This document shows positions 1 to 64,000 of a DNA stretch of 64,000 bases, one piece after another; within the stretch, counting starts at the first letter, position 1, and each line of letters starts with the position of its first letter. Location: the NCBI GenBank assembly GCA_965206075.1, contig CBDBIS010000005.1:3455813-3519812 (forward strand), read 5' to 3'. The stretch is from Alphaproteobacteria bacterium. Its GTDB lineage: Bacteria > Pseudomonadota > Alphaproteobacteria > Bin95. Both the position numbers and the translations under genes were made by a program. The notes below the pieces were generated by a model that saw nothing but the letters and a program-made list of their open reading frames with translations, ran no database searches and had not been told where the DNA came from.

Positions 1-603
1 GAATTGACCCGGCGCCTGCGCGGCGCCGGCAATGCCGCGCTGGCCTTCGACGGCTTCCTGGGGGAACTCGAGGACTGGAGCGGCGGCTATACGGGCCGCT
101 TCGGCCCCTGGATAGTCGGCGTCGTGGCCGACGAGGACGGCGACCTCGAACTCGGTACGACCTTCCAGCGCCCGGCGGGCACCAGGGACTGGCGGGCAAC
201 CCTGCGCGCCGCCGAGGGCACCTTCGCCCCGGCCGGAGGGTGGCGTTTCGACACCAGGGGCTTCGGCATCGTCGGTGAGGTCATTTACGGCAGCACGACG
301 TTCGATGCGGGCGCGGGCTACGAGCGTTTTTCGTCGAAGGGCCCGGACGCGGACCGCTGGTATTCGTCCACCGGCGTCCGCTGGAAGAAGGGTGCGCTGA
401 CCCTGTCGCTCGAAGGCCAGATCGGCCGCATCGAAGGCAAGGACGAAGCGTCCGCCGCCGTCGGCGCTCAATACGACATCGCGCGGGGGCTGTCCGCGAA
501 TCTGGGCCTCAACCACGCCAAGGCCCGTGTGGCTCTCGACGGCGCTCCCTTCCTGGATATCGAGGAAACGAAGACCGTGGTCTCCTTGAGGTACAGCTTC
601 TAG
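1..603 (+). CDS. Outer-membrane porin-like beta-barrel protein, 5' end outside the window
   Basis: Alternating amphipathic Gly/aromatic beta-strands; C-terminal ...SLRYSF with terminal Phe. Confidence 0.7.
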   Translation, partial: ELTRRLRGAGNAALAFDGFLGELEDWSGGYTGRFGPWIVGVVADEDGDLELGTTFQRPAGTRDWRATLRAAEGTFAPAGGWRFDTRGFGIVGEVIYGSTTFDAGAGYERFSSKGPDADRWYSSTGVRWKKGALTLSLEGQIGRIEGKDEASAAVGAQYDIARGLSANLGLNHAKARVALDGAPFLDIEETKTVVSLRYSF

Positions 604-649
604 ACTTTGCCCTTGGCGGCAATGGCGCGCGCAGCTATAGGCGCAGGCC

Positions 650-1303
650 ATGCTTGCGGTCGTGATTCCGACCCTGAATGCAGCATCCGGTCTGGCCCGG
701 GCGCTGGAATCGCTGGCGCCGGGACGGGAAGGGATCGCGGAAATCGTCGTGGCGGACGGCGGCTCGACCGACGGAACGGTGAAAGTCGCGGAAGCGGGCG
801 GTGCGCGCGCGGTCGAGGCGCCGAGAGGGCGGGGCAGCCAGCTCCGCGCGGGCGCGGCCGCCACCCGCGCGCCGCGGCTGATGTTTCTCCATGCCGATTC
901 CCGTCTCCAGCCGGGCTGGCCGGTGGCGCTTCGGGAGGACGGCCGGGCCGGCTGGTTCCGCCTCCGCCTCGACGACCCGGCCCCGGCGGCGCGGCGCATC
1001 GAGCGGCTCGCGAACTGGCGCGCCCGGCGCTTCGGCCTGCCATACGGAGACCAGGGGCTGGTCCTGCCGCGCGCCCTCTACGACGCTGTCGGCGGCTACC
1101 GCGACATGCCGCTGATGGAGGATGTGGACCTGGTGCGCCGCATCGGGCGGGGCCGGCTCGTCGAACTCGACGGCGAGGTCGTCACCTCTGCGGTCCGCTA
1201 CCGCCGGGACGGCTACTGGCGCCGCCCGCTGCGCAATCTCGCCTGCCTGTCGCTCTTTCTTGCCGGCGTGGCGCCGGAACGGATCGCGGGGCTCTACGAA
1301 TGA
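650..1303 (+). CDS. GT2-family glycosyltransferase (TIGR04283-like)
   Basis: VVIPTLN, VVADGGSTDGT, LMFLHADS, YGDQGL, GGY..PLMEDVDL motifs. Confidence 0.85.
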   Translation: MLAVVIPTLNAASGLARALESLAPGREGIAEIVVADGGSTDGTVKVAEAGGARAVEAPRGRGSQLRAGAAATRAPRLMFLHADSRLQPGWPVALREDGRAGWFRLRLDDPAPAARRIERLANWRARRFGLPYGDQGLVLPRALYDAVGGYRDMPLMEDVDLVRRIGRGRLVELDGEVVTSAVRYRRDGYWRRPLRNLACLSLFLAGVAPERIAGLYE

Positions 1304-1956
1304 GGTCCTGCGGCATGCGGCGCGGCACGGTGGTCGTGATGCTGCGCGAGGCCCGGCTCGGCGCCGTGAAGACACGGCTTGCGGCCGCCATCGGGCCGGC
1401 GCGCGCCGCCGCCTTCTACCGTCGGGTCTCGACGGAACAGGTGCGCCGGTTGGCGGCGGACCGGCGCTGGCGGGTCGTGCTCTCGGTAACGCCCGACGGA
1501 GCCCGCGGCCCCTGGCCCCGCAAGCTCGAACGCATCGGGCAGGGCAGGGGCGATATCGGCGCTCGGATGGATCGCGCTCTCGCCCGCGTGCCCCTGCCGG
1601 CCGTTCTGGTAGGCAGCGACATTCCGGGCCTCCGGCCGCGCCATGTCGCCCGCGCCTTCCGCCGGCTTTGCGGGGCGAGGGCGGTGTTCGGGCCGGCCGA
1701 GGACGGCGGCTTCTGGCTGGTCGGCATCAGGCGCCGCGAGCGCCTCTTCGCCGGCCCCATCCGCTGGTCGCACGCGGAAACGCTGGCCGACGCGCTGGCG
1801 CAACTTCCCTTCCCGGCCGCGCTCGCCGACCGGCTGGCCGATGTCGACGACGGCGCGGCCTGGGCCCGGAATGCGGCCTATCCCGGATTGCTTTCGAACC
1901 CGTCCAGCCGGTCGCGCTCGGCCAGCCCCGTGTTGCGCTCGGCGGCCGGGCCGTAG
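1300..1956 (+). CDS. DUF2064/TIGR04282-like glycosyltransferase
   Basis: ATGA overlap with the upstream gene; GAVKTRLA, QGRGDIGARM, LVGSDIP, GPAEDGGFWLVG, LADVDD motifs. Confidence 0.8.
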   Translation: MRSCGMRRGTVVVMLREARLGAVKTRLAAAIGPARAAAFYRRVSTEQVRRLAADRRWRVVLSVTPDGARGPWPRKLERIGQGRGDIGARMDRALARVPLPAVLVGSDIPGLRPRHVARAFRRLCGARAVFGPAEDGGFWLVGIRRRERLFAGPIRWSHAETLADALAQLPFPAALADRLADVDDGAAWARNAAYPGLLSNPSSRSRSASPVLRSAAGP

Positions 1957-3512
1957 CCGCCCCCGCCGCCGGTGCGGACGGTGAGGCGGTCGCCACGGCT
2001 CAGGGGAAACTGCTGCTTGGACCTGAGCGGGATCTTCCGGCCGCCGCGCTCGACGAAGGTTTCCGCCTTCGCTCCCGGGCCGCCGCCGAACAGGCCCTGG
2101 GCGGCGAACCGGAACCGGTCTCCATAGGTCGCGAAAGTCACGCCATTGTCGAGAATCCGGTAGGTCCGCTGAAATCCCATACCGCCGCGCTGCCGTCCGG
2201 CCCCGCCGGAGGCGGAGCGCAGGCTGTAGTCCTCGACCCGGAAAAACGGATAGTCGCTCTCCATCGCCTCGATGGGAATGTTCGAGCAGTTGGAGAGCAT
2301 CGAATCGACGGCGTCGCAGCCATCGTTCTCCGGGCCCGCCCCGTAACCGCCGCCGAAGATTTCGAGATAGATGTTGTAGCCGCTGTCATGCTTGTGGCTG
2401 AGGCAGCTGACGGTGGTCGTGTCGAAGCCGGGCGCGATCACCCTGTCCGGCACTGCCCCGGCGAGCGCATTCATTACCGCATTCACCACCCGGTAGCTCG
2501 GCAACAGGCGGGCCCTGACCGGCGCGGGCGGCCGCGGATTGACGAGGCAGCCATAGGGTGCGGTCACCGTAATCGCGCGTTCGGCGCCCTCGTTGAACGG
2601 GATGTCCGGATCGGTCAGCACCGCCTTGATGCAGGCGATGGCCGAGGAGACGGTGGAAGCGAAGGGGCTGTTCATGTTGGTGGCGACCTGCGGGGCGGTG
2701 CCGGCGAAATCCACCGCTATCGAATCGCCTTCGATGGTGAGCGTCGCCCTTATCGGCACCGGGTCGTCGCCCGCGCCGTCGTCGTCGAGCCATGCCTCGC
2801 CGCCGTAGGCGCCGTCGGGCGCGGCTGCAATCGCGGCCCGGATGCGGCGCTCGGAATAGTCGAGCATTTCGTCCATGGCCGCGAAGACGGTTTCCTTGCC
2901 GAACTTGCGGCACAGCCCCTTGAGCCGCTCGCCGCCGACCGCGTTGGCGGCGAACTGGGCGTTGATGTCGCCGATGGTGGCCTCCGGCATGCGCACATTG
3001 GCACGCACCAGCCTCTCGAACGGGCCGCCGTTCCAGTCCCGCTCGACCGAATAGCGGCTCGGCGGAAAGGTGATTCCCTCCTCGTGCACGTCGCCGGCAT
3101 CCGGGTTCAGGCCGGGCGCGCCGCCGCCGAGATCGATGTGGTGGACGACGGTGGCCGTAACCCCGACCAGCACGCCGTCCAGGAATATCGGCGAGAACAG
3201 GAAGATGTCCGGCAGGTGCTGCCCGCCGGAATAGGGATCGTTGTTGATGAGGAAGTCCCCGTCCCGGAGCGTCTCCAGCGGATGGTGCTCCAGGCAGGCG
3301 CGAAAGGTGTGCGTAACGGAGCCGAGCTGTATCGGGATGAGGTCCGCCTGGCTGACGACCCGCCCCTTGCGGTCGAGGATCGCGGCGGAACAGTCCTGGG
3401 CCTCGCGGACGACCGGGGAATGGGCCGACCGGATCAACTTGATCCCCATCTCGTCGGCGGCCGCGATCAGGGCCTGGGTGATGACGGCCTGATCGACCGG
3501 CGAAACCTTCAT
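1878..3512 (-). CDS. Hydantoinase B/oxoprolinase family protein
   Basis: SAHSPVVREAQDCS, NNDPYSGGQHLPD, HHIDLGG, TGGGGGYG motifs. Confidence 0.93.
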   Translation of the reverse strand: MKVSPVDQAVITQALIAAADEMGIKLIRSAHSPVVREAQDCSAAILDRKGRVVSQADLIPIQLGSVTHTFRACLEHHPLETLRDGDFLINNDPYSGGQHLPDIFLFSPIFLDGVLVGVTATVVHHIDLGGGAPGLNPDAGDVHEEGITFPPSRYSVERDWNGGPFERLVRANVRMPEATIGDINAQFAANAVGGERLKGLCRKFGKETVFAAMDEMLDYSERRIRAAIAAAPDGAYGGEAWLDDDGAGDDPVPIRATLTIEGDSIAVDFAGTAPQVATNMNSPFASTVSSAIACIKAVLTDPDIPFNEGAERAITVTAPYGCLVNPRPPAPVRARLLPSYRVVNAVMNALAGAVPDRVIAPGFDTTTVSCLSHKHDSGYNIYLEIFGGGYGAGPENDGCDAVDSMLSNCSNIPIEAMESDYPFFRVEDYSLRSASGGAGRQRGGMGFQRTYRILDNGVTFATYGDRFRFAAQGLFGGGPGAKAETFVERGGRKIPLRSKQQFPLSRGDRLTVRTGGGGGYGPAAERNTGLAERDRLDGFESNPG

Positions 3513-5530
3513 GGGCCTGTCCCTTTCCTCAGGATCGCATTGCCGTGCTCGTCGCCCGCGGCTGTCCAGCCCGGCGGCACGTAGATCGTCGCGCTGCCGT
3601 CGTCGATCAGCAGCGGCCCCGTCATGGCGTCCGGGCCGAGTTCCGCGCGGGTGAGCAGCCCGGCATCGAGGGCCTCGCCGCGTTCGGTCAGCGGGGCGCT
3701 GCGGGGACCCGCCGCGCCGTCCGCCGGCGCCCGGCCCATCGCCGGCATGGGCGGCGGCGGCGCCCGGACGCCGACGCGGAACGATACCACCTCGACCGGG
3801 TCTCCGTGCGGCTTCGCGAACTCGAACGCGCGCCGGTGCGCTTCGGCGAACAGGGCGACAAGCTCCGCGGCCTGCAGACGGTCCGGCGCCAGGCCGGAAA
3901 GCGAAACCGGAACCTCGAAGGCCTGCCCCAGATAACGCATCTCCAGCACCCGGTCGAAATCGGCCTCCGCCTCGATCCCGAGCCCGGCGAGATAGTCGCG
4001 GGCTTCTGCCTGCAGCATTTCGACGGTAGCGCGGATGTCCGCCATGTTGGCTTGCGTCACTGCGAGCCGCCGCGTGCGGGTCCGGTAGTGGACATGGTCG
4101 GACAGCAGCAGGCCGGAGGCCGACAGGACACCCGCATTGGGCGGCACGACGACGGTTCCGATGGCCAGGTCTTCGGCCACTCTCGCCGCATGCAGCGGGC
4201 CCGCGCCGCCATAGGGCACCAGCACATAGTCGCGCGGATCGCGCCCGCGTTCGGTGGAGACCCGCTGTATGGCGCGCACGATGCTCACTTCCGCGAGGCG
4301 GACCACACTGTCGGCGAGTTCCTCCGGGGGAAGGCCGAACCTGCCGGCCAGCGGCTCCAGGACCCGGCGGGCGGCCTCGCGGTCCACCGCCATGCGCCCG
4401 CTGAGAAAGGCGTCCGCCCGGAGGGTGCCCCGCACGAGATGGGCGTCCGTCACGGTCGGCCGGTCGCCGCCGCGCCCGTAGCAGGCCGGCCCCGGCACCG
4501 CGCCGGCGGAGCTCGGGCCGACCCTCAGCAGCCCGCCGTCATCGACCCAGGCCAGCGAGCCGCCGCCGGCTCCGACCGAGACGATGTCGATGACCGGCGT
4601 CTTCACGGGCAGGCCGTCGATACGGGTCATCGAAGCGAGTTCGGGCCGACCGTCGGCGATAAGCGCCACATCGGTGCTGGTGCCGCCCATATCGAGCGTA
4701 ATCAGGTTGCGAAACCCTGCGCCGGCAACGCTCCGCACCGCGCCGACCGCGCCTGCCGCCGGCCCCGAGAACAACGCGGAGATGGCGTTGCGCTCCATGG
4801 CTTCGGCAGGCATCCGCCCGCCATTGGACTGCATGATCGAGAACCGCCCGGCGAACCCGCGCCCGGCAAGCGCGGCGGAGAACCGGCTGACATAACCCGC
4901 CATCACGGGCTGCACATAGGCCGCGAGCGCGGCGGTCGAGGCGCGCTCATATTCCCGGAACTCCCGCGTGACATCGCTCGAGCAGGTGACCGGCAGCGCC
5001 GGCGCCGCCTCGCGGACGATCTCCGCCACCGCCCGTTCGTGGTCGGGATTGGCATAGGCATGCAGGAAACAGATCGCCGCCGCCTCGTATTCGCCGTCCG
5101 CCAGCACCTGCCGGACGAGGCGGGCGGTGGCGGCGCGGTCCGGCGCCTTGAGCACCGCGCCGTCGGCTGCGATGCGCTCGTCGATCTCGAACACGTCGCG
5201 CCGCGCCACGACCGGTTCCGGCTTCCGGTAGCGGAGGTCGTAAATCGCGTCCTTGTCGTGCCGCTGCAGCAGCAGCAGGTCGCGGGTGCCCCCGGTCACG
5301 AACAGGCAGACCGCAGCGCCCTTGCGTTCGAGCACGGCGTTGGTCGCCACGGTCGAGCCGTGAACGAGCTCGTCGATCGCCGACGGGTCGAGGCCAGCGG
5401 CGTCCAGCGCATGCATGGCCCCCAGGTCGGGGCTCGCCGGCGTGCTCGGCACTTTCGCCGTCAGCACGGTCTTGCCGTCAACCGCCACCAGGTCGGTGAA
5501 GGTTCCGCCTACCTCGATGCCGACGCGCAT
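3509..5530 (-). CDS. Hydantoinase A/oxoprolinase family protein
   Basis: MRVGIEVGGTFTD, HGSTVATNAVLERKG, SGPAAG, DMGGTSTD, GAGGGS motifs; overlaps the B subunit start. Confidence 0.93.
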   Translation of the reverse strand: MRVGIEVGGTFTDLVAVDGKTVLTAKVPSTPASPDLGAMHALDAAGLDPSAIDELVHGSTVATNAVLERKGAAVCLFVTGGTRDLLLLQRHDKDAIYDLRYRKPEPVVARRDVFEIDERIAADGAVLKAPDRAATARLVRQVLADGEYEAAAICFLHAYANPDHERAVAEIVREAAPALPVTCSSDVTREFREYERASTAALAAYVQPVMAGYVSRFSAALAGRGFAGRFSIMQSNGGRMPAEAMERNAISALFSGPAAGAVGAVRSVAGAGFRNLITLDMGGTSTDVALIADGRPELASMTRIDGLPVKTPVIDIVSVGAGGGSLAWVDDGGLLRVGPSSAGAVPGPACYGRGGDRPTVTDAHLVRGTLRADAFLSGRMAVDREAARRVLEPLAGRFGLPPEELADSVVRLAEVSIVRAIQRVSTERGRDPRDYVLVPYGGAGPLHAARVAEDLAIGTVVVPPNAGVLSASGLLLSDHVHYRTRTRRLAVTQANMADIRATVEMLQAEARDYLAGLGIEAEADFDRVLEMRYLGQAFEVPVSLSGLAPDRLQAAELVALFAEAHRRAFEFAKPHGDPVEVVSFRVGVRAPPPPMPAMGRAPADGAAGPRSAPLTERGEALDAGLLTRAELGPDAMTGPLLIDDGSATIYVPPGWTAAGDEHGNAILRKGTGP

Positions 5531-5814
5531 GCCCGCTCCCGGTTTCCGACGCCCCCGGTCTGCCGGCAGTTCCCGCCTCTTCCGGTCGGAACGGCCGGCC
5601 CGCCTGCCGGGCTTGGATCGGAGCACAGAATCCGGCCTCGCGCACCCCCGATGCCCGCCATGCCAGGGCAATCGCATTCGGATTTGTCATGCGTGAACGC
5701 CCGTGTCATGCCCGAACGCCCTCCCTTCGCCCTCCTTCGCTTGCGGGAGGGAAGCCCCCGCATCCTCCTCGCACGCTCTCGGGGCGGGGCGGTTCGTCGA
5801 AGGCCCCCTGCATT

Positions 5815-6200
5815 GTGTCATGTTTTGTCATGTTCCCCATGCCGCCGCTGAAGCTTTGCGGTTCCGTTCCTGCATATCGTTCCCTCCGCCGCGCTCCGTT
5901 CCGCTCCATGCCGTCCGCGCCGCCGCCGGACCCTTTTTGCGCGCGTATCCTGCGCGCGCGCCCGCGCCCGCCAGCGCGCGTCTTGCGCCGGCGCGGTTCG
6001 CGCACCTGATTGCGCGCGCGAGACGGCGGACGCACGTCTCCTGTCGCCTCCCGCCGGGGCTTTTTTTGCAGGCCCCAGCCATTGCTTCCCTCAGCAGAAA
6101 AGCCGAAAGGCGGCCCCGGGAGCCGCCTCTCTCTACTCCCATCATACTACACTTTCTCTCCAGTCAAGCCTCTGGCGAGAGAAATATGAAAATTTTTCTA
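5815..6200 (-). repeat. Dispersed promoter/leader/short-ORF element, copy 1 (family D)
   Basis: Core 5929-6046 is the reverse complement of 55459-55578; shared CATGACAAAACATGACA motif at 5816-5832; TTGACT...TATGAT promoter-like site at 6167-6141. Confidence 0.8.
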
Positions 6201-6225
6201 CTTTGCCGGAAGACGTACGAATGGA

Positions 6226-6252
6226 GAAAACCGTTACCCATCTATCCGGTTG
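6226..6252. mobile_element. Truncated IS481-like terminal repeat
   Basis: GAAAACCGTTACCCATCTATCCGGT is nearly identical to 56341-56365. Confidence 0.6.
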
Positions 6253-6337
6253 AGGCGCGCGACGCCGCGGGCGGAGGCCTGGGCGCGACCCGGAGGGCGC
6301 CGCGCAGACCATGACCTTGGTGAGAAATCCGGGCTAA
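6251..6337. mobile_element. Partial copy (right end) of the TTAG-MITE (family C)
   Basis: Matches 32502-32550 and 32638-32674; ends TGACCTTGGTGAGAAATCCGGG followed by CTAA. Confidence 0.75.
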
Positions 6338-6484
6338 ACCGGACAGCAATGGACTTGTTCCGGGTATGACGATATGAGGCCGGCCATGCGACCTGCTCGC
6401 AGAATCTTCAAAAGCGATTGCGCTGCGCCATGCTGGGGTAGCCGGCGAAACCGAGGCAGGGAGTGAGGGCTCTGCGCTTTTCCC

Positions 6485-8914
6485 ATGTCCGGCCGGAAAG
6501 ATCCGGCAGCCGGAACGCCGCCTCCCGAGGGGGCGGAGCGTCGGGAAGGCCGCTCGGTGGCTGACCTGTCGGGAGCCGTCGGGCGCCCCGTGCCGCGCCG
6601 GAGCGCAAGGCGGCTGGCCTTCGGGCGCGGCAAATATGCCGGCGACCTGCATTTTCCGGGCCTGCTCCACCTTGCTTTCGTCCGAAGCCCCTACGCACAT
6701 GCGCGCATCCTGAAGATCGACCCTGCGCCGGCGCTCGCCGCAGTGCGGAACGCAAGGGTGTTTACCGGCGCGGACATCGCCAGGGTCTGCGCCCCCTGGC
6801 AGGCGAGGATGGAAAATCTGCCGACGATGGTTTCCCCGCGGCAGCATGCGGTCGCCGTGGACCGGGTCGCCTGGCAGGGTGAGCCTGTCGCTGCGGTCGT
6901 CGCCGCCAGCCGCGCGGAGGCCGAGGACGCCGCGGCCGAGGTCGTCGTCGAATGGGAGCCGCTGCCGGTTGCCGCCGTCCGCGACCGCACGCTCGACGCC
7001 GCCGCCGCGCCAGCCCATCCGGAACTCGGCGGCAATCTCTGCTACGCCACGGCCATCCGGGCCGGCGACCCGGAAACCGCGCTCGCTGAGGCCGCGCATG
7101 TCGTGGAGAGCCGGTTTTCCTTCGCCCGCCACACCGGCGTGCCGCTTGAGCCCAGGGCGGTGATCGCGGACTACGATCCGGGCGAGGGCCGGCTGACCGT
7201 TCATGGCAGCCACCAGGCGCCCTGGCATCAGCAGGACACGCTGTCGCGCCATCTCGGCATCCCCGAACATCTCGTCCGCGTGGTGACGCCCGATATCGGC
7301 GGCGGGTTCGGCATCAAGCTGCACATCTACGGCGAGGAAATCGCGGTCTCGGCCGTCAGCAAGATCCTGGGCCGCCCGGTCAAATATGCTGCCGACCGCA
7401 TGGAATCCTTCGTCAGCGACATCCAGGCCCGCGACCAGTCGGTGGACGCGCGGATGGGCGTGGGCGAGGACGGCAGGATCCTGGGGCTTTCCGTGAATGC
7501 GCTCGCCTCGCTCGGCGCCTACGCTTCCTACGGGCGGACACCGATCAACGAAGGTCTGATGACGATTACGATGGCGGGCGGCCCCTACGCCAACGAGCAC
7601 TATGAGGGCCGGCTCCGCGTCGCCTTCCAGAACAAGCCGCCCTCGGGCATGTATCGCGCGGTCGGCCAGCCGATCGCCTGCGCGGTCACCGAGCAGCTTC
7701 TCGACCGGGCGGCGCACGCCGCCGGCATAGACCCGGTGGAGATGCGCCGGCGCAACTACTGGGCCGAGGATGCCTATCCGCTCCGGACGCCGGGCGGCAT
7801 CGCCATCCGGCGGCTGAGCCTCGGGCAGTGTCTCGACAAGCTGGTTGCAATGATGGGCTATGACGCGCTCCGCACCGAACAGGCGGCGCTGCGCCGAAAC
7901 GGGGTTTATCGCGGCATCGGGGTTGCCACCTTCCTCGAAATGACAGCCATCGGCGCACAGCGCTACGGCCCGGCGGGCGCTCCTATCGGCACACAGGACG
8001 GCGCGACGGTGCGGCTGGAGCCCTCAGGCGGGGTGCGCTGCGTCACCTCCGCGATCGAGCTGGGGCAGGGAACCCTGAGCGCGCTCGCCCAGATCGTCGC
8101 CGATCGCCTCGGGATCGCGCCGGAGGATGTCGGCGTGGTAGGCGGCGATACCGCGCTCACGCCCTATGGCGGCGGCGCCTGGGCCTCGCGCGGCCTGACC
8201 ATCGGCGGCGAGGCGGCCTGGCGGGCGGCAGAGGGCTTGCGGGAGAACATTCTCGAACTTGCCGGCGCAATCCTGCAGGCCGATCCGGCCGACCTCTGCC
8301 TTGCAGGCGGCGCGGTCTGCGAACGGGCTACGGGGGAGGCGCGCCTCGCGCTCGCCGAGATCGGCCGCATCGGCCATTTCCGTCAGGACACGCTGCCGCC
8401 GGGTGTGCAGCCCGAGCTCGCTGTCACCCGCCACTATGTCCCCGACGCCGTCCCCTTCGCGCTCGCCAACGGGGTGCAGGGCTCATGGCTCGAAGTCGAT
8501 GCCGAGACCGGCGAGGTGCGGCTTCTGGGCCATTGGGTGGTCGAGGATTGCGGACGGATCGTCAATCCGCTTCTGGTCGAGGAGCAGATCAGGGGCGGCG
8601 TCGTGCAGGGCATCGGCGGGGCGCTGTTCGAGGAGTGCCGCTACGACGAGCGGGGCCAGTTGCTGAACGGGACGCTGGCCGACTATCCGGTGCCGACGGC
8701 AGCCGGGCTGCCCGACATCCGGGTCGGCCATGTCGAAACCCCGCTCGAGGGCACCGCGCTCGGCGCCAAGGGCGCAGGCGAGGCCGGGACGGTCGGGGCG
8801 CCGGCAGCCGTCCTGCTCGCGGTCAACGATGCTCTCCGGCCTCTGGGCGCAGAGGTCTCGAGCCTGCCGATCACGCCGCAGTCGGTCCTGCGGGCTATTG
8901 CGGCCGTGTCCTGA
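6485..8914 (+). CDS. Xanthine dehydrogenase/CoxL-family molybdopterin-binding large subunit (start may be GTG 6557)
   Basis: RSPYAHARI, PDIGGGFGIK, MYRAVGQP, GQGT, EQIRGGVVQGIG, GAKGAGE motifs. Confidence 0.92.
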   Translation: MSGRKDPAAGTPPPEGAERREGRSVADLSGAVGRPVPRRSARRLAFGRGKYAGDLHFPGLLHLAFVRSPYAHARILKIDPAPALAAVRNARVFTGADIARVCAPWQARMENLPTMVSPRQHAVAVDRVAWQGEPVAAVVAASRAEAEDAAAEVVVEWEPLPVAAVRDRTLDAAAAPAHPELGGNLCYATAIRAGDPETALAEAAHVVESRFSFARHTGVPLEPRAVIADYDPGEGRLTVHGSHQAPWHQQDTLSRHLGIPEHLVRVVTPDIGGGFGIKLHIYGEEIAVSAVSKILGRPVKYAADRMESFVSDIQARDQSVDARMGVGEDGRILGLSVNALASLGAYASYGRTPINEGLMTITMAGGPYANEHYEGRLRVAFQNKPPSGMYRAVGQPIACAVTEQLLDRAAHAAGIDPVEMRRRNYWAEDAYPLRTPGGIAIRRLSLGQCLDKLVAMMGYDALRTEQAALRRNGVYRGIGVATFLEMTAIGAQRYGPAGAPIGTQDGATVRLEPSGGVRCVTSAIELGQGTLSALAQIVADRLGIAPEDVGVVGGDTALTPYGGGAWASRGLTIGGEAAWRAAEGLRENILELAGAILQADPADLCLAGGAVCERATGEARLALAEIGRIGHFRQDTLPPGVQPELAVTRHYVPDAVPFALANGVQGSWLEVDAETGEVRLLGHWVVEDCGRIVNPLLVEEQIRGGVVQGIGGALFEECRYDERGQLLNGTLADYPVPTAAGLPDIRVGHVETPLEGTALGAKGAGEAGTVGAPAAVLLAVNDALRPLGAEVSSLPITPQSVLRAIAAVS

Positions 8915-8934
8915 CGGCCGGGCGGGGAACGGAG

Positions 8935-9930
8935 ATGACCGCGATTCGGGAGTCCGTGCGCTTCCTGTCCGGCGCCGATCTCGACGGCCTCGGCCTCGGC
9001 ATGGGCGAGCTTGTGGACATTCTGGAAGAGGCGTTCAGGACAAAGGCCGCCGGCGAGGTGGCGATGCCGCCCAAGATCTTTTTCCATCGCGACGGTCCGC
9101 GCTTCTACAGCTCGATGGTCAGTGCGAGTCCGGCGCTCGGCTATGCGGGCTGCAAGTGGCAGAGCGGCGACCCCGGCAATCCGGCCGTCGGCCTTCCCTA
9201 CATTCAGGGCCTTTACATCCTGACAGAAGACCGGACAGGACAGATGTGCGCGGTCATGGACGCGGAGTGGATCACGGGCCGGCGCACGGCCGCAGCATCC
9301 GGGCTGGTCATCGGGCATCTGGCGAAGGCGAGCGACCGCACCCTCGGAATTCTCGGTTGCGGATTGCAGGCCCGGGCGCATCTGGAGGCTGCCCATGCCG
9401 TCCGGCCCCGGTTCGACGCATGCGTCTGCTACGACATCGTCCCGGAACGGCAGGAGCGGTTCGTCGCGGAGATGACCGGCAAATTCGGTTTCGGGTCCAT
9501 CCGGGGCATGAGCGGTCCCGAAGAGGTCGTCCGGAACTCGGACGTGCTGGTGACGGGCGGGCCGATCCAGAAGGACCGCAATCCGGTCATTCGCCCCGAT
9601 TGGATCGGATCGGGCACGCTGGTCGTCACCATCGACTATGACAGCTATGTCACCGACGAGGCGATCCGGGCGATGGACCTGGTGCTCACCGACGATCTCG
9701 GACAAATCGAGGATGCGCGGCGCAACGAGGGGAAGTTTCGGGGAGTGAACCGTGTGGACTCCACGCTCGACGAGCTCGTGGCGCATGGAAAGGGGGCGAG
9801 GACGTCCGACGAGCAGCGCATTCTGGCGTTCAACCTCGGCATCGCGCTGGAGGACCTGGCGACGGCGGTCGAGCTGCTGAAGCGGGCCGAGCGGGACGGT
9901 ATCGGGGCGATGCTGCCCATGCGGGCCTGA
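8935..9930 (+). CDS. Ornithine cyclodeaminase/mu-crystallin family protein
   Basis: ITGRRTAAAS, GILGCGLQA, GIALEDLA motifs; GGAG upstream. Confidence 0.9.
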   Translation: MTAIRESVRFLSGADLDGLGLGMGELVDILEEAFRTKAAGEVAMPPKIFFHRDGPRFYSSMVSASPALGYAGCKWQSGDPGNPAVGLPYIQGLYILTEDRTGQMCAVMDAEWITGRRTAAASGLVIGHLAKASDRTLGILGCGLQARAHLEAAHAVRPRFDACVCYDIVPERQERFVAEMTGKFGFGSIRGMSGPEEVVRNSDVLVTGGPIQKDRNPVIRPDWIGSGTLVVTIDYDSYVTDEAIRAMDLVLTDDLGQIEDARRNEGKFRGVNRVDSTLDELVAHGKGARTSDEQRILAFNLGIALEDLATAVELLKRAERDGIGAMLPMRA

Positions 9931-9947
9931 CCGCCGGACCGGCCCCC

Positions 9948-11096
9948 TCAGTTCCCGGCCAGGAAGTCGCGGATGGCGAGCGCTTCGTCGAGGCCGGACA
10001 GCACGCGGTCGGCGTCCAGCGGCAGGGCCTGCGACGACAGGCGCACCACGACCGCCTCGGCGCGGCGGTCGACATAGATGTTCTGCCCGTGGATGCCGAT
10101 GCCGAAGATGAGGGGCCGCTCGCCGCGCAGCACGTAGCATTGCGAACGGTAGTGCATCGCCCTTCCGGGGAAGAAATCCGCGAAATCGCCCATGTCCCAG
10201 GCGTCCGGATCCCCGCCCGTTTCGATATCGTCGATCCAGCGTTCCGGCAACACCTGCCTGCCGTCCCGGCAGCCGTTTTCGACGATCAGCTGGCCGATGC
10301 GGGCCAGGTCGCGGGCAGTAACGCACATGCCGCCGGCAGCCCTGGGCGCGCCCAGCCGGTCCACGGTGATGTAGGCCGCGCGCTCGGCCCCGGACGGGGC
10401 CCACAAGAGGCGGCTCATCAGGTCGGCGTAGCGCTCGCCCGTCGCCCGCTCGATGACCCAGGCCAGAAGGTCCGTATTGGTCGAGACATAGTGGAAGCGT
10501 TGCCCGTGCTCCCCGTCCGCCTCGGTCAGTCGGGAATAGAAGGAGCGCAAGTCCGACGGCGGCTCCTGCGGGTCCACCGGATTCCACCCGGTCGCCTGGC
10601 GGTAGGCGATAATCGGCCCGCTTGCGGCGAGATAGTCCTCGTCGAACAGGATGCCCACGCGCATGTCGAGCAGGTGGCGCACCGTCGCGCCGCGATAGAC
10701 GGTTTCCCCGACCTCCGGGACATAGTCGGTGACGGGCGCTTCGACATCGAGGCGCCCCGCTTCCGCAAGGATGCCGGCGAGCAGGCCCAGCATGGACTTC
10801 GAGACGGACATCAGAATGTGCGGCGTCGTGCCGGTCATGCCTTCGCCGTAGCGTTCCGCCACGAGATGGCCGCGGTGCAGCACCAGCAACGCATCGCAGC
10901 CCTTCGCCACGTCCTCGAAGCCCGGCAACGCCGCGGGCGCTTCGGGCAAGGGGCGTACCGAAGCGGGATCGTTGGCGATTTCCGCCGAGGGGATCAGTTC
11001 CCGCACATGGCGGAAGGCCCAGCGGTTGAAGGGCGCGGTCCGCCAATTTGCGAGCGTAACCTGTTCCTCTGCCGGAGGCGGGAAGCGGTCCATCAT
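9948..11096 (-). CDS. Beta-lactamase-family serine hydrolase (6-aminohexanoate-dimer hydrolase-like)
   Basis: LANWRTAPFNRWAF, HILMSVSKS (SxxK), HYVSTNTD, GIHGQ motifs. Confidence 0.9.
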   Translation of the reverse strand: MMDRFPPPAEEQVTLANWRTAPFNRWAFRHVRELIPSAEIANDPASVRPLPEAPAALPGFEDVAKGCDALLVLHRGHLVAERYGEGMTGTTPHILMSVSKSMLGLLAGILAEAGRLDVEAPVTDYVPEVGETVYRGATVRHLLDMRVGILFDEDYLAASGPIIAYRQATGWNPVDPQEPPSDLRSFYSRLTEADGEHGQRFHYVSTNTDLLAWVIERATGERYADLMSRLLWAPSGAERAAYITVDRLGAPRAAGGMCVTARDLARIGQLIVENGCRDGRQVLPERWIDDIETGGDPDAWDMGDFADFFPGRAMHYRSQCYVLRGERPLIFGIGIHGQNIYVDRRAEAVVVRLSSQALPLDADRVLSGLDEALAIRDFLAGN

Positions 11097-11127
11097 CTCT
11101 TCTGTCCTTTACCGGCCGCTGCCGGGA

Positions 11128-12444
11128 TCATACCGGGAGCCGCACGCGCACGCCGAGGCCGCCCTCGGGCGAGTCGCCCAGATGGATATCGCCCCCATGG
11201 CTCTGGACCACGTCGCGCGCAATGGAAAGGCCGAGACCGATGCCGCCGGCCTTCCCGCCTTCCGTCCGGTCGCGGCGGTAGAAGGGGCGAAACACCCTTT
11301 CCCGGTCGGCGGCGGGCACGCCCGGCCCATCGTCGTCGATCTCGATCTCGAACCACTCGCCCCGTTCCCGGCATACGATCCAGACCTGACCGGCGTAGCG
11401 CATGGCGTTGTCGATCAGGTTGACCAGGCAGCGCCGAACGGCGGTTGCCTGCACCGGAATCGTCGGGGCGCTGGCGATGCGAAGATCGATGGAGCCGCCG
11501 GCCCGCCGCGCGCCGGTCACGACATCCTCCACCAATTCGCCGAGATCGGTTTCCACGGCCTCCTCGCCGCCCTCGCCGCGGGCAAAGGCCAGGTAGGCTT
11601 CCAGCATCGCTTCCATTTCGGCGATGTCGGCCTGCAATCCGCGCGCATCCTCGTTCTCCGGCTGCAGGGCCAGCGCCACCTTCATGCGCGCGAGCGGCGT
11701 GCGGAGATCGTGGGAGACGCCGGCCAGCATCTCCGTGCGCTGGCCGATCTGGCGGCGGATGCGCTCTCGCATGCGCCGGAACGCCACCGTTGCCCGGCGC
11801 ACCTCTGTCGCTCCCGCCAGCTTGGGGTCCTTGGCCTCCCTGCCCTTGCCATAGGCGTCGGCCGCCTCCGCGAGGCGCCGGATGGGGCGGATCTGGTTGC
11901 GCATGAACAGCCCGGCAACCGCGAACAGGATCATCGAGGTGCCGACCATCCAGAGCGCCCAGAAGGTCGCGGTCTGGCTGAACAGGCGCCGCCGCGGCGC
12001 CACGACATGCAGCACGCTGTCCGTAAGCTGCACCTTGATGACGATTTCGTCCTCGAAGGCCGTCGTGTCGAACTGGAAGGGCCGACGCACACGCTGCGTC
12101 AACTCCCGGGCGAGGAGGCGGTCCAGGCCGCCCTTCGGTTCCTGCTGCGGACGGTTCGGCAGGATGGCGCCGGGAGCGATGGTCGCGCGAAGGTCGGTGC
12201 GCTGGGCAAGGAGCTTCAGCAGGACCGCCTGGGCCTCCGCGCCGGGGAAACGGTCCATCGCGTCGATGACCAGGCCGATTTCGCCCGCCACACCGGCTGC
12301 CAGGCGCTTCATGATGATATGCCAGTGCCGCTCGTAGAAGATCCATGTCGAGACGATCTGCAGGAGGATAAGCGGCATCACGATGATGAGCAGGGACCGC
12401 GCAAACAGCGTGCGCGGCAGGAAGCGTTCGAGACGCCCGGCCAT
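11128..12444 (-). CDS. envZ: EnvZ-like sensor histidine kinase
   Basis: Two TM segments, HAMP domain, GVSHDLRTPL, NLIDNA, DDDGPG, GIGLGL; TGATG coupling to the regulator. Confidence 0.85.
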   Translation of the reverse strand: MAGRLERFLPRTLFARSLLIIVMPLILLQIVSTWIFYERHWHIIMKRLAAGVAGEIGLVIDAMDRFPGAEAQAVLLKLLAQRTDLRATIAPGAILPNRPQQEPKGGLDRLLARELTQRVRRPFQFDTTAFEDEIVIKVQLTDSVLHVVAPRRRLFSQTATFWALWMVGTSMILFAVAGLFMRNQIRPIRRLAEAADAYGKGREAKDPKLAGATEVRRATVAFRRMRERIRRQIGQRTEMLAGVSHDLRTPLARMKVALALQPENEDARGLQADIAEMEAMLEAYLAFARGEGGEEAVETDLGELVEDVVTGARRAGGSIDLRIASAPTIPVQATAVRRCLVNLIDNAMRYAGQVWIVCRERGEWFEIEIDDDGPGVPAADRERVFRPFYRRDRTEGGKAGGIGLGLSIARDVVQSHGGDIHLGDSPEGGLGVRVRLPV

Positions 12445-13190
12445 CAGTCGGGCCGCAGCGCGTAGCCGCGCCCCCACACCGTGACGAGATAGCGGGGATG
12501 CTTGTGGTCCGGCTCCAGCTTCCGGCGCAGGCGCGCGACCTGCACGTCCACGGCCCGGCCGGTCCCCACGCTCATGACGGCCAGTTCCTCGCGCGAGACC
12601 GTATCGCCCCCGCGAAGGGAGAGCGCGCTCAGCAGCAGCGACTCCGCCGGGGCCAGCCGGCGGACCGACCCGTCCTCATGCTCCAACGTTTCGCGGCCGG
12701 GGCTCCAGGAAAGCGGACCGAAGCGCAGCGTCTCGCGGTGCGCAGGCCCGCGCCGGCGCAGGATGGTGCGGATGCGCAACACGAGCTCGCGCGGCTCGAA
12801 GGGCTTGACCATGTAGTCTTCGGCGCCCGCTTCGAGGCCGCGCACCCGGTCCTCGGGCTCGTCCATTGCCGTCAGCAGCAAGATCGGGGTCGCGCTCCCG
12901 GCCTCCGCCAGCGCCGCGCTGAGTTCCAGGCCGGACTCGCCCGGCAGCATGATGTCGAGAACGATCAGGTCGAAGGCGATCCCGGCCATCGCCCTGCGGG
13001 CCGCCTCCGCTTCCTCCATCGCGGTCACCCGGAATCCCGCGCCGGCGAGATAGCGCTTCAGGAGCGCGCGCAGCCGCTCGTCATCGTCCACGAGCAGGAT
13101 ATGGGGAAGATCCTGGGAACGGGCGGGCGAAATCGCTTCACGCATCGGTATAAATCCGCCATAAGCTGCAGCGCTGTGTTCCGGTATCAT
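12444..13190 (-). CDS. ompR: OmpR-family response regulator (start uncertain)
   Basis: LLVDDD, LDIMLPG, DYMVKPF, RAVDVQVARLRRK, TVWGRGY motifs. Confidence 0.85.
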   Translation of the reverse strand: MIPEHSAAAYGGFIPMREAISPARSQDLPHILLVDDDERLRALLKRYLAGAGFRVTAMEEAEAARRAMAGIAFDLIVLDIMLPGESGLELSAALAEAGSATPILLLTAMDEPEDRVRGLEAGAEDYMVKPFEPRELVLRIRTILRRRGPAHRETLRFGPLSWSPGRETLEHEDGSVRRLAPAESLLLSALSLRGGDTVSREELAVMSVGTGRAVDVQVARLRRKLEPDHKHPRYLVTVWGRGYALRPD

Positions 13191-13221
13191 ATCGTGCCCG
13201 GAGAACGAGGAGAAATGCGCG

Positions 13222-14103
13222 ATGGCGGTGGACCTGCTCCCCTATGACGACCGCGACGGCTTTATCTGGCTGGACGGCGCGCTGGTTCCCTGGCGCGATG
13301 CCAGGCTGCATGTCCTGAGCCACGCCCTGCATTACGCCAGCGCGGTCTTCGAAGGCGAACGGGTTTATGACGGGCATATCTTCCGTTCGCGCGCCCATAC
13401 CGAGCGCCTCCACAATTCCGCCCGGCTGATGGGCTTCGAGATTCCCTGGTCGGTGGATGTGCTGGAAAGCGCCAAGCGCGAAGTGCTGCAGGCGAACGGC
13501 CTCAAGGACGCCTATGTGCGCCCGGTGGCGTGGCGCGGCGCGGAGATGATGGGCGTGTCGGCGCAGGACGCCACGATCCATGTCGCGATCGCGGCCTGGT
13601 TCTGGGGCGCCTATTTCGGCGACGGCACGGAGATGTCGGGCATCCGCATGAAGACCGGCCGCTATCGCCGGCCGGGCCCCGAATGCGGTCCCGTGCAGGC
13701 CAAGGCGACCGGCCACTACCTCATCTGCACGCTCAACAAGCACGAGGTCGAGGCCGAGGGCTACCACGACGCGCTGTTCCTCGATACCAGGGGCTTCATC
13801 GCGGAGGGCTCCGGCGCCAACATCTTCCTCGTCCAGGAGGGCAAGCTGCACACGCCGACGCCGGAGAGCTTCCTGAACGGCATCACCCGCCAGGCCGTGA
13901 TCGGCCTTGCCGAGGCGCGCCAGATCCCGGTGGTCGAGCGCTCGATCCTGCCGGAAGAGTTCGCGAAGACCTCCGAAGTGTTCGTGACCGGCACCGCCGC
14001 CGAGATAACGCCCGTCGCCGAGATCGACGACTACCGCTTCACGCCGGCCGACATCACCCGCACGCTGATGGAAGATTACCGCGCCATCACCTCGACCGGA
14101 TAA
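13222..14103 (+). CDS. ilvE: Branched-chain amino acid aminotransferase
   Basis: HALHYASAVFEG, AEGSGANIF, LNGITR, GTAAEITPV motifs. Confidence 0.95.
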   Translation: MAVDLLPYDDRDGFIWLDGALVPWRDARLHVLSHALHYASAVFEGERVYDGHIFRSRAHTERLHNSARLMGFEIPWSVDVLESAKREVLQANGLKDAYVRPVAWRGAEMMGVSAQDATIHVAIAAWFWGAYFGDGTEMSGIRMKTGRYRRPGPECGPVQAKATGHYLICTLNKHEVEAEGYHDALFLDTRGFIAEGSGANIFLVQEGKLHTPTPESFLNGITRQAVIGLAEARQIPVVERSILPEEFAKTSEVFVTGTAAEITPVAEIDDYRFTPADITRTLMEDYRAITSTG

Positions 14104-14126
14104 CGAAAGCAAGAGGACTGTCACCC

Positions 14127-15329
<1,203 letters not shown>

Positions 15330-15414
15330 CCGCCGGGTTTTCCCGCCTGCCCTCGCGGAAGCGGGGCGCCCCGCTCCCCATGACGGAGAGGAGGGAAGCG
15401 CGCGCCCCGGAAGA

Positions 15415-15544
15415 CCCTCTCCCTCTGGGAGAGGGCAGGGTGAGGGGCCGCTTTCGCGCCAGCGGAAGCGGCGGGCGCAGCCCGGCAACCGCCCGTCACG
15501 CCGAGAGAGCCCCCACCCGGCCTCCCCCGCAAGCGGGGGAGGAG
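15415..15544. repeat. REP/BIME-like paired palindromes (family A)
   Basis: CCCTCTCCCTCTGGGAGAGGG...CCTCCCCCGCAAGCGGGGGAGG with a conserved spacer shared with 20572-20703 and 44934-45064. Confidence 0.85.
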
Positions 15545-15664
15545 AAGAAAGGAGCAAGCGCGGGAGAGGCAAAAGAGCAAGGCCGGCTGACGCACCGCAC
15601 ACAGGCCGAAATGAGATGTGTGCATCCGGTAGGCCCGCGGGGAGAGGCCCGCCGCATTTTCCGT

Positions 15665-15697
15665 TTGACTTTATCCCCATATATTCTATATATGTTC
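15665..15697 (+). promoter_or_regulatory. Sigma70-like promoter overlapping a possible alphaproteobacterial LexA box
   Basis: TTGACT at 15665 and CTATAT at 15686; ATTC-N7-GTTC at 15683-15697 (one mismatch to GTTC-N7-GTTC). Confidence 0.5.
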
Positions 15698-15883
15698 CAT
15701 CGCAAAGCGAAAGGCGACCGAGGGGATGACCTGACGAAACGCGCCGCATTGCGGCCATGCGAAGGGATGTGGGGAGCTGAACGCGCCGGGGGCGGCAGAC
15801 AGGGGAGGTGCGCGCGCCGCGATCGCCGCGATGCGGCGATTGGCAGGTCGGGTTGAAACGGCGGGGAGGGTAAGGAGCAAGGC

Positions 15884-16318
15884 GTGGCGGAAGGGCCGGA
15901 AGACGCGCTCGCGGTGTCCGGGCGGGGCCGGGCGGTCGGCATGGAGTTGCGGCGCCGGGCGGTGGCGGCGGTGGTGCAGGGCGGCATGAGCACGCGGGCG
16001 GCGGCGGCGCGGTTCGGGCTGAGCGCGCCGAGCGTCAGCCGCTGGGTGAACCGCTTTCGCGAGCGCGGGCATGTGGAGCCGGACCCGCGCGGCGGCGGAC
16101 GCCGCTCGCAGGTGGAGGTGGAGCGCGAGCGGATCGTCCGCATCCTGGAGGCATGCCCGGAAATGTCCAGCCGGGCGCTGGGCGAGGCGCTGGCCGCAGA
16201 AGGCGTGCGGTTCTCCGACCGGACCCTGCGCGGGTTCCTCAAGCGCCACCGCATGGAGCGCCCCCGCCGCCTCGCCGTCCGCCGCCAGCGGAAGCGCTGG
16301 AAGGCAAGCGGCGGTTAG
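15884..16318 (+). mobile_element. IS630-family transposase N-terminal HTH ORF with no DDE domain
   Basis: ELRRRAVAAV..MSTRAAAARFGLSAPSVSRWVNRFRERG..P....GG..L...L...GVRFS..TL..FLKRH; no catalytic ORF follows. Confidence 0.75.
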
Positions 16319-16700
16319 GGGCCGGGACCGTCCGGGACTCCTTGCATATAGACGGCCTCATAGCGGCGGCGGCCCATGACTCACGGAGAATGCCTCCCCC
16401 GCTTGTAGTCCCGGACGCCGTGCCAACGACGATCGGGGGACGGTTCCGGCTTTCCCGGCCGGCATAGGCGGTCCTATCTCGTCTAAAACGGCTGCAACAG
16501 GTGCAAAGGGCCGGGGATGGACCCAAGATCGGGTCCGGGTATAACGGAGGGAATGCGGGCGCGGGGGCTTTGGCGGATAAGCAGGAAACACAGGACATCG
16601 CCGGATCTTCAAAAGCGGCTCCCCTGGCGTTCCGGGGCGGCGCTCTATCCGCAGGAAGCGGCATGTGGCAACATTGCGGTTGCTGGCGGGGAGTAGGGGC

Positions 16701-17759
16701 ATGACCGGTGAAGGCGGTGAGCGCCTGTACTGGATGCGCTTCGAGGTTGGGAAAGACGGAGCCCACACGGTCCCGGCGCCGGTGCTTGTGGATTCCGTAG
16801 CCAGCATCCAGCGGGTCGTGTATCTGCTGGCGAAGTTCGCGCGGAGGGAGGAGCTGGGTCGACGTGCGTCCTTCTCTCGCGCGCTGCGGGAGGCGTTCGC
16901 GCTCCAGTGCCGGGTTCCCGAGCCGGGCAGCTACGCGATGCCGTTCGAGATCGGCAGGGCGGCGCACTCTCCGCCGGTGGGAGGGGAAGCTGACGAGGTG
17001 CGTCGGCTGTTCCGGCGGGTGACAACGGCGGTGGGTAAGGGCAACGTCGATGCCGTCCGGGCGTTGGTGCCGGACCCGCACTATCTGGATTGTCTGGGGG
17101 ACGCGTACCGGAAGGCGGCGCCGCCGCCGCGCAGCGGCGTCTCGTTCTGGCTGGAGGACCATCGACGGCGGACGATTCTCGATAGCCGCAAGATGGAGGC
17201 GGCGTTCGGTAATCTCAAGGGGCGCATCGAGCGGAAACAGTGGGTGCGCGAAGATACGATCTCCGGGATGCTCGTAGGTATGGACTTCGATGAACGCCGC
17301 ATCAGGTTGACACGTCCGGACGGAAAGTCCGTCAGCGCGTACTACGACGAGGAGTCGGAACTTCCGTTGATCGAGCATCGCAGGGGATGGGTCGGACTGA
17401 CTGGCGACGTGCTGTACGATGAGCACGGACAAGCCCTTTCGGTGACGCACGCCCGCAATTTCGTATGCTTCGACGAGGACACAATCGAACTTAGCAACGT
17501 GCATTTCTATAACGTCGCGTATCGCGCATCTCCCCCGCTGCGGTTCAACATCAGTTATGACCCGCACGATGAGCTGTACGACCTTGACGGGGAGTTCGGT
17601 ATCTCTGTGTCGGCGGCCTCGCGATTCGACTTGCACGACGAGTTGCGTGAGGCGTTGTCCATGCTGTGGATCGAGTACGGCGAGGAGTCGCCGGAAAAGC
17701 TCTCGCCAAAGGCGCAGCGTCTGCGCAGTGACCTCCGGAAGCGGTTGACGGCAGTTTAG
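16701..17759 (+). CDS. Hypothetical multidomain protein with a C-terminal HicB-like domain
   Basis: 352 aa, GGAG-like RBS; C-terminus GEFGISVSAASRFDLHDELREALSMLWIEY..ESPEKLSPKAQRL resembles the HicB fold; abuts the toxin-like gene. Confidence 0.7.
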   Translation: MTGEGGERLYWMRFEVGKDGAHTVPAPVLVDSVASIQRVVYLLAKFARREELGRRASFSRALREAFALQCRVPEPGSYAMPFEIGRAAHSPPVGGEADEVRRLFRRVTTAVGKGNVDAVRALVPDPHYLDCLGDAYRKAAPPPRSGVSFWLEDHRRRTILDSRKMEAAFGNLKGRIERKQWVREDTISGMLVGMDFDERRIRLTRPDGKSVSAYYDEESELPLIEHRRGWVGLTGDVLYDEHGQALSVTHARNFVCFDEDTIELSNVHFYNVAYRASPPLRFNISYDPHDELYDLDGEFGISVSAASRFDLHDELREALSMLWIEYGEESPEKLSPKAQRLRSDLRKRLTAV

Positions 17760-18050
17760 GTGGCGGCAACCTATAAACGGGCCGCAGTAGAGAGCGCACT
17801 TAAGGCCAAGGGGTTCCGTCGGCGCGAGAGCCACCACAGTTATTTCGTTTACTACACTGAAGGAGGCATGAAGACGCCAGTCTGGACGAAGACGTCGCAC
17901 GGAAAGGGTGGCGCCGATATTTCGAACAAGCTGCGCAGTCGTATGGCGAAGCAGTGCAAGCTTCGCACGGCGGAATTCCGTGACTTGGTCGACTGCTCCC
18001 TGTCGCAAGCCGAGTACGAGGCATTGCTGACCGGGAAGGGCGAAATCTGA
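17760..18050 (+). CDS. HicA-like (dsRBD-fold) toxin
   Basis: 96 aa, basic; LKAKGF...SHHSYF...TKTSHG...DIS..L..RMAKQCKL pattern; starts immediately after the upstream stop. Confidence 0.75.
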   Translation: MAATYKRAAVESALKAKGFRRRESHHSYFVYYTEGGMKTPVWTKTSHGKGGADISNKLRSRMAKQCKLRTAEFRDLVDCSLSQAEYEALLTGKGEI

Positions 18051-18430
18051 CGTATCGAGAAGTTTCCTGACTGCCCAGGATGCCATCCTTGGAGCGCAAT
18101 TCCGCGGCACCGTCTTGCGACCGGAAGCCCGCACGCTGCCTGCGTCGCCCCGGACAGCGCGCCAGCGTCGTGTCGAGGTCTTCGGACGAAGGCCCGCCCC
18201 TGTTGCTTGAGGCTCCGGCTCGGGGGCCCGGGGGGACGTAAAGGGGCGTCGCGCCTGCATCCTGGGTTTACGCTCGGGTATGACGGAGGAGCCTGTCCTG
18301 AGGCCTGTCTGGGGCGGTGTTCGGACATGGCGGGCGCCCGCTGCCGGCGTTTACCGGCCGGGCGCCCTTCGACGATACTCCATCCGGGGCGGGCGGGCCC
18401 CGCCGTGCCGCCACCGCCGCAAGGGGAGCC

Positions 18431-19756
18431 ATGACCGCAACCCGCCAGCTCCGGTTAGGGGCGTTCATGCGCCCGGTGAGCATCCATACGGCATGGTGGC
18501 GCTATACGGGCAGTATGCCGGACGCCAACTTCAATCTCGGCTGCCTGGCCGCGTTCGCCCGGACGCTGGAACGGGGATGCTTCGATGCGTTCTTCATGGC
18601 GGACCACCTTGCGGTGCTCAACATGCCGATGGATGCGCTCAAGCGCAGCGCCACCGTCACCTCGTTCGATCCGCTCACACTCCTGCCCGCGCTGGCGATG
18701 GTCACCGACCGGCTCGGCCTCATCGCGACCGCATCGACCACCTTCGAGCCGCCCTATACGGTCGCCCGGCGGTTCGCTTCGCTCGACCACATCAGCAACG
18801 GGCGCGCAGGCTGGAACCTCGTCACGACCTCGAACCCCGACGCCGCGCTCAACTTCGGCCAGACCGAACAGATGACGCATGGCGAGCGTTACCGCCGGGC
18901 GCGCGAATATTTCGATGTGGTGACCGGCCTGTGGGACAGCTGGGCCGACGACGCCTTCACGCGCGACGTCGGGACGGGGCAATTCTTCGATCCCGACCGG
19001 CTCCATATCCTGGACCACCGCGGCGAGTTCTTCTCCGTGCGCGGACCGCTGAACATCGCCCGCCCGGTGCAGGGCTGGCCGCTCATCGTGCAGGCCGGCG
19101 CATCGGAGGCCGGCCGGCAGCTTGCAGCCGAAACCGCGGAGATGGTGTTTACCGGGCAAGGCACGCTGGCCGAGGGTCAGCGCTTCTACGCCGATGTGAA
19201 GGGCCGGATGGAGCGCATCGGGCGCGATCCCGACCGTATGAAGATCCTGCCGGGGGTCCTGGTCGTCATCGGGGACAGTGTCGAGGAAGCGCGCGAAAAG
19301 CGGGCGCATCTCGACAGCCTGGTCAACGACGACAGCGCGATCGCGAGCCTGTCCATTGCGCTCGGGCACGACGCTTCGACCTTCGACCCCGACGGACCGT
19401 TGCCCGAGGTGCCCGAGAGCAATGCGAGCAAGAGCGGCCGGGAACGTGCCATCGCGCTTGCCCGGCGCGAAGGGCTGACCGTGCGCGAGCTCGCGCGCCG
19501 TCTCGGGGGCTATTCGGGGCTCGCCATGGTCGGCACGCCGGCCACCATTGCCGACGAGATGCAGCACTGGCTGGAGGCCCGCGGCAGCGACGGCTTCAAT
19601 GTCATGTTTCCCTACCTGCCCGGCGGCCTGGACGCCTTCGTCGACCGGGTCGTGCCCGAATTGCAGCGCCGGGGACTCTATCGGCGGGCGTATGAGGGGG
19701 CCACGCTGCGCGAGAACCTCGGCCTGCCGCGCCCGCCTAACCGGTTCTTCCGGTAG
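18431..19756 (+). CDS. LLM-class flavin-dependent monooxygenase (NtaA/DszA/SnaA family)
   Basis: FDAFFMADH, ARRFASLDHISNGRAGWNLVT, QAGASEAG, VPELQRRG..R..Y.G.TLRENLGL motifs. Confidence 0.93.
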   Translation: MTATRQLRLGAFMRPVSIHTAWWRYTGSMPDANFNLGCLAAFARTLERGCFDAFFMADHLAVLNMPMDALKRSATVTSFDPLTLLPALAMVTDRLGLIATASTTFEPPYTVARRFASLDHISNGRAGWNLVTTSNPDAALNFGQTEQMTHGERYRRAREYFDVVTGLWDSWADDAFTRDVGTGQFFDPDRLHILDHRGEFFSVRGPLNIARPVQGWPLIVQAGASEAGRQLAAETAEMVFTGQGTLAEGQRFYADVKGRMERIGRDPDRMKILPGVLVVIGDSVEEAREKRAHLDSLVNDDSAIASLSIALGHDASTFDPDGPLPEVPESNASKSGRERAIALARREGLTVRELARRLGGYSGLAMVGTPATIADEMQHWLEARGSDGFNVMFPYLPGGLDAFVDRVVPELQRRGLYRRAYEGATLRENLGLPRPPNRFFR

Positions 19757-19782
19757 AACCTCGCCGCAACCGCCGAAGGCTA

Positions 19783-19832
19783 CCGCATGATCTTTCCGAA
19801 ACCGCGCCCGGACGAGCCGCCCTGCCTCACCG
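19783..19832 (+). repeat. 50-bp duplicate of the 5' end of gene 20804
   Basis: 47/50 identical to 20800-20849 (MIFPKPRPDEPPCL vs MIVPKPRPDEPACL). Confidence 0.9.
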
Positions 19833-19920
19833 TCCGCCGCCGGCGGAGGCGGTGGAAGGCAGCCGGCGGCTATACCGGCGGGCTCAACTTCGGCCTCATA
19901 GGAAGATTGCGTCTTCATAT

Positions 19921-20074
19921 CGTCGCCCCGGACCCCGATCCGGGGCCCATCCCTGAACGTGGAAGCGCACTGCCGGCCGTTACAGGGCGGACGCCCCCGG
20001 CAGCGCTCCGTTTGCGCCGCCGAGGCAGGTCGAGAGGGCCGGAGATGGGCCCCGGATCGGGGTCCGGGGCGACG
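19921..20074. repeat. REP-like inverted repeat (family B)
   Basis: CGTCGCCCCGGACCCCGATCCGGGGCCCATC ... GATGGGCCCCGGATCGGGGTCCGGGGCGACG, perfect 31-bp IR. Confidence 0.9.
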
Positions 20075-20289
20075 GAAGGGGGGCCCAAACGGTTCCGGTC
20101 CACGACCGCTGGTATTAGGGGGCCGGCAAAGGCCCGTCGCCCGAAGTTCCGGACATGGGTTGCGACCCCGCGCCGCCGCTCACCGGATTGTGTGTTAGGT
20201 TGCGTCGGGCGAATTGGGGCGTCCCGTGAAGGACGGCGATTGCCGGCCGGGCGGCATCCCGGTTTGAAATCCAGGATGTAGGAAGCTTC

Positions 20290-20523
20290 GTGACCGAAGA
20301 CAAACTGACCGAGTTGACCGGCAACATCGCGGCGATCGAGTTCCTGCTGGTCGAATGCCTCAAGATCGCCCTTGACGGACACCGGGAGCCTGACGCGGCC
20401 ATGCAGGCGATGCTGTCGAACCTGACCATGTTCAAGGAGGCCAGCATGAAGGCCATGCCGGAATACGCGCCGGCCCTCGACGCCGCAACCAAGCGCATGG
20501 TGGCCCTGCTGACAAGCGACTGA
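20290..20523 (+). CDS. Small hypothetical helical protein (77 aa)
   Basis: Host-like GC3 codon bias, AGGA upstream, non-repetitive protein-like composition. Confidence 0.65.
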   Translation: MTEDKLTELTGNIAAIEFLLVECLKIALDGHREPDAAMQAMLSNLTMFKEASMKAMPEYAPALDAATKRMVALLTSD

Positions 20524-20750
20524 TCCCAACGCGCGCTGAGGCGGACTCATGTTCGGAGGCAGCCTGTTTCGCTCCCCTCCCGCTTGCGGGAGGGGTTGGG
20601 GGAGGGCCTCTCGGCGTGACGGGCCTTTGCGGGGCTTCGCCCGCCGCTTCCGCTGGCGCGCAAGCGGCCCCCCACCCGGCCTCCCCCGCAAGCGGGGGAG
20701 GAGTTTCCCGGCGGCTGTCGGCATAGGTTCCGTTCAACGACCGCTGGTAC
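20521..20750. repeat. Family A palindrome pair (20572-20703) inside a ~225-bp MITE-like unit
   Basis: Reverse-complement homolog of 44887-45112, including the flanks. Confidence 0.8.
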
Positions 20751-20803
20751 GATCCCCGCGGCAGAGGGGGTGAACGCCGGGCGGTTGAGCGTTACGCTGC
20801 CGC

Positions 20804-21982
20804 ATGATCGTTCCGAAACCGCGCCCGGACGAGCCGGCCTGCCTCGCCGGGGCGCGCGCGCTCGGAGAAACGATCCGGGCGCATGGCGACGCCATCGAGC
20901 GCGACCGGCGCCTGCCCGGTGCGCTCATGGACCGTCTGCACGAGGCCCGGCTCGCGCGGATGCTCCTGCCGCGCTCGGTCGGGGGCGACGAGATTGCGCC
21001 CGGCGCCTATCTCGACACGCTGATCGAGCTTGCGCGCCATGACGGCTCGGTCGGCTGGAACATTTTCGTCGCCAACAGCGCCGCACTCCTCGCCGCGTTT
21101 CTTCCCCTCGACGCCGCGCGCGAAATCTATGCCCGTCCCGATGCCCTGGTGTCCTGGGGGCCGCCCGATTCGCAGCAGGCCCGCGCCGCCAAGGGCGGCT
21201 ACCGGGTCAGCGGCGAGTGGGGCTTCGCCTCGGGCTGCCGCCACGCCACCTGGATGGGCGCGCATTGCCAGGTGTTGGAGCCGGATGGCTCCCTGCGTCT
21301 GAACGGCGCCGGCCGGCCCGCCGTCCGCAGCCTGCTGTTCCCCGCCGGCGAGGCGCAACTGCTCGACGACTGGAACCCCATCGGGCTGCGCGGGACCGGG
21401 TCGGAGAGCTACCGCGTCGAGGACGTGTTCGTGCCCGAGCGGTTCAATGCCACGCGGGAGGAGCCGGACAAGCGCCGGGAGCCCGGCCCCCTCTACGCCT
21501 TCACCCAGCAAAGCCTCTATGCGGTCGGCGTGGCCGGGGTCGCGCTCGGCTTGGCCGACGCCATGCTCGATGCGTTCATGGAGCTTGCCCGCGGGAAGAC
21601 GCCGCGCGGCCTCATGCGTCATGCCGAGAATCCCGGGGTCCAGGCGGAGGTCTCGCGCAGCCTCGCGCGCCTCGGTTCGGCCCGGGCGTGGCTGGTGGAG
21701 ATCGTCGATGGCGTTTATGAGGGCGCGTACGACATCGCCTGTATCGACGTGCCCACCCGCGCCCGTGTCAGGCTCGCCTGCAGCCATGCCATCCAGGGCG
21801 CGGTGGAGACGGCCGCCGCTCTCTACCGGCTCGCCGGCGTCGATGCCATTTTCCCCGGCAGCGCGTTCGAGCGGCGCTTTCGCGACATCCACACGCTCTC
21901 CCAGCAGATCCAGTCGCGCCCGCAGCATTTCGAGGCCGCCGGCCATGTCCTCCTCGGCGGCGCGCCCGAGGTGTTCTACTAG
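20804..21982 (+). CDS. Acyl-CoA dehydrogenase-fold flavin monooxygenase (HsaA-like hydroxylase subunit)
   Basis: DGSVGW, SGEWGFASGC, DDWNPIGLRGTGS, FERRFRDIH motifs. Confidence 0.88.
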   Translation: MIVPKPRPDEPACLAGARALGETIRAHGDAIERDRRLPGALMDRLHEARLARMLLPRSVGGDEIAPGAYLDTLIELARHDGSVGWNIFVANSAALLAAFLPLDAAREIYARPDALVSWGPPDSQQARAAKGGYRVSGEWGFASGCRHATWMGAHCQVLEPDGSLRLNGAGRPAVRSLLFPAGEAQLLDDWNPIGLRGTGSESYRVEDVFVPERFNATREEPDKRREPGPLYAFTQQSLYAVGVAGVALGLADAMLDAFMELARGKTPRGLMRHAENPGVQAEVSRSLARLGSARAWLVEIVDGVYEGAYDIACIDVPTRARVRLACSHAIQGAVETAAALYRLAGVDAIFPGSAFERRFRDIHTLSQQIQSRPQHFEAAGHVLLGGAPEVFY

Positions 21983-22032
21983 AAGTTGGTCCCGACAGGC
22001 GTTGTTCGGGGCCGGTTCGGCTCCCGGCGAAA

Positions 22033-22785
22033 TCAGCGCCGGAGTCGCTCGGCAGCGGCGTGCAGCCGGCGTTGCGCGTCCTCGCCGCTCCAGATTTCGA
22101 CCTGGCGCGCGACGCGGGCGGACATCCGGTCCCGCAGGTCCGCGCAGAATTTTCCCAGCCGCATCCGCTTCGACTCGGCGAACGCGGCCGGCGCGAGGTC
22201 GCACAGGGAGAGAAGCTTCTCCCAAGCCATGTCCTCTATCTCGGCCTTCGGGCCCGTTTCGTGGACGAGGCCGAGGGCGCGGCCTTCCTCGGCGTGGATG
22301 AGCCTGCCCGTATAGATCAGGTCCGACGCGGCGAAGTCCCCCGCAACGAACCGCAACAGCCGGTCTCCGAAGTAGGGATTGGGCACGCCCAGCAATATCT
22401 CCGGCTTGCCGATAAGGACGCGCCCGGCTGCGGCGTAGCGGTAATCGCAGGCGAGGAACATGGCCAGCCCGGCGCCGACGGCATGGCCCTTTATCGCACC
22501 GACGACCGGCGTTGGCGCTTCCAGCAGGGCGAGGATGAGCCGCCCCAGCTCGAGAAACACCTCGCGCATCGCCTCGCGCGACTGCGCGAGCCCCCAGTCG
22601 AGATCGAAGCCGTTGGAGAAGAACTTGTCTCCGCCGCAAAGCATCGCGCCGCGCGCGGTGCGGCCGGCTTCCTCGACAGCGTTCGCGAGATCGCGGATGA
22701 CCGTTGTCGTCAGGGTGTTGGCGTCGCCGGCGGCGAGGCGGACCTGCACGCAACCGTCCCGGCGCTGGCAGGAAATACCGGACAA
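22033..22785 (-). CDS. Enoyl-CoA hydratase/isomerase family protein
   Basis: FFSNGFDL, AIKGHAVGAG, ACDYR, PEILLG motifs. Confidence 0.9.
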   Translation of the reverse strand: MSGISCQRRDGCVQVRLAAGDANTLTTTVIRDLANAVEEAGRTARGAMLCGGDKFFSNGFDLDWGLAQSREAMREVFLELGRLILALLEAPTPVVGAIKGHAVGAGLAMFLACDYRYAAAGRVLIGKPEILLGVPNPYFGDRLLRFVAGDFAASDLIYTGRLIHAEEGRALGLVHETGPKAEIEDMAWEKLLSLCDLAPAAFAESKRMRLGKFCADLRDRMSARVARQVEIWSGEDAQRRLHAAAERLRR

Positions 22786-22810
22786 GGCAGGTCTCCCGCC
22801 GGGTCCGGCC

Positions 22811-24106
22811 CTAATGCATCCAGGCGGCCACGGCGCCGGGATTCTGGGCGGCGCGCTCGGCCAGCAGCGCGCGGCGTTCGCGGTCGCGCCCGGCCTGCTT
22901 TGCGGCGGCGATCAGGAGCTGGAAGAAGACATCGCGCTGGGCGTGGCTGCCGCCGAGGCGGAAGAGCTCGTATCGGATCGGCTCCAGCAGCTCGAAGCAG
23001 CGCTCCGGCTCGCCGGCGCCGAAGGCCGCAATAGCCTCGCAGAGCGGCAGGCCGACCTCGTCATAGACGGCATCGGCCGTCGCCTCTCCGTCGCGCCCGG
23101 ACATGGCGTCGAGATGGTCCCGCACGCGGTCGCGGTCGCCGGACATGGCGAGCGCTGCCATGTAATGCGCGTCGAAGAAGGGGAAGATGCCGTCGGAGAA
23201 GCGCCCGGCGGCGTGCCCGGCCAGCTCCTCCCAGCGCCCGCCGGCATCCACGCCCCGGAAGTGCAGGCGGAGCAGCATGGAGGCCGCATTCGCGATATCG
23301 AGCACGTCGTCGCTGCCGGTATCGGCCCTGAAGCGGTTGTCATAGAGGTCGAGTGCCGCATCGGCCTCGTCCAGCGCCAGATGAAACAGCGCCTGGTGCC
23401 ACCACAGATGGTGGCGGAAATTGTGGATCTTGTGTTCCCAGTGCGCCTCGTTCTCGCGGACCCAGGCAATGCCTTCCTGCGGGCGGCCCTGCATCTCCAT
23501 GACATGGGCGACGGAGTGGACCGACCACGCATCCGACGGGTTTATCGCGACCGCCCGGCGGCCGAACTCCTCGGCCCGGGCGTAGTCGCCGACCTCTTCC
23601 AGCCCGAAGGCGCGCATGCCCAGCACATAGCCATAGCCGGGCACGCTCTCGTCCCATGCCGGCAGCACGCGCGCGGTGCTGTCCCGGTGCTGGGCGAGCG
23701 CGCCGTGATAGAAATGCAGATAGTGCGCGAGGCGGATGGCGAGAATGTCGCGCGGGTGGTCCAGCAGGATGTTCTCGAAGCGGCGCGCGGCGCCCGCCGT
23801 GTCGCCGGCGGCCCAGCGCGAGAGGGCGTCGCCGTGGGCGCCTTCCCGCGCCGTTCCCGGAAGCCCGGCCGCCTGCTCGCCGGATTTCGCCGCCCGCGGG
23901 CGGAGCGCGCCCACGCCCATCAGCAGGAAGAAATAGCCCCGGAGCGCATGGGCCATCGGCATGTCGGCATCTGCCTCGAACGCAGCCTTGAGCAGCGGCC
24001 CCGCCTCCCGCCCGAAGGCCAGGAAATCGTCCAGCGCCGCATCCAGCGCGGCCGCTGCCCCGTCGCTGGCTGCGGTCAGTTCCAGACCGCGCTTGTCCTG
24101 AGCCAA
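22811..24106 (-). CDS. TTC38-like tetratricopeptide repeat protein
   Basis: TTG start with GGGAGG RBS; GMRAFGLEE, DAWSVHSVAHVMEM, HLWWH, GGSHAQRDVF motifs. Confidence 0.88.
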   Translation of the reverse strand: MAQDKRGLELTAASDGAAAALDAALDDFLAFGREAGPLLKAAFEADADMPMAHALRGYFFLLMGVGALRPRAAKSGEQAAGLPGTAREGAHGDALSRWAAGDTAGAARRFENILLDHPRDILAIRLAHYLHFYHGALAQHRDSTARVLPAWDESVPGYGYVLGMRAFGLEEVGDYARAEEFGRRAVAINPSDAWSVHSVAHVMEMQGRPQEGIAWVRENEAHWEHKIHNFRHHLWWHQALFHLALDEADAALDLYDNRFRADTGSDDVLDIANAASMLLRLHFRGVDAGGRWEELAGHAAGRFSDGIFPFFDAHYMAALAMSGDRDRVRDHLDAMSGRDGEATADAVYDEVGLPLCEAIAAFGAGEPERCFELLEPIRYELFRLGGSHAQRDVFFQLLIAAAKQAGRDRERRALLAERAAQNPGAVAAWMH

Positions 24107-24243
24107 AGTCAGCCTCCCGAAAATTCTTAGCCGCTGCCGGTCCGTCCGGTTGCAGAGCAGCGTAGAACGGATTTGAAGGACGCGCCAAGATGGGAACGGC
24201 GGCGGCACCCGGACGGCTGCGGGACAATCGGGGAGAGCGCGGG

Positions 24244-25146
24244 ATGGGGAAAGCCTGGGAGATACCGGAACCGGCGGACGTGCTGGAGGTCCGGGGCGCC
24301 GACGGAAGCATCGTCCATGTCCGCCGGCATGGCGTCCCGCATGGGCCGCGCCTGCTCCTGACCCATGGAAACGGCATGGCGGCGGACGCCTATTTCCCGT
24401 TCTGGGGCGGGTTGGCGGACCGGTTCGACATCTTCGTCCACGACCTTCGCAACCACGGGTGGAACCCGGTCGGGAGCCTGGAGGACCACCGGATCGCCAA
24501 CCTGGTCGATGACGGCAGCCGGGTGGTGGAGGCAATCGAAGGGGCGTTCTCAGAGAGACCGCTCATCGGCGTGTTCCACTCCCTCTCGGGACTGCTCGGC
24601 CTCCGGCAGGCCATCGCGGGAGCCATCCGGTTCAGGGCAATCGTGGTGTTCGACCTGCCCGTCGTGCCGCCGGGCCAGACCCGCGACGATATCGAAAGGG
24701 TCGGGCAGCACCTGGGGCGGATGGCGCGCAAACGGCGCAACAGCTACCCGACATATGAGAGCTTCGCGCGGAGGCTGGCCCGCATGCCGGTGTTCAACCG
24801 GCTGCAGGGGAGGGATGTCGATCTGATCGCCCGGACGACGCTCCGGGCACGGGCGGAAGGCGGTTACGAACTCAGATGCCCGCCGGAATACGAAGCGCAG
24901 ATGTTCGAGGAATATTATTCCTGGTCGAGCAGAACGGAGGCGCGGGACGCGCCCTGTCCGGTAAAGGCGATCTCGGCGGACCCGACGATTACCGGCACCT
25001 ATCTTCCCGGAGAGGGGATGGAGGACCTGGTCCATGTGGACTACGATTTCGTGCCGGAAACCTCCCACCTGCACCAGATCGAAGCGCCCAACCGGTGCCG
25101 CCGGGCGATGCTGGAGTTCCTCGACGAAATCGGCTTTCAGGGATGA
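24244..25146 (+). CDS. Alpha/beta hydrolase
   Basis: LLTHGNG, DLRNHG, GVFHSLSG, ETSHL motifs. Confidence 0.85.
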   Translation: MGKAWEIPEPADVLEVRGADGSIVHVRRHGVPHGPRLLLTHGNGMAADAYFPFWGGLADRFDIFVHDLRNHGWNPVGSLEDHRIANLVDDGSRVVEAIEGAFSERPLIGVFHSLSGLLGLRQAIAGAIRFRAIVVFDLPVVPPGQTRDDIERVGQHLGRMARKRRNSYPTYESFARRLARMPVFNRLQGRDVDLIARTTLRARAEGGYELRCPPEYEAQMFEEYYSWSSRTEARDAPCPVKAISADPTITGTYLPGEGMEDLVHVDYDFVPETSHLHQIEAPNRCRRAMLEFLDEIGFQG

Positions 25147-25192
25147 GCACGATCCGTTCGGGTTGAAACAGGCTTGTCCGCAAAGCTTCAAC

Positions 25193-25287
25193 CGTCACCC
25201 CGGACCCCGATCCGGGGTCCATCTCCCGGCCTTCCCACCAGGCCGAAACGGTCATGGATGGGCCCCGGATCGCAGTCCGGGGCGACG
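25193..25287. repeat. Family B REP pair (95 bp) between convergent genes
   Basis: Imperfect IR; spacer is the reverse-complement homolog of 43175-43269. Confidence 0.85.
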
Positions 25288-25331
25288 AGCGGGGCGCAAA
25301 GCCGGCAACTGTCCAACTTGAGCCAGGAGAT

Positions 25332-27374
25332 TCAGGCGGAACGAATCGTGCTCCGGGGATCGGCGAACCGGGCGAATTCATGGCCGGAGTAGCAGGCCGC
25401 CGCGATGAGACCCGGCGCGAGGCAGTCGCCGATCCGCGTCACCGACCGGACGCCGGCGTCTTCCCACTCCTCCCTGCGGGCGGCCAGGTCCTCCCATAAC
25501 CCGTCGTTCGGCAGGCGCGAGGTGACGGCGACCAGCGTGCCGCAGTCGATTTCCCGCGTCTGGCGGGAATACACGCATTCGACCCGCAGCCGGTCCTCCG
25601 TGAACCCGGCAAGCCCGTGCAGCGGCGCGATTTCGACGCCGAGTTCGATCAGCCGTTTCTGGATGCGCTCCTGCTCCAGCGTGTTCTCGGACCAGGGGGC
25701 GACGATGGGAGCCGGCGTCACGAAGATTGTCCGGTGTCCGGCTCCCGCGACCAGTTCCGCAAGGACGCTCGCCATGTAGAACCTGTCATCGTCGAAGATG
25801 ACCACCGGGCCGGGCGCCGTTATCGCGCCGGCGCCGCGCGTCATCAGGTCGTCCGGCGTCAGCACGGGCTTGCCGGCGAGGAAGGGCAGGGGCGTCCTGT
25901 GCTCCCGGCCGGCCCCGTCGGCGCGCCATGCCGCTCCGGTCGCCAGCGCGACATGGGGAATCCCGTAGTCGAGGATGTCTGCGGCCGTGAGCCGGCTCCC
26001 CAGATACATCTGGACATCGGGTCGTTGTCGAAGCTGTCCGAGCCGCCAGTCGCGCACGCGGGCCCAGGCGGCGAGGCCGGGAAGGCGGCTTTCCTGCGTC
26101 ACCCGTCCGCCCCATTCCGTTCCCGCTTCGGCCAGCACGACCTCGGCGCCGCGCTCTGCCAATGCCCGCGCAGCTTCCAGTCCCGCCGGCCCGCCGCCAA
26201 CGACCAGGTAGGGCCCCTTGTCCTCAAGCGGCGGAATGGCCTCGGGATGCCAGCCGCGTCGCCATTCCTCGCCCATCGTGGGGTTTTGCGTGCAGCGGAT
26301 CGGCACCCGCGTCCGGTCTCCCGCAACGCAGATATTGCAGCCGATGCACTCGCGGATATCGTCGATGCGCCCGTCGCGGATCTTGTTCGGCAGGAAGGGG
26401 TCGGAAATCGAGGGCCGCGCCGCGCCGACAAGGTCCAGAACGCCGTTACCGACGACGCGCGCCATGGTGTCGGGCGAGGTGTAGCGGCCCACGCCGACCA
26501 CGGGCTTGTCCGTCATGGATTTCACGAAACCGATATAGGGCTCCTGGAATCCTTCCTCCGAAAAGCGCGATGTCTGGCTGTCATTGGACCAGTCGGACAG
26601 ATTGACGTCCCAGAGGTCCGGTTCGTCGGCGAGCGCCGCCAGAATGTCCCGGCCCTCGCCGTCATGCGCGATCCCGTCTTCGCCGAGAAGCTCATCGACG
26701 GCCAGCCGGATTGCGATCCCGCACTTGTCGCCGACGGCGTCCTTCGTGTCGGCGAGCACTTCGCGGAAGAGCCGCAGGCGGTTCTCGAACGAGCCTCCGT
26801 ATTCGTCCGCGCGGCGGTTGTAGCGCTTCAGCAGGAAGTGCTGGAGAAGCGTCAGGTCGTGGCCGGCATAGACATAGACGATGTCGAAGCCGATATCCCT
26901 CGCCAGCAGCGCCGCCTCGCGGTGCCAGCGGCGGAAATCCGCAATGTCCGCCTTGTCCATGCCGCGCGCCTGCACCGGGTCGTCGCTGTCCACGACGACG
27001 GGAGACGGCGCGAGCGGAGGGACGCGGCTGTAGCGGTTGTTGGCGTGCAGCCCGTTATGCACGAGCTCGACCGCGGCGAGGCTGCCATGCGCGTGGATCG
27101 CCTCCACGGTCAGCCTGAGCGCCGACACCCCGGCCTCGTCCCACAGCCGCGCCTGGTTGGAGGGCGAGACGTCGGAGGTCGCGTGGATTTCCGTCTCCTG
27201 GGTGGAGACGACGCCCCAGCCGCCCTCGGCCTTGATGCCGCGAAGCGCGGCTTCCGCCTCCGGGTAGCGGTGCCCCATGCCGGTGCAGTGCGGCACCTGG
27301 TAGAAGCGGTTGGGCGCGGTCACCGGCCCGATGCGGACAGGCTCGAACAGGATGTCGTACCGGGGGTCCCGCAT
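25332..27374 (-). CDS. Trimethylamine/histamine dehydrogenase-like iron-sulfur flavoprotein
   Basis: PNRFYQVPHC, KAEGGWGVV, VYVYAGH, ECIGCNIC...CTQNP (4Fe-4S), GGGPAGLEAA motifs. Confidence 0.9.
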   Translation of the reverse strand: MRDPRYDILFEPVRIGPVTAPNRFYQVPHCTGMGHRYPEAEAALRGIKAEGGWGVVSTQETEIHATSDVSPSNQARLWDEAGVSALRLTVEAIHAHGSLAAVELVHNGLHANNRYSRVPPLAPSPVVVDSDDPVQARGMDKADIADFRRWHREAALLARDIGFDIVYVYAGHDLTLLQHFLLKRYNRRADEYGGSFENRLRLFREVLADTKDAVGDKCGIAIRLAVDELLGEDGIAHDGEGRDILAALADEPDLWDVNLSDWSNDSQTSRFSEEGFQEPYIGFVKSMTDKPVVGVGRYTSPDTMARVVGNGVLDLVGAARPSISDPFLPNKIRDGRIDDIRECIGCNICVAGDRTRVPIRCTQNPTMGEEWRRGWHPEAIPPLEDKGPYLVVGGGPAGLEAARALAERGAEVVLAEAGTEWGGRVTQESRLPGLAAWARVRDWRLGQLRQRPDVQMYLGSRLTAADILDYGIPHVALATGAAWRADGAGREHRTPLPFLAGKPVLTPDDLMTRGAGAITAPGPVVIFDDDRFYMASVLAELVAGAGHRTIFVTPAPIVAPWSENTLEQERIQKRLIELGVEIAPLHGLAGFTEDRLRVECVYSRQTREIDCGTLVAVTSRLPNDGLWEDLAARREEWEDAGVRSVTRIGDCLAPGLIAAACYSGHEFARFADPRSTIRSA

Positions 27375-27774
27375 GGGCGATGCCTTTCCCGAAATGAGAG
27401 CCGTTGGGAGTTTAGTGGCATATCCGATCCTGTCATGCGGCCGTCACCCCAAGCGCGGTGTAGGAGCTGGAGCCTCCTTCCGTAGATGTGGGCAAGCAGC
27501 CCGTCGCAGCGACCGCCGGTTTGCCGGATCGGACAAGTTTCTCCGAATTGAAGATCGTCCAAACTTAACCTAGGAAGTTCGGTAAAGTAATGATAACGTA
27601 AGCCGCAAATGCAAACCGACTTCCAGTTACACTGGCTATAACGATTACTCATTGATTAGGCTCTTTAGTAAGGAACCGCCGCGAGTATCGGCGAAGTGCG
27701 ATCTACAGATCATATACTCCGCACCGAGTGCCTCATTTGGTGGGCCACGCAGGACCCAATCGAAAGAGGATAAA

Positions 27775-30700
27775 ATGAGAAAAATCCGGACATACTTCAT
27801 TGCGTCGACTATTCTGTGTCTTTCCACGACAGGCGCAATCCCGGTGGCAAAAGCCGAGGGGCCCGAAACCATACCTTTTGGGGCGGTGCAAATAACCGGC
27901 CTTACTACAATCATGGTCGACAATCTCGCACGGGACGTTGTTAATGAAGGAAGTTCCATCACTGTAACCGTACGGCTGGATGAAAATGGAATCCGACGGG
28001 CAAATGACGTTCTGATCGTACCGTTCACAATCGAAGAGACTCTCGCCGAGGGTGCCACACCGTATCAACAGTTTGTCGAACTAAATCACGTCAGAGACGG
28101 CCAATACGACGTGATGATCTTCCCTGGAGAAAATTCGGCATCCCTGACGATACCCACCACAAACACATCGACCTATTACGCCGATGCTAAACTTCGGATA
28201 AAGTTTGGCAAAGACAATGTTTTTACAGGCGGAGGTTACAATGTAGACTGGGATAACAGCCCGGCGGATATAGTCTATCAGTTCCACATCCGGGACAGCC
28301 AACCCCCGCCGACGCCAGAGGTCGAAGTCGATCACAACAAAGTGGTAGACAGCGTTATGGTGAACGGAGTGGCGGTTTCCTCAGGCACTACGCAAACAGT
28401 GACAGAGGGCGAAAATATAGAGTTTAAGGTAATGCTAAAGGAAGCGGCAACCGAAAGAGTGACAATTCCAGTCAGGGTCTGCGAACTTTTCCGAAAAGAC
28501 CACCCTAGTTTCCGTTGGGATGTGGACGACCACTACCCCAATTGTACTGGAATCTTTCCGTCACAATATAGTATAAGTGACTCTCACATGCCTAGCCTTT
28601 CGAATGGGGGAATCTACTACGTACATATAGAACCAAATCAAACTCTCGGTTCGCTAAACTTTCAGACAAGAGACAACAAGCACACTCTTTACGATACTGT
28701 CTTCATATTCAGAACTGCTGCTTCATCTACAGATTCTTTACTGGCAACCACGAATGTCGATTGGGATTCAGGTAATAGCAGTCTTTTGAATTTGCGATCT
28801 GAGAAAATAGTCAGAATCCATGATTCAAAAAGAACGGTAAACCCTGTGGTCGGATTCTGCGCGGACCCACATGGAAACGTTAACAAGAACAGAGTAGAAG
28901 AGGGGTCCGATCTGCGAGTAAACATCTGCATTTCGCACCCTGTCTCTACAATGGAACGGAATTTCAACATAACTGCTATCGTTCCATCTGTTGCTGGCAG
29001 CGCAGCCACAGACACTCAGGCGACCGTACAAGATGCGGACATTACAGATATACGGCACACCGATCGAACGAAGGTAGTAAACTTTGCCAAGAACGATCCA
29101 ATCCGAAAGACCCTAACTATACCCACCGTCGATGACAGGTTCATGGAACGACCGGAAACGTTCAAAGTTGTTCTTAGTACGGACACACCTGACTTGGCCG
29201 AAATACAGAACGATACAAAGCCGTTCACCATAATAGACAACGATAGCTACGCCGATTCGCTCCGTGTCATGGACAGCCGGGGGTCGGGCGGGGATCGCAG
29301 ATACGGTATCGGATCTACCATCCAGATCGAAGTCCAGTTCGAGGGGAGCAAGCAAGGGGCCGGGATCGCCGGGAATCAGGTTCTCAAATTCAACATCGAG
29401 CCAACCGGCAGCAATGACCATCACTACGTCGTGCCAAAGAGCCGGATAACCCGGACCGTCACAGACGGGGTCGAGACCCTTACCGTAAGCGCGGGGCCAC
29501 GATGGGCAACGGCCACGATAACACCCACCGGGGAAACCTATGCAGAGTTTGTCGTCATGGACGATGAGGCATTCGTGGGCAACCGCGCCATACGGTTTCG
29601 AGCGTCGCTAGACGGCAAGCTGAAGAACCGGCTTGCCAGGTTCTATGCCGAGGGCCGTATCAGCTTCGTAGCTGGCGGGGACCTTACTGCGAACGTGCTT
29701 GTCAGAGGTCGTGAGGTGGCGCCCCACGACGGTCAGCGGCGCGTCGGCGTGCATGTCGATCGAACATCTATGGAGGAGGGAAGCACGGTTCCGTTTTATG
29801 TGAGCCGTAACTGGACCGGGAAGGAGTACACTGCCAGGTTTACCATCGAACACCACATAGGCGGCGTCCGCGGCGCCAACTGCAACGACCGGAGCGGCGT
29901 CCTTTGCAAGAAGCAGGGCGGCTTACCCACGGGAATCGATATTCCGTATGCGGTCAGGTTTGGGACTCAGGAGACGGAAAAGGCGGTCAACATCCGTACC
30001 CACGACAATCGAGCTCCCTTCAGTAAAGGGCAGCATGTCACCCTGAAACTCGAGCTGCCACCTACACAGACACCCTCGGTTAAGCTTGGGACTAGATCTG
30101 TGCGCGTTGAGATAGAGGACAACGATGCACAACCTGAACCGCCTGGGGGGTATCGCGCCGAATTGCTAAAGGTCGCTAAAGATTGCACAACAGACGATCC
30201 AAATGCACAAGTCGATGAGAATGGCGACAAGCCGCAAATTCCGTGCGGTCCCGGACCCACCCGGCACAGATGGAAAGAAAGCGTTTATGCTTACCTGTAT
30301 CTAAATGCAGAACCGTCATATGTGTCGTATAGTGAATTTCTATTTGATGGCGCGAGTTTTCAAGAGGTTACCGCTCCGTCTATAGGGCGGTATCAAATTC
30401 CTGCCGTTACCAATGGACACATAAGAGCGGTCGAAAGAATGGATAAAGGAAATAGGGTATGGAAGCTGACGCTTAGAGCCATCGACGCAGAGAAGCCAAT
30501 GACTCTAAGCGTCGGCCCGAAAGATGACGATTGTCCGACTCAACACTCTGAACAAGCGCAAATCTGTTTCGGAGACAGGAAGCTAAGCAATACTCAAACC
30601 CTGACTTGGGGTCGGTTGCAATATTTCACCGTGGACATACCGGATCGCGTTCTGGAGTCCGGTGGGAAAATACCCGTCACCATGAGAAGCGAAGTAACAG

Positions 30701-32340
30701 TGCCGGTAGATACATGGTTTGATGTTTACCTTCAATATTTTCGGGACAATGAATGGGCTGAAACAATTCCAACGTCGGAGCTGCCGGCAGGCACTACGGC
30801 CGCGAATTTTCGAGATTTCGGTGGCAAACACGGCGAGGCGCCGTATCTGCGACGTATCTCATTTAGAATAGAGCAGGGCAGTTCCAGCGGAGGCGCAACT
30901 GTTACAGTTCTGGATGATGAAGTTGATGAAGGAAACGAGGCGGTGAGGGTCTTTGTGACATTTAGAGACAATGAACATTGGCTAAGTGGTCATCCTGTTT
31001 ACAAATACGATGAAATCACTCGCGAGGGCATTATCAGGAATGCCAGAGACAATCACAATGTAATCATCGAAAACAGCGATCCGCTTCCCAGGGAGTGGTT
31101 GGCCCGTTTCGGTCGGACTGTGGGCTATCAGCTTGTGGATAGCCTGACTGCTCGGCTCGACACCGGGAGCGATCATATGACCGTGGCTGGCGTACGCATC
31201 GGTGAGGCTGTAGCGGGGCGGGAGCAAGGTATGTCGGTAGAAGAAGCGCTGCGTTCCATCAGCTTCCATCTGAGCGGTGGAGATAGCTTGGCTGGCAAGG
31301 CCAAGGTGACAGCATGGGGCTCGGTAGCGCACAGTTCCTTCTCTGGAAAGAGCGATGGCGCGAGAGTGCGTGGGGATGTCACTTCCAACATCGTTGGCTT
31401 CGATACGACATGGCAGCGGTTTCTTGCCGGTGTGATGGTCGCCCATAGTCGGGGCGAAGGACCTTGGAGCGGCCAGACCGATGGGGAGATAAATTCCGAC
31501 TTGATCGGTGTATATCCCTACATGCAAGCCAATACGGATAGTCTATCGGGTTGGGTAATGGCAGGCGCAGCCCACGGCTCGATGGAGATCACGCCCTCCG
31601 GACGGGCGATGCGCAAAGGCGAGGTGGAATTGCAAGTCGCAGCTGCCGGGGCGGCCGCAACAATTCCTGTCCAGGAGCTTGTGGACCTGACGCTCAAGAG
31701 CGATGCGATGTGGGTTGGGATCGAGAGTGGACGGGCAGGAGATGTTGTTCCGACCGAAGCCGACGCGTCTCGCATTCGGGCTCAGCTTGAGGCATCGAGG
31801 ACCTTTGATCTTGCACAAAGTACGATCACCCCATCGCTTGGCTTAGGAGTCCGGCATGAAGAAGGCGATGCCGAAACCGGAACCGGAATTGAATTTCTCG
31901 GCGGAATAGCTGTCGAATATGAACGTTGGCGAGTTAAAGGCAAAGCGCATGTTCTTGTGATTCACCAGGAGTCGAACTACCGGGAACACGGTATCGGCCT
32001 TAATGTAGCCTACGCCGCACAAGACAATGGCGAGGGTATGTCATTCTCGCTGGCTCCACAATACGGTCCGGTCAAAGACGGTCCGGACCTTTGGTCCAAC
32101 AAGCGCCACTTTGGAAATTCGGATCTGGAGGCGCAAATGGCAGCCACCGTATTCTATGGAATCCGTTCGCAGGAGTTTCCCGGGTTGGTCACTCCCAAGG
32201 CAGGAGTCATGTTGGGGCAAATGGACACTTACACCCTGGGCGTTGGTTGGATGATGGCGGCCGGAGCGGACGTAAACCTGGAAACAAGCCGGCGAGAACG
32301 TGAACACGCTGGAATGCTGCGAATTTCGTTCCGCTGGTAG
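27775..32340 (+). CDS. Large autotransporter/adhesin with Calx-beta/Ig-like passenger modules
   Basis: Signal peptide; repeated EG...V, TxDD..E..ETF and I.DND motifs; linker NSDPLPREWLARFGRT; beta-barrel-like C-terminus ending in W; low GC. Confidence 0.85.
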   Translation: MRKIRTYFIASTILCLSTTGAIPVAKAEGPETIPFGAVQITGLTTIMVDNLARDVVNEGSSITVTVRLDENGIRRANDVLIVPFTIEETLAEGATPYQQFVELNHVRDGQYDVMIFPGENSASLTIPTTNTSTYYADAKLRIKFGKDNVFTGGGYNVDWDNSPADIVYQFHIRDSQPPPTPEVEVDHNKVVDSVMVNGVAVSSGTTQTVTEGENIEFKVMLKEAATERVTIPVRVCELFRKDHPSFRWDVDDHYPNCTGIFPSQYSISDSHMPSLSNGGIYYVHIEPNQTLGSLNFQTRDNKHTLYDTVFIFRTAASSTDSLLATTNVDWDSGNSSLLNLRSEKIVRIHDSKRTVNPVVGFCADPHGNVNKNRVEEGSDLRVNICISHPVSTMERNFNITAIVPSVAGSAATDTQATVQDADITDIRHTDRTKVVNFAKNDPIRKTLTIPTVDDRFMERPETFKVVLSTDTPDLAEIQNDTKPFTIIDNDSYADSLRVMDSRGSGGDRRYGIGSTIQIEVQFEGSKQGAGIAGNQVLKFNIEPTGSNDHHYVVPKSRITRTVTDGVETLTVSAGPRWATATITPTGETYAEFVVMDDEAFVGNRAIRFRASLDGKLKNRLARFYAEGRISFVAGGDLTANVLVRGREVAPHDGQRRVGVHVDRTSMEEGSTVPFYVSRNWTGKEYTARFTIEHHIGGVRGANCNDRSGVLCKKQGGLPTGIDIPYAVRFGTQETEKAVNIRTHDNRAPFSKGQHVTLKLELPPTQTPSVKLGTRSVRVEIEDNDAQPEPPGGYRAELLKVAKDCTTDDPNAQVDENGDKPQIPCGPGPTRHRWKESVYAYLYLNAEPSYVSYSEFLFDGASFQEVTAPSIGRYQIPAVTNGHIRAVERMDKGNRVWKLTLRAIDAEKPMTLSVGPKDDDCPTQHSEQAQICFGDRKLSNTQTLTWGRLQYFTVDIPDRVLESGGKIPVTMRSEVTVPVDTWFDVYLQYFRDNEWAETIPTSELPAGTTAANFRDFGGKHGEAPYLRRISFRIEQGSSSGGATVTVLDDEVDEGNEAVRVFVTFRDNEHWLSGHPVYKYDEITREGIIRNARDNHNVIIENSDPLPREWLARFGRTVGYQLVDSLTARLDTGSDHMTVAGVRIGEAVAGREQGMSVEEALRSISFHLSGGDSLAGKAKVTAWGSVAHSSFSGKSDGARVRGDVTSNIVGFDTTWQRFLAGVMVAHSRGEGPWSGQTDGEINSDLIGVYPYMQANTDSLSGWVMAGAAHGSMEITPSGRAMRKGEVELQVAAAGAAATIPVQELVDLTLKSDAMWVGIESGRAGDVVPTEADASRIRAQLEASRTFDLAQSTITPSLGLGVRHEEGDAETGTGIEFLGGIAVEYERWRVKGKAHVLVIHQESNYREHGIGLNVAYAAQDNGEGMSFSLAPQYGPVKDGPDLWSNKRHFGNSDLEAQMAATVFYGIRSQEFPGLVTPKAGVMLGQMDTYTLGVGWMMAAGADVNLETSRREREHAGMLRISFRW

Positions 32341-32406
32341 AGCGAGCTGGGAGACAACCTCCCGATCGGAACGATCGTGAAAAGGTCTGGCGCCGGTTTC
32401 CGGCGT

Positions 32407-32678
32407 TTAGCCCGCATTTCTCACCGGGGTCACGGCCTGCGTCGCTGTCCAGGCGTTCGCTCCGCAAGGAGTGGGCCGAAAAGCGTAGCGGAGCCTACGC
32501 TTGAGGCCCGCGACGCCGCGGGCGGACGCCTGGACGCGACCCGAAGGGCGGCACTGTCGGGCCGGCAGGCTGCGTCGAGCCCCTTGCCCGATGCCCCGCA
32601 TCGCGCGGCGCGGCTCTCCTACCCTGCCGGCCCGACAGCGCCGCGCAGACCATGACCCCGGTGAGAAATGCGGGTTAG
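32407..32678. mobile_element. MITE (family C), 264 bp plus TTAG target duplication
   Basis: Perfect 22-bp TIR CCCGCATTTCTCACCGGGGTCA (32411-32432 / 32653-32674) flanked by TTAG on both sides. Confidence 0.9.
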
Positions 32679-32769
32679 ATGGCGCAGGCTAAAGGTTGCT
32701 TGTTGTGATTGGCGCCGAGTGCGGATTGGCAACTGCGTTCAGGATCGCAAGATCTGTAAACAATGCACA

Positions 32770-33245
32770 ACCGGGTTTTTCGTCCAATGCCGGCATCGCG
32801 GCGAGCGTATCCGGAAGATCGTGGGCGACGCCCGGAGCATGAGCATCGACGAAGCGCGTGCGTCGGCCGTCGAAACGCTTACTGCGGTCAGGCGGGGCGA
32901 GGAAGCTCCGCATCGCCCCGACGAGACCGTCTTTGAGGCCGTCGCCAAAGCCGTGTTCGAGCGCTATTCGCGGCTCTGGAAGGCCGGAACGCTCAAGGTG
33001 AACCGGGGCTATCTTCGCAAGCAGATACTGCCGCATTTCGCGGAACGGCAGATCGCGGAGATCGATCGGCAGGAGGTACGGAACCGGTTCGCCCGCCTGC
33101 ACGCGACGCCCGTCTCCGCAGACCGTTCCATGCCGGTGCTGTCCGTCATCGTGAGGGAGGCGGAATGCATGGCCTGCGCCCCGAGGGCTCCAATCCCTGC
33201 CGGGGCATCCGGCGCTACCGCCGCAAGGGCCGCGAGCGGTTGCGT
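32770..33245 (+). pseudogene. Tyrosine integrase remnant (arm-binding and core-binding domains only)
   Basis: FFVQ...G....MSIDEAR, YLRKQILPHF...IAEIDR, frameshift near 33170 into GSNPCRGIRRYRRKGRER; catalytic domain absent. Confidence 0.8.
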
Positions 33246-33385
33246 GAAGGCATCGCTGGAACGGGTTCGCGATGCCTTCGAGCATCTCTATACGTTCTAC
33301 TGCGAAGGCATGAAGTCGGAGTTTTGACGAGAGAGCGCCGGAGTAGCGGTCCGACCTTTGTCAACTTCCCGGAACGCGATTGCGG

Positions 33386-33508
33386 TCAATACGCCGACCC
33401 GGCCTTCCATTCGCGCGACGATTTGCCGGGGCTCCCCGTCGCCTCCAGAACGACGACCGCCAGCCCCCCGAGAAACACCAGCAGCGCGACGACGACCAGC
33501 CACTCCAT
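33386..33508 (-). CDS. Small single-pass membrane protein (40 aa), absent from the ORF track
   Basis: GGAGG RBS at 33520-33516; MEWLVVVALLVFLGGLAVVVLEATGSPGKSSREWKAGSAY*. Confidence 0.55.
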   Translation of the reverse strand: MEWLVVVALLVFLGGLAVVVLEATGSPGKSSREWKAGSAY

Positions 33509-33563
33509 CACAGGTCCTCCAGTTCGGCGGCTCTCTCGCGATTCCATTGTCAGCCGCGGCGGC

Positions 33564-34616
33564 TCACCGGAAATACGGCGCGATTTCTTCCGTGAAGCGC
33601 GTCATCTGGTCCTTGACCTCTTCATGCGGCTTCAGGCCGTAGTTGAAGTAGAGCACGACCTCGTCGATACCCGCCGTTTCCACCAGTTTGAGGTCTTCGA
33701 TTATCTGCGCGGGCGGGCCGATGAGCACGGAGCGGTTGGTGAGCTTGTCGGGCGACATCTCGCGCAAGAGGCGGCAGATCTCGACGAAATAGCGGTAGCT
33801 GGGCGGTGCGGTCGCCGGGTCGCCGGGGAACGCCGCCACCAGCGCGTCCTGGAAATAGCGTACCAGCGCCTCGCGGCCTCGCAGGTCCTCTTCGGCCGTG
33901 TCGGCGATGTGGATGAAATAGGAGCAGACCGCCCGGCGCGGCGGCCGGGCATGTTCGTCCTCGCAGGTCCGGCGGTAGATTTCCACGGCTTCGGCCAGCG
34001 AGCCGTAAACCATGGCGGCGGCAAAGGGGGCATAGACGACATGCCAGTCGCGCCGCGCCGCCAGTTCCATGCTGGGCCGGGAGAAACAGGCGACATGCGG
34101 CCTCAGCGGCCGCTGCGCCGGCTTCGGGCGCACATCCACATTCTCGAAGCGCCAGAAGCGCCCGTCATGGGAGAAGGGGCCGGTCTCCGTCCAGGCGCGC
34201 CAGACGATGTCCAGCCCTTCGGCGAACGCTTCCGCCGAATCCTCGAACGGCGCGCCGAAGGGTCCGTATTCCAGCCGGTCGTAGCCGCGCCCGGCGGCGA
34301 AATCCACCCGCCCGCCCGAGAGCAGGTCGAGCGTCGCCCAGTCCTCCGCAACCTGCAGCGGATGGTGGACCGGCAGCAGCACCACCGCGGGCGCCAGCCG
34401 GATGCGCGAGGTGGCGCCGGCAAGCTGCGCCAGCAGCATGTGCGGCGAGGCGTTGACGCCCAGCAGGTTGAAATGGTGCTCGCCGATCCAGGCGGAATCG
34501 AGGCCGACGGCCTCCGCGTGGAGCGCCTGCTCGTAGATCTCGCGGACCAGCGTTTCGGCCGAGCGCGTATTGCCGGGATAGCGGTTGTCGGAAAGGGTGA
34601 AGTAGCCGAACTTCAC
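33564..34616 (-). CDS. LLM-class luciferase-like monooxygenase
   Basis: WIGEHHF, HHPLQVAEDWATLDLLSGGRVDF.GRG motifs. Confidence 0.92.
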   Translation of the reverse strand: MKFGYFTLSDNRYPGNTRSAETLVREIYEQALHAEAVGLDSAWIGEHHFNLLGVNASPHMLLAQLAGATSRIRLAPAVVLLPVHHPLQVAEDWATLDLLSGGRVDFAAGRGYDRLEYGPFGAPFEDSAEAFAEGLDIVWRAWTETGPFSHDGRFWRFENVDVRPKPAQRPLRPHVACFSRPSMELAARRDWHVVYAPFAAAMVYGSLAEAVEIYRRTCEDEHARPPRRAVCSYFIHIADTAEEDLRGREALVRYFQDALVAAFPGDPATAPPSYRYFVEICRLLREMSPDKLTNRSVLIGPPAQIIEDLKLVETAGIDEVVLYFNYGLKPHEEVKDQMTRFTEEIAPYFR

Positions 34617-34623
34617 GGGGAGG

Positions 34624-35523
34624 CTACGGCGCGCCGGTGCGGGCCCGGATGAAGGCCGCCGCCTCGTCTATGCCCTCGCTCGCGCGGTCGAGCAGGCGGT
34701 CGAACCAGTGCCAGACATGGATCATCTCGTCCGCCACGGTGAGCTGCACCTCGATGCCTGCCCGGCGGGCGGCCTCCGCCAGCGAGACCGAATCGTCCAG
34801 CAGCACCTCCTCGCTGCCGACCTGTATCAGCAGTGGCGGCAGGCCCTCCAGATCGGCATAGAGCGGCGAGGCCCAGGGATGGCGGCGGTCCGTGTCGTCG
34901 CCGAGATAGACGCCTGTCCAGCGTTCGATCTGGTCCTTCTTCACCATCGGGTCGGATTCGGCCTTGGCCGCATAGGAGCCGGCTTCGAGCGTCATGTCGG
35001 TCCAGGGGGAGATGCAAAGCCCGCCCGCCGGCATGGGAAGCCCGTCGTCCCGCGCCTTGACCAGCGTTGCGACGGTGAGGCCGCCGCCCGCCGAGTCGCC
35101 GCCGATGGCGGCGCGGGCCGGGTCGATGCCGCTCTCCAGCAATCCCTGCCAGGCGGCCGCGCCGTCTTCCACGGCGGCGGGAAAGGGATGCTCCGGGGCC
35201 AGCCGGTAGTCGGCCGAGAAGGCGTGCACGCCGGCGCCGGCCGCCAGCGCCGCGACCATGTGCCGGTGCGAGCGCGTGGAGCCCAGCACATAGCCGCCGC
35301 CGTGGAAGTAAAGCAGCGCCCGGTCGGGATCGGCGCCCTCGGGCCGCAGCCACTCGCCCGGAACGCCGCCGAGCGTTCCCGGCTCGCGGGCGACGGTCTC
35401 CGGCAGCGGGAATATCTCGACCGCGCGGTCGTATTCATCCCGAAGATCGGCAATGGCGGCGGTCGCGCCGTCAGGCCGCTCGGCCAGCTTTACCCGCAAT
35501 GCGGCAATCGAACGGTCTTTCAT
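34624..35523 (-). CDS. HSL-family esterase/lactone hydrolase
   Basis: HGGGY, DYRLAPEHPFPAA, GDSAGG, HVW motifs. Confidence 0.92.
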   Translation of the reverse strand: MKDRSIAALRVKLAERPDGATAAIADLRDEYDRAVEIFPLPETVAREPGTLGGVPGEWLRPEGADPDRALLYFHGGGYVLGSTRSHRHMVAALAAGAGVHAFSADYRLAPEHPFPAAVEDGAAAWQGLLESGIDPARAAIGGDSAGGGLTVATLVKARDDGLPMPAGGLCISPWTDMTLEAGSYAAKAESDPMVKKDQIERWTGVYLGDDTDRRHPWASPLYADLEGLPPLLIQVGSEEVLLDDSVSLAEAARRAGIEVQLTVADEMIHVWHWFDRLLDRASEGIDEAAAFIRARTGAP

Positions 35524-35545
35524 GGGATCGTTCCCTTCCGGCTTG

Positions 35546-35803
35546 TCAGCCGCCTTCCAGCTTCGGGATGAAGAACACCTCGCCGCCGGGCGGCACGGGC
35601 TGGAAATAGGCGGTCTCGTGCATCATGCCGTCGATGGCGACGGTGGTTTCCTCCACCAGGCGTTCGCCCAGGCCCGGAAAGCGCTCGTTCATCGCGCGGA
35701 TGACATCGCGCAACAGCCGCGCCTCGACCTCGAATTCGCGCACGCCCCCGGTGAAGGCGCGCGCGAACCCTTCGGTGAACCGTACCTGGACGGTCGGACC
35801 CAT
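35546..35803 (-). CDS. MoaD/ThiS-family ubiquitin-like protein
   Basis: 85 aa ending in ...IPKLEGG. Confidence 0.85.
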   Translation of the reverse strand: MGPTVQVRFTEGFARAFTGGVREFEVEARLLRDVIRAMNERFPGLGERLVEETTVAIDGMMHETAYFQPVPPGGEVFFIPKLEGG

Positions 35804-35816
35804 GAAGGCCCCGGCC

Positions 35817-38099
35817 TCAGTCGTCGCCGTCCGCCCCGTTCGCGTCCATGGCGGCAAGGAGCCTCGGCGGGGACATCGGCAGTTCGTACATCCGCGTGCC
35901 GACCGCCCCGTCGATGGCGTTGGCGATGGCGGCCATGGGCGGGCAGATATTCACCTCGCCGACGCCCTTCACGCCGTAGGGATGGCTCGGATTGGGGACC
36001 TCGACCAGAACCGCGTCGATCATCGGCAGGTCGGACGCCACCGGCACCCGGTAGTCGAGGAAACCCGGATTCTCCAGCCGGCCCTTGTCGTCGTAGATAT
36101 ATTCCTCGTTGAGCGCCCAGCCGATGCCCTGCACGACGCCGCCCTGGATCTGGCCCTCGACATAGGAGGGATGGATCGCGCGCCCGACATCCTGAGCTGC
36201 GATGAAGCGCAGGATCTGGACGTGGCCCGTCTCGGGATCGACCTCGATATCGCAGAACTGGCTGGAGAAGCCCGGCGCCTGCGCGCCGGCATTGGTGGTG
36301 CCGGCCGCGCCGATGGGCCCGCCCGTGAGCGCCCGCTTGGCCGCGAGCTCGCCGATGGTGAGCGGCTCGAAATCGCCGACATTGGCGCCTGCGGGATGGG
36401 CGGCGCCGTCCCGCCATTCCACGGCTTCGACATCGACATCCCAAATCATCGCGGCGCGCTGGCGGAGATCGTCGATCACCTTGTTGCAGGCCTGGTGGAC
36501 GGCGATGCCCGTCGCGAAGGTCACGCGACTGCCGCCGGTGACATGCGTGTAGCCGACCGAGGCCGTGTCGGAGACGACGCAGCGTACCTTGTCGTAATCG
36601 ACGCCGAAGGTCTCCGCCGCCATCAGCGCCATGCTGGCGCGCGACCCGCCGACATCGACGCTGCCGCTGCCGACGATCACCGTGCCGTCGTCGTTCACAT
36701 GGACGGTCGCGCTCGATTCGCCGCCGCCGTTGAACCAGAAGCCCGACGCCACGCCCCGGCCCTGGTTCGGCCCGATGGGCTTCTTGTAGTCGGGGTGCTC
36801 CATGAGCGCTTCCAGCGTCTCGACATAGCCGTCGTGGCTGAGCTTCGGCCCATAGACCATCTGGGTGCCCTGGCGGGCGGCGTTCTTCAGCCGGAACGCC
36901 ACCGGGTCCATGCCGACCTTCTTCGCCAGCATGTCCAGCACGCTCTCGACGCCGAAGGCCGAGATCGGCGAGCCGGGCGCGCGGTAGGCCGCCGCCTTCG
37001 GGCGGTTGCACACCACATCGTAGCCGACCGCGCGCGCATTCTCGATGTCGTAGGGCGCGAAGGCACACATGCAGGCATTCATCACCGGCGAGCCGGGAAA
37101 GGCGCCCGCCTGGAAGTTGAAGGTGGCGTCGGCGGCGGTGATCCTGCCGTCACCGGTGCAACCGATCCTGACGCTCATCGAGGCGCCGGAAGTCGGGCCC
37201 GTGGCCTTGAACACTTCCTCGCGCGTCATCTGCATGCGCACGGGCTGGCTGCATTTCCGCGAGAGCGCGGCCGCCAGCGGCTCCAGATAGACGATGGTCT
37301 TGCCGCCGAAGCCGCCGCCGATCTCCAGCGCCGTCGCGCGGATGTCGCCGGGGCTGATGCCGAGCAGCTTGGCGGTCATGGCGCGGACCACGAAGTGGCC
37401 CTGGCTCGACGACCAGATCTCGCCCTGCCCGTCGGCGTCGAAGCGCGCCATGCAGGCGTGGGTTTCGATATAGCCCTGGTGGACCGGTGCGGTCTTGAAG
37501 CTCTTCTCGACAATGTGGTCGGCCGCTGCAAAGCCGGCTTCGAGGTCGCCGATGCCGAATTCGAGCCGCTTGGAAATGTTGGAAGCCTTGTCGGGCGCGG
37601 GCTCGATGCCACGCGGAATCATGTCCTCGAACAGAAGCGGCGCGTCCGGTTTCATCGCCTCGTCCACGTCGATCACATGCGGTAGCACCTCGTAATCGAC
37701 CTCGATGAGCGAGACGGCTTCCTCGGCGACGGCCGCACTCGCCGCGGCCACGGCGGCGACCGCATGGCCCTCATAGAGCGCCTTCTCGCGCGCCATGATG
37801 TTGCGGGTGATGTGCCAGAAATTCTGCGCGACCCGCTCCGGGCCGAGATAGGCGAACGGGTGGTCCGGGAAGTCGGCGGAGGTCACCACCGCCTTGACGC
37901 CGGGCAGGGCCTCGGCCTTCGAGGTGTCGATGCTCCGGATGCGCGCATGGGCGTGGGGGCTGCGCAGCACCTTGCCGATCAGCTCGCCGGGCAGCCGGTA
38001 ATCGGCGCCGTACTGGGCGCGGCCGGTGACTTTCGGCACGCCGTCCGGACGGACGGGGCGGGTGCCAACCCATTTGAACTCTTTCGCTTCGGCGCTCAT
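35817..38099 (-). CDS. Xanthine dehydrogenase-family molybdopterin-binding subunit
   Basis: KVTGRAQY, RSPHAHARI, IGGGFGGK, AYRAPG, GQIQGGVVQGIG, KGVGE motifs. Confidence 0.93.
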   Translation of the reverse strand: MSAEAKEFKWVGTRPVRPDGVPKVTGRAQYGADYRLPGELIGKVLRSPHAHARIRSIDTSKAEALPGVKAVVTSADFPDHPFAYLGPERVAQNFWHITRNIMAREKALYEGHAVAAVAAASAAVAEEAVSLIEVDYEVLPHVIDVDEAMKPDAPLLFEDMIPRGIEPAPDKASNISKRLEFGIGDLEAGFAAADHIVEKSFKTAPVHQGYIETHACMARFDADGQGEIWSSSQGHFVVRAMTAKLLGISPGDIRATALEIGGGFGGKTIVYLEPLAAALSRKCSQPVRMQMTREEVFKATGPTSGASMSVRIGCTGDGRITAADATFNFQAGAFPGSPVMNACMCAFAPYDIENARAVGYDVVCNRPKAAAYRAPGSPISAFGVESVLDMLAKKVGMDPVAFRLKNAARQGTQMVYGPKLSHDGYVETLEALMEHPDYKKPIGPNQGRGVASGFWFNGGGESSATVHVNDDGTVIVGSGSVDVGGSRASMALMAAETFGVDYDKVRCVVSDTASVGYTHVTGGSRVTFATGIAVHQACNKVIDDLRQRAAMIWDVDVEAVEWRDGAAHPAGANVGDFEPLTIGELAAKRALTGGPIGAAGTTNAGAQAPGFSSQFCDIEVDPETGHVQILRFIAAQDVGRAIHPSYVEGQIQGGVVQGIGWALNEEYIYDDKGRLENPGFLDYRVPVASDLPMIDAVLVEVPNPSHPYGVKGVGEVNICPPMAAIANAIDGAVGTRMYELPMSPPRLLAAMDANGADGDD

Positions 38100-38204
38100 C
38101 CACAGGGTCTCCAGAATCGGGGCGGAACGGTCCCGCCTATGCAAGCCCATCCGGCGGCCGCGCGCAAGTGCAGGTGAGCGACAGCCGGATGCTTGCGATG
38201 ATAC

Positions 38205-38699
38205 TCACGGCCCGCGCCATCCCGTCGAAAAGTCGAGCCTGCGCAGAAACTCGAAGGTGTTGCACGAGGGCACGCCAAGATCCCGGCATACATCGGGAAT
38301 ATGCCGATTTGCCCGCGTCCTTGACGGTTTCGACGCCTCTGTCGTGACTACGCATCGTTGGCCCGGAACCGCGAGAGCATGAGCAACAAGAAACGGATCG
38401 CGTCCCATCTTGGTAATCTCCTCATCGGTCAATTCATCTGCGTAGCCCTGTCGGATGACGTCGCCGACCAGGTCGGGACGAACGGACTCACTCAATAGCA
38501 TGTGTCGTTTGCAGTCCCTCAGCCAGTCCGACAAGGGATCACGGCCTTCCGCTAATTCCTCATAAATTTCCTCGGGAATCTTGGCTTTTCCCTGTTCTCA
38601 AATGTAAGTAAGCCAAGATCAAAATTCGGGGACGCGAGAAACAGGATAGTAATCCCGGTTGGCATCGATCAGCACGTTGGCATCGAGAAGATAAAGCAA
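38205..38699 (-). pseudogene. DUF4411-like PIN-domain toxin with two in-frame TGA codons
   Basis: MLYLLDANVLIDANRDYYPVSRVPEF*SWLTYI*EQGK...DPFLVAHA...VVTTE...IPDVC; stops at 38619-38621 and 38598-38600. Confidence 0.85.
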
Positions 38700-38709
38700 T
38701 AGTTGATCT

Positions 38710-39903
38710 CTATATCAATCTTCCCGGTTCCACCAATGCCTGGACGTTTTTGGGATTTACACCGAGGATGGTAGCGGCTTTGGATGTCGTCAGTGCCTTC
38801 GCGTCCAGCATGCGTCGTGCAAGATCGATCATTGCATTCCCGATTCGATGCCGTCTCACAACGTAGTAGGAGGGGCCTCCTTCCCGCTCGTTGGCTCGAG
38901 CGCGCTGGGCTGCGCGTGTTCCATGCCAATGCGCACGAAACATTTTGGTGAGTTCACTATAGGTTTGTTGTTCAATGACACCGGCTCGCAAGACGGCGTA
39001 TGCGACCATACTGCGGCTCAGGTGGCGAGGCTTTGCGAAGGAAGCGATGATTTCAGCAGTAGTGTCCAGTCCGGCCGACCGATCGACGTCCAGTTGTTCC
39101 AACTCTGCCGCGGGCAGCAGAAAGGCGCTGGCGACATCGTTGCAGAACCTCTCGACCCGGCTTTCGGCCCGAAGACCGCTTACGCCCGTCTGCCCCAGGA
39201 GCAAGTGCGTCAGTTCATGCAGCAACGTAAAGGACCATGCCGATTGGCTGTCGCGGTCATTGATAACGACAAACGGAACAATATCGTCCGCGATCGCGAA
39301 ACCGCGAAATGTTTCCACTTCGATGGCGGTGTGATGACTGCCAAGATCGCCTTTGAGCAACACAAAAACGCCGGCGGCTTCAGCGCGCTCTCGTAACAGC
39401 CCGAAAGCGGCTCTGGCGGTCTGACGACTGCGGTAGTCCCGGTGATCCAAGCCGAGCAGCTTGCGCAGCGATTCAACGGCCGCCGTCACGCCATCGGCCA
39501 TCGTGCGAGCGCCGATAAATGGTAAGGACTCGGTCTCCTCTTCCTCTTCGAGCAAACAACGCACCATGCTCTGGCGGGTTCTGACATCCCGAAGAAGCGC
39601 ATCCAACAGAGCTTCGCCCGCCGCGGAGCGGTCGCCGGGCAGGGAGCGGAAATCGACGCCGCGATCTGGCTTTCGGGGCGGGGAGCGGAGATAGAATGTG
39701 AGAAGCGGGCGCCGATACTGCTTCGCCATCTTGACCAGAAGGGGCCGCGTCGGCTGGTTTTCACCGGCTTCGAGCGCGGCCAGTCGATGCGCTGCTGCGA
39801 CGCCTCGCGCGTCGCGAATGCCGAGCTTGCGCACTGCTTCCTCGCGCGTCAGCCCTGCTGTTCTGCGCGCCCAGGTCAATATCTGGGGGTTCACTTCCGT
39901 CAT
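38710..39903 (-). CDS. XRE-HTH plus ImmA/IrrE metallopeptidase
   Basis: VNPQILTWARRTAGL HTH; FTLLHELTH zinc motif; ERFCNDVASAFLLP. Confidence 0.92.
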   Translation of the reverse strand: MTEVNPQILTWARRTAGLTREEAVRKLGIRDARGVAAAHRLAALEAGENQPTRPLLVKMAKQYRRPLLTFYLRSPPRKPDRGVDFRSLPGDRSAAGEALLDALLRDVRTRQSMVRCLLEEEEETESLPFIGARTMADGVTAAVESLRKLLGLDHRDYRSRQTARAAFGLLRERAEAAGVFVLLKGDLGSHHTAIEVETFRGFAIADDIVPFVVINDRDSQSAWSFTLLHELTHLLLGQTGVSGLRAESRVERFCNDVASAFLLPAAELEQLDVDRSAGLDTTAEIIASFAKPRHLSRSMVAYAVLRAGVIEQQTYSELTKMFRAHWHGTRAAQRARANEREGGPSYYVVRRHRIGNAMIDLARRMLDAKALTTSKAATILGVNPKNVQALVEPGRLI

Positions 39904-40029
39904 GACTCCGCAGGCATCTTATCGCCGACGGCGAGCTACTTCGAGACCGTGCTGCGGACTTGCTCCCGTCCGGTAATTCGGCAAGCTGGCGGAAGGTGAC
40001 CGTTTTCCTGCACCGGGAGGCCACCGGCT

Positions 40030-40878
40030 TTGCAGATCGTTCCGTTCGATGCGCCGCTCGGCGCGGAGGTGCGCGGCCTCGATGCCTCGCTTCCGGTAAG
40101 CGCGGCCGATGCCGATGCGCTCCGCCGGGGGCTCGACGAACATCTCGTGCTGCTGGCGCGCGGCCAGCGGCTGGACGACCCGGCGCTGATGGCCTTTTCC
40201 CGCGTCTTCGGCGACCTCGACCCGCCGGGGCCGAACCCTTACGGCGCGCCGTTCCTGCCCGAGTTCCCGGAGATCAACGTCATCTCCAACGTGGTCGAGA
40301 ACGGGCGCCCCATCGGCAATCTGGGCGCGGGCGAGGCGGTCTGGCATGCGGACATGACCTATGTCGAGAAGCCGCCCAAGGCCGCGCTCCTCCATGCGCT
40401 GGAGGTGCCGGAAGGCGAGGGCGACACCTATTTCGCCAACCAGTTCGCCGCGTGGGCGGCGCTTGCCGATGAGGACAAGGCCCGGATCGAGGGGCTCCGC
40501 TCAGTCCATGACAGCGCGCATAACAGCGCCGGCATGCTGCGGCAGGGCTATCGGGAAACGGTGGATGTGCGCGAGACGCCGGGCGCGCGCCAGCCGCTGG
40601 CGCGCACCGACCCGGCAACGGGCAGGAGGGCGCTCTTCCTCGGCCGGCGGCCTCATGCCTGGGTCGTCGGGCTGGAGGTGGCGGAGAGCGATGCGTTGCT
40701 GGATCGGCTCTGGGCCCACGCCTCCGACCCGCGCTTCGTCTGGCGCCACCGCTGGCGGCCGGGCGACCTGCTCGTCTGGAACAATCTGGGCGTGCTGCAC
40801 CGCCGCGACGCTTTCGACGCCAATGCGCGCCGGATCATGCACCGCACCCAGATCCGGGGCGAGCGGGAGATCGCGTGA
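40030..40878 (+). CDS. TauD/TfdA-family 2-oxoglutarate dioxygenase
   Basis: WHADMTY, GDTYFAN, WRPGDLLVWNN..LHRR, MHRT motifs. Confidence 0.92.
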   Translation: MQIVPFDAPLGAEVRGLDASLPVSAADADALRRGLDEHLVLLARGQRLDDPALMAFSRVFGDLDPPGPNPYGAPFLPEFPEINVISNVVENGRPIGNLGAGEAVWHADMTYVEKPPKAALLHALEVPEGEGDTYFANQFAAWAALADEDKARIEGLRSVHDSAHNSAGMLRQGYRETVDVRETPGARQPLARTDPATGRRALFLGRRPHAWVVGLEVAESDALLDRLWAHASDPRFVWRHRWRPGDLLVWNNLGVLHRRDAFDANARRIMHRTQIRGEREIA

Positions 40879-41576
40879 CATCGATGAAACGCTTCTACAG
40901 GCAGGCGGACGCCGTGGCGCTGGACCCGGGCGGTTACGGCGTGGCGCTGGACGGGCGCCGGGTGCGCACGCCCGCCGGCAGGCCCCTCGCCCTGCCGAGC
41001 CGGGCGCTGGCGGCGGCGGTGGCGGACGAATGGGCCGGGCAGGCCGAAGAGGTCGAGCCCCGGACCATGGCGATGATGACGCTCTCGGCGACGGCGCTCG
41101 ACCGGGTCGCGCCGCGCGCCGGTGAAATCGCGGCCGAGATCGCGCGCTATGGCGAGACGGACCTGCTCTGCTACCGCGATACGGCTGGCAGCGAGCTCGC
41201 GCGGCGCCAGAACGCGGCCTGGCAGCCGGTGCTCGACTGGCTGGCCGAGGCCCACGGCGTGCGCCTGAAGCCGGTCGCCGGCGTGATGCCGGCGACGCAG
41301 GACGGGCATGCGCTCGAAGCGCTCCGGAGCGCGATGGACGTCCATGAACCGTTCCGCCTGACGGCGCTCTACACAGCCGCTGCCGCCACCGGCTCGGCCG
41401 CGCTCGGCATGGCGCTCATGGGAGGCCGGCTGAATGCCTGCCAGACATGGCGCTGCGCACGCATCGACGACGAGTGGCAGGCGGAACGCTGGGGCGAGGA
41501 GGAGGATGCGCGCAAGCGCGGCGCGGCGCTGAGGGACGAACTCGCCGCCGTCGAACGCTTCGCGGCACTCATATAG
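40875..41576 (+). CDS. ATP12 chaperone family protein
   Basis: [30 protein letters not shown] motifs. Confidence 0.92.
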
Positions 41577-41595
41577 ATACGGAGGCCGGAGGCCC

Positions 41596-43128
41596 ATGAC
41601 CGACATAGTGGACACGCTGGAAGCCAAGCGCGCCCAGGCCCGCCTCGGCGGCGGGGAGCGGCGCATCGAGGCGCAGCACCGGCGCGGCAAGCTGACGGCG
41701 CGCGAACGGCTTGAAGTGCTGCTCGACGAAGGCTCCTTCGAGGAATACGACATGTTCGTGGAGCACCGCTGCGCCGATTTCGGCATGGAGGCGCAGCGCG
41801 TTCCGGGCGACGGCGTGGTCACCGGCCACGGCACGGTCAACGGACGGCTCGTCTTCGTCTTCAGCCAGGACTTCACCGTGTTCGGCGGCTCGCTCTCGGA
41901 GGCGCATGCCGAGAAGATCTGCAAGGTGATGGACCGGGCGATGAAGGTGGGCGCGCCGGTCGTCGGCCTCAACGATTCGGGCGGCGCGCGCATCCAGGAG
42001 GGCGTCGCCTCGCTCGGCGGCTATGCCGAGGTGTTCCAGCGCAATGTGCTGGCTTCCGGGGTCGTGCCGCAGGTCTCGGTCATCATGGGGCCCTGCGCGG
42101 GCGGGGCGGTCTATTCGCCTGCGATGACCGACTTCATCTTCATGGTGGAGGACACTTCCTTCATGTATGTCACCGGCCCGGACGTGGTCAGGACCGTGAC
42201 CCACGAGACGGTGACGCATGAGGAGCTCGGCGGGGCGCGCACCCACGCCAGGCGCTCCGGCGTCGCGGACCTCGCCCTCGACAACGACATCGAGGCGCTG
42301 CTGCAGGTCCGGCGGTTCCTGGGTTTCCTGCCGTCCTCCAACCGCGAGGCGCCGCCGGTGCGGCCGACCGAAGACCCGATAGAGCGCCAGGAGCCGTCGC
42401 TCGACAGCCTTGTGCCGGACAACCCGAACAAGCCCTACGACATCAAGGAGCTGATCCGGAAGACGGCGGACGAGGGCGTTTTCTTCGAGCTCCAGCCGGA
42501 CTGGGCGGCCAATATCGTCATCGGCTTCGCCCGCTACGGAGGCCAGCCGGTCGGGATCGTCGCCAACCAGCCGATGGTGCTCGCCGGCTGCCTCGATATC
42601 GACAGCGCGCGCAAGGCTGGGCGGTTCGTGCGCTTCTGCGATGCCTTCAACCTGCCCATCGTCACCTTCGTCGACGTGCCGGGCTTCCTGCCGGGCACGG
42701 TCCAGGAATATGGCGGCATCATCAAGCATGGCGCGAAGCTGCTGTTCGCCTATGCCGAGGCGACGGTGCCGAAGGTCACGCTCATCACCCGCAAGGCCTA
42801 TGGCGGAGCCTATGACGTGATGAGCTCGAAGCATCTGCGCGGCGACGTGAACTATGCCTGGCCGCGGGCCGAGATCGCCGTGATGGGCGCCAAGGGCGCG
42901 GTCGAGATCATCTTCCGCCAGGATATAGGGGACGAGGAGAAGATCGCCGAGCGGACGGCGGAATATGCCGAGAAGTTCGCCAACCCGTTCATCGCGTCTG
43001 CGCGCGGCTATATCGACGACGTGATCCGGCCCCGGAACACCCGCTTCCGCATCTGCCGGTCGCTCGAGGTGCTGCGCAACAAGCGGTTGGAAAATCCCTG
43101 GAAGAAGCACGACAATATCCCGCTTTAG
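41596..43128 (+). CDS. pccB: Propionyl-CoA carboxylase beta (carboxyltransferase) subunit
   Basis: [43 protein letters not shown] motifs. Confidence 0.93.
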
Positions 43129-43174
43129 CGCGGTAACGGGCCCTGTTGAGACAGGATGAAGGATTTGCGAATAC

Positions 43175-43269
43175 CGTCGCCCCGGCCCCCGAGCCGGGGT
43201 CCACCCATCGCCGTTTCGGGCTGGTGGAAAGATCGGGAGATGGACCCCGGCTCGGGGGCCGGGGTGACG
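43175..43269. repeat. Family B REP pair (95 bp)
   Basis: CGTCGCCCCGGCCCCCGAGCCGGGGTCCA...TGGACCCCGGCTCGGGGGCCGGGGTGACG. Confidence 0.85.
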
Positions 43270-43329
43270 ACGAGGGTTAGCGCCCGGGGTGCGATCCGAT
43301 CCGAAGAGACTCGGTTCTAGACAAGGACA

Positions 43330-44877
43330 ATGCCAATGCAATTCGAGACCTTCGACTGGATCGCGCACCATGCCGGGCGGCGGCCGGAAAAGACCGCGCT
43401 GGTCGATCTCGCAAGCGGGCGCGAAATCGACTATGCGCAGATGGACCGGCGGGTCGGCAGCCTGGCGGGCTTCCTGCGCGGCCGGCTGGGAATCGGGCCC
43501 GGCGACCGCGTGGCGCTGCTGGCCGAGAATTCCACCGACTATCTGGAGATACAGTTCGCCTGCTTCCGCATCGGCGCGGTGTTCGTACCGCTCAACTGGC
43601 GGCTTACCGTGCCGGAGCTCAACTATATCGTCGGCGACGCCGCGCCGAAGGCGATGATCCACGACCGGGGCTTTGCCGAAACGGCCGCGGCCGTGCAGGC
43701 GGAGACCGGCTTCGAACACCGGCTGGAGACCGCCGCCGACGGCAGCCCGTCGGAATACGAGGCGGCCATTGAGGAAGGGCCCTATGAGGCGGAGATGGCC
43801 CCGCAGCAGATGTCGGACCTCTCGACCATCATGTACACCTCCGGCACGACCGGCCTGCCCAAGGGCGCGCGCATCACCCACGGCATGACCTTCGTCAACA
43901 CGGTGAATATCGGCGCCCCGCACCGGATTTCCGCCGATTCGGTCACGCTCACCGTGCTGCCGCTGTTCCACACGGGCGGGCTCAACGCCTATGCCAATCC
44001 CGTGCTGCATGCGGGCGGCAAGGCGGTGGTCGCGCGGAGCTTCGATCCCGAGCAGTGCCTGCGGCTCCTGGCCGACCCGGAAGCCGGCATCACCAATTTC
44101 CTCGGCGTGCCGGCCAATTTCCAGTTCATGGCGCAGCTTCCGGCTTTCGAGCAGGCGGATTTCAGCCATGTCACCGTGTTCGGCGTCGGCGCCGCGCCCA
44201 CGCCGCATGCGCTGATCGAGGTGTGGGCGGCGAGGGGCGGGCCGCTCGCCCAGGCCTACGGCATGACCGAGACCGCGCCGCTGGTGATGGCGCTCGACCC
44301 CGTGGACGCAACGCGCAAGATCGGCTCCGCCGGCAAGCCCGTGCTCTATACCCGCACGCGGGTGATAACCGAGGACGGCCGCGAGGCCGCGCCCGGCGAG
44401 AGGGGAGAGCTGCAGGTGGCCGGGCCGAATGTGACGCCCGGCTACTGGAACAAGCCGAAGGAAACGGCGGAGTCCTTCGACGGCGAATGGCTGAAGACGG
44501 GCGACGCCGTCTGGGTCGATGAGGAGGGCTACTACTACATCGTGGATCGCTGGAAGGACATGTACATCTCCGGCGGCGAGAACGTCTATCCGGCCGAGGT
44601 GGAGAACACCATCTACCGGCTGGACGGCATTGCCGAAGCCGCCGTGATCGGCGTTCCGGACGAGCGCTGGGGCGAGGTCGGCTGCGCGGTCGTGGTCCGC
44701 CGCGAGGGCGCGGCGCTGGAGCCGCAGACGATCCTCGACCACTGCGAGGGCCAGCTCGCCCGCTTCAAGCTGCCCCGCCGGGTGCTGTTCGCCGCCGCGC
44801 TCCCCCGCAACGCCACCGGCAAGGTCCTCAAACACGAACTCCGCCGCATGCTGGAGGCGGGGGAATTGGGCGGGTAG
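43330..44877 (+). CDS. Acyl-CoA synthetase (AMP-forming)
   Basis: YTSGTTGLPKG, YGMTE, TGD, SGGENVYPAE, PRNATGK motifs. Confidence 0.93.
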   Translation: MPMQFETFDWIAHHAGRRPEKTALVDLASGREIDYAQMDRRVGSLAGFLRGRLGIGPGDRVALLAENSTDYLEIQFACFRIGAVFVPLNWRLTVPELNYIVGDAAPKAMIHDRGFAETAAAVQAETGFEHRLETAADGSPSEYEAAIEEGPYEAEMAPQQMSDLSTIMYTSGTTGLPKGARITHGMTFVNTVNIGAPHRISADSVTLTVLPLFHTGGLNAYANPVLHAGGKAVVARSFDPEQCLRLLADPEAGITNFLGVPANFQFMAQLPAFEQADFSHVTVFGVGAAPTPHALIEVWAARGGPLAQAYGMTETAPLVMALDPVDATRKIGSAGKPVLYTRTRVITEDGREAAPGERGELQVAGPNVTPGYWNKPKETAESFDGEWLKTGDAVWVDEEGYYYIVDRWKDMYISGGENVYPAEVENTIYRLDGIAEAAVIGVPDERWGEVGCAVVVRREGAALEPQTILDHCEGQLARFKLPRRVLFAAALPRNATGKVLKHELRRMLEAGELGG

Positions 44878-44886
44878 AAGCGGGTT

Positions 44887-45112
44887 ATACCAGCGGTCAT
44901 TGATTGGAACCTATTCCGTCAACCGCTTGAAAACTCCTCCCCCGCTTGCGGGGGAGGCCGGGAGGGGGCCGCTTGCGCGCCAGCGCAAGCGGCGGGCGCA
45001 GCCCGGCAAGGACCCATCACGCTGAGAGGCCCTCCCCCGGCCCCTCCCGCAAGCGGGAGGGGAGACAGGGAGCCGCCGCCGAACAGGAGTGCTTCTTTAT
45101 GCACCTTGGTAT
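44887..45112. repeat. MITE-like unit (ATACCA...TGGTAT ends) containing a family A palindrome pair (44934-45064)
   Basis: Short terminal IR; homologous to 20521-20750. Confidence 0.8.
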
Positions 45113-46048
45113 TATCCCTCCGGTGTCTTTTCCTGCACCGCCGCGACCCAACTGAATTTCGACGCCCGGGCCAGCCGTTCGACATCCACCACGCCGGTAA
45201 GGCGGCGGCCCTCGACGATCCATGTCGGGTAGCGCCGGATGTCCTGGACCGTGCAGGCGGCCGTGAGGGGCCCGTTCGGCCCCGAGGGGGCGCATTCGGT
45301 ATAGGGCAGCCGTTTGGCGGAGGCAGTGAAGAGCGCCTTCTGCTCCTGGCAGGCCCGGCACCAGTGGGCGCCGTAGAAACGCGCGCCGCTTCAAGTGGGC
45401 CGCGAGCGCCTTGAGATAGGGGTCCTCCGGGCCGGCGGCGGGATCGAAGAAGCCGCTGAAATGCAGGTGGAGGCCGAGGACCAGGACAAGGGTGGCGCTG
45501 ACCGGATGCAGCAAGGCCCGGCGCCACTCCCTCTCCGCCGACCGCTCGGGGCGGCGCAGGACCGTGAGCAGGAGCAGCAGGTTCATCAGCGCGAAGGATG
45601 CGAGGCAGAATTCGCAGACCGCGTCGATCTCGAAGATCGACACCAGGGTAAGGAACCAGCTCACGCCGACGCCGATGCAGGCGAAAAACAGCATGGGGCC
45701 CCATGCCAACGGCCGGGAGCGCAGCCGCCACGCAAGCCCCGCCAGGAGCGCGTAAGTAAGCAGCCCCCAGAAGGCCATCGGCAGGCCGAGCAGGGTGGAC
45801 CAGCGGCTCGACTGCACGATGTCGCAGCCGGAACCCGCGCCGCACCAGGCCGGCTGCTCGCCGAACCATGCGACCATCGTCAGATAGCCGGTGAGCAGGA
45901 CACCGAGCCCCGCGAGGCCGAGGAGCCCGTTGTCGAGCAGGGGTTTCGCGCGTTCCGGCGCTCCGGAGCGGGCCGGGGCCTGTTTCGGAGCGGTCGCGGC
46001 CCGCCCGCGCCGGGCGCCGGAATTCCGTCGTTTGCGTTTCCTCGCCAT
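45112..46048 (-). pseudogene. VKOR plus thioredoxin-like fusion, frameshifted near 45391
   Basis: CGAGSGCDIVQSSRWS and CEFC in the VKOR part; after a frame change, GARFYGAHWCRACQEQK...ECAP...C...YPTW. Confidence 0.85.
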
Positions 46049-46163
46049 CGTTCGCACGCCCCGCTTTCCGGTTCGGCCCGCCTCCCGGGAGGCCGGCGCT
46101 TCGACGCCGCATATTACCAAAGCGTCTCCGTTTGCCCGGAGCCAACCTTACGGATCGGCAAGG

Positions 46164-47174
46164 TCAGCGGCGCGCGGCCGGTCCGCGCCGGTCGGCCCGC
46201 GCCCGGCGCGGCGCGCCTTCTCCGGCAAGCTGCCTCTCGCGCCAGTAAACATAGATGCCCGAACCGGCAATCAGCGAGCAGCCGAGCAGCACCCAATGAT
46301 CGGGCAGGTGGTCGAACACGATCCAGCCGAGCACGATGGCGGAGGGCAGTGCCACATATTCGAAGGGCGCAAGCGTCGCGGCGTCGGCCAGCCTGTAGGC
46401 CTGGGTCAGCGAATAGGCGATGAAGCCGGAAAGACCGCCCAGCAGCACGAACAGCAGCCAGTGCTCCCAGGTCGGCCAGACCCAGGCGCGAAACAGGAAC
46501 AGCCAGGTCTTGTTCTCGATGCCCTCGGCGAAGCGCCCGTCGCCTGCGACGGCGAAGAAGCCGAGGCTGACGGCGATGAACATGACCTGGATATAGGCCG
46601 CCATGGCCGAGGCCGGCGCGCTCGCCCGGAGCTTGCGCGTCAGGATTTGCATGGTGGCGTAGGCGAGTGCCGCCGCCATGGGCAAGAGCAGGGTCCACCG
46701 GTCCGGCGCGTGTTCGAGTTCGCCGGCTCCGGGCCGGAGCATGACCAGAACGCCGACGAAGCCGACCGCGACGGCGGAGAACCGCCTGATGCCGACCTTC
46801 TCGCCGAGGAAGGGGATGGACAGCAGCGTGATGAGCAGCGGGGCGACGAAGAAGAGCGCCGTTACATCGGCCAGCGGCGCCGACGCCAGCGCGCCGAAGA
46901 AGGCAAGATTCGCCAGGACCATGCAGAGGCCGCGCGCGATGTGGGCGGCGGGGCGGCCGGTGCGAAGCGCCCTCAAGCCCCCCTCGAATTGCAGCACGGC
47001 AAGGCTGAACAGCAGCGCCACCAGGGCGCGGACGAACACGATCTCGTGCAGCGGGTAGCGGTCGGAAAGCGCCTTGACGATGGAATCGTTGACGGTGATG
47101 ACCACCATGCCGAGGCAGATCATGGCGATGCCCAGGCGGGAGTCGTTCGCCGGTCGAAACGCGGTGCCTGCCAT
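46164..47174 (-). CDS. DMT/EamA-family transporter
   Basis: About 10 TM segments; LGEKVG, GFVGVLVMLRPG, LAPFEY motifs. Confidence 0.92.
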   Translation of the reverse strand: MAGTAFRPANDSRLGIAMICLGMVVITVNDSIVKALSDRYPLHEIVFVRALVALLFSLAVLQFEGGLRALRTGRPAAHIARGLCMVLANLAFFGALASAPLADVTALFFVAPLLITLLSIPFLGEKVGIRRFSAVAVGFVGVLVMLRPGAGELEHAPDRWTLLLPMAAALAYATMQILTRKLRASAPASAMAAYIQVMFIAVSLGFFAVAGDGRFAEGIENKTWLFLFRAWVWPTWEHWLLFVLLGGLSGFIAYSLTQAYRLADAATLAPFEYVALPSAIVLGWIVFDHLPDHWVLLGCSLIAGSGIYVYWRERQLAGEGAPRRARADRRGPAARR

Positions 47175-47338
47175 CGGCGGGGAAACCCTCGAATCCCGGA
47201 CGGATCGCCGCCGCCCGGTCGCGCGAATCATAGGGATATCCGCCGGTCCGCAACAGAGAGTGTGAAGGAATCGGATTTACCGGGTTTTGCGCTCGCGGTC
47301 CGCGCCCGTCCCGGCGGCGCGGCGCGCCGGAAGTCGGG

Positions 47339-48343
47339 CTACGGCACGACCACGATCTTGCCGAAGACCTCGCGGTCTTCCAGCATCCGCACGCCCTCGG
47401 CGGCGTCCTCCAGCGGCAGTTCGACGTCGATGGGAGGGTCGAGGCGCCCGGCGGCGATATCCGCCATCATCTCCTTCAGGCCTTCCACGGTCCAGCTGTT
47501 GGAGCCGAGGATCCGGAGCTCGAAGGTCCAGATGTAGCGGATGTCCGTCTTGGGGTCGAAACCGGCGGTCGCCCCGCAGGTCAGCATCCGGCCGCCGCGC
47601 TTCAGCGCCTTCATCGAGGGCACCCAGGTGTCGCCGCCGGTGAAGTTGACCACCACATCGACGCCGCCCTCGTAGGACCGCCGGGTCGGCTTGCCGTAGC
47701 GGCGCCAGATCTCGCGCTCGAACTCGGTCTCGATGTAGTTCAGCCCTTCGTCCGCGCCGAGCGCCAGCAGACGGTCGATCTTCTGCTGGCTGCTGGCCGC
47801 GGCGATGACATGCGCGCCGACGGCCTTGGCGAGCAGCACGCAGGCATTGCCGACGCCGCCGGAGGCGCCGAGGATCAGCACCGTCTCGCCCGCCTTCACA
47901 TGCCCGTTCTCGAACATCATGCGATGCGCCGTGCCGTAGGCGACCGGTAGCGACGCCGCCTGCGCGAAGCTCACTCCGTCCGGCATCGCGATGAGCTGAC
48001 TGGCGGCGCAAAGCGCTTTTTCCGCAAGACCGCCGTCCAGCATCTCGCCCATCAGGCCCCGGTCCGGCCAGATCGGGTCCAGCAGCACGCGGTCGCCGGG
48101 AGACCAGCCTTCCACGCCCTCGCCGAGCGTCTCGATCTCGCCGGCAAGGTCGAGGCCGGGAACGACGGGAATCGGCACCTTGATGCCCGGCATGCCGCGC
48201 CGGGTGAAGACATCGTGATAGTTGAGCGAGCAGGCCCCGACCCGGATGACCGCCTCGCCCGGCCCCGGTTCCGGCTCCGGCCAGTCGCTGCGGAAGCGGA
48301 GCTTGTCCTGCCCGCCATGGCCTTCGAGAACGAGTGCGCGCAT
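47339..48343 (-). CDS. MDR-family (zinc-binding/quinone) oxidoreductase
   Basis: SLNYHD, PGLDLAG, GASGGVG, CGATAG, FGKIVV motifs. Confidence 0.92.
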   Translation of the reverse strand: MRALVLEGHGGQDKLRFRSDWPEPEPGPGEAVIRVGACSLNYHDVFTRRGMPGIKVPIPVVPGLDLAGEIETLGEGVEGWSPGDRVLLDPIWPDRGLMGEMLDGGLAEKALCAASQLIAMPDGVSFAQAASLPVAYGTAHRMMFENGHVKAGETVLILGASGGVGNACVLLAKAVGAHVIAAASSQQKIDRLLALGADEGLNYIETEFEREIWRRYGKPTRRSYEGGVDVVVNFTGGDTWVPSMKALKRGGRMLTCGATAGFDPKTDIRYIWTFELRILGSNSWTVEGLKEMMADIAAGRLDPPIDVELPLEDAAEGVRMLEDREVFGKIVVVP

Positions 48344-48357
48344 GCGGCCCCTCCTTC

Positions 48358-49776
48358 CTATTCGGCGGCGGCGCCAACGCCGCTATTCGTAACGTTCGCC
48401 GCGTTCGGCGCGGCGGCGGCGCCAACGCCGCTATTCGTAACGCTCGCCGCGTTCGGCGCGGCGGTGGCGCCAACGCCGCTATTCGTAACGTTCGCCGCGT
48501 TCGGCGCGGCGGCGGCGCCAACGCCGCTATTCGTAACGTTCGCCGCGTTCGGCGCGGCGGCGGCTTCCTTGGCCGCCATCTTCGCCTTCAGCTGCTCGGG
48601 CGTGAGCCGCACGATGTCCTCGTTCTGGTGGGCATAGCGCCGGGCGCCCTCGACCGAGAGGTCCTCCAGCTCGATTTCGCCGGCGAGCACGCCCGCCTTC
48701 CAGGCCGCGTGCTCCTCCTCCATCGCGTGGAACTCGGGCATCACCTCGCGGGAGAAGAGCTCCAGCGAGGCGCAGATGTCTTCATGGGTATTCTGCCCGG
48801 CCTGGTTCAGCAGGATCACCTGGTCCACATTCGAGGCGGCGAAGGCGCGGAGCTTCTTCCGGATGGTGTCGGGGGACCCGATCAGCCCGGCGGTCAGCGC
48901 CTGCTGCGCCTTCTCCGTGTGGCGCCAGTCCTGGTAGAGCTTCCAGAGGTCGATCTCGCCGGGCGCGGAAATGCCGTGACGGCCGTAATGGCTGAGACAG
49001 AAGATGAAGAAGGTCCATCCGGCGGCCTTCTCGATCGCCTCCTCGTCCGTCTCGCAGCACATGAAGCCCGAGACCATGGCGATGTTCGGATTGGTCGGGT
49101 AGTCGCAGATCCGGTCGAGATGGCGGGTGAGGTTCGTGTAGTAGCGGTTGACCCAGGCCTTCGCCGCCTCCGGCGAGACGAACTGGAAGCCGAGCGCGCC
49201 CATGCCCCAGCGCCCGGCGTCCTCGATGGTCTCGATATTGGAGCAGGCGACCCAGAGCGGCGGATGCGGCTTCTGCAGCGGCTTCGGCACGACATTGCGC
49301 TTCGGGTAGCTGTAGAACTCGCCGCTGAACTCGAAGGCGGTCTCGGTGAAGAGCGGGATCGTCGCCCTGACGCCCTCGATCCAGCGGTCGCGCTTGGAAC
49401 GCACCTGCACGCCGAAGGGATGCAACTCCACCGGCCCCTGCGCCTCGCCGAGCCCGAGCTCCACCCGCCCGCCGGACAACAGGTCGAGCGTCGAGACCTT
49501 CTCCGCAACGCGGACCGGATGGTTGGTGGTGAGCTGGATGACGCCGTGGCCGAGGCGGATGTTGCGGGTGCGCTGGCTGGCCGCGCCGAGGAAGACCTCC
49601 GGCGCCGAGGAGTGCGAATACTCCTCCAGGAAGTGGTGCTCGACCTCCCAGGCGTAGTCGTAGCCGAGCGCATCGGCGAGCTCGATCTGGGCCAGCGACT
49701 CGTTGAGGAGGCGCTGCTCGCTGTCCTCGGCCCAGGGGCGCGGCAGCTGATGTTCGTAAAAGATGCCGAATTTCAT
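48358..49776 (-). CDS. LLM-class monooxygenase with a C-terminal repeat tail
   Basis: MKFGIFYEHQLPRPW, WEVEHHFLEEYSHSSAPE motifs. Confidence 0.92.
   Translation of the reverse strand: MKFGIFYEHQLPRPWAEDSEQRLLNESLAQIELADALGYDYAWEVEHHFLEEYSHSSAPEVFLGAASQRTRNIRLGHGVIQLTTNHPVRVAEKVSTLDLLSGGRVELGLGEAQGPVELHPFGVQVRSKRDRWIEGVRATIPLFTETAFEFSGEFYSYPKRNVVPKPLQKPHPPLWVACSNIETIEDAGRWGMGALGFQFVSPEAAKAWVNRYYTNLTRHLDRICDYPTNPNIAMVSGFMCCETDEEAIEKAAGWTFFIFCLSHYGRHGISAPGEIDLWKLYQDWRHTEKAQQALTAGLIGSPDTIRKKLRAFAASNVDQVILLNQAGQNTHEDICASLELFSREVMPEFHAMEEEHAAWKAGVLAGEIELEDLSVEGARRYAHQNEDIVRLTPEQLKAKMAAKEAAAAPNAANVTNSGVGAAAAPNAANVTNSGVGATAAPNAASVTNSGVGAAAAPNAANVTNSGVGAAAE
48364..48564. repeat. 48-bp tandem repeat x4 (coding VNTR, AAAAPNAANVTNSGVG)
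   Basis: GCCAACGCCGCTATTCGTAAC recurs at 48373, 48421, 48469 and 48517. Confidence 0.95.
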
Positions 49777-49842
49777 ATCGGGCGCTTCTCCGACAATCGT
49801 CCGTTTCGGGTTTTAGCACGACCGGCCGCCGATCCGGCAGGG

Positions 49843-52800
49843 TCACTCCGCCGCTGCAGTAGCGGCCGCCACGCGGCTGCGCCGGCGCTCCTCCAGCGGG
49901 GCGAGGATCAGGCCGAGCAGCGGCGGGATGATGGTGAGGGTCAGCACAGCCGAGAGCGACAGGCCGCCCAGCACGACCGAACCCAGCCCGCGATAGAGTT
50001 CGGACCCCGCGCCGGGGAACAGCACGAGCGGGGCCATGCCGAAAATGCTGGTGAGCGTGGACATGTAGATCGGGCGCAGCCGGTCTTTCGTCGCCTCCCG
50101 GATCGCATCGGGAGGCGACATGTTCGCCTCGCGGATATGAAACAGCGTCTGGTGGACCAGCAGGATGGCGTTGTTGACGACGATGCCGACCAGGATGATG
50201 AAGCCGAGCAGGGTGAGCATGTCGAGCGGCTGGAAGGCGAACAGGTTCAGCACGGCCAGGCCGAGCACGCCGCCCGCCGTCGCCAGCGGCACCGAGATCA
50301 TGATGACCAGCGGATAGACGAAGCTCTCGAACAGCACCGCCATGACCAGGAACACGATGGCGACGGCGATCAGCAGGTCGATGACAATATGGTTCCAGGT
50401 GACGGTCAGCTGGTCGGCGGCACCGGAGAGCCGGAGCTTGACGCCGTCGGGCAGGCCGGCGGCCCGGAGCGGCCCGATGACCTCGGCGCGCACGAGGTCC
50501 ATCGCCTGCTCCAGCGGCATCTGCGCGCGGGGCCGGATCTGCAGCGTGACCGTGCGCACGCGCTCCTTGTGCCGAATTTCGGTCGGCCCGCTGGTCACTT
50601 CGATGTTGGCGAGCGATGCGGCGGGCAGGATGACGCCGTTCCGCGTCACCACGGGCAAGAAATCGATCCCCTGCGTCGAGGCCACATTGTCGGTCGGCCC
50701 CTTGAGCACAAGATTGGTGCGCTTGCCGTCGATGGTCACGCGCGCGACCCGGAGGCCGTCGTTGAAGGCGTCGATGGTGTCCGCGAGTTCGCGCGCCGAG
50801 ACACCGTTATCGGCGAGCCGGAGCCGGTCCGGCATCACGCGCACTTCGGGCGCGCCGAGTTCGAGGCCGGGGATCGGCCGGAGCTGGTTGCCTTCGCTGC
50901 GCGGCAGCGCCGCCGCCGTCATGCCGGTCGCCCGGCCCGCAACTCCCATCACGGTTTCGAGGTCGGGTCCGGAGATGTCCAGGTCGATCGACCGCTTGCC
51001 GCCGATGCCGCGCCCGAAGATGGACGCCACGGTGAAGAAGCCGAAAGTGCCGGGCTCGCGCAGCGAGGCCCGTTGCAGCACCGGCACCAGTTCTTCCGGC
51101 CTTGTCGGATCGGTGGAGGACGCGCCGACGAAGGTGTAGGACGGCAGCGCCACGAAGAAGAAATTGGCGATCTTCGGCGGCCCGCCAGGCTCGGATTCGG
51201 GGCCGGTCTCGCTCGCCCAGAGCGGGCGCGTGGAGTCCTCGATCTCCTGCGCGATTTCGCTGTTCGTCCTGAGGTTGTAGCCGGGAGGCGGCAACACCCG
51301 CCCGAGCACGAAATTGCGGCTGCCGTCCGGCAGGTAGTCGAGCTTGGGCGTGAGCCACCAGGCGACGGCGACGGCAAGCCCCGTAATGACCGTTACGGAA
51401 AGGAGTGCGGCCTTGCGGTTTCCGACCACCGTTCCGGCGTAGGCGAGCGTCGCCCGCGCATAGCGCCGCGCCAGGCCGTCCAGCACCGGTATTTCAACCC
51501 GCCCGCCGGTCCATATGCGCGTGGCGAGCAGGCGCCGGGACAGGGCCGGGATGACCGTGATCGCGACGATGAGCGAGAGCATCACCGACACCGAGATCGC
51601 CACGGCGATGTCGCGGAAAAGCTGCCCGACTTCGAGGTCCATCGCGAGGATCGGCACGAAGACCAGCACTGTCGTCAGCGCCGAGACCAGGATCGCTCCC
51701 CAGACCTGGCTCGCGCCGCGCAGCGCCGCCTCGCGGGGCGGCATACCGCGCTCCCGCAGGCGGTAGATGTTCTCCAGCACCACGATGGCGGCATCCACCA
51801 CCATGCCGACCGCAAAGGCGATGCCGGCGAGCGACACGACATTGAGCGAGCGCCCGAGCATGGCCATGGCGACGAAGGAGCCCACGACCGAGACCGGGAT
51901 CGCCAGCGAGACGATCAGCGTCGGCCGCCAGGACCGCAGGAACAGCAGCAGCATGAGCGCGGCCAACGCACCGCCGACGACGATGTTCTGCCGCACGAGG
52001 CCGATGGCGGAAAGTATGTAGTCGGTCTCGTCATAGACCTGCTCCATGACGAGACCCTCGGTGGGCAGCAGGGATTCGTTCAGTTCGGCGACCGCCGCCC
52101 GCACGCCTTCCATGGTCTGGATGACATTCGCCCCGGCCTCGCGCTTGGCGTTCATCACCACGGCGTTGGCGCCGAGCCTGCGGATGCGCGCGCGCGGTTC
52201 CGAATAGCCGTAGGAGACGTCCGCAATGTCGCCGACCGTCACGCGCCCGATCCTTCCGGTGGCGCCGTCCGACTGGGTGCGCAGCACCACGGCCCGCACC
52301 GCTTCCGGCGTATCCAGTTCGCCCGCGGCGCGGACGAGATAACGGCGCTTTCCCTCTTCCACGTCGCCCGCGGAGACGGACGCGTTGGCGGCCCGCAGCC
52401 TCTGGGTGATCTCCGTCACGGTCAGGCCGAACTGCGCCATCCGCTCGGGCAGGACGGTAATGTGCAATTCGCGCTTGACCCCGCCGAATACATCGGTTCG
52501 GGAGACGCCCTCCACGCGCTCCAGCCGGTCCTGAATCACCTCCTCGACGAAATCCCCGTAAGTATGGATCGGCCGTTGATTGCCCTTCGCGGTCTGGATC
52601 ACGAACCAGGCGATGGCGTTATCTTCCGCTCCCGCCGTCCTGAGCGTCGGGCGGTCGGCCTCGTCCGGATAGCCGGACACACGGTCCAGCCGGTTCGCGA
52701 CCAGCAGCAGCGCGCGGTCCATATTGGTGCCGATGGCGAAGGTGAGCGTGACCCTCGCGCGCCCGTTTTCCGACCGGCTCTCGACCTCCTCCAGCCCCTC

Positions 52801-53022
52801 GACGCCTTTCAGCATCTCCTCCTGGCGGTTAACCACCTCGCGCTCGACTTCCGCCGGGGCGGCGCCCGGCCAGAGCGTCTGGACGGTAATCACCGGCTTT
52901 CGCACGTCGGGCGTCAGCTGGATGGGGATCGTCTCCAGCGCCACCAGCCCGAACAGCACCACCATCAGCACCGCTGCAATCACGGCGATGGGGCGGTCTA
53001 TGGCGAAGCGGACGAGGTTCAT
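49843..53022 (-). CDS. RND efflux permease (AcrB/AcrD/AcrF family)
   Basis: GMVVDAAIVVLENI, GIVVNNAILL, RLRPIYMS motifs. Confidence 0.95.
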   Translation of the reverse strand: MNLVRFAIDRPIAVIAAVLMVVLFGLVALETIPIQLTPDVRKPVITVQTLWPGAAPAEVEREVVNRQEEMLKGVEGLEEVESRSENGRARVTLTFAIGTNMDRALLLVANRLDRVSGYPDEADRPTLRTAGAEDNAIAWFVIQTAKGNQRPIHTYGDFVEEVIQDRLERVEGVSRTDVFGGVKRELHITVLPERMAQFGLTVTEITQRLRAANASVSAGDVEEGKRRYLVRAAGELDTPEAVRAVVLRTQSDGATGRIGRVTVGDIADVSYGYSEPRARIRRLGANAVVMNAKREAGANVIQTMEGVRAAVAELNESLLPTEGLVMEQVYDETDYILSAIGLVRQNIVVGGALAALMLLLFLRSWRPTLIVSLAIPVSVVGSFVAMAMLGRSLNVVSLAGIAFAVGMVVDAAIVVLENIYRLRERGMPPREAALRGASQVWGAILVSALTTVLVFVPILAMDLEVGQLFRDIAVAISVSVMLSLIVAITVIPALSRRLLATRIWTGGRVEIPVLDGLARRYARATLAYAGTVVGNRKAALLSVTVITGLAVAVAWWLTPKLDYLPDGSRNFVLGRVLPPPGYNLRTNSEIAQEIEDSTRPLWASETGPESEPGGPPKIANFFFVALPSYTFVGASSTDPTRPEELVPVLQRASLREPGTFGFFTVASIFGRGIGGKRSIDLDISGPDLETVMGVAGRATGMTAAALPRSEGNQLRPIPGLELGAPEVRVMPDRLRLADNGVSARELADTIDAFNDGLRVARVTIDGKRTNLVLKGPTDNVASTQGIDFLPVVTRNGVILPAASLANIEVTSGPTEIRHKERVRTVTLQIRPRAQMPLEQAMDLVRAEVIGPLRAAGLPDGVKLRLSGAADQLTVTWNHIVIDLLIAVAIVFLVMAVLFESFVYPLVIMISVPLATAGGVLGLAVLNLFAFQPLDMLTLLGFIILVGIVVNNAILLVHQTLFHIREANMSPPDAIREATKDRLRPIYMSTLTSIFGMAPLVLFPGAGSELYRGLGSVVLGGLSLSAVLTLTIIPPLLGLILAPLEERRRSRVAAATAAAE

Positions 53023-54197
53023 CCCGTGTTCGCTTTCGCCGGAGACTTGCCGGGCTGGGCGGCCTTCGCGCCGGGCACGAGCACCGGCTGGCCGGGGCGC
53101 AGCCGCTCATTGCCGCGCACGATGGCGAGATCGCCTTCCGCCAGCCCGTCCAGCACTTCGAAGCGCGTTCCCGAGGCGCGGCCGAGGCGCACTTGACGCC
53201 GGTCCGCCTTGCCGTTGTTGGCGACGAAGACGAGGGCCTGCTGCCCCTGGCGCACGATCGCATCCTTGTGAACCGTGAGAGCGGGTGCAGGGGCGCCGAC
53301 GGGCAGCACCAGCGTCGCAGCGGCATTGGCGGCCAGCGGCGTCTCCGTCGGCCCGAATTCCGGCGTGAAGCGCACGAGCCGCGTGCGCGTCATCGCATTC
53401 TCGTCCGGCACAACTGCGCGCACCCTGGCGCGGTGCTTCGTGCCGTCCGGCAACAGCACCGCCACCTCGGCGCCCGGCGCGAGCGCAGCAATGCGCGCGG
53501 CCGGCACGTCTGCCTCGATCTCGAGCTTGCGGTCGTTCACCAGCGCCACCACCGCGCCGCCTTCCTTCAGGTAGGAGCCGATTTCGGTGTGAAGCGCCGT
53601 CACCACGCCGTCATAGGGCGCACGGACCGTGCCGCGCGCCAGATCCATCTCCGCCAGCGCCAGGCCGGCCCTCGCCTGCACGAGCTGGGCGCGCGCCGCA
53701 TCCAGTTCGGAACGCAGCCAGGCCCGCTCCTGCTCCTTGTCCTGGAGGCGCGCCTTGCTGAAGGAGGCCGAGCGGCGCAGCTTCTCATAGCGCGCGATCT
53801 CCTGCTCGACCCGCTCCAGCCGGGCCCCGGCGGCGACGGCGCGGGCGGCGACGGCATCGGCCGTGGCGGCGCGGGCGTCGCGCTCGGAGGTGAGCTTCTC
53901 GATGTCGAGCACGGCCAGCACATCGCCCTCCGACACCCGGTCGCCCACCTGCACGCGCATTTCCGTGACGGCGCCGACGGTCTGCGCCGCCACGGAGCCT
54001 CGCATCCGGGACACGAGCCTGCCGAACACGGGCGCCGTCTCGGCCAGTGGCTGCACGACGACCTTGTCCACCCGGACAGGCGCCGGACGCTGGGCTTCGG
54101 CGGCCGCGGGCCACATCGCCAAAAGCGCCGAAATAACCGTACCGGAGGCCGAAAGGACGAACAGCGAGGGAATATTCCGCGCCGCGATGGTTGCCAT
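53019..54197 (-). CDS. RND periplasmic adaptor (membrane fusion protein)
   Basis: VGDRV..GDVL, coiled-coil hairpin, RAPYDGVV, GLAEGD motifs. Confidence 0.9.
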   Translation of the reverse strand: MATIAARNIPSLFVLSASGTVISALLAMWPAAAEAQRPAPVRVDKVVVQPLAETAPVFGRLVSRMRGSVAAQTVGAVTEMRVQVGDRVSEGDVLAVLDIEKLTSERDARAATADAVAARAVAAGARLERVEQEIARYEKLRRSASFSKARLQDKEQERAWLRSELDAARAQLVQARAGLALAEMDLARGTVRAPYDGVVTALHTEIGSYLKEGGAVVALVNDRKLEIEADVPAARIAALAPGAEVAVLLPDGTKHRARVRAVVPDENAMTRTRLVRFTPEFGPTETPLAANAAATLVLPVGAPAPALTVHKDAIVRQGQQALVFVANNGKADRRQVRLGRASGTRFEVLDGLAEGDLAIVRGNERLRPGQPVLVPGAKAAQPGKSPAKANTG

Positions 54198-54366
54198 GGG
54201 CAGCTCTCTTGCCGCCGTACTGCCGACGGTCGGCGGCGCAAATTGGGACCGGGCGCCGAGGAAGTCAACGAGACCGCCCGCCTCTTCGGCAGGCCGGGCG
54301 CCGGTTGTGGGCGGTCGGACTATGATGCGGAATGGGAACCCCAACGGCCGGGAGGCCGGAATCGAC

Positions 54367-55296
54367 ATGACCACGCTGCTCTTCGTCCATGACGCCGCCG
54401 CCGGGCACGACACCGGCCCCGGCCATCCCGAACGCGCGGCCAGGGCCCGCGCGGTCGCCGCTGCGCTCGACGCGCCGGACTTCCGCGGCCTTGAGCGCCG
54501 CGCGCCGCCTGAGGCCGGCCGGGAGGCTCTGGAGCGCGTCCATTCCCCGGATTATGTGGACCTCGTGCTCGCCAACATTCCGGAGCGCGGCCATGTGCGC
54601 TTCGATGCCGACACCGTCGCGTCGCCCGGCACGAAGGAGGCCGCGCTCAGGGCGGCAGGCGCGGCAATGGCGGCGGTGGATGCGCTGGTCGGGGGCGAGG
54701 CGGATACTGCTTTCTGCGCCATGCGCCCGCCGGGCCATCATGCGGAGCCCGCCCGCGCCATGGGGTTCTGCTTCTTCAACAGCATTGCAGTGGGCGCCGC
54801 GCATGCGCGCGCGGCCCATGGCCTCGGCCGCGTCGCCGTGGTCGATTTCGACGTCCATCACGGCAACGGCACGCAGGCGGTCTTCTGGAACGAGCCGGAG
54901 GTGCTGTTCGCCTCGACGCATCAGATGCCGCTCTTTCCCGGCACGGGCGCGGAGCGGGAATCCGGCGCGCACGGCCAGATCGTCAACGCACCCCTTCCGC
55001 CCGGCGCGGACGGCAGGGCATTCCGCGCACGGTTCGAGGAGCGCGTCCTGCCGGCGGTGGAAGCGTTCGGCCCGGAACTGATCCTGGTGTCCGCCGGCTT
55101 CGACGCCCACCGCGCCGACCCGCTGGCGCAGCTTGAGCTCGACGCCGGGGATTTCGTCTGGGCCACGCGGCGCCTGCTCGCTGCGGCCCGCCGGCATGCC
55201 GGGGGCCGGCTCGCGGCGGTGCTCGAAGGCGGCTACGATCTCGACGCGCTGGAGGAATGCGTCGCCGCCCATGTCGCGGCGCTCGCGGGGGGTTGA
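54367..55296 (+). CDS. Histone deacetylase-family amidohydrolase
   Basis: GHPE, RPPGHHA, GFCFFN, DFDVHHGNGTQ, SAGFDAH, LEGGY motifs. Confidence 0.93.
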   Translation: MTTLLFVHDAAAGHDTGPGHPERAARARAVAAALDAPDFRGLERRAPPEAGREALERVHSPDYVDLVLANIPERGHVRFDADTVASPGTKEAALRAAGAAMAAVDALVGGEADTAFCAMRPPGHHAEPARAMGFCFFNSIAVGAAHARAAHGLGRVAVVDFDVHHGNGTQAVFWNEPEVLFASTHQMPLFPGTGAERESGAHGQIVNAPLPPGADGRAFRARFEERVLPAVEAFGPELILVSAGFDAHRADPLAQLELDAGDFVWATRRLLAAARRHAGGRLAAVLEGGYDLDALEECVAAHVAALAGG

Positions 55297-55329
55297 GGCT
55301 CCTTGCCAACCGTAATTTGTTCACTAAAT

Positions 55330-55767
55330 CAGAAATAATTTCCTGAAACGATTTGACATCGGGAAATTCCGTGATAGGATGAGACAGCGAGGAAGGAAGC
55401 GATCTCCGCGGGGCCGCTTCCTTCGTTTCGCGCCGGCGCGAAAAACCACCGACGGAACCGACAGGAGAAGTGCGTCCGCCGTCTCGCGCGCGCAATCAGG
55501 CGCGCGAACCGCGCCGCCGCGAAACGCGCGCGGGCGGGCGCGGGCGCGCCGGCAGGCGTTACGCGCGAAACAGGGTCCCCGCCGCACCGGGCAGCCAGGC
55601 GGCGGGGAGGACGGAACGGAGACGGATCGAGAGGAGAGACCGATGCCGAAAACGCAAAGTCGGGGAAGCCCGATGGAATACCCGGCCCGAAAGGACAGCC
55701 CTATGCCGGAAACGGTTGCAGGACATGAGCCATTTGCATCGCCGACCATGACAAAACATGACATTCC
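55330..55767 (+). repeat. Family D element, copy 2 (promoter, GC-rich leader, short ORF start)
   Basis: TTGACA-16-TAGGAT at 55353-55380; core 55459-55578 homologous to 5929-6046; CATGACAAAACATGACA at 55747-55763. Confidence 0.8.
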
Positions 55768-56336
55768 GAGCGCCAGGCTAACCGGTGTGAGGGTAGCGGG
55801 TGAAAGTCCTGCGGAACGAAGGAGTAGCCGACCGCGTTCCACGGCGAGCCGTGCGTTTTCGGTCGTGAGGCCGGGGACGAAGCGTCGGTAGCGGCGCATG
55901 CGGGCGGGGTTATTGAGCGCCGAAAACTTGTCCTCCGAAGCGCCGAGACGGTGAATTGCGTCGAAGGCCGCATCGCCCGCGCCGGGATATGGCGAGGAGC
56001 GGGCGAGCTTCGCGGCGTCTGAGAGCCCCGGCACGTATGTAAGCCCCGCACCGGGACCTGGGAGGTCTTCACTTTGCCCCGTCAGTCGTGCCGGGGCCGC
56101 GAGGGGAAGGGAGGTATCCGAAGCCTGAGATGAACGGAGTGAAGAAGTCGGACGGGGCCATAGTACCGTCGAAGCGGGCGAACAAGGGGGCGCGGGCCTC
56201 TGCGGAGCCTGTGGAGGGAAGGGCCTCGACCGAGGGGAATCCGCGAAGCGACCGCACGCGCCGGACACAGGGCCGGGGAAGCGTGCCCCAGGCCGTCGAG
56301 CGGATACGGCAAGCTGCAACGAGGAAGCCGAACGAA
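55768..56336 (+). mobile_element. 5' fragment of a group II intron (domains I-III and the first ~18 codons of the RT ORF)
   Basis: GAGCG 5' end; GGTGAAAGTCC, GGGACCTGGGAGGTC, GAAGTCGGAC..ATAGTACC..GAAG..GAACAA, GGAGGGAAGGG motifs; GTG-PQAVERIRQAA RT N-terminus at 56283; no DV/DVI. Confidence 0.85.
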
Positions 56337-56340
56337 CACA

Positions 56341-56396
56341 GAAAACTGTTACCCATCTATCCGGTCTGTAGTGTCACCCATCTATCCGGTTGCTCA
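56341..56396. mobile_element. IS481-like terminal repeat with two tandem binding-site repeats
   Basis: TGTTACCCATCTATCCGGT and TGTCACCCATCTATCCGGT, ending TGCTCA. Confidence 0.65.
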
Positions 56397-56442
56397 CGCC
56401 GAGAGACCCTCCCCCGGCCCCTCCCGTCAAGCGGGAGGGGAG
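56394..56442. repeat. Half copy of family A repeat
   Basis: TCACGCCGAGAGACCCTCCCCCGGCCCCTCCCGTCAAGCGGGAGGGGAG matches the right half of 44934-45064. Confidence 0.8.
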
Positions 56443-56764
56443 AAAAACCGAATGGTCTCAACATGAGCCGCGGAATGCCAATCCGCCGCCGACAACTCCG
56501 TCAATCCGGCAGTCCGCAAGCGCGGGCCGGGGCGACGGTGGGCGGACGGCTTTAGACCTGAAACGACAAGGGAATATACGCGCAGAACATGGAGAACATG
56601 ACACTTCATGACACATCGGTGGAGTGGGCCCCTTGCCCCGCGACTCGTTTCACGGGAGACCGTGAATGCGCCGGTAATGCTACAACTGCCCGACGGGCGG
56701 CTTCCCTGGGAGGCGCCCGGACGGATTGCGCCCGACACCTGCAACCGCGAAGGAGAGCCCGGAC

Positions 56765-57811
56765 GTGTTCACCGACCGCATAGAGGAACGCTGGATCGCG
56801 GCGTTCGACACCGTCTTCGGCCTGTGCAAGGTCGAGAAAGACGAGGAAGTCGCGATCCTCTCGGAGACCCAGTCGCGGCGGCTGAACGTCGAACTGGCCG
56901 AGCTCGCCCTGCTCCGGCGCGGCGCGCGGCCGTTCCACGTCACGGTCGTCTCCCCGCCGCAGACCGCCCCCGTGCCGGTGCGCTCGACCGGCGCGTCCGC
57001 CGCCCTGCAGGGGCTGGGCCCGGCGGTCAAGGCGCTCGCCGCCAGCTCTCTCGTCGTCGATGTGACGGTCGAGGGAATGCTCCACGCGCCGGAGCTCCCG
57101 GACATCATCGGGGACGGCGCGCGGCTGCTGATGGTCTCCAACGAGCACCCGGACGCCCTGGAACGGCTGCTGCCGGACCCGGCGCTTACCGAGCGCGTCA
57201 AGGCAGCGGTCAGGCGGGTCCGGGCGGCAAAGAAGATGCGCGTGACCTCCGAGGCCGGCTCCGACCTCACCGTCGCGCTGGAAGGCGCGCCGAGCGCAGG
57301 CGTCTGGGGCTATTGCGACCGGCCGAGGACGGTCGCCCACTGGCCCGGCGGGATCGTGGTCGCCTTTCCCCCGGCGGGCTCCGTCCAGGGCCGGCTGGTG
57401 CTGGATACCGGCGACGTCAACCTGACCTTCAAGCGCTACCTGGAAGCGCCGGTGACGCTCACCATCGAGGACGATTATGTCACCGCCATCGAGGGCGAGG
57501 GCACCGATGCCGAGCTCTTCCGGCGCTACTGGGCCGCCTGGGGCGACAGGAACGCCTATGCCACCTCGCATGTCGGATGGGGACTGAACGAGGCGGCCCG
57601 CTACGAGGCGCTCGCCATGTACGACCGGCGCGACTTCAACGGCACCGAGATCCGCGCATTCGCCGGCAATTTCCTCTACTCGACCGGGGCCAACGAGTTC
57701 GCCAACCGCCACACGCTGGGTCACTTCGACCTGCCGATGCGGAACTGCACGGTCAGTCTCGACGGGGCGTATGTGGTCGAGAGCGGCCGGCTGGTCGACA
57801 GCGACGCATGA
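56765..57811 (+). CDS. NicX-like 2,5-dihydroxypyridine dioxygenase / peptidase M29-fold protein
   Basis: HWPGG, SHVGWGLN..AR, RAFAGNFLYSTGAN, HFDLPMRNCTV motifs. Confidence 0.8.
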   Translation: MFTDRIEERWIAAFDTVFGLCKVEKDEEVAILSETQSRRLNVELAELALLRRGARPFHVTVVSPPQTAPVPVRSTGASAALQGLGPAVKALAASSLVVDVTVEGMLHAPELPDIIGDGARLLMVSNEHPDALERLLPDPALTERVKAAVRRVRAAKKMRVTSEAGSDLTVALEGAPSAGVWGYCDRPRTVAHWPGGIVVAFPPAGSVQGRLVLDTGDVNLTFKRYLEAPVTLTIEDDYVTAIEGEGTDAELFRRYWAAWGDRNAYATSHVGWGLNEAARYEALAMYDRRDFNGTEIRAFAGNFLYSTGANEFANRHTLGHFDLPMRNCTVSLDGAYVVESGRLVDSDA

Positions 57812-58584
57812 GCGCGCGGGTCCATCATCTCGAAGCGGGCAGCGGCGAGGCGGTCGTCTTCCTGCATGGCGTCGGCGGCGATGCGGCAAGCTGGGCGCCG
57901 CAGATCGAGGCATTCTCCGGCGAATACCGGGCGATAGCCTGGGACATGCCGGGCTATGGCGGCTCGCCGGCGCTGGAGAGGATGACCTTCCCGGCGCTCG
58001 CCGAGGCCCTGCTGGGGCTGCTCGACCGGCTCGACCTGGAGCGGTTCCACCTGGTCGGGCATTCGATGGGCGGCATGGTGGCGCAGGAATTCGCCGCCGC
58101 ATGGCCGGAACGGGTCGCCACGCTGGTCCTCTCGGCGACCAGCCCGGCCTTCGGCCGCCCGGACGGGGATTTCCAGAAACGCTTCGTCGAAGCGCGGATC
58201 GCGCCGCTCGACAACGGAGAGACGATGGCGAACCTCGCGGAGCGGACGGTGGAAGCCATGCTCGGCCCATCGGCCGATGCGGAAGGTGCTGCGCTCGCCC
58301 GGCGCTCCATGGCCGCGGTGCCGGAAGCGACATACCGCGCAGCCATCGCCTGCCTGGCCGCGTTCGACCGGCGCGACGCGCTGCCGGGCTACAGGATGCC
58401 GGTGCTGGCGCTGGCGGGCGAGGCCGACGCCACCGCGCCGGCGCCGATGATGGAGAAGATGGCAAGCAGGATTCCCGGCGCAGAGTATGTCTGCTTGCCG
58501 GGAACGGGACATCTCGGGAATCTGGAGAGTCCCGCGGCGTTCAACGAGGCGGTCGGAGATTTCCTGCGCAGATGGAGAATGTGA
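57808..58584 (+). CDS. Alpha/beta hydrolase (enol-lactonase-like)
   Basis: FLHGVGG, WDMPGYG, GHSMGG, GHL.NLE.P motifs; ATGA overlap. Confidence 0.9.
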   Translation: MSARVHHLEAGSGEAVVFLHGVGGDAASWAPQIEAFSGEYRAIAWDMPGYGGSPALERMTFPALAEALLGLLDRLDLERFHLVGHSMGGMVAQEFAAAWPERVATLVLSATSPAFGRPDGDFQKRFVEARIAPLDNGETMANLAERTVEAMLGPSADAEGAALARRSMAAVPEATYRAAIACLAAFDRRDALPGYRMPVLALAGEADATAPAPMMEKMASRIPGAEYVCLPGTGHLGNLESPAAFNEAVGDFLRRWRM

Positions 58585-58587
58585 CAC

Positions 58588-59844
58588 ATGGCTTCCAGGG
58601 ATGAGCAGCGCGATGCACCGATGTTCGACCCCGACTATTACGGGCTCAGCGACGAACAGGCCGCGCTCTGCACGGAGGCCCGGAGGCTCGGCGAGGATAG
58701 CTTCGCGGCGCGCGCCGACGAGTGGGACCGCGACGCGGTCTTCCCGATGGCGAATTACAGGGACCTCCACGAGGCGGGCCTGCTCGCGGTGTGCGTTCCG
58801 AAAAGCCACGGCGGGCACGGCGCGGACCTCAAGACCTATGCGCTGATGGCGGCCGAGATCGGGCGCTACTGCGGCTCGACGGCGCTCACCTTCAACATGC
58901 ATGTGAGCTCGTGCCTGTGGACCGGCGCGCTCGCCGACGACCTGCCGATGACCGGCGCGCAGAGGCGCGAGCACAACCGGCGGCGGGCCATCCACTATGC
59001 CCGCATCGTGGACAGGGGCGCGATCTACGCCCAGCCGTTCTCCGAGGGCGGCGCGGCGGCGGCCGGCTTTCGCCCGTTCGGCACGCTGGCCGACCGGGTC
59101 GAAGGCGGCTGGATCGTCAACGGCAAGAAAATCTTCGCCTCGCTTGCCGGCTCGGCGGACTATTACGGCGTGCTCTGCACCGAGAAGAAGGAGAACCTCA
59201 GCCGCCGCGACACGATGTATTTTGCCGTCCCGGCCGATGCCGAGGGAGTAAGCGTGATCGGCGACTGGGACCCGCTCGGCATGCGCGGAACCGTCTCGCG
59301 CGACCTCCTGTTCGAAAACGTGTTCCTGCCCGACGACGCGGCGCTGATGCCGAAGGGAATCTATTTCGAGGCGGCGACCCGCTGGCCGCACATGTTCACC
59401 ACCTTGACCCCGGCCTACATGGGCATCGCCCAGGCAGCCTACGATTTCACCGTCCGCTACCTGCGCGGCGAGGTGCCCGGCATGCCGCCGGTCAAGCGGC
59501 GCATGTATCCGACCAAGCAGCATGCCGTTGCCGAGATGCTGATCGCGCTGGAGCAGGCCAAGGCGCTCTGGTTCCAGATGCTCGGCGAGGCCCGCTCGAA
59601 CCCGTCCAAGGCGTCTGTGCTGCGCGCCTACTGCGCCCAGTACACGGTGATGGAAACGGCCAACGACCTCTGCCAGAAGGCGATCCGCACCTGCGGCGGG
59701 CAGTCGATGCTGAAGAGCCTGCCGCTGGAACGGCTCTACCGCGACAGCCGCTGCGGCTCGCTGATGCTGCCTTGGACGGCGGAGCTGTGCATCGACAAGC
59801 TCGGCCGCGAAGCGCTTTACGAGCGCGGCGAGGACGATGGATGA
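58588..59844 (+). CDS. Acyl-CoA dehydrogenase family flavoprotein
   Basis: NGKKIFAS, WDPLGMRGTVS, LERLYRDSR motifs. Confidence 0.9.
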   Translation: MASRDEQRDAPMFDPDYYGLSDEQAALCTEARRLGEDSFAARADEWDRDAVFPMANYRDLHEAGLLAVCVPKSHGGHGADLKTYALMAAEIGRYCGSTALTFNMHVSSCLWTGALADDLPMTGAQRREHNRRRAIHYARIVDRGAIYAQPFSEGGAAAAGFRPFGTLADRVEGGWIVNGKKIFASLAGSADYYGVLCTEKKENLSRRDTMYFAVPADAEGVSVIGDWDPLGMRGTVSRDLLFENVFLPDDAALMPKGIYFEAATRWPHMFTTLTPAYMGIAQAAYDFTVRYLRGEVPGMPPVKRRMYPTKQHAVAEMLIALEQAKALWFQMLGEARSNPSKASVLRAYCAQYTVMETANDLCQKAIRTCGGQSMLKSLPLERLYRDSRCGSLMLPWTAELCIDKLGREALYERGEDDG

Positions 59845-61334
59845 ACGACCTGTCCTCGTGGGTCGAGAAGAATGCCGCCTTCGCCCCGTCGAAGACCGCG
59901 ATCCGCTTCGAGGGCGAGGATATCGACTATGCGGGTTTCGCGGAGACGATCCGCGGATATGCGCGGGCGCTGAAGACGGTCCATGGCGTCGGGCGCGGCG
60001 ACCGGGTCGCCTATCTCGGCTTCAACAGCCCCGCGATGCTGGCGCTCTTCTTCGCCTGCGCGCGGATCGGCGCGATGTTCTCGCCGCTCAACTGGCGCCT
60101 GGTGGCGCCCGAGCTCGCTTATATTCTGGCCGACTCCGCGCCCCGGCTGCTGGTCGCGGACGCCGTCCACGCCGGCCTTGCGGTCGAGGCGGCGGCCTGC
60201 CCGGACACCGCCGTCATCCCCGCGGACAGGATCGCAAGCGAAGCGGAAACGGCCGGAGGCGACGACCTCGACGCGCATGTCGGGCCGGAGACCCCCTGCC
60301 TTCTGGTCTACACCTCGGGCACCACAGGCCGTCCCAAGGGCGCGGTGCTCGATCAGCGGGCGATCCTGGTCAACGCCCTCAACTGCGTCCACTATGCCGG
60401 GCTGAGCGACGCCGACCGCGTGCTGACGGTGCTGCCGATGTTCCATGTGGGCGGGCTCAACATCCTGACCTCCCCCGCCTTCTATGTCGGGGGAACGGTA
60501 ATCCTGCACGGCCGTTTCGAACCCGAGGCGGTGCTCCGCGCGATCGTGGAGGAGCGCCCGACGCAGCTCGTCCTGGTCCCGGCGACGATCCAGGCGGTGA
60601 TCGACCTGCCGGGCTGGGCGGAGGCGGACCTTTCCAGCCTCCGCATCCTCACCACCGGTTCCTCCATCGTGCCGCTGCACCTGATCGACGCGGTGCATGC
60701 GCGCGGCATTCCCGTATGCCAGACCTACGGGCTGACGGAGACTGCGCCGGTCTCGATCTACCAGAAGCCGGGCGACGGGATGCGCAAGCCGCGCTCGACC
60801 GGGAAATGCGGGCTCCACTGCGAGATGAGGATTGTCGACGACGACGGCAATGAGGTCCCGGTCGGCGTGTCCGGGGAAATCCTGATCCGCGGCGGCAATG
60901 TCCTTCGCCGATACTGGAACGACGAGGAGGAGACCCGCCGGGCGCTCAGGGATGGCTGGTTCCATACCGGCGACGTGGCTTACCGGGACGAGGAGGGCGA
61001 CGTGTTCGTCAACGACCGCAAGAAGGACGTCGTGATCTCCGGCGGGGAGAACATCTACCCGGCGGAGATCGAGCAGCTGGTCCACCGGATGGACGACATC
61101 GCCGATGTGGCGGTGGTCGGGCGCGAGGACGCGCGGTGGGGCGAGGTGCCGGTCGCCGTGGTCGTGCCGGTCCCCGGCGCGAAGCTCGCGGCACCGGATT
61201 TTCTCGCCCGCTTCGAGGGCCGGCTCGCCCGCTTCAAGCACCCGAAGGACGTGCTGTTCGTGGACGAACTGCCGAGGAACGCGATGGGCAAGACGCTGAA
61301 GCACGAATTGAGGGAGAGGGTGAACGGAAGCTAG
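59841..61334 (+). CDS. Acyl-CoA synthetase (AMP-forming)
   Basis: YTSGTTGRPKG, YGLTE, SGGENIYPAE, PRNAMGK motifs. Confidence 0.92.
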   Translation: MNDLSSWVEKNAAFAPSKTAIRFEGEDIDYAGFAETIRGYARALKTVHGVGRGDRVAYLGFNSPAMLALFFACARIGAMFSPLNWRLVAPELAYILADSAPRLLVADAVHAGLAVEAAACPDTAVIPADRIASEAETAGGDDLDAHVGPETPCLLVYTSGTTGRPKGAVLDQRAILVNALNCVHYAGLSDADRVLTVLPMFHVGGLNILTSPAFYVGGTVILHGRFEPEAVLRAIVEERPTQLVLVPATIQAVIDLPGWAEADLSSLRILTTGSSIVPLHLIDAVHARGIPVCQTYGLTETAPVSIYQKPGDGMRKPRSTGKCGLHCEMRIVDDDGNEVPVGVSGEILIRGGNVLRRYWNDEEETRRALRDGWFHTGDVAYRDEEGDVFVNDRKKDVVISGGENIYPAEIEQLVHRMDDIADVAVVGREDARWGEVPVAVVVPVPGAKLAAPDFLARFEGRLARFKHPKDVLFVDELPRNAMGKTLKHELRERVNGS

Positions 61335-61427
61335 GCAGGCCGGCTGCGGCCGCGCGTCCCCGAACGGGATTGGACGCCGCTTCCGCTTCGTGCCAAGAGG
61401 AAGCCTTACCGGAAGGAGTTGCATCGC

Positions 61428-62210
61428 ATGGCCCTCGTCGCCAACCGCACCAAGGAGAAGCTTGCAGCCGGAGAGCTCGCGCTCGGTCTCGGCCTGCGCC
61501 TCGCCCGCATGCCCGAAATCGCCAAGATCGCCGCAGTCTCGGGCTATGACTGGCTGTTCGTCGACATGGAGCACGGCGCGTTTTCCGTCGATACGGCGGC
61601 GCAGATCTGCGCGGCGGCGCTGGATGCGGGCATTTCGCCGATTCCGCGCGCCTCGGCCCACGAGCATTTCCATGCGACCCGACTTCTCGACGCGGGCGCG
61701 CAGGGCATCGTCGTGCCGCATGTGGACAGCCGGGCTGAGGCCGAGGCCGTGCGCGACAACTGCCTCTACCCGCCGGTCGGCAGGCGCTCGGTTGCAGGCG
61801 GCATGGCGCAGCTCGAATATGAGGCGCTGCCGACGGGCGAGGCCGCGCGGCTCATCAACGGCGCGACGCTCACCGTGGTGATGATCGAGACGGCCGAAGC
61901 CGTCGCGGCGGCGGACGAGATCGCTTCGGTCGAGGGCATCGACGCGCTGCTGATCGGCACCAACGACCTCTGCGCCACGATGGGCATACCGGGGCAGTTC
62001 GGAGACGACCGCGTCGCCGACGCCTACGACCGGGTGGTCTCCGCTGCGCGCAACAACGGCAAGCATGCCGGCATGGGCGGCGTCTATGACGAGGAGCTGG
62101 CCGGGCGCTATATCGCCATGGGCGCGCGGCTGGTGCTCGCCGGCAACGACCTGCCCCTGCTCATGGGCGCCGCCAGGGCGCGGTCGGCATTCCTGCGCGG
62201 GCTGGTGTAG
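61428..62210 (+). CDS. HpcH/HpaI aldolase family protein
   Basis: DWLFVDMEHG, LDAGAQGIVVPHV, MIET, IGTNDL motifs. Confidence 0.92.
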   Translation: MALVANRTKEKLAAGELALGLGLRLARMPEIAKIAAVSGYDWLFVDMEHGAFSVDTAAQICAAALDAGISPIPRASAHEHFHATRLLDAGAQGIVVPHVDSRAEAEAVRDNCLYPPVGRRSVAGGMAQLEYEALPTGEAARLINGATLTVVMIETAEAVAAADEIASVEGIDALLIGTNDLCATMGIPGQFGDDRVADAYDRVVSAARNNGKHAGMGGVYDEELAGRYIAMGARLVLAGNDLPLLMGAARARSAFLRGLV

Positions 62211-62228
62211 CCGCTTCGGGGAACGCGA

Positions 62229-62693
62229 TCAGAAGCCGGTGCCGGACGCGCCGCCTCCGCCCAGCTTGTAGGTGACGACGCCGCGGGCGATCTTGCGCCC
62301 GTCATCGTCCGTCACCAGCACGTCCACGACGGTGAGCGAGCGGCCCCGGCGCAGCACGGCGGCTTCCGCCGCGAGGCCGCGCCCCTGCCGGCCCGGCGAG
62401 AGGTAGTTGACCGTGAAGCCGACGGTCGCGCCCTTGGTCGCCTCGACGACGGACGGGCTTGTCCAGGCAGCGGCCGTGGCGGCCGTGTCGATCAGCGAGG
62501 CCGTCGCCCCGCCATGATAGATGCCGGCGCCGTTGCCGAGCTCCGGCCGCCACGGCAGCCGGACGATGGCGCGGTCCGCCTCGAGCAGCGCCAGTTCCAT
62601 GCCGAGATGGACGCCGTAGGGCCCGCGCACAATGGCGCCGCGGATGCGCTCCTCCCCGACCGGGCTCGGGCCCTTCTGCGCGGCCCCGCTCAC
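62229..62693 (-). CDS. PaaI-family thioesterase
   Basis: NGAGIYHGGATASLID motif. Confidence 0.9.
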   Translation of the reverse strand: MSGAAQKGPSPVGEERIRGAIVRGPYGVHLGMELALLEADRAIVRLPWRPELGNGAGIYHGGATASLIDTAATAAAWTSPSVVEATKGATVGFTVNYLSPGRQGRGLAAEAAVLRRGRSLTVVDVLVTDDDGRKIARGVVTYKLGGGGASGTGF

Positions 62694-63394
62694 CAGGGTT
62701 CCCCGAAGGGCCGGATTTCGACGTTGAACGACCAGGTCGAGCGGTCCTGATGCGCGATGCGGAAGACCTCCTCGCCGATGGCATCCGGCTTGATGAAGAA
62801 CTCGTCCGGCTTGCCGGGATGCCGCCGCCGGGTCCAGCGCAGGTCGATCACGGCGTCGATGACGATATAGGCGACATGCACGCCCTTCGGCCCGAGTTCC
62901 CGCGCCATCGACTCGGCGAGGATGCGCTGCGCCGCCTTGGTCGGCGCGAAGCCGGAGAAGCGCGGGATGCCCCGCCAGGTGGAGGTATTGCCCGTCACCA
63001 TGAGCGCGCCCTCGCCGCGCGCGATCATCGCGGGCGCCGTCAGCTGCGCCAGATAGAGGAGGCTCATGGCGTTGACCTCGAAATTGGCTTGGAGGTCCGC
63101 CGGGTCCATGTCGAGGAAGCTTCCCCAGCTTCCCCGCGCTGCATTGTGGACGACGACATGCGGGTCGCTGCCCAGCTCCTCGCGAACCCCCTCCAGCGTA
63201 GCCGCGAGGGCCTTCGCGTCGGCGATGTCGCAGGGAAACGCCGACGTGCCGGGGATCGTTTCCTCATATTCCCTGAGCCGCGACTCGGAGCGCGCCAGCA
63301 TCGCCACCCGGTAGCCGCCGGCTGCGAACCGCCGGACCACCGAGCCGCCCGTGCCGCGCCCCGCGCCCGCCACCAGTGCGATCTTCTCCGCCAT
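62690..63394 (-). CDS. Short-chain dehydrogenase/reductase
   Basis: GAGRGTG, HNA, FAPTKAAQR, ELGPKGVHVA motifs. Confidence 0.9.
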   Translation of the reverse strand: MAEKIALVAGAGRGTGGSVVRRFAAGGYRVAMLARSESRLREYEETIPGTSAFPCDIADAKALAATLEGVREELGSDPHVVVHNAARGSWGSFLDMDPADLQANFEVNAMSLLYLAQLTAPAMIARGEGALMVTGNTSTWRGIPRFSGFAPTKAAQRILAESMARELGPKGVHVAYIVIDAVIDLRWTRRRHPGKPDEFFIKPDAIGEEVFRIAHQDRSTWSFNVEIRPFGEPW

Positions 63395-63420
63395 GATCCC
63401 CCTTCCCGATCTTCTCCGCT

Positions 63421-64000
63421 TCAGGCCGGCTGGCCGATACCGCCCAGCGGCGTCCTGGCGCCGCCCGCCCTGCGCACGGCCGCCGCCCGGCGCAGCAGGA
63501 ATGCGGCAACCCCCAGATGCGCGGCATTGACGGCGACCGCGCCGACGAAAGCAACCCGGTAGCTGCCGGTAAGGTCGTGGACCGCCCCCGCGAGCCAGGC
63601 GCCCAGCGCCATGCCCAGCATGGTGAACAGCAGCGCCAGCCCGATGCGCCCGCCCGCCTGCCGGGCCGGGAAATACTCCCGGACGATAATTGCGTAGGAC
63701 GGCACGATCCCGCCCTGCGAGAGGCCGAAAAGCGCGGCGACCACGAGGAGCGCGATACGCCCGTCCGCCGGCAGGAACAGCAGCAACGCCGCCATCTGGC
63801 CGGCCGAGCCGAGCGCCAAGGTGCGCAACCCGCCGATGCGGTCCGATATCCATCCGGAACCGAGCCGGCTTACGATGCCGAACCCGTACATGAGCGACAG
63901 CATCAGCGCGCCGTCGGCGGGCCGGAGGCCGATATCGTCCGCCATGGCGACCGCATGGACCTGCGGCGCGGCCATCGCAACGCAGCAACCGAGCCCGGCA
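63421..64000 (-). CDS. MFS transporter, 5' part outside the window
   Basis: GWISDRIGG motif, multiple TM segments, GAVHDLTGSY. Confidence 0.88.
   Translation of the reverse strand, partial: AGLGCCVAMAAPQVHAVAMADDIGLRPADGALMLSLMYGFGIVSRLGSGWISDRIGGLRTLALGSAGQMAALLLFLPADGRIALLVVAALFGLSQGGIVPSYAIIVREYFPARQAGGRIGLALLFTMLGMALGAWLAGAVHDLTGSYRVAFVGAVAVNAAHLGVAAFLLRRAAAVRRAGGARTPLGGIGQPA

Follow-up and report, generated by a model that had tools for sequence, protein, structure and literature searches.

A probable Class 8-type hicBA toxin–antitoxin module in an alphaproteobacterial genome, and the kinship of its large protein with DUF7946–DUF7947 proteins

INTRODUCTION

Class 8 hicBA modules were catalogued from sequence analysis, in purely computational work, by Gerdes (mBio 2024, PMC10865869), whose section 9 describes their architecture. 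According to that section, hicB lies upstream of hicA, and the two genes are closely linked or overlapping. HicB has 331–356 codons and three domains, at residues 1–171, 175–253 and 255–342; the first is described as being without known relatives, the middle one as LysRS-like, and the last as having the HicB fold. HicA, of ~95 amino acids, consists of a dsRBD and two small extra C-terminal helices, and a recognisable DNA-binding domain is reported for neither protein. No bench test of Class 8 hicBA was found in the literature searched.

Here we analyse a gene pair in an alphaproteobacterial stretch of 64,000 nucleotides (the whole stretch is referred to as the window). Set against the published description, the gene order is likewise hicB–hicA; the large protein, P0001, has 352 amino acids, within the range of 331–356 codons; and its domain limits of 1–176, 178–260 and 262–352 lie close to the three ranges given above. 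LysRS is among the Foldseek matches to its middle domain. The small protein, P0002, has 96 amino acids with extra helices at residues 70–78 and 83–92, and a DNA-binding domain was detected in neither protein. We consider it probable that the two genes form a bicistronic type II toxin–antitoxin module of the Class 8 hicBA kind, an assignment made by published description. The original prediction had ranked the pair as the best candidate in the window for an undescribed system; this did not survive, because Class 8 as described in section 9 of PMC10865869 already matches it.

RESULTS

Gene pair, leader and expression signals

It was found that both open reading frames were as first described, with the following layout:

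16701..17759, + strand: P0001 gene, putative Class 8 hicB-like antitoxin; 352 amino acids from ATG; architecture as in section 9 of Gerdes 2024
17760..18050, + strand: P0002 gene, putative Class 8 hicA-like toxin; 96 amino acids from GTG; alpha-beta-beta-beta-alpha plus two extra helices
16636..16700, + strand: leader of 65 nt, conserved with both genes; DNA homology to loci L010, L067 and L068 begins at 16636

The stop codon of P0001 (TAG, 17757–17759) directly abuts the GTG start codon of P0002 at 17760, so that the spacing is zero. The sequence motifs quoted in the original prediction were all present (HTVPAPVL..IQ, GSYAMP, TISGMLVGMDFDERRIRL, VGLTGDVLYD, SHH and SHG). An alternative in-frame GTG for P0001 lies at 16665, and GGAG at 16691–16694, read directly in the sequence, precedes the ATG. 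Consensus scans of the locus revealed no sigma-70 consensus or promoter-like site and no terminator. By the Nei–Gojobori method, dN/dS values relative to the 81%-identical copy at L010 were 0.30 for P0001 and 0.21 for P0002; relative to that copy, both genes are under purifying selection.

In two metatranscriptome libraries of one study, contigs of a ~95%-similar relative span about 16635 to 18060, and one of them bridges the P0001/P0002 junction. RNA libraries can contain DNA, and these contigs therefore do not demonstrate transcription.

Three domains of the large protein

P0001 was divided into three parts on the basis of structure models and profile comparisons:

16701..17228, + strand: residues 1–176, N-terminal alpha/beta domain, DUF7946-like (family hhalign; Pfam in distant members)
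17232..17480, + strand: residues 178–260, OB fold, DUF7947-like (Foldseek; VIA-align)
17484..17756, + strand: residues 262–352, HicB-fold-like, predicted toxin-binding domain (model, hhalign, complex model)

When the whole P0001 model was compared with the PDB by Foldseek, no match was obtained at E ≤ 0.001, and the list was dominated by OB folds, the best being RPA14/32 (E 4.4e-3), with LysRS chains at E 1.3e-2 to 4e-2 and a probability of about 1.0. VIA-align gave Z values of 8.6–7.2 to MCM-N, SSB, RPA, AsnRS and AspRS, all over residues 178–260. These matches agree with the OB-fold-like middle that had been proposed for the protein.

The model of the C-terminal domain showed a beta-beta-beta-alpha arrangement followed by a terminal helix. 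In hhalign, 124 C-terminal sequences of the P0001 family matched 35 HicB N-domains with a probability of 64% (E 6.4e-5, 38 columns); this deeper, domain-cut comparison superseded an earlier shallow one of the family with 9 full-length HicBs, which had given 4.4%. Together with the complex model described below, the secondary structure and the hhalign match agree with the suggestion that the last ~90 residues are HicB-like. P0001 alone matched 0 Pfam families, hence no HicB model (PF15919 and relatives), and no NCBIfam family. In the ESM Atlas, the best match for residues 262–352 was 0.78, with the antitoxin PHD_like at 0.77 and DUF1902 at 0.75, and for residues 1–176 unnamed clusters came first, at 0.85, while DUF6575 reached 0.81; none of these values attained the meaningful level. 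Sequence searches against solved structures, with P0001 and P0002 as single proteins and as profiles, gave chance-level matches only. No DNA-binding domain, including the C-terminal HTH or RHH of the classical HicB classes 3 and 4, was found by Pfam in P0001 or P0002, as the original prediction had stated for the large protein, so that the usual type II autoregulation has no visible basis here.

The P0001 family comprised 1977 representative clusters at 50% identity. Nearly all of its best 150 representatives were ~350 amino acids long, and 14 of the 86 close clusters were shorter than 300. An independent minimal antitoxin formed by the C-terminal domain was also sought and rejected: the 23 matches of ≤192 amino acids were all close relatives, at 59–91% identity, and resembled pieces of split genes.

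Relatives of the N-terminal 260 residues

The N domain of Class 8 HicB is unrelated to known domains according to section 9 of Gerdes 2024 (PMC10865869); here it could be linked to DUF7946. By hhalign, residues 5–259 of the P0001 family aligned with DUF7946–DUF7947 proteins at 97.0% (E 8.6e-11, 244 columns), and the alignment covered residues 13–299 of a 302-residue DUF7946+DUF7947 protein, that is, both domains in the same order. In addition, Pfam DUF7946 matched 3 of 26 distant family members, one of them above the gathering score. What is new here is this link of the N-terminal two-thirds of P0001 to DUF7946–DUF7947; weaker links lead to PDC-M32A and DUF6575.

The stand-alone DUF7946–DUF7947 proteins (PF25678, PF25679; for example the 302-residue protein at G000:C5:3111694-3112257) have the N domain followed by the OB fold, as in P0001. 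They differ in that there is no HicB-fold tail and, in the 7 loci examined, no HicA neighbour. Their neighbours vary, with a Type ISP C-terminal gene at 1 locus and phage-type genes at 2.

Weak homology to PDC-M32A of PADLOC extended over P0001 residues 16–276 (hhalign 72%, E 3.3e-5), and the PDC-M32A HMMs matched 6 of 23 distant family members. P0001 itself matched the HMM at just E 0.022 (11.7 bits) over residues 179–220 only, not full length, and neither P0002 nor its homologues had a PADLOC match (0/19). PDC-M32A has another C-terminal domain and a partner that is not HicA-like. In PDC-M32A loci L024 and L025 the upstream ORF was an N6_Mtase-type gene of 469–495 amino acids, and that of L026 was similar in size. 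A scan of genome G000 gave no PDC-M32A match, and no published mechanism for the candidate system PDC-M32 was found in the literature searched. Identity of the P0001 family with PDC-M32A was rejected: the family HMM matched nothing in true PDC-M32A loci at E ≤ 10.

In a structural search of viral proteins, a DUF6575 protein was among the best matches (E 1.1e-8), at a TM score of 0.37, which denotes fold-level likeness. Pfam DUF6575 had no match in the 26 distant P0001-family members scanned. PMC9519451 lists DUF6575 as one of the domains present in E. coli defence systems that were recovered by experimental selection.

Pairing and neighbourhoods across related loci

Among the 14 genome loci, the small gene lay directly downstream of the large one in 11, and L014 retained a remnant of it. 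It was also downstream in 11 of the 12 loci of viral or metagenome origin, the remaining one of which stops at the contig end. Overall, the small gene or a remnant followed the large gene in 23 of the 26 related loci, which come from several phyla and include one viral contig. By DNA homology, the pair travels as a compact unit of ~1.4 kb together with its 65-nt leader, and its distribution is patchy across phyla. Degraded copies were seen at L014, L018, L022 and L079. A possible example of a surviving C-terminal domain is given by P0064 and P0326, two split clusters, and the small protein P0092, all listed with longest contig 25042.

At several loci the neighbours were defence or mobile genes. 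An integrase and an AbiJ-like gene were nearby at L010; type I R-M hsdM/hsdS genes were immediately upstream at L013 and L021; SocA and SLOG genes were neighbours at L018, M78 peptidase and KAP NTPase genes at L019, and a NOV_C gene at L023. On the viral contig (L066), the pair had a serine recombinase gene on one side and a NOV_C gene on the other. Several other loci were flanked by housekeeping genes.

These neighbourhoods bear on the possibility, which we hold to be real though on the doubtful side, that the locus is a sensor-fused abortive-infection system. In such a system, the DUF7946–OB part would detect phage nucleic acid or protein, HicA would be freed or the antitoxin proteolysed, RNA would be degraded and the infection would be halted. 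The seven loci named above would fit this, and so would the homology of the ~260-residue N-terminus to free-standing DUF7946–DUF7947 proteins, the weaker kinship with PDC-M32A and the fold match to DUF6575 with its occurrence in selected defence systems. OB folds, moreover, are common binders of single-stranded nucleic acid. However, in the window the pair is surrounded by a thiolase gene, a monooxygenase gene and an IS fragment, with no defence island, and housekeeping flanks recur elsewhere; PDC-M32 is itself a candidate system with a different partner, and none of 19 small proteins of the family matched any PADLOC model; and the tie to DUF6575 is at fold level, with no Pfam match in the distant members.

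It would be a broader, and in our view improbable, proposal that the DUF7946–OB part is a reusable sensor unit of conflict systems, whose OB fold in Class 8 HicB would bind phage nucleic acid or protein and thereby bring about HicA release. The same unit would stand free in prophages or beside a Type ISP enzyme, would carry a different tail beside a methylase in PDC-M32A, and would perhaps recur as DUF6575 in a defence system selected by experiment in E. coli. The link to DUF7946–DUF7947 turns the 'unknown domain' into a testable question, namely whether defence systems share it as a sensor module. If the sensor reading were true, the locus would be a sensor-gated abortive-infection system and not a passive toxin–antitoxin pair.

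Insertion site and acquisition

The upstream neighbour (14121–15329) is a thiolase gene and the downstream neighbour (18317–19756) a luciferase-like monooxygenase (LLM) gene. The following features lie between or across them:

15884..16318, + strand: IS630-type transposase HTH fragment (HTH_32, HTH_23, HTH_Tnp_Tc3_2), between the thiolase gene and the pair
16326..18335, no strand assigned: block comprising the pair and its flanks (left about 310 nt, right about 280 nt); 29 nt in its place in G408 (BLAST)
16516..16547, + strand: degenerate REP half, resembling the REP family of the window
18208..18238, + strand: second degenerate REP half, oriented like the half at 16516

The ~2 kb block with the pair was missing from congeners at the thiolase/LLM junction. 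The gap between the two genes was 42–68 nt in 7 congeneric genomes, as obtained by subtracting match coordinates, and in the closest congener, G408, an IS-like piece was present with just 29 nt corresponding to 16326–18335 here. The insertion between thiolase and LLM genes noted at the outset thus stands. The IS630-type fragment, which was absent from the original prediction, belongs to a ~680-nt element (15643–16325) with many 70–89% matches across the genus. The G+C content dips to 0.57–0.60 over 17200–18100, compared with about 0.65–0.77 in the flanks. Of 16 other species of the genus, a single one has the pair, and there it survives only as a decayed remnant. From these comparisons it appears that the pair was acquired recently by this genome. 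With its clean empty site in congeners, this copy is a convenient, well-delimited unit for cloning.

A search for direct or inverted repeats as mobile-element ends gave only short, chance-level pairs. The proposal that REP halves bracket the pair was upheld in part. Both halves resemble the REP family of the window, in whose alignment the mean column identity was 75% and 9 of 45 columns were invariant; but they are degenerate, with no further copy of either at ≤3 mismatches, and because they share one orientation they do not represent an inverted REP pair that was split.

The mobility of the pair raises a further alternative, that of a simple module for the addiction or stabilisation of mobile DNA without a defence role, in which the N-terminal part would tune the stability or oligomerisation of the antitoxin. 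We regard this as rather unlikely. The compact travelling block with its patchy spread, the decayed remnant within the genus, the IS fragment that adjoins the pair here and the recombinases that adjoin it elsewhere would all be expected of such a module, as would the frequency of degraded copies and of close clusters shorter than 300 residues. Nevertheless, a 260-residue module under purifying selection exceeds the needs of a spacer, full length is retained by nearly all of the best 150 representatives of a family of 1977 clusters, and the DUF7946–OB module also occurs without HicA.

The small protein and its predicted complex

The P0002 model (pLDDT 86) exhibited helix 7–16, strands 19–23, 27–32 and 38–44 and helix 56–65, followed by helices 70–78 and 83–92. 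In a structure search of 48,161 solved chains, 1whz_A was the best match (Z 8.6, rmsd 2.0, 68 aligned), and the next were 4p78_D, HicA3 (Z 5.6), 6g26_E (5.6), 5yrz_D (5.2) and 6hpb_C (3.7). The sole unrelated chain in the top six was 2hjj (Z 3.8), and the rest were at ≤3.5. The entry title of 1whz reads 'hypothetical protein'; presumably it is a HicA homologue. The P0002 family matched 8 canonical HicAs of the same genome by hhalign (93.1%, E 3.2e-7), and Pfam HicA_toxin (PF07927) matched 19 of 28 P0002 homologues at E ≤ 1, the best at 4.7e-5. P0002 itself reached 13.1 bits (E 0.11) against a gathering score of 27, and a genome scan for canonical hicA, with 9 hits over threshold elsewhere, failed to pick it up. 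It had no NCBIfam match, and a weak match to a 'toxin' family of PHROGs (E 0.011). As originally suggested, the small protein is HicA-like: on the model, it has the HicA fold, and RNase activity is predicted from its membership of the HicA family.

The catalytic histidine of HicA is conserved and lies on strand 2. In P0002, H26 was invariant (28/28 and 19/19 sequences). The hhalign alignment pairs the canonical GSH histidine with the variable H25, and the invariant H26 comes one residue later. H47, of the SHG motif, was substituted in 4 of 19 aligned homologues.

Prediction of the P0001/P0002 complex gave ipSAE values of 0.72, 0.74 and 0.71 in three runs, compared with 0.00 for the best of 3 controls; of 80 solved complexes 58 reach the mark used, as do 2 of 110 mismatched pairs. 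At least 92% of contacts were common to the runs, with partner pLDDT of at least 81, and the interface was formed by P0001 residues 287–341 and P0002 residues 22–65 and 94–96. HicB antitoxins bind their HicA through a partial RNase H-like sheet. The complex anticipated in the original prediction was obtained, and the model supports binding of the P0001 C-terminal domain to the P0002 sheet, although the score may reflect likeness to already solved HicAB complexes.

That the locus holds no toxin–antitoxin pair, the small dsRBD protein being a non-toxic RNA-binding subunit and the large OB-fold protein doing the work, is very unlikely: the weak match to HicA sequence models, the variability of one of the two histidines, the missing autoregulatory DNA-binding domain and the existence of DUF7946–DUF7947 proteins without HicA would suit it, but H26 is invariant and lies at or beside the catalytic position, the sole clear structural relatives of P0002 are HicA toxins, the modelled interface buries the toxin sheet as HicB does (by comparison with solved HicAB interfaces and with the account in Gerdes 2024, PMC10865869) and, as a suggestive point, the C-terminal domain tends to survive beside the small gene in degraded loci.

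DISCUSSION

In the preferred explanation, that of a Class 8 hicBA-type module, the 96-residue product would be a ribosome-independent RNase toxin of the HicA family, with a dsRBD fold and two additional helices at its C-terminus, its activity being predicted from the family, and the 352-residue product would be its antitoxin. Residues ~262–352 of P0001 would, according to the model, cover helix 2 and the face of the beta-sheet in HicA, which has the invariant histidine, and so block the toxin. The first ~260 residues would form the DUF7946–DUF7947 module (alpha/beta plus OB), which is also found free-standing. The two genes would be translationally coupled through the TAG/GTG junction and would move jointly as the ~1.4 kb unit with the 65-nt leader, which probably entered this genome recently.

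Compared with the published account, the locus showed no difference from Class 8; this likeness is judged by description, not by sequence. The locus is one more copy of an already catalogued module type, and no discovery in itself. The Class 8 family is large (1977 clusters) and known from computation, which gives this copy some value.

Canonical HicAB pairs (6hpb of E. coli, 6g26 of B. pseudomallei, HicA3B3 4p78 of Y. pestis and 5yrz of S. pneumoniae) are also two-gene operons. They share with this locus the HicA fold of the toxin (Z 5.6–3.7) and the beta-beta-beta-alpha core in the toxin-binding part of the antitoxin. In contrast, the gene order is reversed here, the length of the antitoxin is about threefold greater, and the HicB fold, predicted for the C-terminus here, is N-terminal there. 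The present pair also has no HTH or RHH, its toxin carries two extra helices, and neither protein reaches the Pfam thresholds.

Class 7 hicBA, as described in PMC10865869, resembles this locus in having a long HicB encoded upstream of hicA, without a DNA-binding domain, and in that the C-terminal domain contacts the toxin. It is distinguished by a HicB of 216–233 amino acids with two DUF1902 domains and no OB fold, and by a HicA without the extra helices.

Layout of the gene pair and its genomic setting

It was found that the two zero-spaced genes at 16701..18050 were present in the sequence as originally predicted, the TAG of the large gene directly abutting the GTG of the small gene. The pair and its neighbours are as follows.

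14121–15329, thiolase gene, upstream neighbour
15884–16318, IS630-type HTH transposase fragment, upstream of the pair
16701–17759, + strand, large gene, encoding P0001 (352 aa, HicB-like)
17760–18050, + strand, small gene with GTG start, encoding P0002 (96 aa, HicA-like)
18317–19756, luciferase-like monooxygenase gene, downstream neighbour

The ATG of the large gene is preceded by GGAG at 16691–16694. An in-frame GTG is located upstream at 16665; position 16701 was taken as the start because the start positions of distant homologues align with the ATG. Purifying selection acts on both genes: relative to the copy of L010, a Rhodospirillales MAG, which is 81% identical, a Nei-Gojobori script gave dN/dS values of 0.30 (large gene) and 0.21 (small gene).

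A DNA search of 16 other species of the genus showed that the thiolase and monooxygenase genes adjoin in congeners, and by coordinate subtraction their matches were 42–68 nt apart in seven genomes. In the closest species (G408), in which the flanks are 95–96% identical and the IS-like piece is present, window 16326–18335 corresponds to just 29 nt. The G+C content was 0.57–0.60 across 17200–18100 versus roughly 0.65–0.77 around it. Profile search detected the large protein in 2 of 41 related genomes, namely the source genome and a congener (G412) with only a decayed remnant, its large gene truncated and its small gene broken. At this remnant (L079 1372–2145), a 140-aa ORF comprising the C-terminal domain only precedes a HicA-like gene that carries a frameshift.

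The nearest copies elsewhere (84.6% at L010 and 82.7% at L067) are similar at the DNA level over 16636–18053 only, and the travelling unit was therefore regarded as a 65-nt leader with both genes. A contig of another organism (run X5) was ~95% similar over 16498–18060 and also matched 16300–16344, with 109 other letters replacing 153; thus in some relatives the similarity continues leftward past 16636, where it stops with L010 and L067. The REP halves proposed to bracket the pair do resemble the REP family of the window, but they are degenerate and lie in the same orientation. No further copies of the two halves were found within 3 mismatches, nor were terminal repeats that could explain the mobility of the pair.

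Several repeats were also observed in the window. The ~680-nt element at 15643–16325, which carries the transposase fragment, occurs in many copies throughout the genus, with dozens of 70–89% identical matches, several in the source genome, and looks like a non-autonomous IS derivative. The REP-rich intergenic region at 15343–15642, with many 84–94% copies elsewhere in the source genome, contains the hairpin family CACCCGGCCTCCCCCGCAAGCGGGGGAGGAG, which also occurs at 20673, 45034 and 56412. A tandem array of about five to six copies of a 48-nt unit (97–100% identity) is located at 48315–48602.

The small protein

P0002 matched Pfam HicA_toxin below threshold (E 0.11, 13.1 bits, cut-off 27), and 19 of 28 homologues matched this family at E ≤ 1 (lowest E 4.7e-5). 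Profile–profile comparison of the P0002 family with eight canonical HicAs of the source genome gave 93.1% (E 3.2e-7). The AlphaFold model (pLDDT 86, pTM 0.77) exhibited the order helix-strand-strand-strand-helix, followed by two more helices, and was compared with 48,161 solved chains.

Table. Structural matches of P0002
1whz_A: Z 8.6 (rmsd 2.0, 68 aligned)
4p78_D, HicA3: Z 5.6
6g26_E, B. pseudomallei HicA: Z 5.6
5yrz_D, S. pneumoniae HicA: Z 5.2
6hpb_C, E. coli HicA: Z 3.7

Chains unrelated to HicA had Z of 3.8 or less. The entry 1whz, titled 'hypothetical protein', which we take to be a HicA homologue, was likewise the top Foldseek match (E 0.061, prob 0.98). The assignment of the small protein as HicA-like was thus borne out by HicA chains as best structural matches and by the likeness to the HicAs of its own genome. 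H26 was invariant (28/28 and 19/19 aligned sequences), and H47 of the SHG motif was replaced in 4 of 19 aligned homologues. The canonical catalytic His was aligned by hhalign to H25, one residue ahead of H26, so that H26 may be the catalytic position itself or its neighbour.

Elsewhere in the source genome, nine hicA matches lay above the Pfam threshold; hicB-like genes were adjacent at the eight loci examined (L002–L009), and HicB-like matches were abundant throughout the genus.

The large protein and its modelled complex with P0002

No Pfam, NCBIfam or PHROGs family matched P0001, and its model (pLDDT 81, pTM 0.50) consisted of three parts. Residues 1–176 received no assignment by fold search. 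Residues 178–260 form an OB fold, in agreement with the OB-fold-like middle originally predicted: the Foldseek matches (best E 4.4e-3) were to RPA14/32 and numerous lysyl-tRNA synthetases, and VIA-align retrieved MCM N-domains, SSBs, RPA and asparaginyl-/aspartyl-tRNA synthetases (Z 8.6–7.2), each of them aligned to this stretch of P0001. Residues 262–352 were modelled as strand-strand-strand-helix-helix. An initial hhalign comparison of the P0001 family with full-length HicBs gave 4.4%; a deeper comparison of 124 C-terminal domains with 35 HicB N-domains from the genus gave 64% (E 6.4e-5), covering strands 2 and 3 and the first helix.

Residues 262–352 and P0002 were modelled as a complex, each with its own alignment. 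The ipSAE values of three runs were 0.72, 0.74 and 0.71, against 0.00 for the highest of three controls; 58 of 80 solved complexes and 2 of 110 mismatched pairs attained that mark. Contact agreement between runs was at least 92%, and partner pLDDT at least 81. The modelled interface comprised residues 287–341 of P0001, including the conserved LSPKA stretch, and residues 22–65 (the H25/H26 sheet and helix 2) plus 94–96 of P0002. The model supports binding of P0002 by the C-terminal domain, and its pass may partly reflect likeness to HicAB complexes that have already been solved. It agrees with the HicB comparison in favouring the predicted HicB-like C-terminal ~90 aa.

The DUF7946-DUF7947 module

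Pfam DUF7946 was detected at the N-terminus of 3 of 26 distant P0001-family members (E ≤ 0.01), one match reaching 30.2 bits, above the cut-off of 27. The deep P0001-family alignment was compared by hhalign with seven DUF7946-DUF7947 proteins, one of which (L086) had no Pfam match at E ≤ 1e-4 as a protein. It gave 97.0% (E 8.6e-11, 244 columns) and paired residues 5–259 with almost the whole stand-alone protein; P0001 therefore combines a DUF7946-DUF7947 module with a tail of putative HicB fold.

The source genome encodes a 302-aa DUF7946+DUF7947 protein outside the window (G000:C5:3111694-3112257; L080 1213–2121, − strand); the gene directly upstream of it has the C-terminal domain of a Type ISP restriction enzyme. 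Neighbours were mixed at the seven stand-alone DUF7946 loci, with Type ISP in one and phage-type genes in two. At L081 1141–2834, two ~295-aa ORFs adjoin in the same orientation; DUF7946+DUF7947 was found in one and no Pfam match in the other, and they may be a tandem divergent pair.

The N-terminal region also appears related to PDC-M32A, component A of a PADLOC candidate system, more weakly than to DUF7946-DUF7947. P0001 matched the PDC-M32A HMM at E 0.022, 6 of 23 distant family members matched such HMMs (best 3.4e-8), and hhalign gave 72% (E 3.3e-5, residues 16–276). The C-terminal domain of PDC-M32A is different, and at the two loci scanned its upstream ORF was an N6_Mtase-type gene, not a HicA gene. 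Among predicted viral structures, P0001 matched best a protein of Leptospira phage LE1 (E 4.1e-9, 308 columns), followed by a DUF6575 protein (E 1.1e-8) and a Myoviridae protein (E 6.0e-8), with low TM-scores of 0.32–0.40. In the available text of PMC9519451, DUF6575 appears in a list of domains from E. coli defence systems that were selected experimentally.

Conservation and neighbourhoods of the pair

Close cluster representatives numbered 86 for P0001, none with a functional name, and 94 for P0002. Profile search of 1.84 billion representatives with P0001 gave 1977 relatives at E ≤ 1e-3, of which 947 passed E ≤ 1e-10 and 326 passed E ≤ 1e-30; among the top 150, nearly all were about 350 aa long. 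A small-gene ORF lay directly 3' of the large gene at 11 of 14 loci of named genomes (among them Rhodospirillales, Pseudomonadales, Arenicellales, Thermodesulfobacteriota, Akkermansia and Dehalococcoidia MAGs, Tritonibacter and Rhodovulum). The others were a large gene with a frameshift beside a remnant of the small gene (L014), an interrupted large gene without small gene (L018) and a C-terminal fragment only (L022). Of another 12 loci (11 on metagenome contigs, 1 on a viral contig), 11 likewise had the small gene 3' of the large one, and the last was cut off by the contig end. Overall, the small gene or its remnant followed the large gene at 23 of 26 loci. Degraded copies were frequent, with 14 of the 86 P0001 clusters shorter than 300 aa and 23 short proteins being C-terminal pieces; some of the short relatives may be contig-end truncations.

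Table. Neighbours of the pair at other loci
L010: integrase and AbiJ-like gene
L013 and L021: type I R-M genes directly upstream
L015: another HicB-like gene
L018: SocA, SLOG
L019: M78 peptidase and KAP NTPase
L023: NOV_C
L066: NOV_C and serine recombinase beside the pair

Elsewhere, the neighbours were housekeeping genes. In L015, an Alphaproteobacteria MAG, a 336-aa protein just downstream of the pair (7491–8498, − strand) carries HicB_lk_antitox at its N-terminus, and its long C-terminal part received no assignment.

Proposed action and relation to Class 8 hicBA

Ordinary HicA/HicB neutralisation is most likely, in which the C-terminal domain of P0001 would block P0002. It is possible, on the basis of association, that the DUF7946-OB module senses in phage defence.

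The anatomy originally predicted for both proteins was right, but the pair had been proposed as an undescribed system, and the same architecture is already found in the available text of Gerdes (mBio 2024, PMC10865869) as Class 8 hicBA. As computationally described there, hicB lies upstream of hicA. The HicB has 331–356 codons and three domains: residues 1–171 without similarity to known domains, residues 175–253 with structural likeness to lysyl-tRNA synthetases, and residues 255–342 with the HicB fold. The HicA, of about 95 aa, has a dsRBD fold and two small C-terminal helices, and a DNA-binding domain is absent from both proteins. Our literature search found no follow-up to Class 8 from 2024 on and no report on HicA with an OB-fold antitoxin. 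Compared at the level of the published description, the P0001/P0002 pair corresponds to Class 8 point for point, and is thus probably a member of an already described class, one known from computation. The locus would add a copy to this class; what appears new beyond its description is a modest family link, suggested by profile comparison, between the unexplained N-terminal region of the antitoxin and DUF7946-DUF7947.
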